Below the pieces are notes generated by a model. That model saw nothing but the letters and a program-made list of their open reading frames with translations. It did not search any database and was not told where the DNA came from. The position numbers and the translations under genes are program-made. Below, one piece after another: positions 1 to 64,000 of a stretch of DNA of 64,000 bases (its first letter is position 1; every line of letters starts with the position of its first letter). This DNA comes from Octopus sinensis (taxonomy: Eukaryota), in assembly GCF_006345805.1 (NCBI RefSeq), contig NC_043004.1, positions 50,902,001 through 50,966,000 on the forward strand, written 5' to 3'.

Positions 1-710
1 GGGTCCTGGCATCTGCCGGGTGCTAGTCATAGGATTGGTTCAATTTCGATTCCGATTTCGATTTCACTTGCCCCAACAGGTCTTCGCAAGCGACGACAGG
101 CGTAGGTGCCTGTCGTCGGATGAGGTTCGATATCGACTTCGCTTGCCTCAACAGGTCTTTGTGTGTCCAAGGGAGGAAAGGCATGCATAAGTGGGCTGGA
201 CTCACTTGTCCTGCCTGGTCTTTTCACGCACAGCTTATTTCCAAAGGTCTCGGTCGCTGGTCATTTCCTCAGTGAGACCTAAAGTTCGAAGGTCGTGCTT
301 CACCACCTCGTCCCAAGTTTTCCTGGGTCTACCTCTTCCACTGGTTCCCTCCACTGCTAGGTATTGGCACTTTTTTACACACCTATCTTCATCCATTCTC
401 GCCACATGACCATACCAGCGCAATCGTCTCTCTTGCACACCACAACTGATGCTCCTTAGGTCAACATTTCTCTCAGGGTACTAACGCTCTGTCGAGCATG
501 CACACTGACATTACACATCCATCGGAGCATACTGGCTTCATTTCTCGCGAGCTTACGCATGTCCTCAGCAGTCACGGCCCATGTTTCACTGCCATGTAGC
601 ATGGCTGTTCGTACACATGCATCATACAGTCTGCCTTTTACTCTGAGCGAGAGGCCTTTAGTCACCAACAGAGGTAAGAGCTCCCTAAACTTTGCCCAGG
701 CTATTCTACC
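1..710 (-). mobile_element. RTE-clade LINE, 5'-truncated 3' fragment (frameshifted C-terminus plus 3' UTR)
   Basis: ORFs 456-668 and 235-438: KGRLYDACVRTAMLHGSETW, RRLRWYGHVARM, GRGRPRKTW, DRDLWK, typical of RTE C-termini. Confidence 0.9.
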
Positions 711-769
711 CCCATATATATATATAATATATATATATATATATACATATATTTCTCTCCGCCATCTTT

Positions 770-1451
770 AGCAGGTCAACTAAAAGGGAGCTGAGAGATT
801 CCCACGCCATTATCCTTCTCTTCTCCACTTTTGCCCGACCCCACCTTGAATACTGCTGTCCACTGTGGTCTCCCTACAAGAAACAAAATATTATGAGAAT
901 TGAAGCTCTCCAAAAGTCAATTACAAAAAAGATAGATGGCATGTCAGACCTCGACTACTGGGGTAGACTAGAAAAGCTGAAACTGTATTCACTCCAACGA
1001 CGCCGTAAACGCTACATTATCTGTATGATGTGGAAAATATTCCATCAGCACTGTCTGAATGATGTTGGCATCACCTTCAAAATACATCCAAGGCTTGGAC
1101 CACGTGCCATCCGTCCACAACAAAAATGTAAATCGCATCTCATAACAACAATACGGCACAATTATTTCACCTCAATTGGACCCGCTCTCTTCAACATTAC
1201 ACCAGGACACGTCAAAACAGAAACTGGCCACACAAAATCCAAGAAGTCTTTGTACAAATTCCTTCAAACAGTCCCGGACAAACCACCCACACCCGGATAT
1301 GTCTCCGCAAACAATAACTCTCTGCTCGAATGGGCCTTGCTGCCAAAATCCTGAATTGAAAGACTTCGCCAGGTGGTGCTATTAAGTTAAACATGGCCTA
1401 GGCCAATACTGGTCAAAACCTTTCTAAGTTATTCTAAGTTATTCTAAGTTA
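770..1451 (+). mobile_element. CR1-group LINE 3' fragment with tandem 10-bp tail
   Basis: In-frame RPHLEYCCPLWSPY..IEALQKSITKKI..LDYWGRLEKLKLYSLQRRR; ends in (ATTCTAAGTT)x3 at about 1421-1450. Confidence 0.85.
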
Positions 1452-1474
1452 CATGCATATATATGTATATTCGA

Positions 1475-1700
1475 GAAGAGAGGGGGACGAGGGATGGGGG
1501 AGAGAAGAGAGGGTAGGGGGAGGAGGAGGAGGGGAGAGAGGATATATATATATATGTATTATATATATATATATATACATAAATATATATATGAACATGC
1601 ATATATATGTATATTCAGATATATATATATATATCCTCTCTCCCCTCCTCCTCCCGCCTCCCCTCCTTCTCTCCCCCATCCCCCGTCCCCCTCTCTTCTC
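1475..1700. repeat. Imperfect inverted repeat: purine-rich arm and pyrimidine-rich arm around a TA-rich spacer
   Basis: 1475-1550 is approximately the reverse complement of 1622-1700. Confidence 0.7.
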
Positions 1701-1987
1701 TCCTCTCCTCTCTCTCCTCATATACCCACCTTCCCCTCCCCCTAAACTCACCCACACACCCATCCCCACATTTCCACACCCACATATACATACACACACA
1801 CATCCAGACCACCAGCCCTCTTTCACACGCACATATATACTCTCTTATACACACACGCACCTTTGTGTTGGGGGTACCTTCGTATTGGAAGTCACTTGAC
1901 CCTCTTATCTTCCCTACTGTCCCTCTCGCGTCTGACCACTGTCCGAAGTCAGAACGCATTTTTTTTCTCTCCTTGTTTTTTTCTGTG

Positions 1988-2028
1988 TATTTTACTGTCG
2001 AAGAGCATAGGCTCGAAACATAAAATAC
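1988..2028 (+). ncRNA. Degenerate minimal type I hammerhead motif (CUGUCGA family)
   Basis: CTGTCGA-A-GAGC-ATAG-GCTC-GAAAC-ATA; same repeat family as 28780-28960. Confidence 0.45.
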
Positions 2029-2118
2029 TTTTTCTATTCCTGAGCGTTATACTAATACATTTGTTTGTTTGTACTCCACCTGCCTTCGTCTTTTGTTTGT
2101 TTTCGTAAACTTTCCCTT

Positions 2119-2149
<31 letters not shown>

Positions 2150-2156
2150 ATATATA

Positions 2157-2197
<41 letters not shown>

Positions 2198-2423
2198 TAT
2201 ATATATATATATATATACATACATACATACACATGCACACACATACATAAACACGCGCGCACACACACACACACACACATGAACAGTTAAATAAATAATT
2301 ACACTGGTCAACAAAATTAAATATATTATACTCATTATGAATGCAAACGGTTTTAGGCTAATTTTTCATGCTGAATTCAAAATTTCACTCCATTTGTATG
2401 CAACACGTATCAGTTTGTGAGTC

Positions 2424-2826
2424 ATTCATCATCATTGTTCGACCGTGGTCGAGACAATGGAATTTACCATGCTACGCCAGACTTCACGGTCCATCATGGC
2501 ATTACGGAGGTCCTGTTGCTGGATGCCTGTATCCCTGGAGATTACATCAGGGTAGGAGAGTGTGCGCCCTCTGGTATTGCGAGTAGATGGCTTCCAGAGG
2601 AGAAGAGTAGAAATTGCCTCGTTTTCAGCTCTACAACAATGTCCAGCAAACTGGACTCTCCTACCTTTCACAAGAGATGACACAGGTGGTAGTTTCCCAT
2701 ATATTTGCATTTTGGTTGGATGATGCTTCCACGAGAGATTTTGAGCTCTCATAAGGAGGCGAGTGTAGGTTCCATCCAACCGCCTCTCAAGCTTCTTTGA
2801 TAAGGTCCAGGTTTCTGAGCCATACG
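2424..2826 (-). mobile_element. RTE-group LINE 3' fragment nested in the Chapaev3 element
   Basis: YGSETWTL..LDGTYTRLL..RRVQFAGHCCR; (TGA)n tail; near-identical copy at 54143-54490. Confidence 0.85.
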
Positions 2827-3029
2827 TGCAAATATATGCATATTTGTATATATGAAATCATTAACGTAATAAATAAGGACTTATTATTTTTAGAAAGTAA
2901 ATGAGTTTATTGAGATAATAAAAAATCATTACTATCATTTTACAAAGAGTGAATACACAAAAACTGGGTCAGAGAAAACAGACAAAGTTAGAACAACAGA
3001 GTTAGAAACATTGTGATTTGGATTTCCTG

Positions 3030-4575
3030 CGGTGTTCCTGATCTGGCTCTTCACGGTAAAGTCTCCAGCAGTAGTCAGCCGGCATACTGTCATTCCAGAA
3101 GCCTTGGAACCGTTTCTCCATAGCACTAATGTCCTACCGAAATCTTTCATCATGCTCATTAGACACTGCTCCAAGGTTATCTGCGAAGAAATCCAGATGG
3201 GAGTCCAAGAAGTGAACTTTCAGTGACATGCGACAACCTATTGCTGAGTAACATTTCAGAAGATTCTTGATGCCATACTTGTAGGTTCTTGATACCTCCT
3301 TGTTGCCCAAGAAATTCTCACAGATCCGATTGAAAGCATTCCAGGTAAGCAGTTCCAGTTCATTCAGTGTTGTCTTGAAGTTGACATCTTTGAGTACCTC
3401 TCTAATTTGTGGTCCGACAAAGATACTCTCTTTCAACGTCGCCTGTGTGATTTTGGGAAACTTTTCTACAATATACTTAAATCCTCAGACATTTCTCTTC
3501 CCTAGTGTCTTTACAAACTGTTTCATCAGTCCAAGCTTTATGTGCAAAGGAGGCAATATGACATTATATGGATCTACAAGAGGTGTATTCTTGACGCTAG
3601 ACAGTCCTGGCTGGTATGATGTTCTTGTCTGTCAGTTTGATTCCGAATAATGCCTGTCAGTTGCCTGACTATCCCATAGACACAAGAAACAACAGTATTT
3701 TGTGAAACCTGACTGCATTCCCATTTACATTCCAATGACTTTTAAATCTCCACATATTTTCCAGGAGTATCTTTCATAGGCAATGGCAAGAAGTAAAAGT
3801 TCCATATGATTCATAAAGATAAACGGAGTGTGCAACAGAAACGGAGGACTTCAATTACAATTATGGAGAAGTACAGCTTTTAAATTTCGTTTAATAAACA
3901 AACGCCACTCTGCGGGATCATGATTTTGCGATAAACATTTGAAAAGTCCATCGGTGTTACTGCAAAAGTAAAGCAGGCCAGGAAAACACGTTTGCCGAAA
4001 ATAAGTTATACGAACACCGTGTTCTAGAAGATACTTCTCCTTCAACCTTGATGCCAACAGCTCTGTTTTATCTTTTGAGAGAGATAAGTCTCTGACAAGG
4101 TTATTCTGTTCAGCTTGCGAAAATTTCCGAGGTTCAAAGCTATTGTCATCAGTCGCGTAATCTTCCTCGGCAGTACTATCATGACAGTCAGCATCATCAT
4201 CTAATGTTTCGCTACCATCATTTGATGGAACTGGAATTGGCAGACTTCCATTGTGAGGCACAGGTCTCATTGCAGAATCCAAATTGGGATACACTTTGCA
4301 AAAATAACAGTCATTAAAATGGTCTTTCGGCTTCCTCCATATCACTGGAATGACAAAGGCATGGACTTCAAATTGAACCAGTCACGTAAGCCATTTGAAC
4401 AAGCTGAGCAGATAAAATGTGGTTCCCATAACTTGTCCTGATCTCCAAGAGGACAGTCAAAGTATAGCTTATAAATCTTCTTGATCACTGGTGTTATTGT
4501 ACGTTTTTGAGCTTTCACAGTAAATTGTCCACAGACATAACAAAACACGTCTGGACGATTTCTACACTATCATGA
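3030..4575 (-). pseudogene. Chapaev3 transposase, multiply frameshifted
   Basis: FCYVCG, GDQDKLWEPH, MIWRKPKDHFNDCYFC, LVRDLSLSK, LKAVLLHN, PPLHIKLGLMKQFVK, MSLKVHFLDSHLDFF..NLGAVSNEH.ERF. Confidence 0.88.
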
Positions 4576-5477
4576 CATTCTTAACACTGTAAAACAAGAA
4601 AGGAAATATATACAAACGGTTATACTTATATTGAATTTGAGATGATGAAATATTTCATCAGACCAATTATGACTGGACAATTTGAGATGTTGAAATACCT
4701 ATTTCATCAGACAAAACCTGACAGATGACGAAATATTGCACCTGAACTATGCAGCAATGAATAATGTAGTTTATTTTAAAGGTATGTTTTCCACGATGTA
4801 AAGGAAATACACGCATACACGTCATTAATTGGAGTTTCTATATAATGCACGAGCTAAAACCCAAAATCTTTTTCATCTTGAAAACTGTACGTAATGTCAA
4901 AAAACTAACTGTATGTTTGAAATCAGCATTAAAAACTACACTAAGTACACCTTGACATATACTTGATGAAAAATACATGTTGACCAGTGTTATATACACA
5001 CTAACTAATAGCAAGCAACGAGAATGAGTGTTCAACACCGCATTGGTGGATAAATATTCTTGCTTTGTGGGTTAACAAGACTACCAATGGTTTCATGTAA
5101 ATAATTCTTTACAATTGACTACAGCCATGCTTGGGCACCACTTTTAAAAATTTTAGTTAAACATCGGTTGTCAAGCAGTGATGAGGGATAAACACAGATA
5201 CAAAGGCACATACACATAGATATATACATACATATACATAAATATAGGACAGGCTTCTTTTAGTTTCCGTTTACCAAATCCATTCATAAGGCTTTTGTCC
5301 GAGGTGCCACGCATTGGGACTGAACCTAGATCCATGTAGTTTGGAAGCAGGCTTAATATTTTTGATAGTCTTTTTGTTTTCTAAAGGACCTCCGGCTGAT
5401 AAGAATCTAAAAGTCTCTAATAAAAACGAATTCACTCCTGACATTTTAAAATTCAAATCGACACGCAAACACACACA

Positions 5478-5531
<54 letters not shown>

Positions 5532-6387
5532 AAAGTTGACTGTCACAAAAAAAGAGTATTCTGTACCATAGTAGATATATTTTATCTTAGTTACGAGCAT
5601 AACTTCGCTGAAAACCCTGGGCAGCCACAGGCGGAACTTGAGTTGCAAGAGACTGACACAACCTATTCCATATATGTCTGGAAATGAAATGCTTTTATTG
5701 CATTTTTGACTTTGAGATTAGATACATTATTTTAAAATGTTCACTACCTTGCAAAAACTCTATCAGTTAAGTAAATAATCTTCCCTAAACGCATTATAAC
5801 ATAATCTGATGTCTATTTCAGAAAATTATCGCCGTTCCCTTTGAGCCTATAAAAGACAAATTTGGCTGGGACAAAATGAGTAAGACAAGATAATGTAAAT
5901 TCACCGCTTCAGTTTTCCAAAAACCAGACTCGTAGACATCTATATCCATCCAGACATCTGAAAGATCAGAAATGCAAAACTAATTTTAAATATCTGGGTC
6001 AAATTAAAGAGGGTCAGGGGAAAATGGCACATGATATGAAATTAACGAAACCCGACTAAATAGAAAAAAGCACAACATAAAATATCGGCTGCCGGAGTGT
6101 CTTCTTTGTGAAATGTTTATTCACCACGCAGTTAAAGAGAAATTATTGATATTCGACATTACTCATTTTACCCCATTTTAGACATCGTGTTTTGAAACTT
6201 GGAAATTATCAAAAATTATAAAACTAGACATTAGTATGGGAAAAATTGACTTAGAAACCAACAAAGAAAAGAATACAGTTCCATATTTAAGAGATGAGGA
6301 ATTATGTACATTATTTACACTATTTACATTATTTACATTTGACGGATATTTGTCCTCATCTCGTTTGTTGTTAACACGTTTCCCCAA

Positions 6388-6433
6388 GACACCTGATGAA
6401 GGCTGGAGGGCATATCAGCCGAAACGTTGTGTT
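6388..6433 (+). ncRNA. Minimal type I hammerhead ribozyme (Penelope pLTR type)
   Basis: GACAC-CTGATGA-A-GGCTG(10 nt)CAGCC-GAAAC-GTT-GTGTT; lies inside inverted repeat 6320-6382 / 6421-6483. Confidence 0.8.
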
Positions 6434-7001
6434 AACAACAAACAAGATGAGGACAAATATCCGTCAAATGTAAATAGTGTAAAGAAAATAATATTAATAT
6501 TAAATAATTTAAAGAAAAGAATATTAAACACCAAAACTTATCAGCAACCTCAATTAAAATCGGGTCAAAGTTGGGCAAAGATTTCTTGAAAAACGAATAA
6601 CTGCCACGTGACTACATTTCGGATTCTCTTCAACAACAACAACAACAACAACTATGCTGACCAATTTTTACTTCTAAGGTTGATGCAAGAGTACAAAATA
6701 ATGTTCCACTACTTGCAATGTAATGGTCTTAAACAGGTCAGGAGAAAATAACGAGAAAGCAGGATCTACTCATTTTGCCCCGGTCAGTAATTTTGACTCA
6801 CACCCGAAATATATTAGTTTCAAATTTTAGCACAAGGCCAGCAAGTTTGGGGAAGTGGATAAGTCGATTACATCGGACTCAATGCGCAACCAATATTTAT
6901 TTTATCGACCCCGAAAGGATGAAACGCAAAGTCAACCTCGGCGGAGTTTGAACTTAGAAAGTAAAAGCGGACGAAATGCCGCTAAGTATGTAGATCGGCG
7001 C

Positions 7002-7040
<39 letters not shown>

Positions 7041-7044
7041 CAAC

Positions 7045-7250
7045 CTGCACAGTCTATATAAGCTCAAGTAGATAAGCTGTTCGCATGAAGAGATCCTACG
7101 GCGTGCTGGTCTGTCTCCCATGATGAGAATCTTCTTTGCTAGAAATTTACGTTGGTTCGGACACGTACACAGAGGGGAGAATAGCAGGCTTCCCAGTCAA
7201 CTGCTTTACTTCCAACTATGCATGGGGAAAAGAAATCATAGAAGACCTAA
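7045..7250 (+). mobile_element. RTE LINE C-terminal fragment
   Basis: Translates to HEEILRRAGL..RNLRWFGHVHR..SRLPSQLLY..GKRNHRRP. Confidence 0.7.
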
Positions 7251-7256
7251 GATACT

Positions 7257-7428
7257 AGGCGCAGGAGTGGCTGTGTGGTAAGTAGCTTGCTAACCAACCA
7301 CATGGTTCCGGGTTCAGTCCCACTGCGTGGCATCTTGGGCAAGTGTCTTCTACTATAGCCCCGGGCCGACCAATGCCTTGTGAGTGTATTCGGTAGACGG
7401 AAACTGAAAGAAGCCTGTCGTATATATG

Positions 7429-7459
<31 letters not shown>

Positions 7460-7665
7460 CTGTGTTTGTCCCCCTAGCATTGCTTGACAACCGATGCTGG
7501 TGTGTTTAAGTCCCCGACACTTAGCGGTTCGGCAAAAGAGACCGATAGAATAAGTACTGGGCTTACAAAGAATAAGTCCCGGGGTCGATTTTCTCGACTA
7601 AAGGCGGTGCTCCAGCATGGCCACAGTCAAATGACTGAAAACAAGTAAAAGAGAGAGTAAAGAGT
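7257..7665 (+). mobile_element. SINE family A (tRNA-derived, about 400 bp, internal TA/TG microsatellite), full length
   Basis: A-box-like GTGGCTGTGTGG, B-box-like GGTTCAGTCCC, CTTGGGCAAGT core, GTAAAAGA tail; more than 10 copies in window. Confidence 0.85.
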
Positions 7666-7707
7666 ATACTGCTAAATGAAATAAAAGGTGAACAGTTAAG
7701 GTTATTT

Positions 7708-7939
7708 CTTTTACTCTTTTACTTGTTTCAGTCGTTTGTCTGCGGCAATGCTGGAGCACCGCCTTTAGTCGAGAAAATCGACTCTAGGACCTATTCTTTT
7801 TTAAGCCTAGTACTTATTCTATCGGTCTCTTTTGCTGAACCACTGAGTTATGGGGACGTAAACACACTGGCGTAGGTTGTCAAGCGATGTTGAGAGACAA
7901 ACACAGACACACAAACATACACACACACACACCACATAC

Positions 7940-7972
<33 letters not shown>

Positions 7973-8008
7973 CATACATATATATATAATATACACATAT
8001 ATATATAT

Positions 8009-8067
<59 letters not shown>

Positions 8068-8493
8068 ATAAATATAATGAAGGCGGCAAGCTGGCAGAAA
8101 CGTTAGCACGCCGGGCAAAATGCGTAGCCGTATTTCGTCTGCCGTTACGTTCCGAGTTCAAATTCCGCCGAGGTCGACTTTGCCTTTCATCCTTCCGGGG
8201 TCGATAAATTAAGTACCAGTCACGCACTGGGGTCGATGTAATCGACTTAATCCCTTTGTCTGTCCTTGTTTGTGTCCTCTGTGTTTAACCCCTTGTGGGT
8301 AGTAAAGAAATATATATATACATATATACGACGGGCTTCTTTTCAGTTTCCGTGTACCAAATTTACTCACAAGGCTTTGGTCCGCCCGAGGCTTTAGTAG
8401 AAGACACTTGCACAAGATGCCACGCAGTGGGAATGAACCCGGAACCATGTGGTTGGTAAGCAAGCTACTTACCACACAGCCACTCCTGCGCCT
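7708..8493 (-). mobile_element. SINE family A split by a family B SINE inserted in its central (TA)n
   Basis: 3' half 7708-7925, 5' half 8325-8493, SINE B in between. Confidence 0.75.
8080..8310 (+). mobile_element. SINE family B (tRNA head plus Nin/Deu-domain-like core)
   Basis: GGCGGCAAGCTGGCAGAA A box, GAGTTCAAATTCC B box, GCCTTTCATCCTTCCGGGGTCGATAAATTAAGTACCAG core; more than 15 copies in window. Confidence 0.8.
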
Positions 8494-8885
8494 ATACACA
8501 TTTTGTATGGAAATTATATAGCCAGCACTGATTTTGTTACGACATTTCGTATCCGAGACGTCTGCTGTAAACAATAGAGTTCGAAGGTAATCGGCGTATA
8601 CGCCATATTCCAGGACTTTTTGCTCCTTCATCAGCACCCATCCAAGCCATTCATCGTCCACAAACACGTTGCTTACTTAGCTAATGAATATAGCGATGTA
8701 ACGTTATTGGTTATGACAATTTTACATATCAAACACATTCCTCGAAGCTTGTACGTAATGACCTCCAGGGACACCGTATTTCGGTATGCGATCAAAATAT
8801 GCTACAAAATATATTGAGCGTTTTTAAAAGTCAATACTCTGTTCTACTGCGTTACCAGTGCTATTACATCACTTGTTAAGGTTGT

Positions 8886-9236
8886 CTTACTCTTTTACTT
8901 GTTTCAGTCATTTGACTGTGGCCATCCTGGAGCAAAATCGACCGCAGGACTTATTCTTTGTAAGCCTAGTACTTATTCTATCGGTCTTTTTTGCCAAACC
9001 GCTAAGTTACGACGACGTAAACACATCAGTTTCGGTCGTCAAGCGATTTGGGGGGGATAAACACAGACACACAAACACACATATATACATATATACGACA
9101 GGCTTCTTTCAGTTTCTGTCTACCAATTCCACTCACAAGGCTTTGGTCGGTCCGAGGATATAGTAGAAGACACTTGCCCAAGGTGCCACGCAGTGGGACT
9201 GAACCCGGAACCATGTGGTTCGTAAGCAAGCTGCTT
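8886..9236 (-). mobile_element. SINE family A body; its head resumes at 11405-11443 after two insertions
   Basis: Matches the family A copies until 9236; remaining GTAAGCAAGCTACTTACCATACAGCCACTCC is at 11405. Confidence 0.8.
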
Positions 9237-9335
9237 TATTTCATGAAAATTCGCCATTAAGGCGTTACACAGAGGGGACATACAAGGACAGACAAACATA
9301 AAAGGGTGAAGTAGCTTAACGTAAGCAAGCTACTT

Positions 9336-11404
9336 TATTTCATAAAATTTATCCTCATAGACAGTACAAAGAGTGTGTAGCTTTGCGCGCTGGACAAACA
9401 CATTAATGAATGAAAATGAAATAGAATGAATAAATGAGAGACGAAACCCAACACCCGCCGATTGGATTTTTCTCGAAAACATATTTTCTTTTTTTAAAAA
9501 ATCAGTATGAGGTTTCAAACCTCTAACAAGAAGGAGGCACTAAAACCTCTTACTTAACATGTTTTTTTTAAACACACAACTGAGGTTATAAACCACTACA
9601 AATAATACAATAAGATGAGGTTTCAAACCCTATAACGAGGGCATTTCACCTCCTACACTTCGATATATCTATCGATATATTCATCATTATCTTCAATGCC
9701 GCTTGAGTTCCTGTATCCCGCCATTTCCCATGCCTCACTCATGTAGGACATGTAAGTCGTGTAAGGGCCACCCGGCCATATACAACACTCCTCCCCAAAT
9801 CCTTTAAGCCTTTTCCACAAGGGAAACCTTATGACCTCCACAGCTATCTGCGGAGGCCATTCGGGATCCCGTGTGAAGGGCATATCTACTGTCACTTTAT
9901 GTTCTTCTACTATTTTTTCCACCTCTCCGCCCTTATAGAAAAAGATAATTAATTAATCATCTTTAAGGGTGGGGGTGATTTCTTCCACCGTGGGTGGCAC
10001 AACTTCGGGACATGCAGACGGCACATCATCTCCCCGCTGAGATGACTCGTTCTTCTTCCTTCTTTTTTTCTTTTCTTCCTGACTTCGGGAGAGTGGAGCT
10101 CTTCCGCTTTGTCCAGAGACTCTCTCCCGCCTCCCGAAGCCTTAGGTTCCTTCGGCGGGCAACTATTGTTGCCCGCCTTCTTCCTTTTTAATCCTTTTTT
10201 AGTTGAGGAGGCTAAAGCCTCCTCGACCACATCCACCTCTCCCTCTGACCGGGTAGGGGAGGTGGCATCTAGTGACTGTTCCAGGACCTTACCATGGTTC
10301 TGGGGGCAGTTCCTTTTAATGTGGCTTGGCTGCAGGCACGAGTGACACTTGGGGGGACGTCCCTCAAGTATCACCGGATACCTGCAGCCAGCCATTTTCA
10401 AGAAATCTGGAAAAAACAGGTCTGTTGTGGCCGATGGGGTCCACAGGGTCAAAATCGCTTTTGACCCTTCCCAATCGACTGCCGGCAATACCCTTACATT
10501 TAAGAGCCTGGGTTCGCCATCCCCCAGTCCCCGTCGGATGGTATCTTCAATCCAATCCGCTTCGGTGCCTTGGGGCAACCCACATACCCAGGCTCTTATT
10601 AATTTCCTCTCGCAATATGACGGGAGGAGCAGAATTTCCTTGCCTTCTAAAGGCTGACTCGCAAACTGGCGAACCTTTTCCCCGTTGTCAAACAGCAACC
10701 ATACGGTTGCATGTTTGACATCACGGGATATATATTTTAAAGAGGACAAATAGTCTTTAAGTTCATTTTTTATAACTTGTTTTGGGAAGACGGTGATAGA
10801 ATTAAGAACTTTAGAATAAGTTCTAAGCACCATCGTCTTCTCCTCCATATCTTTTAACCACTGCTTAGGCGGGCTAATTTCCCACTCTAAGACAGAGTTT
10901 TTCTTTTTAAGTTCCTCCTCTGCCAGGTCAAAAAACAGTTCAAAAGTATTTCAAAAGACAGTCTGCCAAAAATTAAACCGAATAAAAATAAAACAAAATA
11001 AAGAGGGGAGGAAAACTGAAATTAAAGTAATGAAAAGAATGAACCAAAATTTAGAAAGAAAGAAAATAAGAAGGAAAAGTAAAGAAAAACCTCACAAAAG
11101 CACAACAGGGAATCCTTTGTATAATGCTCCTAAAGGTAATCCAAATGGCTTATTCTTGAAGTTCGGAAAAATTGTACTCTTTCTGGCGAGATACGCCCAC
11201 TAGAATTTACAAAAAGAATTTTCAAGCAAAAATTCTCAATTCACCGTTACGGTGATGAGAACCCAGTATTTTGCTCGCTATAGCGAGCCATAATTGACAA
11301 TTTTCTTTTTGTTCTCTTTTCTATTCACAGAGCCCCCCAAAAATCTCACATCTTGTCACTGTAACAGTCCAGACCAACTAGTGTTGCATTCTGGGTAACC
11401 GGAA
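9336..11404 (-). mobile_element. ORF1-only Tx1/L1-clade retroelement (HAL1-like) flanked by a 15-bp target duplication
   Basis: GTAAGCAAGCTACTT at 9321-9335 and 11405-11419; CCHC ORF1; no EN or RT motifs seen; 3' end ATGAAATAAA. Confidence 0.7.
9949..10848 (-). CDS. Gag-like ORF1 protein with CCHC zinc knuckle (likely continues by frameshift into 9653-9922)
   Basis: 299 aa ORF; YPVILEGRPPKCHSCLQPSHIKRNCP (C-x2-C-x4-H-x4-C) followed by a basic low-complexity tail, as in Tx1 ORF1. Confidence 0.75.
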   Translation of the reverse strand: MEEKTMVLRTYSKVLNSITVFPKQVIKNELKDYLSSLKYISRDVKHATVWLLFDNGEKVRQFASQPLEGKEILLLPSYCERKLIRAWVCGLPQGTEADWIEDTIRRGLGDGEPRLLNVRVLPAVDWEGSKAILTLWTPSATTDLFFPDFLKMAGCRYPVILEGRPPKCHSCLQPSHIKRNCPQNHGKVLEQSLDATSPTRSEGEVDVVEEALASSTKKGLKRKKAGNNSCPPKEPKASGGGRESLDKAEELHSPEVRKKRKKEGRRTSHLSGEMMCRLHVPKLCHPRWKKSPPPLKMIN

Positions 11405-12241
11405 GTAAGCAAGCTACTTACCATACAGCCACTCCTACGTCTATTGCCTCTACAAATTTTCTATAGAAATTATAACCAGCACTGATTTTCATACGGCGTT
11501 TCGTTTCCAAGACTTCTGATGTAAACAACAATGTTTTTTTCACCATTGTATGCAAAGCTCTATCTGAAAAGTTGCATAGTATTTGGTGTGTTATGTTACT
11601 TTTAGCAAGGTGGAACAGAAACAATGGTAGCTGGTCATTAAAGATGTGCTAAACTCTTTCTTTGCTTTCTTATTTGGACGCTGTACGATCGAGCGTGCGT
11701 GCGTGTGCGTGTATGTGTATATATGTGTGTCTAAGTGTGTGTGTGTCTTTGTATATGTGTGTGGAGGTGGAGGTGTGTACACACACATGCATACACGAAA
11801 ACACACACATACATACGTACATATACACGTACGCAGGTGCTATAATTCTAAAGTTAAATAGGTCTGTTTTCATCTTTCAATAAACAAGTTCTTTTATTGA
11901 CATGCTGTGAGTGATGTATTAAGATAATCTCCACATAGAAGAAATTTACGTTAATCTAACTCTACTTCTGCAGCGTTAAGACTCTTAATTGTTATAAACA
12001 CCACATCTTAAAAAATATAGCAGTTTGAATTATTAGACATGCTTGTATATTTGTATGCATATTTCTATATACACATGGGTTCTGTATGCGTGGTGTGTGT
12101 ATGTGTGCTGTGTGCATGTGTGTGTGTATGTGTACGTGCATACAGATACGCTCAGCCTCACATATATTAAATATATACTTTCATAGATGTATTTTTCTAT
12201 GTTTATATATATGTATGGTTATATATATATATATAATATAT

Positions 12242-12283
<42 letters not shown>

Positions 12284-12373
12284 CTATATATTATATATAT
12301 GTATATATATATTCAGGGTGATACTTGATAGTTGTAAGCACCTGTATATATGTCCTTGAAGTATTAACTGTAC

Positions 12374-12459
12374 GCGGCTGAAGAAGGCCATAGTACACAT
12401 TTACATCAATTATGCATTGTATAAACCGTCTAATAAAGGCCCGAAACATATGTACCCGC
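12374..12459 (+). ncRNA. Type I hammerhead motif with long loop II
   Basis: GCGG-CTGAAGA-A-GGCC..GGCC-C-GAAAC-ATAT-GTA-C-CCGC; palindromic stem III ACATATGT; in a short repeat between (TA)n tracts. Confidence 0.6.
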
Positions 12460-12491
12460 TAAATCCTTTGAATCATGTTTTTTCTTGATTA

Positions 12492-12575
<84 letters not shown>

Positions 12576-12610
12576 TATGTATATATATAATATTATATAT
12601 GCATATATAT

Positions 12611-12654
<44 letters not shown>

Positions 12655-12655
<1 letters not shown>

Positions 12656-13490
12656 GAAAATAGGTAAAAAGTGAAAAGACTACAGAAGGCTTGTTTAAAA
12701 GGTTAAAATTATATGTTTGAGTCAATATGTCTGAATAATATTATAAAATTTTTTTTCTTACAATGACATAGTTAGAAGAAATGACCGGTTTCGCGTTTAG
12801 CTTTTCAAATTTCTTACGTCGTTATGTTTATTTTGAGAAGAGTTATCGTTATGTTTATTGTTGAAGAGAGTTCTAGATAAGGGGAGGTATAAGTGATTTC
12901 TTCCGGTGTAAGGGAGATAATCGCTTAAAATTTTTGCCTTTCCTTTGGGGTGAATTCTCCTGTATAAGTATGTTGGAATGGTTAAGTCTGGGCTTGTACT
13001 TTTCAATGAAGAATGTTTCCTTGTTTAGTCTAGTTTGTGTTGATGTTCCGATAGCACATTGGTAAAATGGAAAGATTAAAAATTGTGGTAGTAGTTGCTT
13101 TGCGCATTTCTCAATGTGCTCACTAAAAGGTATCATTCTGTATTCTGGGAATGCAATCTGTTGTCGATGCAGTGTGCATCTACGTCTGAGTGATAGTCCC
13201 GTGGATCCCACGTAGTCTTGGTGGCAGCCCGAGCATTTTATGACATAAATTATGTTTTCAGAGGCACAAGTAAAATTAAATTTGATCTTGAATTTGGACA
13301 TGTTGCACAGTTCGGTCTACCACATTTTTTTACTTTTGCATCCGTAATTTCAGAAAGCAATTTTGCCTTTGTGAGAATCTTTTTAAGTGATTTAGGTTGT
13401 TTGTAGCTTTTAATGATTTGGTGTATGTTTAGAATTTCCTTTAATTTGGTGTCCTTATGAAGTATTGGTAAATTATGGGTGATGATGGTG
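12655..13490 (-). mobile_element. Penelope-like element 3' fragment (zinc finger plus GIY-YIG endonuclease, Neptune-like) with pLTR
   Basis: YKQPKSLKKIL..KKCGRPNCATCP, then FTCASENIIYVIKCSGCHQDYVGSTG..LRRR..LHRQQI..KETFFIEKYKPRLN (ORF 12873-13301). Confidence 0.9.
12776..12815 (-). ncRNA. Type I hammerhead, U3:A8 core variant, downstream of the Penelope ORF
   Basis: Minus strand AAGAAAT-TTGAAAA-GC-TAAAC-GC-GAAAC-CG-GTC-ATTTCTT; perfect 7-bp stem I. Confidence 0.8.
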
Positions 13491-14890
13491 AAGGCTTTGC
13501 AGCGTTTTTGAGTATGACGCCGCCATTGTTTGGTGAGCCTTGCTGAGATGGAGAAGCATGTGCGACAGCGACGGGGAGTCAGGTTTCCGTCGTCCCAAGC
13601 CTGCTGAAGCAATGCGAAATGCGGACCCGCAGACAGGTGAACACACAGACATGCAGCTGCAAATAGATGTGCAAGAACAGACACGTGATGGTGCAGAGTC
13701 GCAGAAGCAAGGAGGAACAGACATACAGACGCAGGAGGTGCACAAGAGCGGAATATATTTGATAGCATGTCGGTCAGCGCAAGATATAGAAGGGAAAATA
13801 ACTAAAAGGCTAGAAGGAACTTCCTAAAATATACACATGGCCCGAAAATCTCCTTTCTGAAGTTAAGGATGCTCCTTGATTCAAGGGAATTCTTTGCTAT
13901 TCTCACCCGTTCAGCTATACCTAATTTGCATCGTTTTGTCCTGTTGGTGTAGGGGCCTGCGTTCTCGAGAATTTTCCATCAGATCGAGTATGGAATGCCA
14001 TCGTCTCTCAGTTGGCATACGTGGCTGGCTAATGATGTTACGTATCTCCTTTCCGGAACTCTGAAAGAGGACCTGTGGTTGGAGACATGTTGCTTGAGAG
14101 AGAGTTTCCGGAACATCCACTGTATCACCGAGGACATGTGTTGTCGGCGCTGTGTCTGAATCTGCTGGTGCTGCTGTTGTTGCTGGAGCTGGGCCTACTG
14201 GTGTTGGTATCGCTGGAGGGGGTTGTGGAGGTGGTGATAATGGTATTGCCACTGTCAGTGATGGTGAAAGTGCTGTTGTTCTTGTCATTGTAGCAGAGTT
14301 TCCAATGCTGCTAGAGATGTCATTTGCGGTAGTTCTACTGGTGTTCCCGCTAAGGCCACTGTCGCTGCTACTGCTGCTATTATTATTGCATAATTCCCGT
14401 TATTACTTTTGGTGGCACTGATGGTGGTGACCAAAACCTTGTGAGTGAATTTGGTAGACGGAAACACACACACACACACACATATATATATATTGCCCGT
14501 ATTAATTATCCCTCACTAACAACTACACACACACACACACATACACACACTCACTCACTCACTCACTCACTCACTCACTCACGCACACACACACGCATGC
14601 ACGTACGTATGTATGTATGTATGCATGTATGTATATGCACATATTTTTATTTGATCAGTAGATGCTACAAAGTGACTCAAGGGGTCGACAGTTTCATCCA
14701 TTGGCACTTAACGAAGTTTGGTGTCAGTGCACAAAACTTTCTGTCTCTGAGACACTTCGTAACTTTTAGCGATTATATAAGTAATCTGCTGGTGCAGATT
14801 GGCATAGGAAGTTGGCATACGTCTTAAATTCAGTGTCTTGAGTTCTATTTTCCCATTTTAATTATGAAATGTATATACGAGTATGCATGT

Positions 14891-14962
<72 letters not shown>

Positions 14963-15454
14963 CATTCCGAACAGTAATCCGGTGCAGAGTTCGAAGTTGG
15001 ACTTCCGAGGTCGAATCGATAGGAAGTTGGCATACGTCTTAAATATGTGGAGTGAAGACAATAGACATTAAGAAGGACAGCACAGAAAGATCAAAGTTTA
15101 ATAACTAGGGTATTAGTTTCACGCTTCAATGAAAAGAACGTCGAAAAACATTCCGAGCATGAAGGCGATCTTCTTTATTGAAGCGTTAAAGCAATATTAG
15201 ATTTCTCTAAATTTGTTTCTTTCGTGTCGTCGTTTTGAATGTTTATAGTCTCTCTACATGTGTGTGTGTGTGTGTGTGTGTGCGATTGTGCATGCATGTG
15301 TGTGTGCGTGTGTGTGTGTGTTGCTGTTTAAATATCTATGAGGAACGAAAAGCAAAGCATTCGTATATCTTGGTAATAACGCAGGGTTCTTCTTCTTCTT
15401 CTTCTTCTTTTTTTCTTCTTTTTCTTGTTGTTGTTGTTGTTATCATCATCATCC

Positions 15455-15679
15455 TTTCTACAATAGACACGAAGCCTGAAATTGTTGGGGAGAGGGTTAA
15501 TCGAAATCATCGACCCCACTAACAAACTGGTACTTATTTCATCGACCCCAAAAGGATGAAAGGCAAAGTCGACACCGGCGTAATTTGAACTCAGAATGTA
15601 AGGACGGACGAAATGCCGCCAAGCAGTTCGCATGGCGTGCTAATGATTTTGCCAGCACACCCTCTGAATAATAATAATG

Positions 15680-15728
<49 letters not shown>

Positions 15729-15946
15729 TAATAATCTTTTCTACTGTAGGCACAAGGCCCGAAATTTGAGGGAGGGTGCCAGTCGATTAGATCCTAGTTA
15801 ATCCCAGTACACAACTGGTACTCATTTTATCGACACTGAAAGGATAAAAGGCAAAGTCGATCTCGGCGGAATTTGAACTCTGTAGTGGCAGACGAAATTC
15901 TTCTAAGCATTTTGCTCGGCGTGCTAACGATTCTGCCAGCTCGCCG

Positions 15947-16032
<86 letters not shown>

Positions 16033-16142
16033 GTTTCAAATTTTACCACAAGGGCAGCAACCCTAGGGGTGGGGATGAGTCGATTACATCGACTTCAGTG
16101 TTTCATTGGTACTTAGTTTATCGACCCCGAAAGGATGAAAGT
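15455..16142 (-). mobile_element. Three head-to-tail SINE family B copies separated by (AAT)n
   Basis: Copies at about 15455-15665, 15735-15950 and 16030-16142. Confidence 0.75.
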
Positions 16143-16953
16143 CGGGGCGAAAGACAAGGGGGACAATACAAAGACAGACATAAAGTGTGGGGGGTTACAT
16201 ATAATGAAATGATAAAAAAAAAGGGTAAGTATACATGGTATACACTGAAAAAAAATAGGGACAATACATAGCATACAAAGGTTTAAAAATATTGTGGGGA
16301 GGATGATAGAGATGTGGCCCTCCTGGTGCAGGAAAGCTTCTAGGGATAATCGAGGAACACCACTGTCTGAGATTTTCCTGAAACTCCAAGTGCAAGTCTC
16401 CTCTCCACTTCCTTCTCGCCGACTCACAGGTCTACACTTAGAGAGGTACCATCCACTCTTGCCATTTTTGAAACCTTCACTCACCTTTCTGTAAACTCAC
16501 TCATGGGCAGCACTTCCCTCTCCACTCTCAATTTCCTTTTCAAGTGAAACTTGAAAAAGTCAATATGAGCTCTGCCTGTGTCTGTCCTCATGCCTTTCAG
16601 CCTTGTCCAACAAATAATATCTTTCGCTACAGTCACCAGCTTAAGGAAAACTGCTTTGCCAGCCCGATTGAAGGAGAGCAGCGGGGCGATCATCACTACA
16701 GACTTGGCCGACAGATGGATCCGTCCCACACATGACAGCAGCTGTTCGACATAACCCCATAAGTCAGCAATACCCGGACACTGAACGAGGGCGTGCAGAA
16801 CGGTTTCATCACTGCACGCACCCCGGACAAGCCCATCTGACAGTACATCCGGTAGCACCGCCAGGCCAATGACATCTGTAAATTATCCATGTTAGTTCCC
16901 GACCGGAAAGTCCTCCGGAACAGACTAGTCGGTTCGTTCTCGTCGGCGCCCAC
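16143..16953 (-). mobile_element. Tx1/L1-clade LINE ORF2 C-terminus and 3' UTR
   Basis: RTFRSGTNMDNLQMSLAWRCY..DETVLHALVQCPGIADLW (zf-RVT-like C..ET..H...C). Confidence 0.75.
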
Positions 16954-17058
16954 TCATGAGAGTCAAAAATGCTGATTTAAGAACCAACTCCTGGAGATGG
17001 TTCTTAAATTCGTAATTTAGTTATCATGAGAGTATAATATAGTGTCATTCATTTATTT

Positions 17059-17109
<51 letters not shown>

Positions 17110-17195
17110 TGTGTGTGTGTGTGTGGTGTGTGTGTGTGTGTGTGTGTGTGTGCTTGTGCGTGTGTGTGTGTCTGTATATATATATATATATATAT

Positions 17196-18793
17196 ATTTA
17201 TTATATAGAAGGAGCTTCTACAGGACTAGAACTGTTTCATTCAAGAGAAATCTTCAGGAAGCTAGTTAACAAGAATTGTATTGGCATTTATACATTTAGG
17301 CAGGTTTAACGGGGTGTTGGTGGGGGACTTTTTGGGGGTAGGCATAGCACAAAATATCATACTTGGGGGAGTGGTCAAGGAGTCAGTGTTAAATTAGATA
17401 GAAGAATAAATAAAAAAATAAAAAAATAAAAAATAAAAAATAAAATAAAAAAACCTATATATAAAAAAAAAAAACCTATATATAAAAAAAAAGGGGGGAT
17501 AGAGTTTTAGGTAAATAAGGAGATTCTCACTTATACCTATGCACACATGTATACATACATACACACACATACAAACATATATACATATACATACACACAT
17601 ACATACACACACATATATATACATATATATCACTGTACACATACACATGCATATACATATCTACACATACACATATATGTATACACACACACACTCACAT
17701 GCATACACGTATACACACATGTATATATACACACACGACCTCACATACCTATACGCACAGAAAAATATATATACACATACACACACATACTCACATACAC
17801 GCATACACACACATATCCACACACACACATGCACACACAGCACACTAGTCCCTATATACACATATATATACACATACACACACATATACACACACATACA
17901 TACATATACATACATGTATACATATACATATGTGTACCTATGCAAACCTACACATACACACATATATATACACATACTAATACAGACTTACTCATGGGTC
18001 TGTATTAGTATGTGTAATATATGTGTGTATGTGTAGGTTTGCATAGGTACACATATGTATATGTATACATGTATGTATATGTATGTATGTGTGTGTATAT
18101 GTGTGTGTATGTGTATATATGTGTATATAGGGACTAGGTGCTGTGTGTGCATGTGTGTGTGTGGATATGTGTGTGTATGCGTGTATGTGAGTATGTGTGT
18201 GTATGTGTATATATATTTTCTGTGCGTATAGGTATGTGAGGTCGTGTGTGTATATATACATGTGTGTATACGTGTATGCATGTGAGTGTGTGTGTGTATA
18301 CATATATGTGTATGTGTAGATATGTATATGCATGTGTATGTGTAAGTGTATATATATGTATATATATGTGTGTGTATGTATGTGTGTATGTATATGTATA
18401 TATGTTTGTATGTGTGTGTATGTATGTATACATGTGTGCATAGGTATAAGTGAGAATCTCCTTATTTACCTAAAACTCTATCCCCCCTTTTTTTTATATA
18501 TAGGTTTTTTTGGGTTTTTTTTTTTATATATATAGGTTTTTTTATTTTATTTTTTTATTTTTTATTTTTTTATTTTTTTATTTATCTTCTATCTAATTTA
18601 ACACGACTCCTTGACCACTCCCCCAAGTATGATATTTTGTGCTATGCCTACCCCCAAAAAAGTCCCCCACCAACACCCCGTTAAACCTGCTAAATGTATA
18701 AATGCCAATACAATTCTTGTTAACTAGCTTCCTGAAGATTTCTCTTGAATGAAACAGTTCTAGTCCTGTAGAGCTCCTTCTATATAATAAATA
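17196..18793. repeat. Fold-back inverted repeat, arms about 790 bp, 10-nt spacer
   Basis: 17196-17987 is the reverse complement of 17998-18793; spacer TTACTCATGG. Confidence 0.9.
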
Positions 18794-18856
18794 ATTTTAC
18801 TCTGCTATGTATTGAGTACCTTATTTACTGTGGTTAACCCCGAATCAACCCGGACC

Positions 18857-18912
<56 letters not shown>

Positions 18913-19505
18913 CATACGCATATACATACAGAGACACACGCACATATATAATTTATCTTGTATGGATCACCGGTGAAAAATAAAACGTATATTTCGTATA
19001 TGCTCAGGCATTTTTGTTCTCTCCCTATCTCTCTTTCCTTTTCTCCCTCTCACTCTCTCTCCTCACAAAATAATCTATGAACTACAAATGTGATAAAAAT
19101 CTTTAATCTATTGTCCAAAATTCGCTATGATCACGTGGGAGAGATTTTTTAAAAACAGATTACAGATTAACACCAACAGAAGCACGTCTCCACCCTAAAG
19201 GCTCACTCCCCCCACTCATGGTCAACTCTGCTTGTCTAACAATGCCTGTATGTGTGTGTAATAACGGCGATAAAGACGTTTATAAACACGCTCGCATGCG
19301 TATTAACGTACACGCAGGCAGGCAGGCAGGCCAAGTGTGTCCTACTTTAGTGCGGAACGTAGATCGAGGATGTTATTAAAGCCAAATTTTAAAAAAAAAC
19401 ACAGAAGACATTTGCTAAAAGGCATTTGCGCAAGGAACGCATATATGACCTATTAAATGACATGTTACATTTGTCTGTGACTCATTAACGCATTAATTAA
19501 AAGAG

Positions 19506-19886
19506 GAGGCGCAATGGCCCAGTGGTTAGGGCAGCAGACTCGCGGTCGTAGGATCGCGGTTTCGATTCCCAGACCGGGCGTTGTGAGTGTTTATTGAACG
19601 AAAACACCTAAAGCTCCACGAGGCTCCGGCAGGGGATGGTGGTGATCCCTGCTGTACTCTTTCACCACAACTTTCTCTCACTCTTACTTCCTGTTTCTGT
19701 TGTACCTGTATTTCAAAGGGCCGGCCTTGTCACTCTCTGTGTCACGCTGAATATCCCCGAGAACTACGTTAAGAGTACACGTGTCTTTGGAGTGCTTAGC
19801 CACTTACACGTTAATTTCACGAGCAGGCTGTTCCGTTGATCGGATCAACCGGAACCCTCGTCGTCGTAACCGACGGAGTGCTTCCC
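19506..19886 (+). mobile_element. SINE family C (tRNA-Arg-like head; resembles octopus OR-type SINEs)
   Basis: GGCGCAATGGCCCAGTGGTTAGGGC..GACTCGCGGT..GGTTTCGATTCCC; other copies at 48627 and 54819. Confidence 0.8.
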
Positions 19887-20565
19887 CAATTAAAAGAGAC
19901 CGATGCGATGGATCTTGCCTTATACACGCACACACACACACACACACATACGCACACATACGCACACATACGCACACATGCACACACATACACACACTCA
20001 CATGTATATATGTGTAGCTTCTCTTTCTTTCTCTTTTTAATTTAGAGTAAATTTTAACCGGCCCCCAACTCGGTAGCAAGGTTGTGAAGTAAAGAATCAT
20101 GATTTAACCGTCAGGTCTTGTAGATGTTTATAGTGCCAGATATCGCGATCATTTGTAGCTTATGAATAAGGAATTTGCATTCTCTCCTCAAGATCCCAAG
20201 TTCAGCCATACTTTGCTCCAGACGGGTTGCTACGTATTCTGTTGCTCCAATGATAAGAGTTACGAAGCTGAAAGTGTATCTTGGCTACTGGATTTGCAAA
20301 CTCATTATCAATGGTCCATAGATATCCTCTTTTGTATTTTTCTTATCACATTTGTGTCCCGAGGGCTGCTGATTACCACAACGGAACATGTCTTTTCCTA
20401 AACGACAATATCAGGCCGGTTGTGTTTTAACTTGGTGGCCGTTTTAATATTCAAGCTCTACCAGTTTTCTTTTGACCCATTGATTTCAATATGGTCAGCT
20501 TCGTTCGTAGGCATTCTGTTTTTGTTATCCTGTTCCAGACCGTTCTTGTCACCGTATCATGCCTC

Positions 20566-20940
20566 ATGATGTACGTATGTATGTATGTGTGTATGTATGT
20601 CTGTATGAATGTATGTATGTATGTATGTATGTATGTATGTATGTATGTATGTATGTATCCATGTGTGTATGTATGTATGTATGCATGTATGTATGTATGT
20701 GTGCATGTATGTATGTATGTATGTATGTATGTATGTATGTATGTATGTATGTATGTATGCATGCGTGTATGTATGTATGCATGTGTGTATGTATGTGTGC
20801 ATGTATGTATGCATGTGTGCATGTATGTATGTATTTGTGTATGTATGTATGTGTGCGTGTATGTATGTATGTATGTACGTATGTATGTATGTATGTATGT
20901 ATGTATGTATGTATGTATGTATGTATGTATGTATGTATGC
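20566..20940. repeat. (ATGT)n microsatellite
   Basis: Direct reading. Confidence 0.95.
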
Positions 20941-21097
20941 ACAGGATGTTCGGGCTAAATCAAAATTTTTATGTCAGCTTTTCCAGAAACTGTTTAATGT
21001 ATTTGGGGAAAAGTCGACCGCGTTAGAGAACATAACGATTAGTCCTGTAGTTGAGAAGCAATTTAGGTGACGTAGAGGATTGAAAACCGCTTGAATA

Positions 21098-21312
21098 CTG
21101 GTTTCAAATTTTGGCACAATGCCAGCAACTTCGGGAGAGGAGCTAAGTCGATTACATCTACTCCTGTATCCTACTGGTACTTATTTTATCCACTCCAAAA
21201 GGATAAAAGGCAAAGTCGATCTCGGCAGAATTTGAACTCAGAACGTAAAGACGGACGGAATGCTGCTAAGCATTTTGCCCGGCGTGCTAACGATTCTGCT
21301 AGCTCACTACCT
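21098..21312 (-). mobile_element. SINE family B copy
   Basis: Matches the other family B copies. Confidence 0.75.
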
Positions 21313-21329
21313 GAAACCGTCTGAATTTT

Positions 21330-21530
21330 GGAAAAAGGTACCTGTACCATGATGATTCGCGCCGAATATCGAAATACCGACATTATGAATGCCACCCAAT
21401 GCTCTATCAACACTGTAAAAACTGTAAGACATGATATGGACAGCTGCAACGGAGACTGTGAAGCCGTGGCCAGCATGAAGGGAGACAGTAGATGTACTGA
21501 CTGTGTCCGTACGCCGGGATTCATTTAACA
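21330..21530 (+). mobile_element. Tc1/mariner (maT, DD37D-like) transposase N-terminal fragment
   Basis: MMIRAEYRNTDI..CSINTVKTVR..TDCVRTPGFI, HTH-like region. Confidence 0.5.
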
Positions 21531-21864
21531 ACTGCAAAACTAAATGATAGAAGTCCTGTAACGGTCACCTACTATTAGGTGCCTGTGTGTGCTCGCGATT
21601 ACGTAGGAAGTCTCTCGGTCTTCTCACCATTGACTCAGCGGAATAACGAGGACGTGACTGTTGGGTTGAAAGATCGATTCGCCAACGCTAGGCTGAAACT
21701 CATTTCAGCCGAGTAGATTGGAGCAATGTAAAATGAAGTATATTCCTGAAAGATAGCGCAGCGCTCGGTCCGGATGTCAAGTGCACACCCTTATGATCCT
21801 GAGCCAAACACTGTAACCAGTCGGCCAAGTACCGTCACTCACACACGCGTTTATACATACATAC

Positions 21865-21898
<34 letters not shown>

Positions 21899-21904
21899 GG
21901 GGTG

Positions 21905-21940
<36 letters not shown>

Positions 21941-22081
21941 TGTGTGTGTGTATGTATGTACGTATGTATGTATATATATATAGTTAATCCAAACATGAAC
22001 AAAGGCAAAACACAACAACGCGAGGACGTGGAACAAGTATAGTGTTATTGGATGCTCAGGAAAGGAAAGAAAGAAGGAGGA

Positions 22082-22115
22082 GTTAACGTTTCGAGCGGAG
22101 CTCTTCGTCAGAAAC
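22082..22115 (-). ncRNA. Minimal type I hammerhead motif in a repeat also present at 50712-50925
   Basis: Minus strand GTTT-CTGACGA-A-GAGC-TCC-GCTC-GAAAC-GTT-AAC. Confidence 0.65.
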
Positions 22116-22204
22116 ATATAAAAAGGAAAGGTCCAAGGAAGAGAAGACGGAGAAAGAAAATCGCCAACGATACACACGCGGTCACATATTGAAATTTTTT
22201 TTTT

Positions 22205-22590
22205 TTTTCTAAGACGTGGAATGATGTAAGGGAGAATGGCATAACCTTCGTTACTTATTACTCTTAAAACCATCACAGTTGCTGCAAACTTAGTGCGCAA
22301 TACTCTGGGACATGAGAAGTATATTCATTCCTCAGCTTACGCGTTTGGTCGAAGTTTTTTATCATTTGAGAAGAACCAAAGCGTGCCATGTTCATGAAGG
22401 TTTTAAACCTTGTTGAGTAACCACTTTGCACAGATCAAACAGTTTTCCCGGGTCCTTGCGGACATCACTTGGCCTCTCCTCAGTACATGCGACTTTTGTC
22501 GAATGTCTTCTTGCATCACAGTCGTAATAGTCCACTCCGACACCTGAAGTTCTTTGGTTTTCTGAGATCATCAAGGCAAAGTTCTCATCT
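22205..22590 (-). mobile_element. maT (DD37D-like) transposase fragment
   Basis: EDIRQKSHVLRRGQVMSARTREN..LLNK..WFFS..KNFDQ..RTKFAATVMVLRVISNEG. Confidence 0.7.
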
Positions 22591-22635
22591 GCGGATACAC
22601 CAAAACATTAACATATAAATTAGAGACCAAATAAC

Positions 22636-22830
22636 ACGTGCCTCGTCCTTATATATCATAGTTTTTCAGATCCACCGCGCAAGCGCAGTTTCAATCGGCA
22701 GCAAATAAAATTTGCAATTAAACTTCAGAAATTGCTAAAATCATTTCTTAAATTTATATAGAGTAGGAAAAAATTATAGAAAATTTTTCTACCGGTGGGC
22801 AAATTATTTTATTTGCTGATCAAAGTTCGA
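22636..22830 (-). mobile_element. Truncated relative of the 488-bp hammerhead element family (ribozyme portion absent)
   Basis: Shares TTATTTGCTGCCGAT, GATCTGAAAA, CGAGGCA and a hairpin with 51890-52060. Confidence 0.55.
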
Positions 22831-22859
22831 ACCTGAGGTCAGATTGTAATGTATGTATG

Positions 22860-22915
<56 letters not shown>

Positions 22916-23277
22916 TATGCAATTCAAACATTGATATATACATATTATGCAATTCAAACATTGATAGACAGAAACCATAAAAACAGATAAAAAAATAAAA
23001 TATATATGTTTTAAAATATATTTTATTTTTTATTTATGATTTGGTTTATGTCTATCATTGTTTGAACTGCATAATAGTGGTTTTTCTCTAATTTATATAT
23101 ATATTATATATATTTATATTGTGAAATATGATTTAATACCAAATTGAATTTTTCCCTGTAAGTTTGAAGTTATACTCCCTATCATCATCATCATCATCAT
23201 CATTATTATTATTATTATTATTATTTTATATTATTATTAATTATTATTTTATATTATTATTTTATTATTATATATAT

Positions 23278-24070
23278 ACTTTATTTTAAGCAGCAGAAAA
23301 TTCAACAAAAATCTGTTACTCTGAGTTTCTGTTGCGTTCTCAGACAGTTTTTGCTAGAATGGAATATATATCAATTCAATCTATACTCTTACAAACGCTA
23401 CACCTTTAAAAAGAAATGGACTTGTTTGATTGGCCCTTTAGAAAAAACGGTCAATCTTCGAGCGATAAACAAAAAGGTCAAAAATATATGTATATATATA
23501 TAAAAAAACTTATAAAAATTATAAAATCCGAGGAAAAAACCGAGGAAAAAACCTATTGCCGTTAATGAAGACAGTACAAATTAATGCATAGAAATAAACC
23601 TGTTATAAATACTGCAATACATATTTATATTAAAATCCACATATATATATCAACATACACAAAAGGATGCGCGTAAACGCTTTTGTGTATGTTGATATAT
23701 ATATGTGGATTTTAATATAAATATGTATTGCAGTATTTATAACAGGTTTAATTTCTATGCATTAATTTGTACTGTCTTCATTAACGGCAATAGTTTTTTC
23801 CTCGGTTTTTTTCCTCGGATTTTATAATTTTTATAAGTTTTTTTATATATATATACATATATTTTTGACCTTTTTGTTTATCGCTCGAAGATTGACCGTT
23901 TTTTCTAAAGGGCCAATCAAACAAGTCCATTTCTTTTAAAGGTGTAGCGTTTGTAAGAGTATAGATTGAATTAATTATATGTTCCATTCTAGCAAAAACT
24001 GTCTGATGAACGGCAACGAGAAACTCAGAGTAACAGATTTTGTTGAATTTTCTGCTGCTTAAAATAAAGC
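23278..24070. repeat. Fold-back inverted repeat, arms about 390 bp, 14-nt spacer
   Basis: 23278-23665 is the reverse complement of 23680-24070. Confidence 0.9.
23995..24041 (+). ncRNA. Type I hammerhead motif (indel-bearing mirror copy at 23308-23352, minus strand)
   Basis: CTGT-CTGATGA-A-CG-GCAA-CG-A-GAAAC-TCAGA-GTA-ACAG. Confidence 0.65.
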
Positions 24071-24139
24071 ATATTACTCTACCACTGGTATTTGAGTACT
24101 CTTTTTTCCACCTTGTTTCACATTTATGTGTTTACTCGG

Positions 24140-24193
<54 letters not shown>

Positions 24194-24200
24194 CTACTAT

Positions 24201-24287
<87 letters not shown>

Positions 24288-24831
24288 TATGTATGTATGT
24301 ATGTATGTATGTATGTATATATATAATTTATTGAACCTGAAAATATTTCACTAACTGTTACCCGGAGTTTGAAGTAACCGATCGTTGCACAACCGATTTT
24401 AGAGCAATATACTATGATATAAAAGAACTGATTGGTATGTATGAACGGTGTAGTAATTAATATTTAGTAACTCATTGAATAAACAGCTGAAAGCTGATTG
24501 GACTAGGAAGGGCACTTTTAGAATAACACGAATACATTAAATGAGAAACGATTGACCGTAACGGAAAAAGCAACAAATTCCAATATATTCGTGACCTACA
24601 TCATCTGAAATATATTTGTAGACTATTTCGTTAATGAATAATCATTTTTAAGAAAGTCAATGCTTAAACAAATCACACTGGTGGAGTTATGACTCGCAAA
24701 ATATAGTAAGCAGCAATACAATATGATAAATACGATAAATTTCTTTTAATCGTGACTCTATCCATATCGAGAAGCGAGATGCATGGAACATAATTTATAC
24801 ATTACGCAACACAAACGTCAAACAAAATAAT

Positions 24832-24993
24832 GCAGGAGTGGCTATGTGGTAAGTAGCTTGCATACCAACCACATGGTTCCGGGTTCAGTCCCACTGCGTG
24901 GCATCTTGGGCAAGTGTCTTCTTCTATAGCCCCGGGCCGACCAATGCCTTGTGAGTGGATTTGGTAGACGGAAACTGAAAGAAGCCTGTCGTA

Positions 24994-25036
<43 letters not shown>

Positions 25037-25263
25037 GTATGTGTGTGTATATGTTTGTGTATCTGTGTTTGTCCCTCTAGCATTACTTGACAACCGATGC
25101 TAGTGTGTTTACGTCCCCGTCACTTAGCGGTTCGGCAAAAGAGACCGATAAAATAAGTACTGAGTTACAAAGAATAAGTCCCGGGGTCGATTTGCTCGAC
25201 TAAAGGCGGTGCTCCAGCATGGCCGCAGTCAAATGACTAAAACAAGTAAAAGAGTAAAAGAGT
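24832..25263 (+). mobile_element. SINE family A
   Basis: Near full-length match with (GTAAAAGA)n tail. Confidence 0.85.
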
Positions 25264-25545
25264 TATAAGTAAGTTACAATACCTTTCTACTGACATTAAT
25301 TTTTTCATCTTTTATGCTTCACTCGTTTCAGGCAGTGGACTGCGACCATGCTGGAGCAACGCCTTGGAGAGTTTCATCGAACAAACGGACGCCTGTACTT
25401 GTTTTTAGAGTTTATTACTTATTGTGCCTTTCTCTTTTGCTGATCTGCTAAGTTACGGAAACGTAAACAAACCACATCGGTCGTCAAGCGGTGGAGGAGG
25501 ACAAACACAAAGAGGGCAGACGCAAACACACATACACACACACAA

Positions 25546-25582
<37 letters not shown>

Positions 25583-25604
25583 ATTATATATATATATATC
25601 TCTC

Positions 25605-26004
25605 TCTTTACTCTTTTACTTGTTTCAGTCATTTGACTGCGGCCATGCTGGTCGAGCAAATCGACCCCGGGACTTATTCTTTGTAAGCCCAGTACTTATT
25701 CTATCGGTATCTTTTGCCGAACCGCTAAGTGACGGGGACGTAAACACACAAGCAAATCTAGAGGGACAAACTATACAAACCCATACATAATATATATATA
25801 TATATATAATATATATATATTATATATTATATATATATACATATATCGACAGGCTTCTTTCAGTTTCCGTCTACCAATCCACTCACAAGGCTTTGGTCGG
25901 CCCGAGGCTATAGCAGAAGACACTTGCCCAAATGCCACGCAGTGGACTGAACCCGGAACCATGAGGTTGGTTAGCAAGCTAATTACCACACATCCACTCC
26001 TGCG

Positions 26005-26008
<4 letters not shown>
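25605..26008 (-). mobile_element. SINE family A
   Basis: Family match with small deletions. Confidence 0.8.
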
Positions 26009-26074
<66 letters not shown>

Positions 26075-26497
26075 ATATATATATAATATATATATAATAT
26101 ATATATATATAATCTGCTATCATGTGAGCGACCAGACTATCAGATGCTGTTATACATCGCTGGTCACAATGCGCTATGCATTGTTCTAGCTTTCAAATGA
26201 CGCTACACCACCTTTGTTCTAAAGCCTTTCCGAATTATTGACTTTTTTTCCGAAGCGGTGGCATGGTAGTCACCTTGACCAGCACCCTCCAAATTGGGCA
26301 AATATAAAATTTACTCAAAGAATTAAATGAAATACAAGTGCCTATATATTAAGTGCAAATTAGTGTGGGTCATAAGAGGTTCGGGACCATTAAGTCCGGA
26401 AATTCGGTGTTGTACACACACACACACACACACACTTCTTCCAAAATCGATAAATTAAGTACCAGCCAAATACTGTGTACTTGAACCTATCTTGGAA

Positions 26498-26552
<55 letters not shown>

Positions 26553-26553
26553 T

Positions 26554-26622
<69 letters not shown>

Positions 26623-26635
26623 TATTATTTCATAC

Positions 26636-26759
26636 TTTCGGGTTTGATAAATGAAGTACCAGTGAAGCACTGGGGTCGATATAATCGACTAGCCCCTCCC
26701 ACAAATGTTCAGGCTTTGTGCCTGAAAATAGGAAGGATAATTATTGTTATTATTATTAC

Positions 26760-26828
<69 letters not shown>

Positions 26829-27017
26829 GGCGGTGAGCTGGCAGAATCGTTAGCACACTGGACGAAATGCTTAGCGGTATTTCGTCTGTCTGCACGATCT
26901 GGGTTCAAATTCCGCTGAGGTCGACTTTGCTTTCATCCTTTTGAAACCGATAAAATAAGTACCAGTAAAATACTGGTGTCGATATAATCAACTAGTCTCC
27001 TCCCGCAAAATTTCAAG

Positions 27018-27020
<3 letters not shown>
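26636..27020 (+). mobile_element. SINE family B copies within (TTA)n arrays
   Basis: Partial copy 26636-26735 and full copy 26827-27020. Confidence 0.7.
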
Positions 27021-27091
<71 letters not shown>

Positions 27092-27209
27092 TGCATTAAA
27101 GTTTTTGCATTTCACCAATTTGGTTATTGCATCGTACCTATCTTTATCAACTGCTTGGGTTCCTTGTTGTAACTGATTGAATCGCATGCAGAAAGGGATA
27201 TATTTAATC

Positions 27210-27410
27210 CATTGGTTTTCAACCAGGGTTCCGCCAGTACAGTGCAGGGGTTCCGCAAGAAGTTACAAAACTACTAAAATCGGCAGTAATTTTTAATTCT
27301 CTTGTGCAGATATGTGTGCATAAGACTATTAAATTATTGTACAGGGGTTCCTCGAGTCAGTGGAATGTTTCCTTGGGGTTCCGCTCCAGCAAAAAGTTTG
27401 AAAAGCACTG
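27210..27410. mobile_element. hAT (Charlie-like) MITE, 201 bp
   Basis: TIR CATTGGTTTTCAACC / GTTTGAAAAGCACTG; perfect 8-bp TSD ATTTAATC at 27202-27209 and 27411-27418. Confidence 0.88.
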
Positions 27411-28032
27411 ATTTAATCAAACGAAATGAAAGCGATAAGAAAAATTTAAATCACACACGCATGCACAATCACGCCACTATTATCTTTCTACTTTGGACGC
27501 TCCTTAGTTCTTCGACGAACTAATAATTACTAACATCCTTGATTAAGGATAGTCTTAATTGTTTCTCTCTCTCTCCGTTGACGTTATAGTTATCTCACAT
27601 GGAACTCTTTACACAATAACATATGAACTACATGCTTAGCTCTTTTAGAAACGGCCGTAAGTGACTTCAAGAATTTATTATAACTACTCTGCTCTATGTT
27701 TAAATTATAAATCAAATATTTTAAAGTGATACTACATGTTTTGTTTGTTTATCCCCCATTTCTGCGCATTTCTGCGCATCGGGTTCAGAATCATAAGGTA
27801 GTGAGTTCTATTCCCGAACCGTGCTGTGTATTGTGTTCTTGAGCAAGACTCTTCAGCTGAAAGTAAAAGAAATTTAATAACATCTTCGTTTATTTACTTA
27901 TAATACACAAATTACTGCACAATAACCCGGAGTTTCTACCTTTGAATAGGTCGCTTCATCCGTGTTACTTGCGTGAATTTTGCTACCCTGGTAACTGTTT
28001 ATTGAATTTTCCATGTTAACGGTAAACAAGTA

Positions 28033-28132
28033 NNNNNNNNNNNNNNNNNNNNNNNNNNNNNNNNNNNNNNNNNNNNNNNNNNNNNNNNNNNNNNNNNNNN
28101 NNNNNNNNNNNNNNNNNNNNNNNNNNNNNNNN
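28033..28132. other. Assembly gap (100 N)
   Basis: Run of N. Confidence 1.
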
Positions 28133-28472
28133 GTATTTGATATCATTGTGATGAATGGTCAGTTTACCCAAACTCACCACTAGATATTACTAGCTTTATA
28201 AATTTGTCTATTACATGGGTCCATCCTCTTACTTAGAAGTCATAGTATATGTATATGTGTGTACACACACACGCACTCATACAGATATATATGCTAACAT
28301 GATCGAGCGTTTACAAGTACGCCTCATTATGCACAGCTTTAAATACATGAATCTATACATACATCTCCACACATATCTACAGTTACACCCTAGTAAACAT
28401 ATACATACACAACCATATCCACATATCCTTAAACACACGTACTGATATATATATATTATATATATATATATA

Positions 28473-28680
28473 TATAAAAGGAAATGAAGAAAATGCTGAC
28501 AAATAATTGAAGTAATTTAAGTAATTTAATTAGGTGAAAGTTCTTTTTACCGGTTGCGCATTTGTTATGCTTATCAAAATGCATAACAAATGCGCAACCG
28601 GTAAAAGAACTTTCACCTAATTAAATACTTAAATTACTTCAATTATTTGTCAGCATTTTCTTCATTTCCTTTTTTATATA
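28473..28680. repeat. Fold-back hairpin (arms about 98 bp) containing a U3:A8 hammerhead remnant on the minus strand (28544-28579)
   Basis: Arms are reverse complements; minus strand TT-TTGATAA-GC-ATAACAAAT-GC-GCAAC-CG-GTA-AAAAG. Confidence 0.75.
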
Positions 28681-28729
28681 TCACCACTCGTGTTCGACAT
28701 CTCCTTTTTTTAAATATATATATATATAG

Positions 28730-28769
<40 letters not shown>

Positions 28770-28873
28770 ATATATATAACGGAAGGTTTGTGAAAATAAA
28801 CAAAAGACGAAGGCAGGTGGAGTACAAACAAACAATGTATTAGTATGGCGCTCAGGAATAGAAATAAAACAAG

Positions 28874-28911
28874 TCTTTTACGTTTCGAGCCTACGCTCTT
28901 CGACAGAAAGA
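28874..28911 (-). ncRNA. Minimal type I hammerhead motif with CUGUCGA core
   Basis: Minus strand TCTTT-CTGTCGA-A-GAGC-GTAG-GCTC-GAAAC-GTA-AAAGA. Confidence 0.6.
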
Positions 28912-29529
28912 TACACAGAAAAGAAACAAGGAGAGAAACAAGGATAGAAAAAAATTGCGTCTCCTTGTAAAGTATCTGCAAACATTCACGCACGTCCATC
29001 CATGTATGCACACATACAATACACCTTACAAGTGTATATCTTGTTTTTGAGTACGTAACAGTTATATTTAATATACTATTCTCAATAGATTGAGCTCCAT
29101 ATATTTAAAAGTTTTTAAAAGTTTATAAAAGTTTTTAAAGTTTTTAAAAAAGGTTTTTTACATGTGTCTATGACAAATCCAATAGACCTGGTATTAAGTA
29201 ACAACAAGTTGAAATGAGGGATGATCAATAAAGGAAATGATTTAAAAAGAAAGGAAATAAATATAAGTGATAAAAGGGAGTAGCAAATTAACAATATGGT
29301 TGTGTATGTATATGTTTACTAGGGTGTAACTGTAGATACGTTTGATCTATTCTCTCTCACCTCTGCCACTATCTGGCATATACAGGTGTTTACACTTATC
29401 AAGTATTCACTCTAAACTTACAGTACCTACTTGATCCACGTTGTCTTTTGGATTGGATTTTACATAACCACGGCAACCTTTAATACTTGATGAATATATA
29501 TATATTATATATATATATATATATTATAT

Positions 29530-30036
29530 TGTATCTAGTTCACTCTTCGCCTTGATGTAATGATATATTGATAATATATGGCGTGTACTGATACACCGGC
29601 GATTATAATTAATTTATTGTATCGCATTTATCTTTGTTTACATATTCTCTCGATAAATTTCTGACCGTTAGACGATATACCCAATCCCCTATTTTGTCGG
29701 GTTGTTCTGAGTCTGCGCAGTGTTTTGAATAGTTTAAAAGAGCATTTCAATAGACGCACATGGGTCTATTGATATGGTCTTCCCATCATTAACAGGAATC
29801 TTACTGAAGAGCCAGCCTGAGTAAATAAATATTATTTTTATTACTGAATTTGGCGAAACTGCAGTTTAAGAAAAGCTAAGTTTGTAAAAGTTTTTAATTT
29901 TCATCTCACTAAATTTATCCAGCTATTGTGTATCTAGTTCACTCTTCGCCTTGAATGTAATGATATATGAATAATATATGGCGTGTACTGATACACCGGC
30001 GATTATAATTAATTTTATTGTATCGCATTTATCTTT

Positions 30037-30041
<5 letters not shown>
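29530..30041 (+). mobile_element. Terminally redundant 399-bp hammerhead element (about 1.3 units) in (TA)n
   Basis: 29530-29641 repeats at 29929-30041; one hammerhead inside. Confidence 0.75.
29799..29871 (+). ncRNA. Type I hammerhead ribozyme, canonical core
   Basis: TCTTA-CTGAAGA-GCCA..TGGC-GAAAC-TGCA-GTT-TAAGA; palindromic stem III AACTGCAGTT. Confidence 0.85.
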
Positions 30042-30077
<36 letters not shown>

Positions 30078-30482
30078 CGTTTGTGTGTCTGTGTTTGTCC
30101 CCACCATTGCTTGATAACCGATGCTAGTGTCTGGTGTGTTTACGTCCCCGTAATTTAGCGGTTCGGCAAAACAGACCGATAGAATAAGTACAAGGCCTAC
30201 AAAAAATAAGTCCTGGGGTTGATTTCTTCGACTAAAGGCGGTGCTCCAGCATGACCACAGTCAAATGACTGAAGCAAACAAAAGAGTATAAGAATATATC
30301 CATACATATTCACACGACGGAGTTCTTTCAATTTCCGTCTACCAAATCCACTGACAGGACTTTGGTCGATCAGAGACTATAGTAGAAGACACTTGCTCAA
30401 AGTGCCACGCACTGGAACTGAACCCGGAACCATGTGGTTTGGAAGCAAAGTTACCACACAGCCAAGCCCTCACCTATACACA

Positions 30483-30527
<45 letters not shown>

Positions 30528-31750
30528 CAGGAAGTAAATAGACACCTTTAATTTTCAAAATTTTTTATTTAATACGCAAACCGAACAATTGAAATGTAAT
30601 CTATAGGTAGGACTAAATACTTTAGTATTTAGTTGACATTCCCTTTGCAGTTTTTAATTCAGAAACTCTTTTTGGCATTGAACTGAGGAGCTTTGTGATT
30701 GTCTCTTGTGGAATTTCTGCCCACTTTTCATGCAACAATCGAAACAATTCATCTTTAGATTTAGGTTTCTGTCGAGTTTTTCGTATAGCTCTATTTAGTA
30801 TGCTCCAAAGATTTTCAATTGGGTTCACGTCAGGAGATTGACTCGACCAAGGAAGCTTTTGAATCCCATTTTCAGTCAACCATTGTTGATCCCTTTTCGC
30901 CGTGTGGCATGGAGCCCCATCTTCCATGAATAAAAACTCATTTTTCGTTATATTATCGTGTGAATACATGGGAAGTAGTCCTTGCTTAAGTATTTCGATG
31001 TATTTTTCGGAGTTTATAGTTCCAACACATTCGATCAGCTCAGAACGACCATTGCTGGTGACAGCTCCCCATACCATTACATAGATACCGCCATGTTTCA
31101 CAGTTGGTTGGAGTCGTTTCAAATTAAATTCTTAACTGGGAAGCCTCCAGACCCAAGCACGTCCACTGTCTGAAAATAATGCAAATCTGGATTCATCTGA
31201 GAAAATCTCTCTATCTCAAAATGAACTGGATTTTTCTGACATTCCTTAGCTGACATTCCTTCTGACATTTTTTTTTTCGTGATATTAACTGGTTGAAGGA
31301 GAGGTTTTCTTCTAGCTACTCGTCCATAATACCCAGGCTTATACAGATATGTAACACACGTTTTTGGACTAACTTCTAACCGTTTTGCAATGTCAGAAGC
31401 CTTCTAACAGGGTTCGTTTTCCACAATTCTATTCAAACAGCGAAGCTTCCTTTCCGAGGAACCAGGTCGCTCGGAACGAGAATCTGTTGATTCTTTTCCT
31501 TGGCTTTTGAATCGCACAATAATTCTGTTAACAGTAGCAGGAGGATTTTGAAGATTTTCGGCAATTTTTCGCTGGCTAAGACCAGTCTCAGATTGCCCAA
31601 CAATACGACCTCTTTGAAAATCTAACAGTTTAATATAATGGCACCTGGAATGAAAAAGAATAATTACATTGTAAATTCTACACCACTGAAATCATATTAA
31701 GACGCATAGATCAGAAATTTTGAAAATTAAATGTGTCTACTTACTTCCTG
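30528..31750 (-). mobile_element. Tc1-family (DD34E-type) transposon, full length, decayed
   Basis: TIRs CAGGAAGTAAATAGACAC..AATTTTCAAAATT and its reverse complement at 31716-31750; SDESRF, VKHGG..VMVWG, MEDGAPCH, SPDVNPIENLW (ORF 30622-31122). Confidence 0.92.
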
Positions 31751-31804
31751 CATTTCTATGTATATATATATATGTGTGTGTGTGTGTATATATATATATG
31801 TATT

Positions 31805-32032
31805 TCTTTACTGCCCACAAGGGGCTAAACATAGAGGGGACAAACAAGGACAGACAAAGGAATTAAGTCGATTACATCGACTCCAGTGGGAAACTAGTAC
31901 TTTATTTATCGACCCCGAAAGGATGAAAGGCAAAGTCGACCTCGCGGAATTTGAACTCAGAACGTAACGACAGACGAAATACGGCTACGCATTTCGCCCG
32001 GCGTGCTAACGTTTCTGCCAGCTCGCCGCCCT
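31805..32032 (-). mobile_element. SINE family B (same tail variant as 8080-8310)
   Basis: Family match. Confidence 0.8.
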
Positions 32033-32053
32033 ATATATGTATGTATATATATA

Positions 32054-32179
<126 letters not shown>

Positions 32180-32185
32180 TATATA

Positions 32186-32243
<58 letters not shown>

Positions 32244-32562
32244 TATATGTATGTATATAGAAACACGCGCGCGCGCACACACACACATACACACATTAAC
32301 TCACACCTTAATCCTGCCTTAAGATCTCAAAATCACGTTGATATCCGATAGGCAGCTAACATTTCCGGTTATGTAATATATATACTTCCATTTCAGTTTG
32401 CTTCACATTCCTAAAATAGACAGGTTCTGTGTTGATAGAGACTCGGTTTGAGGTGTTGGATTTAGTTTTCATTCTATGGGATTATATTTTCCCTTGTAAG
32501 TACAATTTAGTAATGTCAGAAAACTGTCAGATATGAAGCGTATCTGAATGTGTTCGTGTGTT

Positions 32563-32600
<38 letters not shown>

Positions 32601-32677
32601 TGTGTGTGTGTGAGTGCGTGTGTGTGGGCGTGCGTATGCATGTGGTTACATACAACATACATACATACATACATACA

Positions 32678-32711
<34 letters not shown>

Positions 32712-33270
32712 CGTACGTACGTACGTACGGCTGCCCTGTGCATGATATCGGTAGTATGACATGATCAACATGACCATCAGTGACTCAGCCGTTTTCCTTA
32801 CAAGGTCACAAGGTCAAAAAGTTGGCAAAACAGAAGCAACACCTGTCAAAAGGTTCGATAATATGAGTTGTTGCGGTATTGCACAAGCTGTTTTCCACTT
32901 TTAAAGATTTTGCACTGAGATTGTTGAGAATTTGTTTCCAATCATCAGTTGGGATTATAATCTTCCAATAAATATACATTGTAACTTGTGTGTGTGTGTG
33001 TATGTGTGTGTGTGTGTGTGTGTGTGTTGTGTGTGTGTGTGTGTGCGTGCGTGTAAGTGTGTGTATGGATGTATGCTTGTATGCATGCAAGTATATATAT
33101 ATACACACAAAGATACATAAATACATATGTATGTATGTATGTACAGTGTGACACCCCCCAACCAAAAACTCCACATATCTTTGAATAAAACTGCTAATTT
33201 TAATTTTTCTTTTTCAGGGTATACAAGTCGACATTGTGCGTGAAAGACTGGAACAACAGATTACTCCAAC

Positions 33271-34364
33271 ATGTCTTGGTCAACCAAAGGAAAGACATTT
33301 TGCCTGGAGGCCTATTTCACCAGCAAATCATACACTGCAGTACAAGCAAATTTTCAGAGAAAGTTTCGGTGTCACCATGCTCCGTCAAAACGCAGAATTC
33401 TTGACTGGGTTCAGAAGTTCAGAGAGTATGGGACTGTGCAAAATCTTAATTCTAAAGGTCTGAGAGACACTTATTTTGGTCGGAAGGTGGGTGCTAGAAC
33501 AAAAAGAAACATTGATGTTATACGGGAGTTAGTGGGATGGAGCCAAAAGAGATCGCTTCGACGACGTAGTTTAAGAGCTGGGAATCTCTCGAGAGTCTTT
33601 GAGGTGTGTCTTAAATCATTTCTTCATTTGTATCCTCACCAGATCCAAATAAAGCAAAAACTTACAAAGGCAGACATGGAAAAATGCATAAACATATGTG
33701 AATGGTTTTGTGAGACAATCGAAGAGATCCAGGCTTCTTGGATCATATTTGGTTCTCTGACGAAGCGCACTATTTGCTATCAGGACATGAAAACAGTAAA
33801 AATAATGTTTATAGGGATACATCAGCACCGGAGGAAGTGTTTCAGAGGGTGTTAGACCCAACAAAGTGCACAGCACGGGTAGCAATCTCTAAACACGGCA
33901 TCATCGGCCCATATTGGTTCGAAGGCGAAAATGAGAAAACTCAAACTGTGAATATGGAGCGCTATGGGATGAGGAAGTTTTGGGTATCACTGGGACGGCG
34001 CAGAGTGATAGATCGAGAGGAACAGTGGTTCCAGCAAGACGCCGTCACGCACCCCCATGCATCAAATGACTCCATAGCCTGGCTGAGAGAGCGATTTCAG
34101 GAGAGACTGATCAGCAGGAAGTGTGACGTTGAATAGGCACCGCATTCACCAGACTTGAACTCTGCCAGATTTTTATTTATGGGGGTATCTCAAGGATAAT
34201 ATTTACCAGAAAACCCTCAAACGATTGGTGAACTGAAGACAGCAATCACAGTAGAAATCAGGTAAATCCCGATAGAGGAATGTGTCCGAGTAGTTGACAA
34301 TTTTGCGCGGCGAATACAAATGTGCCTCCAACGCCGCGGAGGCCATTTGGGGCGTATTTTGTAA
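33271..34364 (+). pseudogene. rosa-like (DD41D-type) Tc1/mariner transposase, frameshifted
   Basis: HTH KSYTAVQANFQRKF..APSKRRILDWVQKFREYGTV; IWFSDEAH; WFQQD; PHSPDLN.DFYLWGYLKD; GGH C-terminus. Confidence 0.85.
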
Positions 34365-34734
34365 AGAACATGACTTTTATGCAAAGAGAATGATCTACAC
34401 AGACCATAGTTTAAGTCCAGCAAATTTCAAGAAATTTGCCCAAAAATGTGATCAAAGTACTATTTCCCTATGCGACACGACGTTGACACGAAAACGATAT
34501 ACAATGCAACTCGAAAAAAGTTACTGTCCTGGTTGAAATGTAGAGAGAACCACTGTTATTGAGGACGTACACAAGCATCAACACATTCCCATCAAAACTT
34601 CTGTTAAATGTAAACATAACAAACCAGATACCGTTGTTTGGGACGGACAAAAAATGTATGCACCGTCATAAAGGTCAGCTACCCTGCTAATGTCGACATC
34701 TCTTCGAAAACCAAAGAGATAGAGGGTAACTCAT

Positions 34735-34950
34735 TTACTCATTTACTTGTTTCAGTCATTTGACTGCGGCCATGCTGGAGCACCGCCTTTAATCGAGCAA
34801 CTCGACCCCGGGACTTATTCTTTTGTAAGCCCAGTACTTATTCTATCGGTCTCTTTTGCCGAACCGCTAAGTGACGGGGACATAAACACATCAGCATCGG
34901 TTGTCAAGCAATGCTAGGGGGACAAACACAGACACACAAACACACATACG

Positions 34951-34989
<39 letters not shown>

Positions 34990-35160
34990 TATATACGACG
35001 GGCTTCTTTCAGTTTCCGTCTACCAAATCCACTCACAAGGCTTTGGTCGGCCCGAGGCTATAGTAGAAGACATTTGCCCAAGGTGCCACGCAGTGGGACT
35101 GAACCCGGAACCATGTGATTGGTAAACAAGCTACTTACCACACAGCCACTCCTGCGCCTA
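34735..35160 (-). mobile_element. SINE family A
   Basis: Full-length family match. Confidence 0.85.
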
Positions 35161-35988
35161 TGGAAAATTCCTTCGAAACCTCTAGCTACTGTATTCAAAT
35201 TATAAATTTACATTTATACCAATAATTGGTGCACTTAGTTTTGTGAGTAAATGCTTAAGTTACAATCTGTATCAAAAAACCCTCGAAAGCTAGGGTTTTC
35301 AGTAAAAGAATTCCATCAGCTAATTCGTACATTACAAAAATAATCTGCAAGCAGATCTGTAAAAATATGTAAAACTTTTCTCTGTTGTAAATTGCAAATT
35401 TGTTTTTGTAACCTACATTTCAAAGATGGAGGCTTGTATCTTTGTTAGAATCCAGCTTCTTTCCTCCAGTTTAGAGGAAATTTTCAAATAATTAAAATCA
35501 GAAGAAATCATACGTACATACATACATATATACATACATACATATATACATGTCTAGATATGCAACTATATGCATAGGAATACATAAAACAAAACATACA
35601 AATCTGCACATACATACAGACATACACACATACACATACACATATACATACATACAGACAGACATACATACATACAAAAAAACCCTGTTGTTGATGTTGG
35701 AATTCCAATGAAGGAACCTTGAATGTAGGTTAGAAACCGGCCCTTTCTCTATTGGCAAGAAATCATGAAATAGAACTGAATAGTGACATACATACATACA
35801 TACAAACTCTACTACACCGATTATAAATAAACATTTATACAAATTGTCATGGTCTCACTTGGTTATGTTAGTAAATGTCTTCGGAAAAGCTAGAAAAACT
35901 AGAGACCGCTTCTCACGCACCTAACAAATACAGCATATAAGTGGAACAGTAAAAATATGCAAGACCCTTCTAAAGCTCAGCATATAAC

Positions 35989-36039
<51 letters not shown>

Positions 36040-36059
36040 CCAAATTCCAACGAGAAAGC

Positions 36060-36426
36060 TTCTGTTTCTTTGTTAGAAATCAGTCTTTTACATGAAACCC
36101 AACTGGTACTTATTTTCATTGGCCACGAACAAATATTGCAAAGCATTTTTCCGACGCTCAAGCGATTTTGTCAGCTCGCCATAATGATGATGATGACGAC
36201 GACGACGATGATGATGATGATGATGATGATGATTTCAAATTCCGGCAAGTTGATTATTTCTACCCCAGTGCTCAATTGGTACATTTTTTTATCGACCCCG
36301 AAAAGATCAAAGGCAAAGTCGGCCTCGGCAGAATTTGAACTCAGAACGTAAAGATGGACGAAAAGCCGCTTAGCATTTTGTCCGGCATGCTGACTATTTT
36401 AGCAGCTTACCACCTTAATAATAATG

Positions 36427-36458
<32 letters not shown>

Positions 36459-36907
36459 CCTTTCTGCTGGAGGCACAAGGCATCACATTTGTGGGGAGGG
36501 GACTAGTCGATTGCATCGACCCTAGTGTTCAACCCTGAAAGTGTTCGACCTTGAAAGGATGAAAGGCAAAATCGACCTCGGCGGAATTTGAACTCAGAAC
36601 GTAGGGACGGGCGAAATACCACTAGGCATTTAACCCGGCGTGCTAACTAGTCTGCCAACTCGCCGCCTTAATAATAGTAATAATAATGATAATGGTTTCA
36701 AGTTTTTCCACAAGGGCACCCATCTTGAGGGAGGAGATGAGTCAATTACATCGACCCCAATGTTCAACTGGTATTTGTTTTATCGACCCCGAAAGGATGA
36801 AAGGCAAAGTCAACCTCGGTGGAAATTGAACTCAGATCATAGCGACGGGCGAAATACCGCAAATCATTTCGTCATGTGCGCTAATGACTCTGCCAGATAG
36901 CTGCCTC

Positions 36908-36908
<1 letters not shown>
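36060..36908 (-). mobile_element. Four head-to-tail SINE family B copies separated by AAT/GAT tracts
   Basis: Copies ending at about 36180, 36418, 36670 and 36908. Confidence 0.75.
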
Positions 36909-38788
<1,880 letters not shown>

Positions 38789-40735
38789 GCTACTCATCAA
38801 TAAGATGATCTTGTCACTAATAACACAAGAACTTGTCGATAGTCTGGACAGATGATATAAAAGCTTTTGCTAGTCTACCACATTGCTGGATTAAGAAATG
38901 TCTGGAAATGTATAAAATAGCTGCTACACTGCGAAACTTTCTGTCTGTAAGTATGAGATCATGGAGACCCACACTGACATTGAACAGTGACAATGAATGT
39001 CTCAATGCTGCAGATGTAAGAATTTCATGTGGAATTTTCCAAGCTGACTCTCTATCATCACTCCTCTTTTTTGTAGCCTTAATACCTCTCTCGAAATTGC
39101 CGAATGATGTACAATATGGCTATAAAATGTTTGATAAAAATATAAACCATCTCTTTTACATGGATGATTTAAAGCTCTTTGCAAAAAGTGACCACCAACT
39201 GCAGGGCTTACTATCGATTGTTAAACAATTCAGTGTGGAATCAAACATTTAATGATGAGGGAAAAGATAAGAAAAGAATGTTCTCGCAGGGTAAGACCAA
39301 TTCTCAAGACAGAGCTGAATGCAAGAAACATGATCGAAGCGATCAATACTTTAGCCATACCGGTCATGACTTACAGTTTCAATATCATTAACTGGTCAAT
39401 TATTGAAATATGTAATCTTGACAGAAAAATGCGAAAATTGTTTACAATGCATAGAATGCATCACACCAAGGCAGATTTAGAATGACTTTACCTGTCAAGG
39501 AAAGTGTGTGGTCGTGAACTTTTATAACTGGAATTAGAAATGAAGATTGCCACTATTGGCCTAAACACCTATCTCAAAAACTCTGATGACTGGCTGTTAA
39601 AACTTGGTTTAAAGCACAAAAACATGAAAACATCATTCTCAGTAACAAAACGTGAAAAGAAATATCTAAATGAATTCCAAATACAACAAATTCCAGAATT
39701 AGACCTAGTAGAAATAAGCACAGAAAAAGCTAAGCGTATGAAAACCCATGGTAAACCTGCTGCTTTAGATATTTAGATAGTTGCAAGAAAATCTTTCAAT
39801 GGAAAATACCCCCAAAAAGCTAATAAAGCCGATGTTGACAAAACGCTTACCCATCAAAGGTTAGTGTTTTCTGGTATAAAATCAGACGCTGAAGGGTTTA
39901 TCATACCCGCCCAAGATCAATGCCTACCTACAAGGAGCTACCAGGCCAGCATATTAAAGAGCATCAGTAGCCCAACATGCGGTGTAAGCAACAAAATGAA
40001 ACCATTAATCATGTTGCCTCCAAGTGCAGTCTTCTTGCACCTACAAAGTTTCTTAACAGGCATGATAAAGCAACATAGTATATTCACTGGGTAATTTGCA
40101 AAAACTTGAAACTGCCCCATGATAAAATCTGGTGGGAACACAAACCACCCACAGTGCTTGAAAATGACATCTTACTCCTCTGGAACTTCACCGTTCAAAC
40201 TGACAGAAAGATAGATGCGAATAGGTCAGACATTATATTGAAAGACTTCAGACGAAAATCATGCCTCCCCATTGATATGACTGTCCAATCGATATAAATA
40301 TATCTGTCAAGAGCTACCAAAAACTGAGCAAGTACAAATATCTTGAAATAGAAACTGGCAAAATGTGGAACCTCAAGACTAAATACAATACCTGTTGTCA
40401 TAGGTGCCCTTGAAATAATAGGAAAAGGGGCCGATTGCTACCTAGATCAGGTACCAGGAAATCAAAAAAATGGCAGAAATTCAAAAAATAGTGATCATAG
40501 AAACTGCCCATATCCTACGTAAAATACTGTCTGTGTAATCTCAAATTCTAAATCAAACTTATAACAATTTTCTTGTTTCCTTAAGCATTCTCTAGAACAA
40601 TACTATTTGCAAAACCAAATATATGACACCCTAGGCATAACACCAACATGAACTTCTAACTTGTTGTCTCTTGAGGTCTCTGAGGGAGACTTGGAACCAA
40701 CCTGTACAAATACAAAGCAAAAGTCAAACATATAA
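38789..40735 (+). mobile_element. R4/Dong-clade non-LTR retrotransposon (RT plus RLE), 5'-truncated and decayed
   Basis: DDIKAFASLPH, GIFQADSLS, NHLFYMDDLKLFA, AINTLAIP, AEGFIIPAQDQ, ETINHV..C..RHD, ANRSDII..PID, IPVVIGAL. Confidence 0.9.
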
Positions 40736-40999
40736 CAACAACAACTGCAATAATAATATCTTATTGACGTGAAGGCGCATGGCTCAGTGGTTAGAGCGGC
40801 GGGCTCACAATCATGAGGTAGTGAGTTCGAATCTCGGATTGAGCAATACACATTATGTCACATTGTTCCAGTTCACTCAGATAAAATGAATGGCGACCTT
40901 GCCCGGACTTGTGCTTCGGAGGGTAACTTTTATTCGTGAGGGAAGGGGGTCCTTACCCTGTCTTATCGACTACAAGAACTACAAAATCATTTAAGACAA

Positions 41000-42350
41000 G
41001 GATAGTAGGGTTTTGCGTAAACACGCGTAAACAATAAAAATGTCAATAACAATTCTTAATTGTTGTTGACAAATTATAGCAACAAAAAACCATAGTAAAG
41101 GGAAATGCCCTCCAGGGACAAAACATGAATCACACAGATACTGAGTCAACCTTCTCACAAGGAGTACCATGTTAAGCGCTAGTCTCTCTTCTGTTCTTTT
41201 AGTCCATTGATTCGGACCTTTCTTACAATATCCGCCCACCTTTTTACAAATTTACTGGATAGAACAGCACCTCACTCACTACCCCCACTCTCCTTTCCCA
41301 CCGAAACTTGAAAAAGTTGAGGAGGGTTTGGCCGAAAAGGAAAGTGCCTGATTTCTGTCTTTCCAGTTGTACCTTCCACACAACCCTTTTCACCACAACC
41401 ATTAGACAGATGGAAATTGTCTGCCTTTCCCGGCTAAGAGAAGATAGAGGGTTCGATCTTCACAGCGAGAGCGCCCGTTAGCTAGCTCCGTCCTGCACAA
41501 GATAACATCTGTTACGCACAATTCCACAAGTCTGCAGTACTCTAACACTGTACGAGCGTATGTAGGACAGATTTCACTCTCTGCGTTCATCTCAGACTGG
41601 TGTGGTTGACGGCACTACCATGCCTGTAGGGTTTATCCCGAACTGGCAGTTCTCCCTCTCACACACACATTTCGGTAACACTACAAAGCCAGAGATTTCT
41701 GAAAATTATTCTTGGGTCCCTGCTTGAAAGTCCTCTTGATTTTCATTGACGTCCAAGTTTTCCCCGAGTGCGTCGACGAACTTACCCACCAATAATCCAC
41801 CAACAGTATTGTTCGACTGGCAGAGGGCTGTGAGCGCCTAACGACACGCTAGGTCTACGTTTGATCTAGACTTACAGCTCTGTCAAGGGGATGAGCTGCA
41901 TTTAACAAATGGCAACCACAACTACTTACCAACAAGAAAACGCCGGAGATGCCGCTGTTTCAGTGCATGTCGTGCATACCAAGCCCTCCATGCAGCAGAT
42001 GTTGGCAGCAAATGGACCTTCTGGAACGTCTCTTCAAAAGAAAGCAGAATAGTAGGCGCTCCAGTTCGGTCCGACGTTAAATGGGGCAAAAAACGACGGT
42101 TAGACGGTAATAGATGACGGAGGTGATGCTTGCGTTCACCACCTCTGCTTACCATCAGGGATAGCTTTCTCTCGGCCCATTTCTAGGTGAGATTGGCCAC
42201 CCTTCTCATCACTTCTCCTTAGTTCTTTGTCCACCTGTAGGTTTGGACCAAACCAAACCAAACCCCAAGCAATTTAAACGGTATGTTCATCTAGTGCCCT
42301 ACGGTGCTACTGGATGGCCTGCTTCTCCAGGTGTTGAGCTGCAGGCCCAC
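41000..42350 (-). mobile_element. Highly decayed Tx1/L1 ORF2 fragment
   Basis: TFKQGPKNNFQKSLAL*CY (about 41680-41730) aligns with TFRSGTNMDNLQMSLAWRCY at 16.9 kb. Confidence 0.5.
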
Positions 42351-42483
42351 TGACTTTACTTGATCAATTTTTGCTCCTGTCACCACCTCGTGTTCCCTTA
42401 GTACAGTGCTGATCACTTCGATATGTTTGTTGTTCATCGCTATTACAGTGACATCCTACGCATATACAATGATGATGATAATA

Positions 42484-42519
<36 letters not shown>

Positions 42520-43116
42520 TGGTGGTGGTGGTGGTGGTGGTGGTGGTGGTGACGATGACGACGTCGACGACAACGACGACGACAACGACAACGACGACTG
42601 TGATGAGTTTGTTAACCGCCAAGTTTCTTTCTCTATGTAAAATGATATGATCGCATTTGAGACGGAAATGTTAGGAACATGTCTACTGACTGGTTTCAAT
42701 TGGTGCCGGAAACTCTGAACTTGTATACAAAAGCTGGGATATACATTTTTTTAATACGTTTTATCCTCCATCGCACCAGAGCTACGATTAGTCAGTCAGC
42801 CAATTGTTTAAATGTTATCGTGTGTGTATGTGTGTGGCCCTGTATGCACGAGTGAGTGTTCTTGAGTTTCTGTGTGTATGCTTCTGAGTTTCTGGATGTG
42901 TGTGTATATTCGTGTGTATGATCAGGGTGGAAATGTGAGGTGAATGAATGTCAGTTGAAGGTGTCAGCTGTATTGGACTAAGAATCATGGAATGGTTGTC
43001 GTGTAAGAATAAACTGTATCAAGAATGTCTTTCTAACGAACTTTCTTTTTTTCGTTTTCCCTCTTTTTCTTTGTTTTATTATTATTATTATTATTATTAT
43101 TATATTATTATTATTA

Positions 43117-43711
43117 TTGAGTGAGAGAGCAGTGTATGCCGTCAAAATGACACTGGTGTACAAATATACGAAACCCAATATACCCATCATGACTACCCGT
43201 CTAAGGGTGCACCAGGCACATGTATTACAACCATATGTGCGCGACATAGTGATCTCATATCAAGATTAACAACGCACGACCTTGCAGGTGAGGCCCAGTT
43301 AGAATTTTCTTCATGTTGAGTAGCTCATGCCCCTCAAAAGTTCCCTGAATAAGGGTTGTTTAAGGATGTTGGACAAACCACCTGTTTCCAGAGGTGAGTT
43401 ATCCAAACCCCAAAGAATTCCTCTCAACTCATGTATATGATGCTCCCCTACTACTTCTGCTCGTGATCAGAGATGCACATATTGTCAGCCACTAAGGGAC
43501 ATGGTCAACTGGTTAAGGTCAAACAACTGACAAGCAAATCTGTGGTATTGAGCAGAATATTTGCTGTAGCCATTTTTTATACCAAGACAAAATACATAAC
43601 ACTTCCAATCAGTACATGATAACATGATAACACTTCCAATGTACTTGATAACACTTCCAATCAGTTAAGATCAGAAGACTTGAGAGCCACTATCTGGTAC
43701 TGCATCAGGTA

Positions 43712-43712
<1 letters not shown>
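43117..43712. repeat. Unclassified ~600-bp segment bounded by (TTA)n on both sides
   Basis: Sharp microsatellite boundaries; internal repeats of ATAACACTTCCAAT. Confidence 0.4.
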
Positions 43713-43787
<75 letters not shown>

Positions 43788-43835
43788 TTTCATCATCATT
43801 ATTGTCATTATCATTATCATTATTATGCTATTATT

Positions 43836-44055
43836 AAGGCGGCGAGCTGGCAGAATCGTTAGCACGCTGGACGAAATGCTTAGCAGTATTTTGCCAGTCG
43901 CTACGTTCTGAGTTCAAATTCCGCCGATGTAGGTCGACTTTGCCTTTCATCCTTTTGGGGTCGTTAAATTAAGTACCAGTGAAATTCTGGGGTCAATGAA
44001 ATCGACTAGTCCCTCCCCCAAAACTTCAGGCCTTGTGGCTATAATAGCAAGGATT
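43836..44055 (+). mobile_element. SINE family B
   Basis: Family match between (TTA)n tracts. Confidence 0.8.
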
Positions 44056-44332
44056 ATTATTACTATTATTGTTGTTGTTGTTGTTGTTTTAGAATAACAA
44101 TTGAATTTAGGTGGGAATTTAACCCGTCTTCCACACCTTCCTTGCCACAGAATCTTTATCTTATCAATTATGCTCTTTCACTCATTAAACATGCACAGAT
44201 TTGAATACGCATGTATGTATGCATTCATATATATGTGTGTGCATGTGTACGCGCGCGCGTACGCAAATGAGTGCAGACATAATGAGTGACATGACATAGT
44301 TGATAAGGTAAGTTTTGTGACTATATCAAGTA

Positions 44333-44384
<52 letters not shown>

Positions 44385-44602
44385 AAAAAGTAACCAAAGA
44401 GAGAGGAGAGAGAGAGAGAGGGGGGGAGAGCAGAAATAACACGTTTGAAATAATTGCTTCGACCGTTTCAAATTTTTGCACAAAGCCAATTTGAAATTTA
44501 AAATTGACTTCAGCGTGATTCGAACTGAAAACCGAAAAAGGACAGCTAATATAATGTTCTTTCAAGTTTGTCTTTTTTTTTTTTTACTTCACCACTTAAT
44601 AA

Positions 44603-45395
44603 TTGTTTCAAATCGTAACACAAAGCCAGCAATTTTAGTGGGAGGGGACTAGTCCATTACATCGAACCCAATGCTCAACTTGTACTTATTTTATCGATCC
44701 GCAAAGGAATGAGAGACAGAGTCAACCTCGGCAGAATTTGAACTCAGAACGTAAAACCAGAAGAAATATCGCGCAGAATTTTGTCCGGTGCGCAAACCAT
44801 TCCGCCCGCTCATCGCTCTATTAATAATGTTGATAATCCTTTCTACTAAAGACACACGGCCTGAAATTTGGGGTGAGGGGTTAGTCGATTATATCGACCC
44901 CAGTACGCAACTGTTTCTCGAAAGGATGAAAGGCAACGTCAAACTCGGCAGAATTTGAACTCAGAATAAAAAGTCAGACGAAATGCCGCTAAGTATTTCG
45001 CCCAGCGTGCTAACAATTCTGCCAGCTCGCCGCCTTTGCCGACCTATGATTAATAATGATTTCAAAGTTTGGCACAAGGCCAGTAAGTTCAGAGGAGGGG
45101 GAAAAGTCGATTACATCAATCTCAGTACTCAACTGGTACTCATTTTACCGACTTCGAAAGGATGGAAGATGAAAGCAAAGTTGACCTCAGCGGAATTTAA
45201 ACTCAGAACGTAAGGACGGACGATATGCTGTTAAGCATTTTGCCTGGCGTGCTAACGATTCTGCCAGCTCACCGCCTTCGACGAATTACTAATAATGATT
45301 TCAAATTTTTGCTACAAGGGCAGCTTGGTGGGGTGGGGGATTAAGTCGATTACATCGACTCCGGTGTTTCACAAGTACTTAATTTATCGACTCCG
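44603..45395 (-). mobile_element. Four head-to-tail SINE family B copies
   Basis: About 44603-44822, 44836-45036, 45056-45278 and 45296-45395. Confidence 0.75.
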
Positions 45396-45594
45396 AGTAG
45401 CTTGATGAGGGATTTGCATTTTGCGTTTGGTCTGGACTTCTTACCATTTAAAAAGGGAGTTCACATTTCGCAACAAACTGCGCATATTAATGGTTAAAAT
45501 ATATTTCACTTGTGGTCTAGGTCTGTACACAATCTAAATCAGCTCTATTTTATATGTATGTTCTTGAATGTGTCTCATACAAGTTAAAATAGGG

Positions 45595-45815
45595 CATGGA
45601 TTTTGCATCTGGTCCGGGCCTATTTGTAGTTGAAATGAAGACCACATTTCACATTTGAGCAAAGCTTATTACCAGTTGAAATGAAGCCTACATCTCACTC
45701 CTGGCTCGGGCCTATTACCCGTTGAAACGGAGCCTGCATTTCACATTATGTTTGGACCTATTATGAACTAGCTTGAGGGCCTACATTTCACATCTGGCCT
45801 GAACGTATTGTAAGT
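45595..45815. repeat. Degenerate ~46-bp minisatellite, about 5 units
   Basis: Recurring CATTTCACAT..GGCCTATT..GTTGAAATGAAGCCT. Confidence 0.55.
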
Positions 45816-45880
45816 ATTGCACGGACCTGTCTCTGACCAATGATTTTGCAACGTCAGTCTAACTCATCACATCTCATCGT

Positions 45881-45913
<33 letters not shown>

Positions 45914-45989
45914 GAGACAGAGAAAGAGAGTGCATGTATAGTTGTGTATGTGTGTTATTGTGTGTGTATGTGTATGTGTGTTTGTGTTG

Positions 45990-46020
<31 letters not shown>

Positions 46021-46108
46021 AGACAGAGAAAGAGTGTGTGTATAGTTGTGTATGTGTGTTATTGTGTGTGTATGTGTATGTGTGTTTGTGTTGGTGTGTG
46101 TGTGTGTT

Positions 46109-46141
<33 letters not shown>

Positions 46142-46271
46142 TAGTATGACTGTGAGTAGATAGAAGGTTATAATTTCTGTATCGCGTTTTAACAATTTTT
46201 TATCAATAGCAATAATTGTATTATTGGGTAATGTCAAGTTGACCATTTACAACAATGCGCGCGAGCGCCAA

Positions 46272-46308
<37 letters not shown>

Positions 46309-46500
46309 CCTCATTGCTGTGATATCTAACATTTAAACAACGGGAAAACGTTTTGCAGAGAATGACAGTGTATTCACAACATATTGCTGCAGCTGACCTG
46401 CCGTGGTGGAGGTGGCGTTGGTGGTAGATGGTGTTGGTGGTGGTGTAGATGGTGATGGTGGTATTCAGTGGATTTGATGGTCAAAAACTCAAAGAAACCC

Positions 46501-46555
<55 letters not shown>

Positions 46556-46559
<4 letters not shown>

Positions 46560-46952
46560 GTTATCGCCATACTAATATGGCATTCTTATAAAAATAAGAA
46601 TAAAGCTGTCCGCTTATTAGCTCCATGAGGCCATCGCCTTAAGTTAGCTATTTGATACACAAACTGTATCCATATAACCTTCGAACAAGGGAGGTCAGTC
46701 GCTCCACACTACTTGACCGGCAGCTACAGACGCGTTTCGGGGTATTGCCCCTTTTCAATGCAGCGTAGCCAGCCAGTAGGTGTCGCTTCCGACAATCTCT
46801 GTTCGATGGTTTTATTTACCTAGTTTCAGTGGAATACATCCACTTGTTTTCAATAATAGAAATATTAAAATTACTAAGTCTCTCTAAAAGAGAACAGCGG
46901 CAGCGTTCCCGGAAAATAATAGTTATCGCCATACTAATATGGCATTCTTATA
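46556..46952 (-). mobile_element. Inverted 1.1-unit copy of the 362-bp hammerhead repeat (hammerhead at 46723-46764)
   Basis: Reverse complement of the 47099-48452 unit; TTATCGCCAT at 46561 and 46923. Confidence 0.9.
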
Positions 46953-47069
46953 AACACTCACAACGCCCGGTCTGGGAATCGAAACCGCGATCCTACGACC
47001 GCGAGTCCGCTGCCCTAAGCACTGGGCTATTGCGCCTCCACACACACACACAAACACACACACACATAC

Positions 47070-47100
<31 letters not shown>

Positions 47101-47101
47101 C

Positions 47102-47143
47102 GCTGCATTGAAAAGGGGCAATACCCCGAAACGCGTCTGTAGC
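47102..47143 (+). ncRNA. Type I hammerhead, U3:A8 variant (unit 1; predicted cleavage after 47137)
   Basis: GCTGCA-TTGAAAA-GGGG-CAATA-CCCC-GAAAC-GC-GTC-TGTAGC. Confidence 0.82.
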
Positions 47144-47463
47144 TGCCGGTCAAGTAGTGTGGAGCGACTGACCTCCCTTGTTCGAAGGTTATATGGATAC
47201 AGTTTGTGTATCAAATAGCTAACTTAAGGCGATGGCCTCATGGAGCTAATAAGCGGACAGCTTTATTCTTATTTTTATAAGAATGCCATATTAGTATGGC
47301 GATAACTATTATTTTCCGGGAACGCTGCCGCTGTTCTCTTTTAGAGAGACTTAGTAATTTTAATATTTCTATTATTGAAAACAAGTGGATGTATTCCACT
47401 GAAACTAGGTAAATAAAACCATCGAACAGAGATTGTCGGAAGCGACACCTACTGGCTGGCTAC

Positions 47464-47505
47464 GCTGCATTGAAAAGGGGCAATACCCCGAAACGCGTCT
47501 GTAGC
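47464..47505 (+). ncRNA. Type I hammerhead, U3:A8 variant (unit 2; cleavage after 47499)
   Basis: Identical motif; stem I extends via GGCTGGC/GCCGGTC and CTACT/AGTAG. Confidence 0.85.
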
Positions 47506-47825
47506 TGCCGGTCAAGTAGTGTGGAGCGACTGACCTCCTTTGTTCGAAGGTTATATGGATACAGTTTGTGTATCAAATAGCTAACTTAAGGCGATGGCCT
47601 CATGTAGCTAATAAGCGGACAGCTTTATTCTTATTTTTATAAGAATGCCATATTAGTATGGCGATAACTATTATCTTCCGGGAACGCTGCCGCTGTTCTC
47701 TTTTAGAGAGACTTAGTAATTTTAATATTTCTATTATTGAAAACAAGTGGATGTATTCCACTGAAACTAGGTAAATAAAACCATCGAACAGAGATTGTCG
47801 GAAGCGACACCTACTGGCTGGCTAC

Positions 47826-47867
47826 GCTGCATTGAAAAGGGGCAATACCCCGAAACGCGTCTGTAGC
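47826..47867 (+). ncRNA. Type I hammerhead, U3:A8 variant (unit 3; cleavage after 47861)
   Basis: Identical motif. Confidence 0.85.
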
Positions 47868-48187
47868 TGCCGGTCAAGTAGTGTGGAGCGACTGACCTCC
47901 CTTGTTTGAAGGTTATATGGATACAGTTTGTGTATCAAATAGCTAACTTAAGGCGATGGCCTCATGGAGCTAATAAGCGGACAGCTTTATTCTTATTTTT
48001 ATAAGAATGCCATATTAGTATGGCGATAACTATTATTTTCCGGGAACGCTGCCGCTGTTCTCTTTTAGAGAGACTTAGTAATTTTAATATTTCTATTATT
48101 GAAAACAAGTGGATGTATTCCACTGAAACTAGGTAAATAAAACCATTGAACAGAGATTGTCGGAAGCGACACCTACTGGCTGGCTAC

Positions 48188-48229
48188 GCTGCATTGAAAA
48201 GGGGCAATACCCCGAAACGCGTCTGTAGC
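48188..48229 (+). ncRNA. Type I hammerhead, U3:A8 variant (unit 4; cleavage after 48223)
   Basis: Identical motif. Confidence 0.85.
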
Positions 48230-48448
48230 TGCGGTCAAGTAGTGTGGAGCGACTGACCTCCCTTGTTCGAAGGTTATATGGATACAGTTTGTGTATCAAA
48301 TAGCTAACTTAAGGCGATGGCCTCATGGAGCTAATAAGCGGACAGCTTTATTCTTATTTTTATAAGAATGCCATATTAGTATGGCGATAACTATTATTTT
48401 CCGGGAACGCTGCCGCTGTTCTCTTTTAGAGAGACTTAGTAATTTTAA

Positions 48449-48564
<116 letters not shown>

Positions 48565-48626
48565 TGTATGTATGTATGTATGTATGTTTGTATGTAAGTA
48601 TGTGTGTGTGTGTTTGTGTGTGTGTG

Positions 48627-48929
48627 TGGAGGCGCAATAGCCCAGTGCTTAGGGCAGCGGACTCGCGGTCGTAGGATCGCGGTTTCGATTCCCAGACCGG
48701 GCGTTGTGAGTGTTTACTGAGCGAAAACACCCAAAGCTCCACTAGGCTCCGGCAGGGGGTGGTGGCGATCCCTGCTGTACTCTTTCGCCGCATCTTTCTC
48801 TCACTCTTTCTTCTGTTGGCCTGCTCGCTTAGCCAGCGGGGTGGCGTCATTTGAAGGCTAAAAACAATGCGAAGCGCATTGTGACCAGCGACGTGTAGCA
48901 ACATCTGATCGCCTGGTCGGTCATGTGAT

Positions 48930-48935
<6 letters not shown>
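48627..48935 (+). mobile_element. SINE family C head and body with an alternative 3' half
   Basis: Matches the 19506 copy for about 190 bp, then diverges. Confidence 0.7.
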
Positions 48936-49009
<74 letters not shown>

Positions 49010-49116
49010 TTCTATATTTAAGAGATGAGGATCACTGCCTGGAATCGAACTCGGAATTTTGGGGTTAGTAGCCGGCGCTCTTAACAACTACGCCAAATGC
49101 CCGTGGGCATATGATG

Positions 49117-49159
<43 letters not shown>

Positions 49160-49283
49160 CAACATCGAAAAATACCTTTAGTAATGAGAACCCAAGAAAC
49201 CTAATGACGGCTGGGGGGTATATCAGCCGAAAAGTTGTGTTAACAAAGAAGGTGAGGACAAATATCCGTCAAATGTAAATGAT

Positions 49284-49340
<57 letters not shown>

Positions 49341-50289
49341 GACGGGCTTCTTTCAGTTTCCATCTACCAAATCCACTCACAAGGCTTTGATCGGCCCAAG
49401 GCTATAGTAGAAGACACCCAAATTTCTACGCAGTGGAGCTGAACCCGGAAGTATGTGGTTACCACACAACACATACGTGCATACACATATACATACATAC
49501 ATACATACTACATACATACATACATACATACATACATGATAATGTTTGTTTTTATGTTAACTCATAATAAAAACAATTTTATATTAATCTAAAGGATTAC
49601 TCTGTACTTTTGTAGAGTACAAATTTATTATTCTTAAGCAACAATTTTATTGACAGTGACTTCGAAGTTAGTGGGTTTGAGTATGTGGAGCAGTAATTGG
49701 GTTTTAGGGCGGACTGTTATGGAGAGGTGTATTGGAGAAATTTTTATTGATTAACTTTGGGTTTATGTTATTGTTTTGAATTTAGTCATGCTCGTAGAAG
49801 TTTGTAAGCAGGTGTGAATATTTAGGAATGTTCCTTTTGGTTGGTATAGGATGTGTCAATGGTTTTACTATTTGTAGCTTTTTTAGATTTAATCTTTTGC
49901 TTTGAATGTGAAAAGGCCAAAGGTTAGTCCAGCATTAAAAAAGTTAGTGATTGGGTGTGTCAGTATTTTTATAATGGAGTTTTTTTAGAGGTTCACGAAA
50001 GAATGTGATTATGTGATGCATTCTCTGGTCAGTTTCTTTACTTGTTGTTATTTAGGGTATTTATATATATTTTTTGGGGCGGGGAGTGGGGGTCATAAGT
50101 CGGGCATTTCATTTATTTATTTTGTTCGTTGATGTTCACAATCAAAGAGGTTGTTGGTCTCTATGATTTTCTTTAGATGTTCATTATTCAGTTTTAAAAT
50201 TTTAACCTTTATGGAGGTAGAGTTTGTGGGATATATATATATATATATATATATATAATAAAATAAGCAACAGGATATCAAGAAGTGAT

Positions 50290-50373
50290 GCAGTACGACC
50301 GTTTCAAGCGGCTCCATTTAATTGATCAATGCAATCATTACTTCAATTTAAATGCAGAGCTATCATCAGCTGC
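50290..50373 (-). ncRNA. Type I hammerhead motif with extended stem II
   Basis: Minus strand GCAG-CTGATGA-TAGC..long hairpin..GCTT-GAAAC-GGTC-GTA-CTGC. Confidence 0.65.
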
Positions 50374-50603
50374 TGAAATAAATAGAATTTTAATCAGTTG
50401 GACACATTAATATGATTTTTCTCAAATGCTTTAGCAGAGCAAGAGAATGGAAGAAATCCATGTTGTCACTATTGTAGCTAAGAATAGACTACACGTCTTG
50501 ATATCCTGTTGCTTATTTTGATTTTATTCACCTTATTTCGAGGTGTACAGATAATACCGGACTGACTTGGTGCTTCAACTTAAGTACCTAATTCAACAAC
50601 AAG

Positions 50604-50637
<34 letters not shown>

Positions 50638-50638
50638 T

Positions 50639-50701
<63 letters not shown>

Positions 50702-50813
50702 GAGAAAGAGAGAGTTAATCCAAACAAGAAAGCACAAAAAAAAACACAACAACGCGAGGGCGTGGAACAAATAAAGTATTATTGGACGCTCAGGAAAGAA
50801 GGAAAGAAGGAGG

Positions 50814-50848
50814 GTTTAACGTTTCGAGCGGAGCTCTTCGTCGGAAAC
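50814..50848 (-). ncRNA. Minimal hammerhead motif with U4C substitution (family of 22082)
   Basis: Minus strand GTTT-CCGACGA-A-GAGC-TCC-GCTC-GAAAC-GTT-AAAC. Confidence 0.55.
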
Positions 50849-51215
50849 ATAGGAGAAGGAAAAATCCAGAGAAGGGAAGACAGAGGGTAAAAAATCTCCA
50901 ACGGTACACACGAGGTCACATTTTGAAAGATCGGAAGGAAATGGGTGAAGAAAGGTGTTTTCAAAGACAAGAGAGTAGTTCTGTCAAAGACAGGAGAATG
51001 GTAGAGGAGGAGGAATGTGTGTGTAAGTGTTTACTTTTACTTTTTCTTTTTTATTGTTGTAATGTTGTTACTATATGTGAATATATATATACATTCAAAC
51101 ATATAAGAGATGGCCATAATAGGACATCTGACTCACTAGAAAGAGCAGTTAAACTCCCAACCACTAATAGTTGTAATTCTGAAATGGAAAGAGAAATAAA
51201 ACCGTTTACCCTATC

Positions 51216-51299
51216 CTTTCTGGACTATGCATAGTTTCGGCAATCTTTTGTAAATAAAATAAAACTATTTACGATTGGCGTTGCCTCTTCAGCAGAAAG
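51216..51299 (-). ncRNA. Type I hammerhead ribozyme, canonical core
   Basis: Minus strand CTTTCTG-CTGAAGA-GGCAA..TTGCC-GAAAC-TATGCATA-GTC-CAGAAAG; all three stems pair. Confidence 0.88.
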
Positions 51300-51611
51300 C
51301 CAAGGCTAGCATATAGGCACGAGGCGATAAGGACCGTGCCTCGAGTCTATATGCTATAACTTTTCAAAATCCACCACTCTCGCGCGGTTTCTCAGCAGTA
51401 AATATAACTGCCGATATAATTTCAAAATTAGCCAAAAAATCCTTAATTAATATACATAATATATATATATATATAATATATATATATATATATAATCAAT
51501 ATAGGGTGGCAAAAAATTTTGTAGAATTTTTTTGCCACCAGCGGCCTAGTGGGAAAAAATTAAATAGTCATAGACCATTTATAAGTTCAACATCACAATC
51601 AAGGAACGGCC

Positions 51612-51718
51612 ATTTCTTACTGACGAATCTAACGGCTTATGGAAGATTGGCTTGATTTAATTTAATCAGGTTAGTTTACCATTAAACAATAGATGAAACG
51701 GTGCATCGTATAAGAAAT
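51612..51718 (+). ncRNA. Type I hammerhead ribozyme, canonical core
   Basis: ATTTCTTA-CTGACGA-ATCTA..TAGAT-GAAAC-GGTGCATC-GTA-TAAGAAAT. Confidence 0.87.
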
Positions 51719-52099
51719 TACAGGGTAAATGTTTTTTTAATTTTCTCCTGGTTTGCGGAATTAATGTTATTTTGCGGTTGAAGCTTTGGCTGTTATTTCT
51801 AGTGGGTGAATGGCCTATTATGGCCGTTCCTTGATTGTGATGTTGAACTTATAAATGGTCTATGACTATTTAATTTTTTCCCACTAGGCCGCTGGTGGCA
51901 AAAAAATTCTACAAAATTTTTTGCCACACTATATTGATTAATTATGAATTTTCTGGTTAATTCCGTAATGGAATCGGCGGCTTATATTTATTTGCTGCCG
52001 ATAAATTTGGCGCGAGTGCGATGATTTGAAAATTTTAGGTCAGATATTGCCGAGGCAGGGACAGAAGTGCCTCGTGAAAATATCTGTTCCGATCTGGCT

Positions 52100-52206
52100 A
52101 TTTCTTACTGACGAATCTAACGGCTTATGGAAGATTGGCTTGATTTAATTTAATTAGGTTAGTTTACCATTAAACAATAGATGAAACGGTGCATCGTATA
52201 AGAAAT
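52100..52206 (+). ncRNA. Type I hammerhead ribozyme, second unit
   Basis: Same motif 488 bp downstream. Confidence 0.87.
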
Positions 52207-52337
52207 TACAGGGTAAATGTTTTTTTAATTTTCTCCTGGTTTGCGGAATTAATGTTATTTTGCGGTTGAAGCTTTGGCTGTTATTTCTAGTGGGTGAATG
52301 GCCTATTATGGCCGTTCCTTGATTGTGATATATATAT

Positions 52338-52369
<32 letters not shown>

Positions 52370-52375
52370 ATATAT

Positions 52376-52417
<42 letters not shown>

Positions 52418-52559
52418 GTATATATGTATATATATGTATGTATGTATTAGTTTTCTTCGAGTTTTAAGTTCTTCTTAAGAGAGTACAAGCCAGTCGATGC
52501 ATACACCCGAGTGTGTGCATCTATTCACCTAATGAATCTCAGAGAGGTAATCTTTAAGA

Positions 52560-53430
52560 TGTCTAACATCTTTATTGTACCATTAATATTAATAGATTGG
52601 ATTTGGATAATCCGCGTCAGTTTCTTTTGCATTTTTTTTTTCGAAAAACCTATAATTTCTAGGTTTCGTGCAAATTTGTAGGTACTACTTACTTTAATGC
52701 CCCTATGATGATATGTACAAATGAGAATCTACAGTCTTGGTACAAGAGCTATAAGATCTGCATTAATTCGCCATAAATGTTCTCTTTCTCCTGGACTTTT
52801 CTTGGTACATGCAAATCCGCTTGGCAGCTGACCTCTACAACAGCGCACGACTTTTGTTCTTTGTCCCACAGAACAATATCAAGTCTACTATGTTTGCACC
52901 GAACTGTTGTTTTTATTGGGGTGTTCCACTAATACTCCTTGTTTTTAAAGGTGTAAATACATGCTAGTTCTGATATGCCTTTGATGTATACAACTGGAAA
53001 ATTCTTCCTGCATGCAACCGTATCATACCTCTGGGGCAGGTAGTATCTCGTAGACATTTTCGGGTAGCGGCTGATAATGTGGGTAATATTTTCCACACTG
53101 CCAAAGCAGAGTCATCATTTTCTATCACAACGTGAGGTTTGGTGGTATCTTTATCCCCATTGTTTATCAGGTATTTCGTAGCTATCTCCTGTTCCTGGAT
53201 AGCGAAGGCAAATCTTTTAAGGAAGATGTAATGTATCACATGTCCAGTAGAGGCTACCCTTCCTATCAATACTGTTGTTATCTTCTAGCTTACGTGATAA
53301 ATACCTATGCATTGCTTTTTGCTAGAACTATGCCTACCTTTCCTAGGTGGACCAGTCCAGCCTCGTTTGGTCGCATAAGACAGTTGTATTCTCAGAATAC
53401 TTGCACTGTAGTTCTTTTCTAATGTACCCC
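52560..53430 (-). mobile_element. RLE-type (R4-like) non-LTR retrotransposon 3' fragment
   Basis: FAFAIQEQEIATKYL; HSRLDIVLWD; CAVVEVSC.AD; EKENIYGEL; IIIGAL. Confidence 0.75.
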
Positions 53431-53586
53431 ATTCTAAAATGGTAGGGGGCAATTTGAGAAAGGTTTTTGCAACCGTTTCTGGAGTTCACACATACATATA
53501 TGCGTATATGTGTGCCTGTAATGTGAGTGTAGGCGTGCGCATATGAGTCCGTGTGTTTGAATAATATGTTGGTGTGCGAGCATGCA

Positions 53587-53625
<39 letters not shown>

Positions 53626-54142
53626 TGTGTGCGTGTGTGTGTATGTGTGTGTGTATTGGATCATACACCTGCACATGACGAAGCTTCTGCATAGACCTGC
53701 CTATAAGTATAGGCCTGCGTATGCCTAAAGGTCAAAGGAGATCACGTGGCTCGAAATGCTGTAGAACAGGATAAAAAAAGGTGTTTGGACTAAAATGATG
53801 TAACGGAAGGAAGCTACTCCGCGTGACTCGTCGGATGCGATGTTTACTGTTTTATTTGGCTTGGGATGATTAGGTGTCTGGAAACTTTCCATGACGGAAG
53901 TCCTTCTGTAGCAATAGGTAGATAATATTTCAAGTCTTCTGTTGCGTGATATCGCCGACAGCTCCAATGTTTGGAAATTTTGTTTCAGCAAAGCCTACAG
54001 TTTCGTGATCCGTTGAAATACGGAGTGGATCTATTGAAATATTCCATGTTATTGAAGAGACGTTGAGATACTTAAGTTAATGAATTTCCAACCAAACTGA
54101 GAAAAGGAATGAGTAAAGATGTTGATGGTACCCACCTTTTGA

Positions 54143-54490
54143 TACACTCGCCTCCTTATGAGAACTCAAAATCTCTCGTGGAAGCGCCATCCAACCAAAA
54201 TGCAAATATATGGGAAACTACCACCTGTGTCATCTCTTGGGAAAGGTAGGAGAGTCCAGTTTGCTGGACATTGTTGTAGAGCTGAAAAAGAAGTAATTTC
54301 TACTCTTCTCCTCTGGAAGCCATCTACTCGCAATACCAGAGGGCGCACACTCTCCTACCCTGATGTAATCTCCAGGGATACAGGCATCCAGCAACAGGAC
54401 CTCCGTAATGCTATGATGGACCGTGAAGTCTGGTGTAGCATGGTAAATTCCATTGTCTCGACCACGGTCGAACAATGATGATGATGATTG
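54143..54490 (+). mobile_element. RTE-group LINE 3' fragment, same family as 2424-2826
   Basis: ORF 54158-54478 nearly identical; (TGA)n tail. Confidence 0.85.
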
Positions 54491-54818
54491 ATATGTTCGC
54501 AATAAGCTCTGCATAAGCCTTTTCGATAGCTTAAAGGCGTATTGAAAATGTTCGGTGTACAACTCTTTTTGGAAAGTAATAATTCCCTGAGTGGGTGCAG
54601 GTAGACTGGATTAGACGTTTTTAAGTAAACTGATAAAATGATATTGGAGAACATCCTGACGTATGTTTTCAATTAATTCATATAATCTAAATTGTGTAAT
54701 CTGTGGAACTAATGTTGTCTAGAAAAGTTTGGCTAACTTTAATATTACGTACATTGAACAGTTTATTGTTTTCATGGGTTGAATGAAAGTGTTGCCTACG
54801 AGATCTCAGCACCATCAT

Positions 54819-55208
54819 GAATGGAAGCACTCCGTCGGTTACGACGATGAGGGTTCCCGTTGATCCGAATCAACGGAACAGCCTGCTCGTGAAATTAACG
54901 TGTAAGTGACTGAGCACTCCACAGACACGTGCACCCTTAACGTAGTTCTCAGGGATATTCAGCGTGACACAGAAAGTGACAAGACCGGCTCCTTGAAATA
55001 CAGGTACAACAGAAACAGGAAGTAAGAGTGGAGTGAGAGAAAGTTGAGGCTAAAGAGTACAACAGGGGTCGCCACCGCCCCCTGCCGGAGCCTCGTGGAG
55101 CTTTAGGTGTTTTCGCTCAATAAACACACACAACGCCCGGTCTGGGAATCGAAACCGCGATCCTCCGACCGCGAGTCCGCTGCCCTAACTACTGGGCCAT
55201 TGCGCCTC
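54819..55208 (-). mobile_element. SINE family C, full length, with 14-bp TSD
   Basis: CTCAGCACCATCAT at 54805-54818 and 55209-55222. Confidence 0.9.
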
Positions 55209-55835
55209 CTCAGCACCATCATAACTACTCATGAACACATTGAATAAAGAATCAAACCATCTTTTTGGCCCAATAAAATTTATTATGGTATAACATCAAC
55301 TTCATAACGTTCAGTGTTACCGTTATGACTAGACTACTAATCTTTTAAAATGTCCCCTGAAATACAAGGCCTTTCGATGGAGGGATTAGGATATAATGGG
55401 ATAAAAATCCACAAAGTCGAATTAGAGGAATTTTCAAACTATTTAGTTCTTAATGCTATGGAACTTCTTTGAGACAGCTAAACTGTAGTGCTAGTGTTAT
55501 ATGCTTGTAATACTTGTAATTCTGAGCTTAATAGTTTTGAGAATGTTGTTTACTAAATGTTTCCCAATTCGTTTTTGACAGGATTAACAAAAATTGGTCT
55601 TGTGATCGTTAAGAGTAATATAAGAGTGTATGATAAGGGTTATCTTCACGGTCTCCTATTTTTAGTCAGCAAACTAAGTCCTTCTTTTTGGTGTTGATGG
55701 TACTGTATGCAGTTGAGCTAGTGATTTGTTATTATTGTGTGTGTATGTTTGTGCATCTGTATGGTTTTTTATGTATGTGTTATTAATGTTGCCGGCCACA
55801 AAGTTTAGCGAGTGTGCTTGTGTTTTACTCCTATA

Positions 55836-56243
55836 TACTCTTTTACTCTTTTACTTGTTTCAGTCATTGACTGCGGCCATGCTGGAGCACCGCCTTTAGT
55901 CGAGCAAATCGACCCCGGGACTTATTCTTTTGTAAGCCCAGTACTTATTTTATCGGTCTCTTTTGCCGAACCGCTAAGTTACGGGGACGTAAACACACCA
56001 GCATCGGTTGTCAAGCAATGCTGGGGGACAAACACAGACACACAAACACACACACACACATATATATATACATATATACGACAGGCTTCTTTCAGTTTCC
56101 GTCTACCAAATCCACTCAAAAGGGATTGGTCGGCTCGGAGCTATAGCAGAAGACACTTGCCCAAGATGCCACGCAGTGGGACTGAACCCGGAACCATGTG
56201 GTTGGTTAGCAAGCTACTTACCACACAGCCACTCCTGCGCCTA
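55836..56243 (-). mobile_element. SINE family A
   Basis: Full-length family match. Confidence 0.85.
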
Positions 56244-56863
56244 TGTTCTTTGTTTTGTTTACATCACGTTGAAGAATTGTTTAAAGTACTTTTGAAAGTA
56301 TTGGTATCGTGCTGAAATTGTAGGTTATATTTTAGATTTTAAGTTTTGAAGATTCTTGGTTTGAGTTGAAGTATTTTTGCATTTTAAATGTTTGCAAATG
56401 TCCAGAATATCTCTTTCTTGCAGAAAAAGACTTTCAAACGGATCCGCTGAAGTTCACTTTCCGTTTCTTCAACATGAAGTACGATATACAACTTTCTGTG
56501 GCATTCATATGCAATTGCATCATATATATACACACAGGTGTGGCTGAGTGGTAAGAAGTTTGCTTCTCAACCACATAGTTCCGGATCCGATCTCACTACG
56601 TCGCACCTAGGACGAAGTCTTCCGCTATAACCCAAAAGCCTTTTGAGTGGATTTTGATAGCGGAAGTTGAAAGAAGCCCGTCGTGTGCGTGCGTACATGC
56701 GTACCTGCACGCGCGCGCATGTTTATCCCCCACCTCCACCACTTGACAACCGGTTTTGGCTTGTTTACGTTCCTGTAACTCACCGATTCGGCAAAAGCTT
56801 TCGATAGAATAAGTACTAGGCTTTAAAAAATATATATACTGGGATCGATTTGTTCGTCTAAGC

Positions 56864-56961
56864 CAATGGTTCTAAGCCTGGGTTCATGTGGCTATGAGAG
56901 TCCATTGGAATTAATGAGGAATCGAAGGGGTCCACAGGCAAAAAATGGTTAAGGACTACTC
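56864..56961. mobile_element. 98-bp hAT MITE inserted in an old family A SINE (56535-57025)
   Basis: 8-bp TSD GTCTAAGC at 56856-56863 and 56962-56969; degenerate TIR CAATGGTTCTAAGCC / GGTTAAGGACTACTC. Confidence 0.75.
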
Positions 56962-58068
56962 GTCTAAGCTCTCCAAGCGGTGCCGTTTAATGGCTGCTGT
57001 TTAATGACTGGAACAAGTAAAAGATAAAAGTATATATTAACAGTAAAGAATTCTAAATGTAAAGTATTTCTAGAGCTGCAGAAAGAGCTGAGGTCGCCGT
57101 GAGAGGTCAAAAGAGACTCTGGACCAAGAGGGAGCCTCTGTGTCGTCGTTCGACCCACAAGTTGTAGCAACCAAATCTCCCGCAAGCCATACCCTACCAC
57201 CTTTAAAAACAAAGCAAAGTGCATACCGTGCCACACCGCTTATCCGGAATATTGTGAAATACTGTGCAATATATATTGAGTAAACAGATCCTGTTCTTGA
57301 AGTTGGTTAATGTGCATATGGTGTTTTAAAAATATCTTGAATGTTTACTTTCTCTAGTGGATTGATAAAGGTTAAACATACTCTGCTGAAGAAGTGTTTT
57401 GATTTGTGTCTGTATCTGTTAAATAAAATCACGTTCTTTTCTCTTCTTCGTTTAATGTTCATCATATAAACATTACACTGTAAATGGTACATTATGATAT
57501 ATTTTAAGGATTTTAAGTGGATTAATAAATATCAAATAGACTCTGCTTTTGAAATTTATTAATTTGAATCTATTAAATACACTATATTTCTTTAATTTTC
57601 ATAGTTTATGTTATATTTTAGATATATATTTAGTGGTTAAGCTACAACTGTATTTAATTCTTTCTACTATATATATATAGCACAAGGCTCGAAATTTTGA
57701 GGGAGGAGGGCAAGTCGATTACATCGACTGTAGTGGTTGATTGATATTTATTTGATCGACCCTGAAAGGATGAAAGGCAAAGTCAACCTTGGCGGAATTT
57801 GCACTCAGAAAGTAAAGACGGACGAAATGCCACGAAACATTCTTACCGGAATGCTAAGGATGACAAATGCATTTAATAGAAAGATATTCAAATGAATGGT
57901 TTCGATGGAGTAGTAGATAGCCCTAAATGACAGGATGGTTATGGCTGGAGCGCTGCTCATCATTGGCTTGCTCGATAAGGGTTGACAGCCTCTGTTTTCA
58001 GGTCCAGAAAATACTCAGCTGTTATCATTTACCGGATCGAACGCTTCCTCTTTCCTGCAGAGCATATG

Positions 58069-58152
58069 AGAGGTCAACATGGTAAGAGGTCAACATGGCA
58101 AGAGGTCAACATGGCAAGAGGTCAACATGGCAAGGGGCCAGCATGGCAAGAG
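58069..58152. repeat. 16-bp minisatellite (AAGAGGTCAACATGGC), about 5 units
   Basis: Direct reading. Confidence 0.85.
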
Positions 58153-58672
58153 TACCTCAGCTGCTACTTGAGAGATGTTTAACATATCACAAGAAGGTAC
58201 GATGCATTTACGTGCCTGTGGACGCGGCATATCGAACATAGCTCTTACATGTTCTTTTTGCGAAGTTTTCGTATATCACTCGTTACTGCCTGTTTTTATC
58301 ACAATGTACTTTCAATGTTTTTCAGGAGAATTTACTTTAACTTTTTTATTTTTACAATAACATCCCGTCCACTGCAACAACAACGACCACTCTTGACTCT
58401 CAAGAGCTATGAGCCACATTGCAAGAGAATATTTATAATGGCGCTGAGGGTGAAAATTTCCCAATATCAATATTTTTTTCTGTAAAGGGACTCGATCTAG
58501 TGATAATGATGATCCATGGCGACTGGTACTGCCCCTGCCCGCTGCATAAGTCTGTCGGAACTCCTATTTGTGAGACACCGTATTAAAGCTGATCAACACA
58601 GATTATTTTATTTTGGGGGGGGGGGATGTACACCTTAAGTCTACATGCAGTTTACGGTCGCCGAAACATATA

Positions 58673-59088
58673 ACTCTTTTTACTCTTTTACTTGTTTCAG
58701 TCATTTAACTGCGGCCATGCTGGAGCACCGCCTTTAATCGAGCAACTCAACCCCGGGACTTATTCTTTTGTAAGCCCAGTACTTATTCTATCAGTCTTTT
58801 TTGCCGAACCGCTAAGTAACGGGGACATAAACACACCAGCATCGGTTGTCAAGCAATGCTGGGGGGACAAACACAGACACACAAACACACACACGCAAAT
58901 ATATATATATATATACATATATACGACAGGCTTCTTTCAGTTTCCGTCTACCAAATCCACTCACAAGGCTTTGGTCGGCCCGAGGCTATAGTAGAAGACA
59001 CTTGCCCAAGGTGCCACGCAGTGGGACTGAATCCGGAACCATGTGGTTGGTAAACAAGCTACTTACCACACAGCCACTCCTGCATCTA
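58673..59088 (-). mobile_element. SINE family A
   Basis: Full-length family match. Confidence 0.85.
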
Positions 59089-59291
59089 TGTAAATTTTTC
59101 TTTAAAAAATTGCAAGTAAATTGCGATAGAAACAGTAAGTGATGACAGTGACTTGCCAAAATTTCATAAAAGGAATATAAAAGTCTCCCTCATTAAGTCA
59201 CGTCTACATCTACCTAGCAGTACAGTACGTTCTGAGGACATGTTCAGTATTTCAGGAATAGCAGCTGAGGTACGTCGTTCGGGTGTAATAT

Positions 59292-59617
59292 CTCTTTCTA
59301 CTCCGCCGGTTACGACGACGAGGGTCCCAGCTGATACGATCAACGGAACAGCTTGCTCGTGAAATTAACGTGCAAATGGCTGAGCATTCCATAGACACGT
59401 GTACCCTTAACGTAGTTCTCGGGGATAATCAGCGTGACAGAGAGTGACAAGGCTGACCCTTTGAAATACAAGTACAACTCATTTTTGCCAGCTGAGTGGA
59501 CTGGAGCAACGTGAAATAAAGTGTCTTGCTCAAGGACACAACGCGTCGCCGGGAATCGAACTCACAACCTTACGATCATGAGCCGAATGCCCTAACCACT
59601 AAGCCACGCGCCCTCAC
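59292..59617 (-). mobile_element. tRNA-derived SINE sharing its 3' domain with family C but with a different head
   Basis: GAGGGCGCGTGGCTTAGTGGTTAGGGC head, GAGTTCGATTCCC B box; 3' part matches 19720-19880; GGGTGTA(A/T)TA on both flanks. Confidence 0.75.
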
Positions 59618-60435
59618 TTGGGTGTATTACACTCAGCAATGAACACTACTCAGAAGGTAATTCGGTGACTTGGATGTGGATGCATGAGAGCCAGCAGTTA
59701 CAGGCGAGCAATGCTATAATTGCTGACCATTAATGAGTTATACAAAAAGAACTGACGGGAAGAGGTAGCGTTGCTTCTGTGGATTCACTCGGACTATACG
59801 AGCCAATTGCGTTTTTGAGTTGTTACTTCTCGCTTCTATGGCAATTCACTTTCATTTTTTTTTTTTTTTTTTGCACATATTACAATACCATAATCCTGCT
59901 TTGCTAGTGACCTGTACAGAAAAAAATTACGGTAAGTGGTTGCATTGCTTCTGTGGATTCACACGGACTATATGAGGCAATTCCGTTTTTGAGCCATAAT
60001 TTCCGGTTTCTATTGCAATTCACTTTCATATTTCAAAATAATTTACTTACCCGTTTTTACGACAGAAAACTGCATTACCCCACTTTTACGACAGTAAACC
60101 CTCCCCTAGCGCGTGTCTTCCTGGTCTCACGATGTCAGTTTGTTTACATCACCATAAAATCTAGCGGTTCAGCAAAAGAAAAATGATAGAATGAATATCA
60201 GACTTTAAAAAAAAACAAAATATAAATAAGTACTGCGGTCGATTTGCTCGACCAAAATCCTGCAAGGTGACCACCCAGTTTGGCCGCAGTCCAGCAGCTT
60301 GGAACAAAACATTATGTGTGTGTGTGTGCCAAATGTAAATGCATTTTTTCTCAAGATGTCATCAAGTGTAAGAGTGACACACCGTCGCCAGTAACATTCC
60401 AGTTCGACTTACCACCAGCCAACGCTCTGCACACC

Positions 60436-60485
<50 letters not shown>

Positions 60486-60704
60486 ACAGATTTATTTATA
60501 CACAGCATCAACAGCACAACATACAGTTTATGCCGTGTGCATATTATTAAACAATGGATGCAGCGTTTGGATGAAAAGTGTGTATGTGTGTGTGTGTGTA
60601 GGTGCATGTGTACGCAGAATGACACACAGGCTCAGACACACTCACACATACACACATTTAGGTATATATATGCATTTGTGTATGTATGTGTGTGTATATA
60701 TATA

Positions 60705-60942
60705 TACTCTTTTACTCTTTTACTTGTTTCAGTCATTTGACTGCGGCCATGCTGTAGCACCGCCTTTAGTCGAGCAAATCGACCCCGGGACTTATTCTTT
60801 GTAAGCCCAGTACTTATTCTATCAGTTTCTTTTACCGAACCGCTAAGTAACAGGGACGTAAACACACACCAGCATCGGTTGTCAAGCAATGCTAGGGGGA
60901 CGAACACAAACACACAAACACACACACCACACACACACACAC

Positions 60943-60978
<36 letters not shown>

Positions 60979-60985
60979 ATATATA

Positions 60986-61016
<31 letters not shown>

Positions 61017-61189
61017 ATTATATATATACGACAGGCTTCTTTCAGTTTCCGTCTACAAAATCCACTCACAAGCATTGGTCGGCCCGGGCTATAGCAGAAG
61101 ACACTTGCCCAGATGCCACGCAGTGGGACTGAACCCGGAACCATGTGGTTGGTAACAAGCTACTTACCACACAGCCACTCCTGCGCCTA
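60705..61189 (-). mobile_element. SINE family A
   Basis: Full-length family match. Confidence 0.85.
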
Positions 61190-61206
61190 AACATATATAT
61201 ATAAAG

Positions 61207-61237
<31 letters not shown>

Positions 61238-61534
61238 TATATGATGTTTACAGGTTATATATATATAGTTCATAAGTGATAACGCACGAAACTCTCACCC
61301 GTTGAGTCACTCTGTTGCTTCTCCTAAATATTAATATAAAATATACACAGAGAGAGAGAGAGAGACAGAGACAGAGAGAGAGAGAGAGAGAGTGAGAGAG
61401 AGAGAAGAGAAGAGAGAAGAGAGAAGAGAGAGAGAGAAGAGAGAAGAGAAGAGAAGAAGAGAAGAGAGAGAAGAGAGAAGAGAAGAGAGACGAAAGAGAG
61501 CGAAAGATGTAATTACACGTTTATATATATATAT

Positions 61535-61591
<57 letters not shown>

Positions 61592-61902
61592 CGCAGGAGT
61601 GGCTGCGTGGTAAGTAACTTGCTTACCAACTCCATGGAAACCGGGAAACCGGGCCCATGCTTGGCTACGCTTTAAAAGGGCGCATTTATTATTTATTTTA
61701 TATATATATCTTCGAAACACGGAGTAGATGAAGCAGAGGCGATAGAAAAAAGGGGAATTTTCCCTGTGTTGTATGTCTTGTACTCTGTTTTTTTTCGTTG
61801 TTTAAAAAAATGTCCGTTTCCTTGGTTTTGTTTTTATGTTTTCGTTTCTCATTATGTTCGACGTTTTATTTTTGTGTCCTGTACCCATATATGCATGTAT
61901 TT

Positions 61903-64000
61903 CTCTCCATATAAACGGCAGTTTGTCTGTCTGTGTGTCTGTCAGGTTGTACCCTCACCCTAACGACGGTTTTCAACCGATTCTGATGAAACTTGACACA
62001 CACATAGCCCAATGTCATAATTCAAAACTAACGTAGCGAAAATTTTGAAAAGTTCCCCCAGTTCTGAAAAGAATCGATAAATTCGACATGGGGTCGAGAA
62101 TCTAAGCTTTTCATTGGCTACAGATTTTCTGTTGTAGTTTTCGCAACTTGCAATCGATTTTCACAAAACTCATGGTGAAGCTTAATATTACCATAAGAAA
62201 CTTAATTCTGAGGTTAGTTTTCCATGCAATACCTTACCATCAGAAAAAAATCGATAAAATCATGCCATTTTGGGAAATCGCGTTCAAATTCAAGATGACA
62301 TATTTTCGACAATATCTTTAACAAATTGGCAGGAATTTTTTTTTAAATTCACAGCGAGCATCATGTCTGCTCCAAGGAGCTATATGGCCCTTTTTATTCC
62401 TATAGGATACTTTATTACTGGAAAAAATCGGTTAATTAAATCATACGTGGCACACATAGCAAACCGATTTGTGTATTAAACACAAACCACAGACTGTCTA
62501 GGGGACGCAACTCGACCTTCTTTAGCTCTCTTACTCCCCCAAATAACTATCAAATAGCTATCGATAATTCAACCCACAGGAGGAAATCTAGACTTAATCT
62601 TCAAGGTATCCCACATACAAACCAAAGATTACATCGAAACCTCCAGACTAACCTAAGTTTTGGTGAACCAATTCCTACCAGGAAGAAATTACATTCGAGG
62701 ATTTACCCCCAACACCGCCACTTCAAGCAGTCAATGCTCTGGTGGCAAAGTGGACCTGCCACCCCCTACGGGAACCACCTCAACCGCTGAAGGATCTCGC
62801 GGCGGGTTTAACCCCCGAATCGTCACAATTCCTTGAAATCATTCGAAAGTACAACTGCTCATTCCAAATGACCTCTTTCGGGACCAAAATTCCTCCTAGA
62901 GAAGGTTGGATGCCTACTTTCAAAGTGCAGGGACAGGTCAACCATCTTATTGGGTCACTTCTGCCAGACGAGATTCAGCATCTTCTTTCCTCCAAATCTA
63001 CTTCATTGCCGACTACAACCAGCAGGTTGATGCACGCCTTGAATAATCCGGGTACATGCTATGTTCCCCGCAGAGACGTTCTTCTCCGTCTCCAAACCAT
63101 GCTTCATGATATCAACAGCTACGTCCGCAGCTTCAGGTATGCCTTGGACAGTGCTCCGTCTCCAGACTTCACCGTTGTCATTGATGCTGATAAACGACAC
63201 CACGGGGAGCACGAACGCCGTTTCAACGCACCTGCGTGCAACGAAATTGCCGCCGTCATACACGGAGAGCCGTGACATAATCATCTCGTCCCTTGGTAAC
63301 AGCCTATGCAGGATTAGGGAAACTCACAGATCTTATGACGCGCTTCAGTATCCATTGCTTTTCCCTTTTGGGGAAGACGGCTACCACTTCGCAATTCCTT
63401 TACGGCAGCCCTCCAATCAAACTACTGCGGCATCAAAGACGGTTTCCAGCAGGACGTTCTACTCATACCGGTTCATGGTCAGGGAGAGTGAGTTCAACTT
63501 ATTGCCCCGTTGTCGTCAGCTATTCAACCAGTTCGCCGTCGACATGGCCGCCAAAATGGAATCGGAAAGGCTGCTATACTTAACTTAATCAGACCAACTT
63601 CGCTCCGACTCCTACATTCATCTCCGTGACGGCTTGAAACAGAAAATGACCCTCGCAACATCGGCAAACCATGCATTCTACCCTCCACCTTCACGGGAGG
63701 ACCGCGATATATACGTGAGAGGACCCAAGACGCCTTGACCTACGTGCGCATTTATGGCCGGCAGGACCTCTTTATCACCTACACGTGCAATCCCAACTGC
63801 GACGAAATCACTCGCGAATTCCTCCCGGGTCAAGAGCTATTCTCGCACCCAAAAATACTACCGTCAACTCCATCAATAACCAGCTACTTGAAGCTATTCC
63901 TGGTGATGTCCACGTCTACAAATCTATAGATAGGACAGCAGACCCCGCCGAGCTTGCAGATTATCCTGTTGAATTCCTGAGTTCACTTGAACCGCCAGGC
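61903..64000 (+). mobile_element. Helitron: probable 5' end plus decayed Rep/helicase N-terminal region, running off the window
   Basis: RKYNCSFQMTSFG, FKVQGQVNHLIGSLLP, RRFNAP, HRSYDALQYPLLFPFGEDGYH, LFNQFAVDMAAKMESERL, ILPSTFTGGPRY, DLFITYTCNP; 5' TC..GTTTGTCTGTC..ACCGATTCTGATGAAACTTG. Confidence 0.9.

Follow-up and report, generated by a model that had tools for sequence, protein, structure and literature searches.

Insertion at fixed sites is known for LINEs that target rRNA, tRNA and snRNA genes, microsatellites, DNA transposons and LTR elements. Among those that target other transposons, the available part of PMC4494074 describes several members of the Tx1 clade, namely Tx1L in the piggyBac element Tx1D, Tx1-Mar in Mariner-N4_AMi, Tx1-8_Crp and Tx1-4_AMi in LTR elements, and Tx1-9_AMi in Harbinger. 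The same portion of that source also describes the crocodilian SINEU/Tx1-Mar system, in which one Tx1 partner passes its target preference on to several non-autonomous families. Elements that carry ORF1 only, such as HAL1 (half-L1), HeT-A and Ag-Sponge, are about 2 kb long, consist of a 5′ UTR, ORF1 and a 3′ UTR, have no RT, and are multicopy and 5′-truncated, according to the accessible text of two reports (PMC5786205; PMC5753468). Keno, Utopia and Dada insert at a fixed base of multicopy small-RNA-like sequences, and their descriptions, as far as available, show Dada to be a DNA transposon and Utopia to have an RLE. In Octopus vulgaris, SINEs make up 11.6% of the DNA, and 13 recently active L1-Tx1 families with an average length of about 5.4 kb (Table 1 of PMC13282606) are accompanied by recently active Dong-R4, CR1, RTE, Hero and R2 families (PMC13282606).

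Here we describe a locus of Octopus sinensis, found in a stretch of 64,000 nucleotides (the window), in which a tRNA-type SINE (SINE A) carries a short insert (insert A) and a long one (insert B) at the same base. As in the Tx1 elements of PMC4494074, a fixed place in a more abundant transposon is used and copies lie in tandem or nested at the target; unlike them, as far as the available part describes, the target is the head of a tRNA-type SINE between its promoter boxes, insert B lacks ORF2, the elements live in a cephalopod, and we can only infer the clade. Insert B shares with HAL1, HeT-A and Ag-Sponge the size, layout, copy status and truncation given above, but its ORF1 is of the RRM-RRM-CCHC type and not of the mammalian Transposase_22 type, and HAL1 is not described as site-specific in the accessible text of its reports (PMC5786205; PMC5753468). 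In contrast to SINEU and Tx1-Mar as described in part in PMC4494074, the SINE is here the target and not the passenger, and the main passenger encodes an ORF1. Whereas the targets of Keno, Utopia and Dada are functional host genes in the available descriptions, the SINE is dispensable. On the reading preferred below, the Octopus case is a variant of the known transposon-targeting Tx1 biology, with a new target and a known strategy, and not a new mechanism. A literature search outside Repbase, Dfam and subscription papers, where these elements may already be catalogued, found no report of a LINE that has a SINE head as its target, and none of an ORF1-only passenger directed to such a site.

Results

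SINE A lies on the minus strand (about 8886-11444) and is interrupted by two co-oriented inserts at a single base; both are flanked by the same 15-bp target-site duplication. Its body and tail, the downstream part of the split SINE (8886..9221, minus strand), share 76-83% identity with full-length copies of SINE A elsewhere in the window, for instance the one at 58680-59064, and its head, the 5′ start (11420..11444, minus strand), is 90% identical to intact heads. The duplication is present on the minus strand as a downstream copy (9222..9236, the G variant, one base different from the others), a middle copy (9321..9335) and an upstream copy (11405..11419), the latter two being the A variant. 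Insert A (9237..9320, minus strand) measures 84 bp and insert B (9336-11404, minus strand) 2,069 bp, and the minus-strand end of both is ATGAAATA. The sequence-only reading had recorded the 15-mer at 9222, 9321 and 11405, the bracketed inserts of 84 bp and 2.07 kb, and their common end and co-orientation with the SINE, all of which we confirm from the sequence. Judged by eye against the box consensus, a motif of the SINE A head at 11431-11421 is A-box-like and one of the body at 9196-9205 is B-box-like.

With at most two mismatches, the 15-mer occurs at 11 places in the window, three here and eight in uninterrupted SINE copies. The 27-nt junction of 15-mer and insert end occurs twice in the window, both times at this locus, against a chance expectation of 0.00 (0/100 shuffles reached 2). 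The head region of SINE A has 17 BLAST matches in the 64 kb and a contig depth in the millions, which indicates a high copy number. ARAGORN called 0 tRNA genes in the window and no tRNA was among five weak Rfam matches; therefore, the SINE head appears to have diverged from tRNA genes.

Inserts A and B barely align apart from their common 3′ terminus, and the 84-bp piece extends further upstream elsewhere in its family, so that they represent different multicopy families. Insert A is the 5′-truncated 3′ end of the second family, in which a contig runs on beyond 9320 in the upstream direction and adds 213 unrelated letters; at 9300, one or two contigs reach about 40-85x single-copy depth. An origin of the 5′-end bases of insert A as an inverted piece of the target was rejected, since a contig carries them and runs on upstream. 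The tail of insert A is related to the tail of an abundant SINE, SINE B (93% over 30 nt to 31829-31858). Just before the common 3′ terminus, the MFE fold gives a hairpin with a 4-bp stem and a 5-nt loop (9252..9264, minus strand), a weak candidate for an RT-recognition element. Its pairs are kept in one diverged relative and two SINE B tails (by eye), and insert B has at best a looser version of it; folding of the 3′ ends of both inserts gave no significant structure (hairpin z = -0.47).

Insert B begins with a T-rich 5′ UTR of 478 nt (10927..11404), which lies under multicopy contigs in 4/4 runs. It is followed by ORF1 (9949..10926), composed of a first RRM (about 10875-10612), a second RRM (about 10614-10357), a single CCHC knuckle (10350-10300) and a low-complexity tail; by a second open frame of 99 codons with coding-like composition (9653..9952, open frame 9952-9656); and by a T-rich 3′ UTR (9336..9652) that lacks both a poly(A) and a microsatellite tail and, counting the first target bases, terminates in AATAAA (all on the minus strand). 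The three minus-strand frames have two longest open stretches, of 333 and 99 codons, and contain none of the APE and RT motifs that were looked for, which bears out the proposal that the long insert codes for an ORF1 and for neither endonuclease nor RT. Details of that proposal have to be corrected: ORF1 is not the sole frame, and it starts not at Met 10848 but further upstream at 10926. This start codon is CTG in the insert B copy and is intact in 99.7-100% of contig depth in 4/4 runs; a frameshift near an A-run at about 10060 is probable, and insert B is a decayed, dead copy. The suggestion that the site had been hit twice is accordingly right as to two inserts at one site, but these come from two different families and the long copy is dead.

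The structure model of ORF1 (mean pLDDT 80.6) folds into two RRMs, and no L1 ORF1p structure was among the fold matches listed for it. The CCHC motif ascribed to ORF1 is clear in the alignment but falls below the Pfam cut-off (E 0.13-0.17). ORF1 has relatives in Octopus and ZCCHC3-domain matches in Atlas (0.90), and three clusters of relatives lie on 1.7-2.2-kb contigs. Having two RRMs and CCHC with no EN or RT, insert B has the ORF1-only, HAL1-like structure, and its ORF1 is of Type I (RRM + CCHC) by the definition in the available part of PMC5203782, which is compatible with the Tx1 clade and not diagnostic of it. Fusion of ORF1 to a longer protein was sought among 5,682 candidates of 1,092-3,115 aa, a weak test in which none matched the ORF1 profile. 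A partner with an ORF2 did not come to light in the contigs listed either.

The 99-codon frame is probably the broken C-terminal part of ORF1. A diverged subfamily departs from the alignment at 9879 yet remains in frame (by eye). No match to the frame was found among proteins of 175-2,000 aa or PDB sequences, the 76 codons after the first 23 matched 0 Pfam families, and a single-sequence structure model (pLDDT 35) was uninformative. Three Octopus ORF1 relatives have C-terminal parts to which the frame seemed homologous by eye, but this was rejected, as the frame ranked outside the top eight matches and several of 1,000 self-shuffles scored higher.

Contigs of four public runs covered all 30 bins in 4/4 runs; what follows on loose ends, on joints and on a further contig table draws on listings of 24 out of 1,284, 15 out of 94 and 12 out of 87 entries, respectively. 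Collapsed contigs have about 27-55x single-copy depth, and the insert B family has tens of copies, summed contig depth not being equivalent to copy number. Its 3′ depth is 6-10 times its 5′ depth in 4/4 runs, a gradient of 5′ truncation that indicates many separate reverse-transcription events. This ratio, the 15-bp duplications and the A-rich 3′ end are hallmarks of non-LTR TPRT, and self-BLAST found no terminal repeats in the inserts. Copies that diverge by 5-12% remain colinear over 9434-9813 and over 9824-10405, and the listed pieces show no ORF2-sized break; none of these bridges 9813-9824 with 31 letters on each side or spans the whole element. Depth across insert B has no gap, and 18 contigs leave at 9879 among the loose ends listed. 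We lean towards the view that the ORF2-less form is an amplified family and not a private deletion.

With regard to the target, depth is higher at 9347 than at 9351 in 4/4 runs, the difference being about 280-640 single-copy units, which requires contigs that are anchored partly on the 15-mer. In 3/4 runs, contigs carrying variants at 9351/9354 extend for 31-35 letters and stop at 9319-9320, just past the duplication. One single-copy contig joins a third type of 3′ end to the target, with 27/37 letters like insert A (by eye), and another single contig joins 9629 to 11409, as would a 5′-truncated copy of insert B in the same site; both are single records from one run, and short-sided joints often arise from repeats. 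The second contig is perhaps such a truncated copy, or it could be a variant SINE, given that its left side ends in a B-box-like motif. At least two different 3′ ends, and probably three, thus occur at one SINE site. Both inserts of the window (2/2) are flanked by the target, to which the two single contigs and the indirect depth evidence are added; for comparison, the available part of PMC4494074 calls an element target-specific if one sequence type makes up more than 20% of its flanks. Two families assumed to have 1,000 copies each would coincide by chance anywhere in 2.8 Gb with a probability of about 2e-4. The contigs of the four runs therefore lend independent support to the TPRT-type insertion, the ORF1-only structure and the repeated use of one SINE-head site that had been read from the window. 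No relatives or junction were found in metagenomes, viral contigs or prokaryote genomes, which is expected for animal DNA and is not evidence, and none of the runs listed as carrying the sequence is recorded as RNA, which says nothing on expression.

Discussion

It seems reasonably likely that insert B is a HAL1-like ORF1-only element and insert A a member of a second family, both moved in trans by a site-specific LINE, most likely of the Tx1 clade. In the scheme that we infer, this LINE would supply ORF2 (APE endonuclease and RT) in trans, and ORF2 would bind the 3′ end common to inserts A and B. The endonuclease would nick within the SINE A head, at CTT^ACC as written on the plus strand, the 3′-TT released there would pair with the terminal AA of the RNA and prime reverse transcription, and a second nick 15 nt away would give rise to the duplication. 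Insert A was probably first, insert B then entering the regenerated head-side site, an order suggested by one substitution only. Because the target lies between the A and B boxes of the SINE, each insertion should destroy the internal Pol III promoter of that copy.

Whether the partner belongs to another clade whose ORF1 has RRM and CCHC (L1 proper, L2/CR1, I/Nimb), or to a site-specific clade of RLE type that makes use of a borrowed 3′ end (R4/Dong elements abound in Octopus), concerns the clade only and otherwise overlaps with the explanation preferred here; we regard it as doubtful. The single knuckle, the 15-bp duplication, the predicted nick at a TpA step and the AATAAA end with no tandem-repeat tail are presumably a better fit to L1/Tx1. 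Type I ORF1 is not diagnostic, but its variants in non-mammalian animals are described as consistent with the Tx1 clade (PMC5203782, available part); similarly, Dong-R4, CR1, RTE, Hero and R2 are recently active in O. vulgaris (PMC13282606), but transposon targeting is documented for Tx1 in the available part of PMC4494074. It is unlikely that insert B is a private or rare internal deletion of an autonomous site-specific LINE with ORF2, of which insert A may be a truncated end. The 99-codon frame does sit where an ORF2 remnant could be, the listed long pieces leave 9813-9824 unbridged, and one cluster of loose ends leaves at 9879; however, diverged copies are colinear on both sides and depth shows no gap, the letters at 9879 are an in-frame diverged version of the same peptide (by eye) and not RT, and neither a match for the second frame in the protein and PDB sets nor a long fusion was found.

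Two further alternatives concern the target itself. The true target might be a tRNA gene (D-arm/anticodon region) and the SINE head a decoy that would catch most insertions owing to its abundance, in which case the mechanism would be the same and the biology different. The position of the 15-mer between the A- and B-box-like motifs is in keeping with this idea, as are the site-specific non-LTR elements described on rRNA, tRNA and snRNA genes in the available part of PMC8869645; but neither ARAGORN nor Rfam called the SINE head a tRNA and the observed junctions match the SINE sequence itself, and we consider a tRNA target improbable. There might also be no true specificity if one ancient insertion into a SINE had been amplified as a composite unit, by segmental duplication or read-through retroposition, with the second insert as a local accident. 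The flank to the right of SINE A is indeed itself repeated (82% over 85 bp to 8490-8574), with loose ends of about 76-102 contigs at 11448/11489 among those listed. Against this, one base has received two unrelated inserts, both complete with a duplication of their own, a third 3′-end type adjoins the same site, the truncation gradient points to many separate events, and in the neighboring SINE copy with the same flank the target site is empty (8456-8470), all of which makes composite amplification very unlikely.

Starting again from movement in trans by a site-specific LINE, two different elements that occupy one and the same base of so common a short repeat, one of them with an RNA-binding gene only and dependent on borrowed enzymes, suggest parasites specialized on another parasite. 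It may be, with about an even chance in our judgment, that Octopus harbors a guild of retroelements with one common site-specific LINE machinery, whose endonuclease would be specific to one base in the head of the genome's most abundant SINE, a safe harbor of vast copy number, each insertion silencing the Pol III promoter of that SINE copy. Its members would be an ORF1-only family with at least two subfamilies and two or more short-tailed families that show kinship to the tail of a major SINE. If true, this would be a clean case of transposon-on-transposon parasitism in a SINE-rich genome, would open a testable path that leads from the targeting of tRNA genes to that of SINEs, and would predict an APE endonuclease with a new sequence specificity.

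Two inserts at one site in a SINE head

In this locus, a tRNA-type SINE (SINE A, minus strand, about 8886-11444) is split by two inserts, and an ordinary SINE A is regained once both of them and two of the three copies of a 15-mer are taken out. The sequence-only reading had three 15-mers bracketing an 84-bp and a roughly 2.07-kb insert, and we confirm this: minus-strand copies of this target-site duplication, starting at 9222, 9321 and 11405, bound insert A (84 bp, minus strand, 9237-9320) and insert B (2,069 bp, minus strand, 9336-11404). Sequence comparison also upheld its claim that the inserts share a minus-strand 3' end, ATGAAATA, and the orientation of the SINE A they interrupt. The 15-mer has 11 matches in the window at up to two mismatches, 8 of them outside the locus in uninterrupted SINE A copies; its junction with the insert end occurs in the window at 9222 and 9321 alone, and two such matches were reached in 0 of 100 shuffles. 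The two 15-mers on the head side are the same, and the third has one base changed; an order with insert A first and insert B second would fit this one substitution.

A neighbouring SINE A copy with a similar right flank carries an empty target site (8456-8470). The copies at 7710-8574 and 8877-11528 (the split one) share flanks of 85 bp on the right (82%) and 9 bp on the left. That right flank is itself repeated in contigs of public runs, and the likeness came about either through local duplication long ago or because two SINEs entered copies of another repeat. The target site lies between motifs that look, by consensus, A-box-like (11431-11421) and B-box-like (9205-9196); ARAGORN and Rfam called no tRNA in the SINE A head.

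Insert A

Insert A matches the tail of SINE B, the second abundant SINE of the window, at 93% over 30 nt. In one run a contig extends upstream of 9320 by 213 other letters, and one or two contigs at 9300 stand at about 40-85 times single-copy depth; insert A is therefore a truncated copy from a longer multicopy family, SINE or LINE. Its derivation as a fragment of insert B was ruled out, the two aligning poorly beyond the terminal AATTTT(C/T)ATGAAATA. Thus, the idea of a single element hitting twice survives for the site, since the same SINE base was used twice, and fails for the element, since the inserts belong to different families.

Just before the end of insert A, a hairpin of 4 bp closes a 5-nt loop; by eye, its pairs persist, with both sides changed, in one diverged relative and two SINE B tails. 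With an unremarkable folding energy (z -0.47), the hairpin is no more than a lead. The SINE B form with an insert A-like tail has two copies in the window (8080-8311 and 31801-32010); each ends at a (TA)n microsatellite, and one is nested in a SINE A, within its internal (TA)n. From these copies, microsatellite targeting by related machinery is possible.

Insert B and its family

On the minus strand, insert B comprises a T-rich 5' UTR of 478 nt, ORF1 (9949-10926), a 99-codon second open frame after it (9653-9952) and a T-rich 3' UTR of 317 nt, in which a near-palindromic B-box-like motif occurs twice (9507-9521 and 9615-9629; 88% over 25 nt). An AlphaFold model of ORF1 built from 20 sequences (mean pLDDT 80.6) matches tandem-RRM proteins (Foldseek, best E 7.5e-5). 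In VIA-align, residues 18-105 matched the RRM of La (Z 8.1, rmsd 2.8, 81 aligned) and residues 110-189 that of Prp24 (Z 8.1, rmsd 2.3, 70 aligned), Z values that are middling, yet the top rows concur on the RRM fold. One CCHC knuckle follows the RRMs, with a zf-CCHC match at E <= 1 in 14 of 20 alignment members. ORF1 is of Type I (RRM + CCHC), which in non-mammalian animals is described as consistent with the Tx1 clade, though not exclusive to it (excerpts of PMC5203782). A motif scan of insert B found no endonuclease or RT motif, and together with the zf-CCHC matches this bears out the earlier description of an insert coding for a CCHC ORF1 and for neither enzyme. The ORF1 profile matched 0 of 5,682 candidate proteins of 1,092-3,115 aa, which is weak evidence. 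In composition the second frame looks coding, but protein-family, protein and PDB comparisons gave no relative; it is probably the broken end of ORF1.

The closest protein to ORF1 is Octopus sinensis LOC115225585 (58% identity, E 5e-96, sole match among 737 candidates). The full scan gave 19 relatives; of 11 checked, 8 belong to Octopus and the other 3 are encoded on 1.7-2.2-kb contigs, so the window is ascribed to Octopus or a near relative. LOC115225585 is annotated as a gene, with three RefSeq protein accessions; its protein lacks the first knuckle cysteine and stops where the window ORF reaches an A-run. Either this copy is expressed or the gene has been co-opted.

The LOC115225585 protein also matches insert B upstream of the first Met, a sign that an ORF1 start codon was lost at 10926; contigs of four public runs bear this out, the ATG-forming base there making up 99.7-100% of depth. 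Among the best-supported differences between insert B and contigs (best 40 of 174), 27 of 40 fall within reading frames. Those in ORF1 comprise 16 replacement and 3 silent changes, where 30% would be silent in the absence of selection, so this copy has undergone neutral decay. The insert B copy in the window is dead.

Part of insert B is present in 20 of 24 listed runs (11 studies, 4 organism labels), with a best word share of 0.44, so the nearest copies are about 97% identical. Contigs of four of these 24 runs were compared in detail. All 30 bins were covered in each; collapsed contigs were about 27-55 times as deep as the median of the long pieces listed, and depth at the 3' end was 6-10 times that at the 5' end, as 5' truncation predicts. 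Tens of copies are the most that can be claimed, summed contig depth being no copy number. Other copies, 5-12% diverged, are colinear across 9434-9813 and 9824-10405, in pieces none of which spans the whole element and, among those listed, none of which bridges 9813-9824. The single internal loose-end cluster among the rows listed (9879, 18 contigs, one run) continues, by eye, into the same peptide, in frame but diverged, and so marks a second subfamily. Colinear copies and this in-frame cluster favour a lack of ORF2 across the whole family. Depth peaks at 9821-9897 and 9667-9743, in the second open frame, suggest a more abundant diverged subfamily closest to insert B there.

Other features of the window

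Fragments on the minus strand at 12873-13768 match GIY-YIG weakly (E 0.002, under the cut-off) and probably derive from a Penelope-like element that has decayed. At 46554-48716 lie several inverted and tandem blocks, 150-400 bp long and 100% identical, which stem from a satellite-like array, from a fold-back element or from misassembly. Long inverted repeats at 17217-18772 (280 nt at 98%) and 23406-23940 (193 nt at 96%) are possibly MITE-like elements.

Site preference and proposed mechanism

The SINE-head inserts are a real feature. The two inserts, unrelated to each other and each flanked by a full duplication, sit at one identical base, a coincidence with a chance of about 2e-4 genome-wide, assuming 1,000 copies per family. 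Were read-through or template jumping responsible, a donor would still have to sit at this SINE site. A single-copy contig shows a third 3'-end type adjoining the target (27 of 37 letters like insert A, by eye), and a single contig joins 9629 to 11409, which could be a 5'-truncated insert B in the same site or a variant SINE; each is one record from one run, with unstated side lengths. In all four runs the depth is greater at 9347 than at 9351, by about 280-640 single-copy units, so contigs partly anchored on the 15-mer are needed, and contigs with variants at 9351/9354 extend to 9319-9320 in three of the four; both observations bear indirectly on site preference. This contig evidence comes from 15 of 94 joints, 12 of 87 table rows and 24 of 1,284 loose ends. 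Excerpts of PMC4494074 call a family target-specific when >20% of flanks have the same target. We consider a preference of both inserts for the SINE A head to be quite probable. The whole reading is the one we lean towards: insert B as a dead member of an ORF1-only family and insert A as a truncated member of another, both inserted site-specifically in a SINE head. The proposed SINE-targeting, non-autonomous element therefore stands in part: same-site inserts with duplications and contig support in four runs speak for it, but the copy is dead and a second family is involved.

Transposon-targeting Tx1 families work alike, as does the SINEU/Tx1-Mar system (excerpts of PMC4494074), and HAL1, HeT-A and Ag-Sponge are built like insert B (excerpts of PMC5786205 and PMC5753468). 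Known targets include rRNA, tRNA, snRNA and spliced-leader genes, microsatellites, telomeres and other TEs (excerpts of PMC8869645). The literature searched, including excerpts of PMC12988792 and PMC4758252, held no SINE-head-targeting LINE or such Octopus family; the O. vulgaris Zenodo consensus library lies outside this scope and may bear on novelty. Candidate partners, ORF2-bearing LINEs that could act in trans, do exist: in O. vulgaris, 13 L1-Tx1 families (421 insertions, 2.29 Mb) are recently active, and so are Dong-R4, CR1, RTE, Hero and R2 (excerpts of PMC13282606). The supplement of that paper names 80 L1-Tx1 families and contains no "target", "nested" or "HAL1" (PMC13282606). A Tx1 label for the machinery is held less firmly than the whole reading, as insert B has no RT to place.

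We propose that the partner's ORF2 would bind the 3' end common to both inserts, and that its endonuclease would cut at CTT^ACC on the plus strand. TpA steps are where endonucleases of the L1 type are known to nick. Reverse transcription would be primed by terminal TT/AA pairing, and a second nick would fall 15 nt off. Because the site lies between the A-box-like and B-box-like motifs, a hit there should inactivate that SINE A copy.
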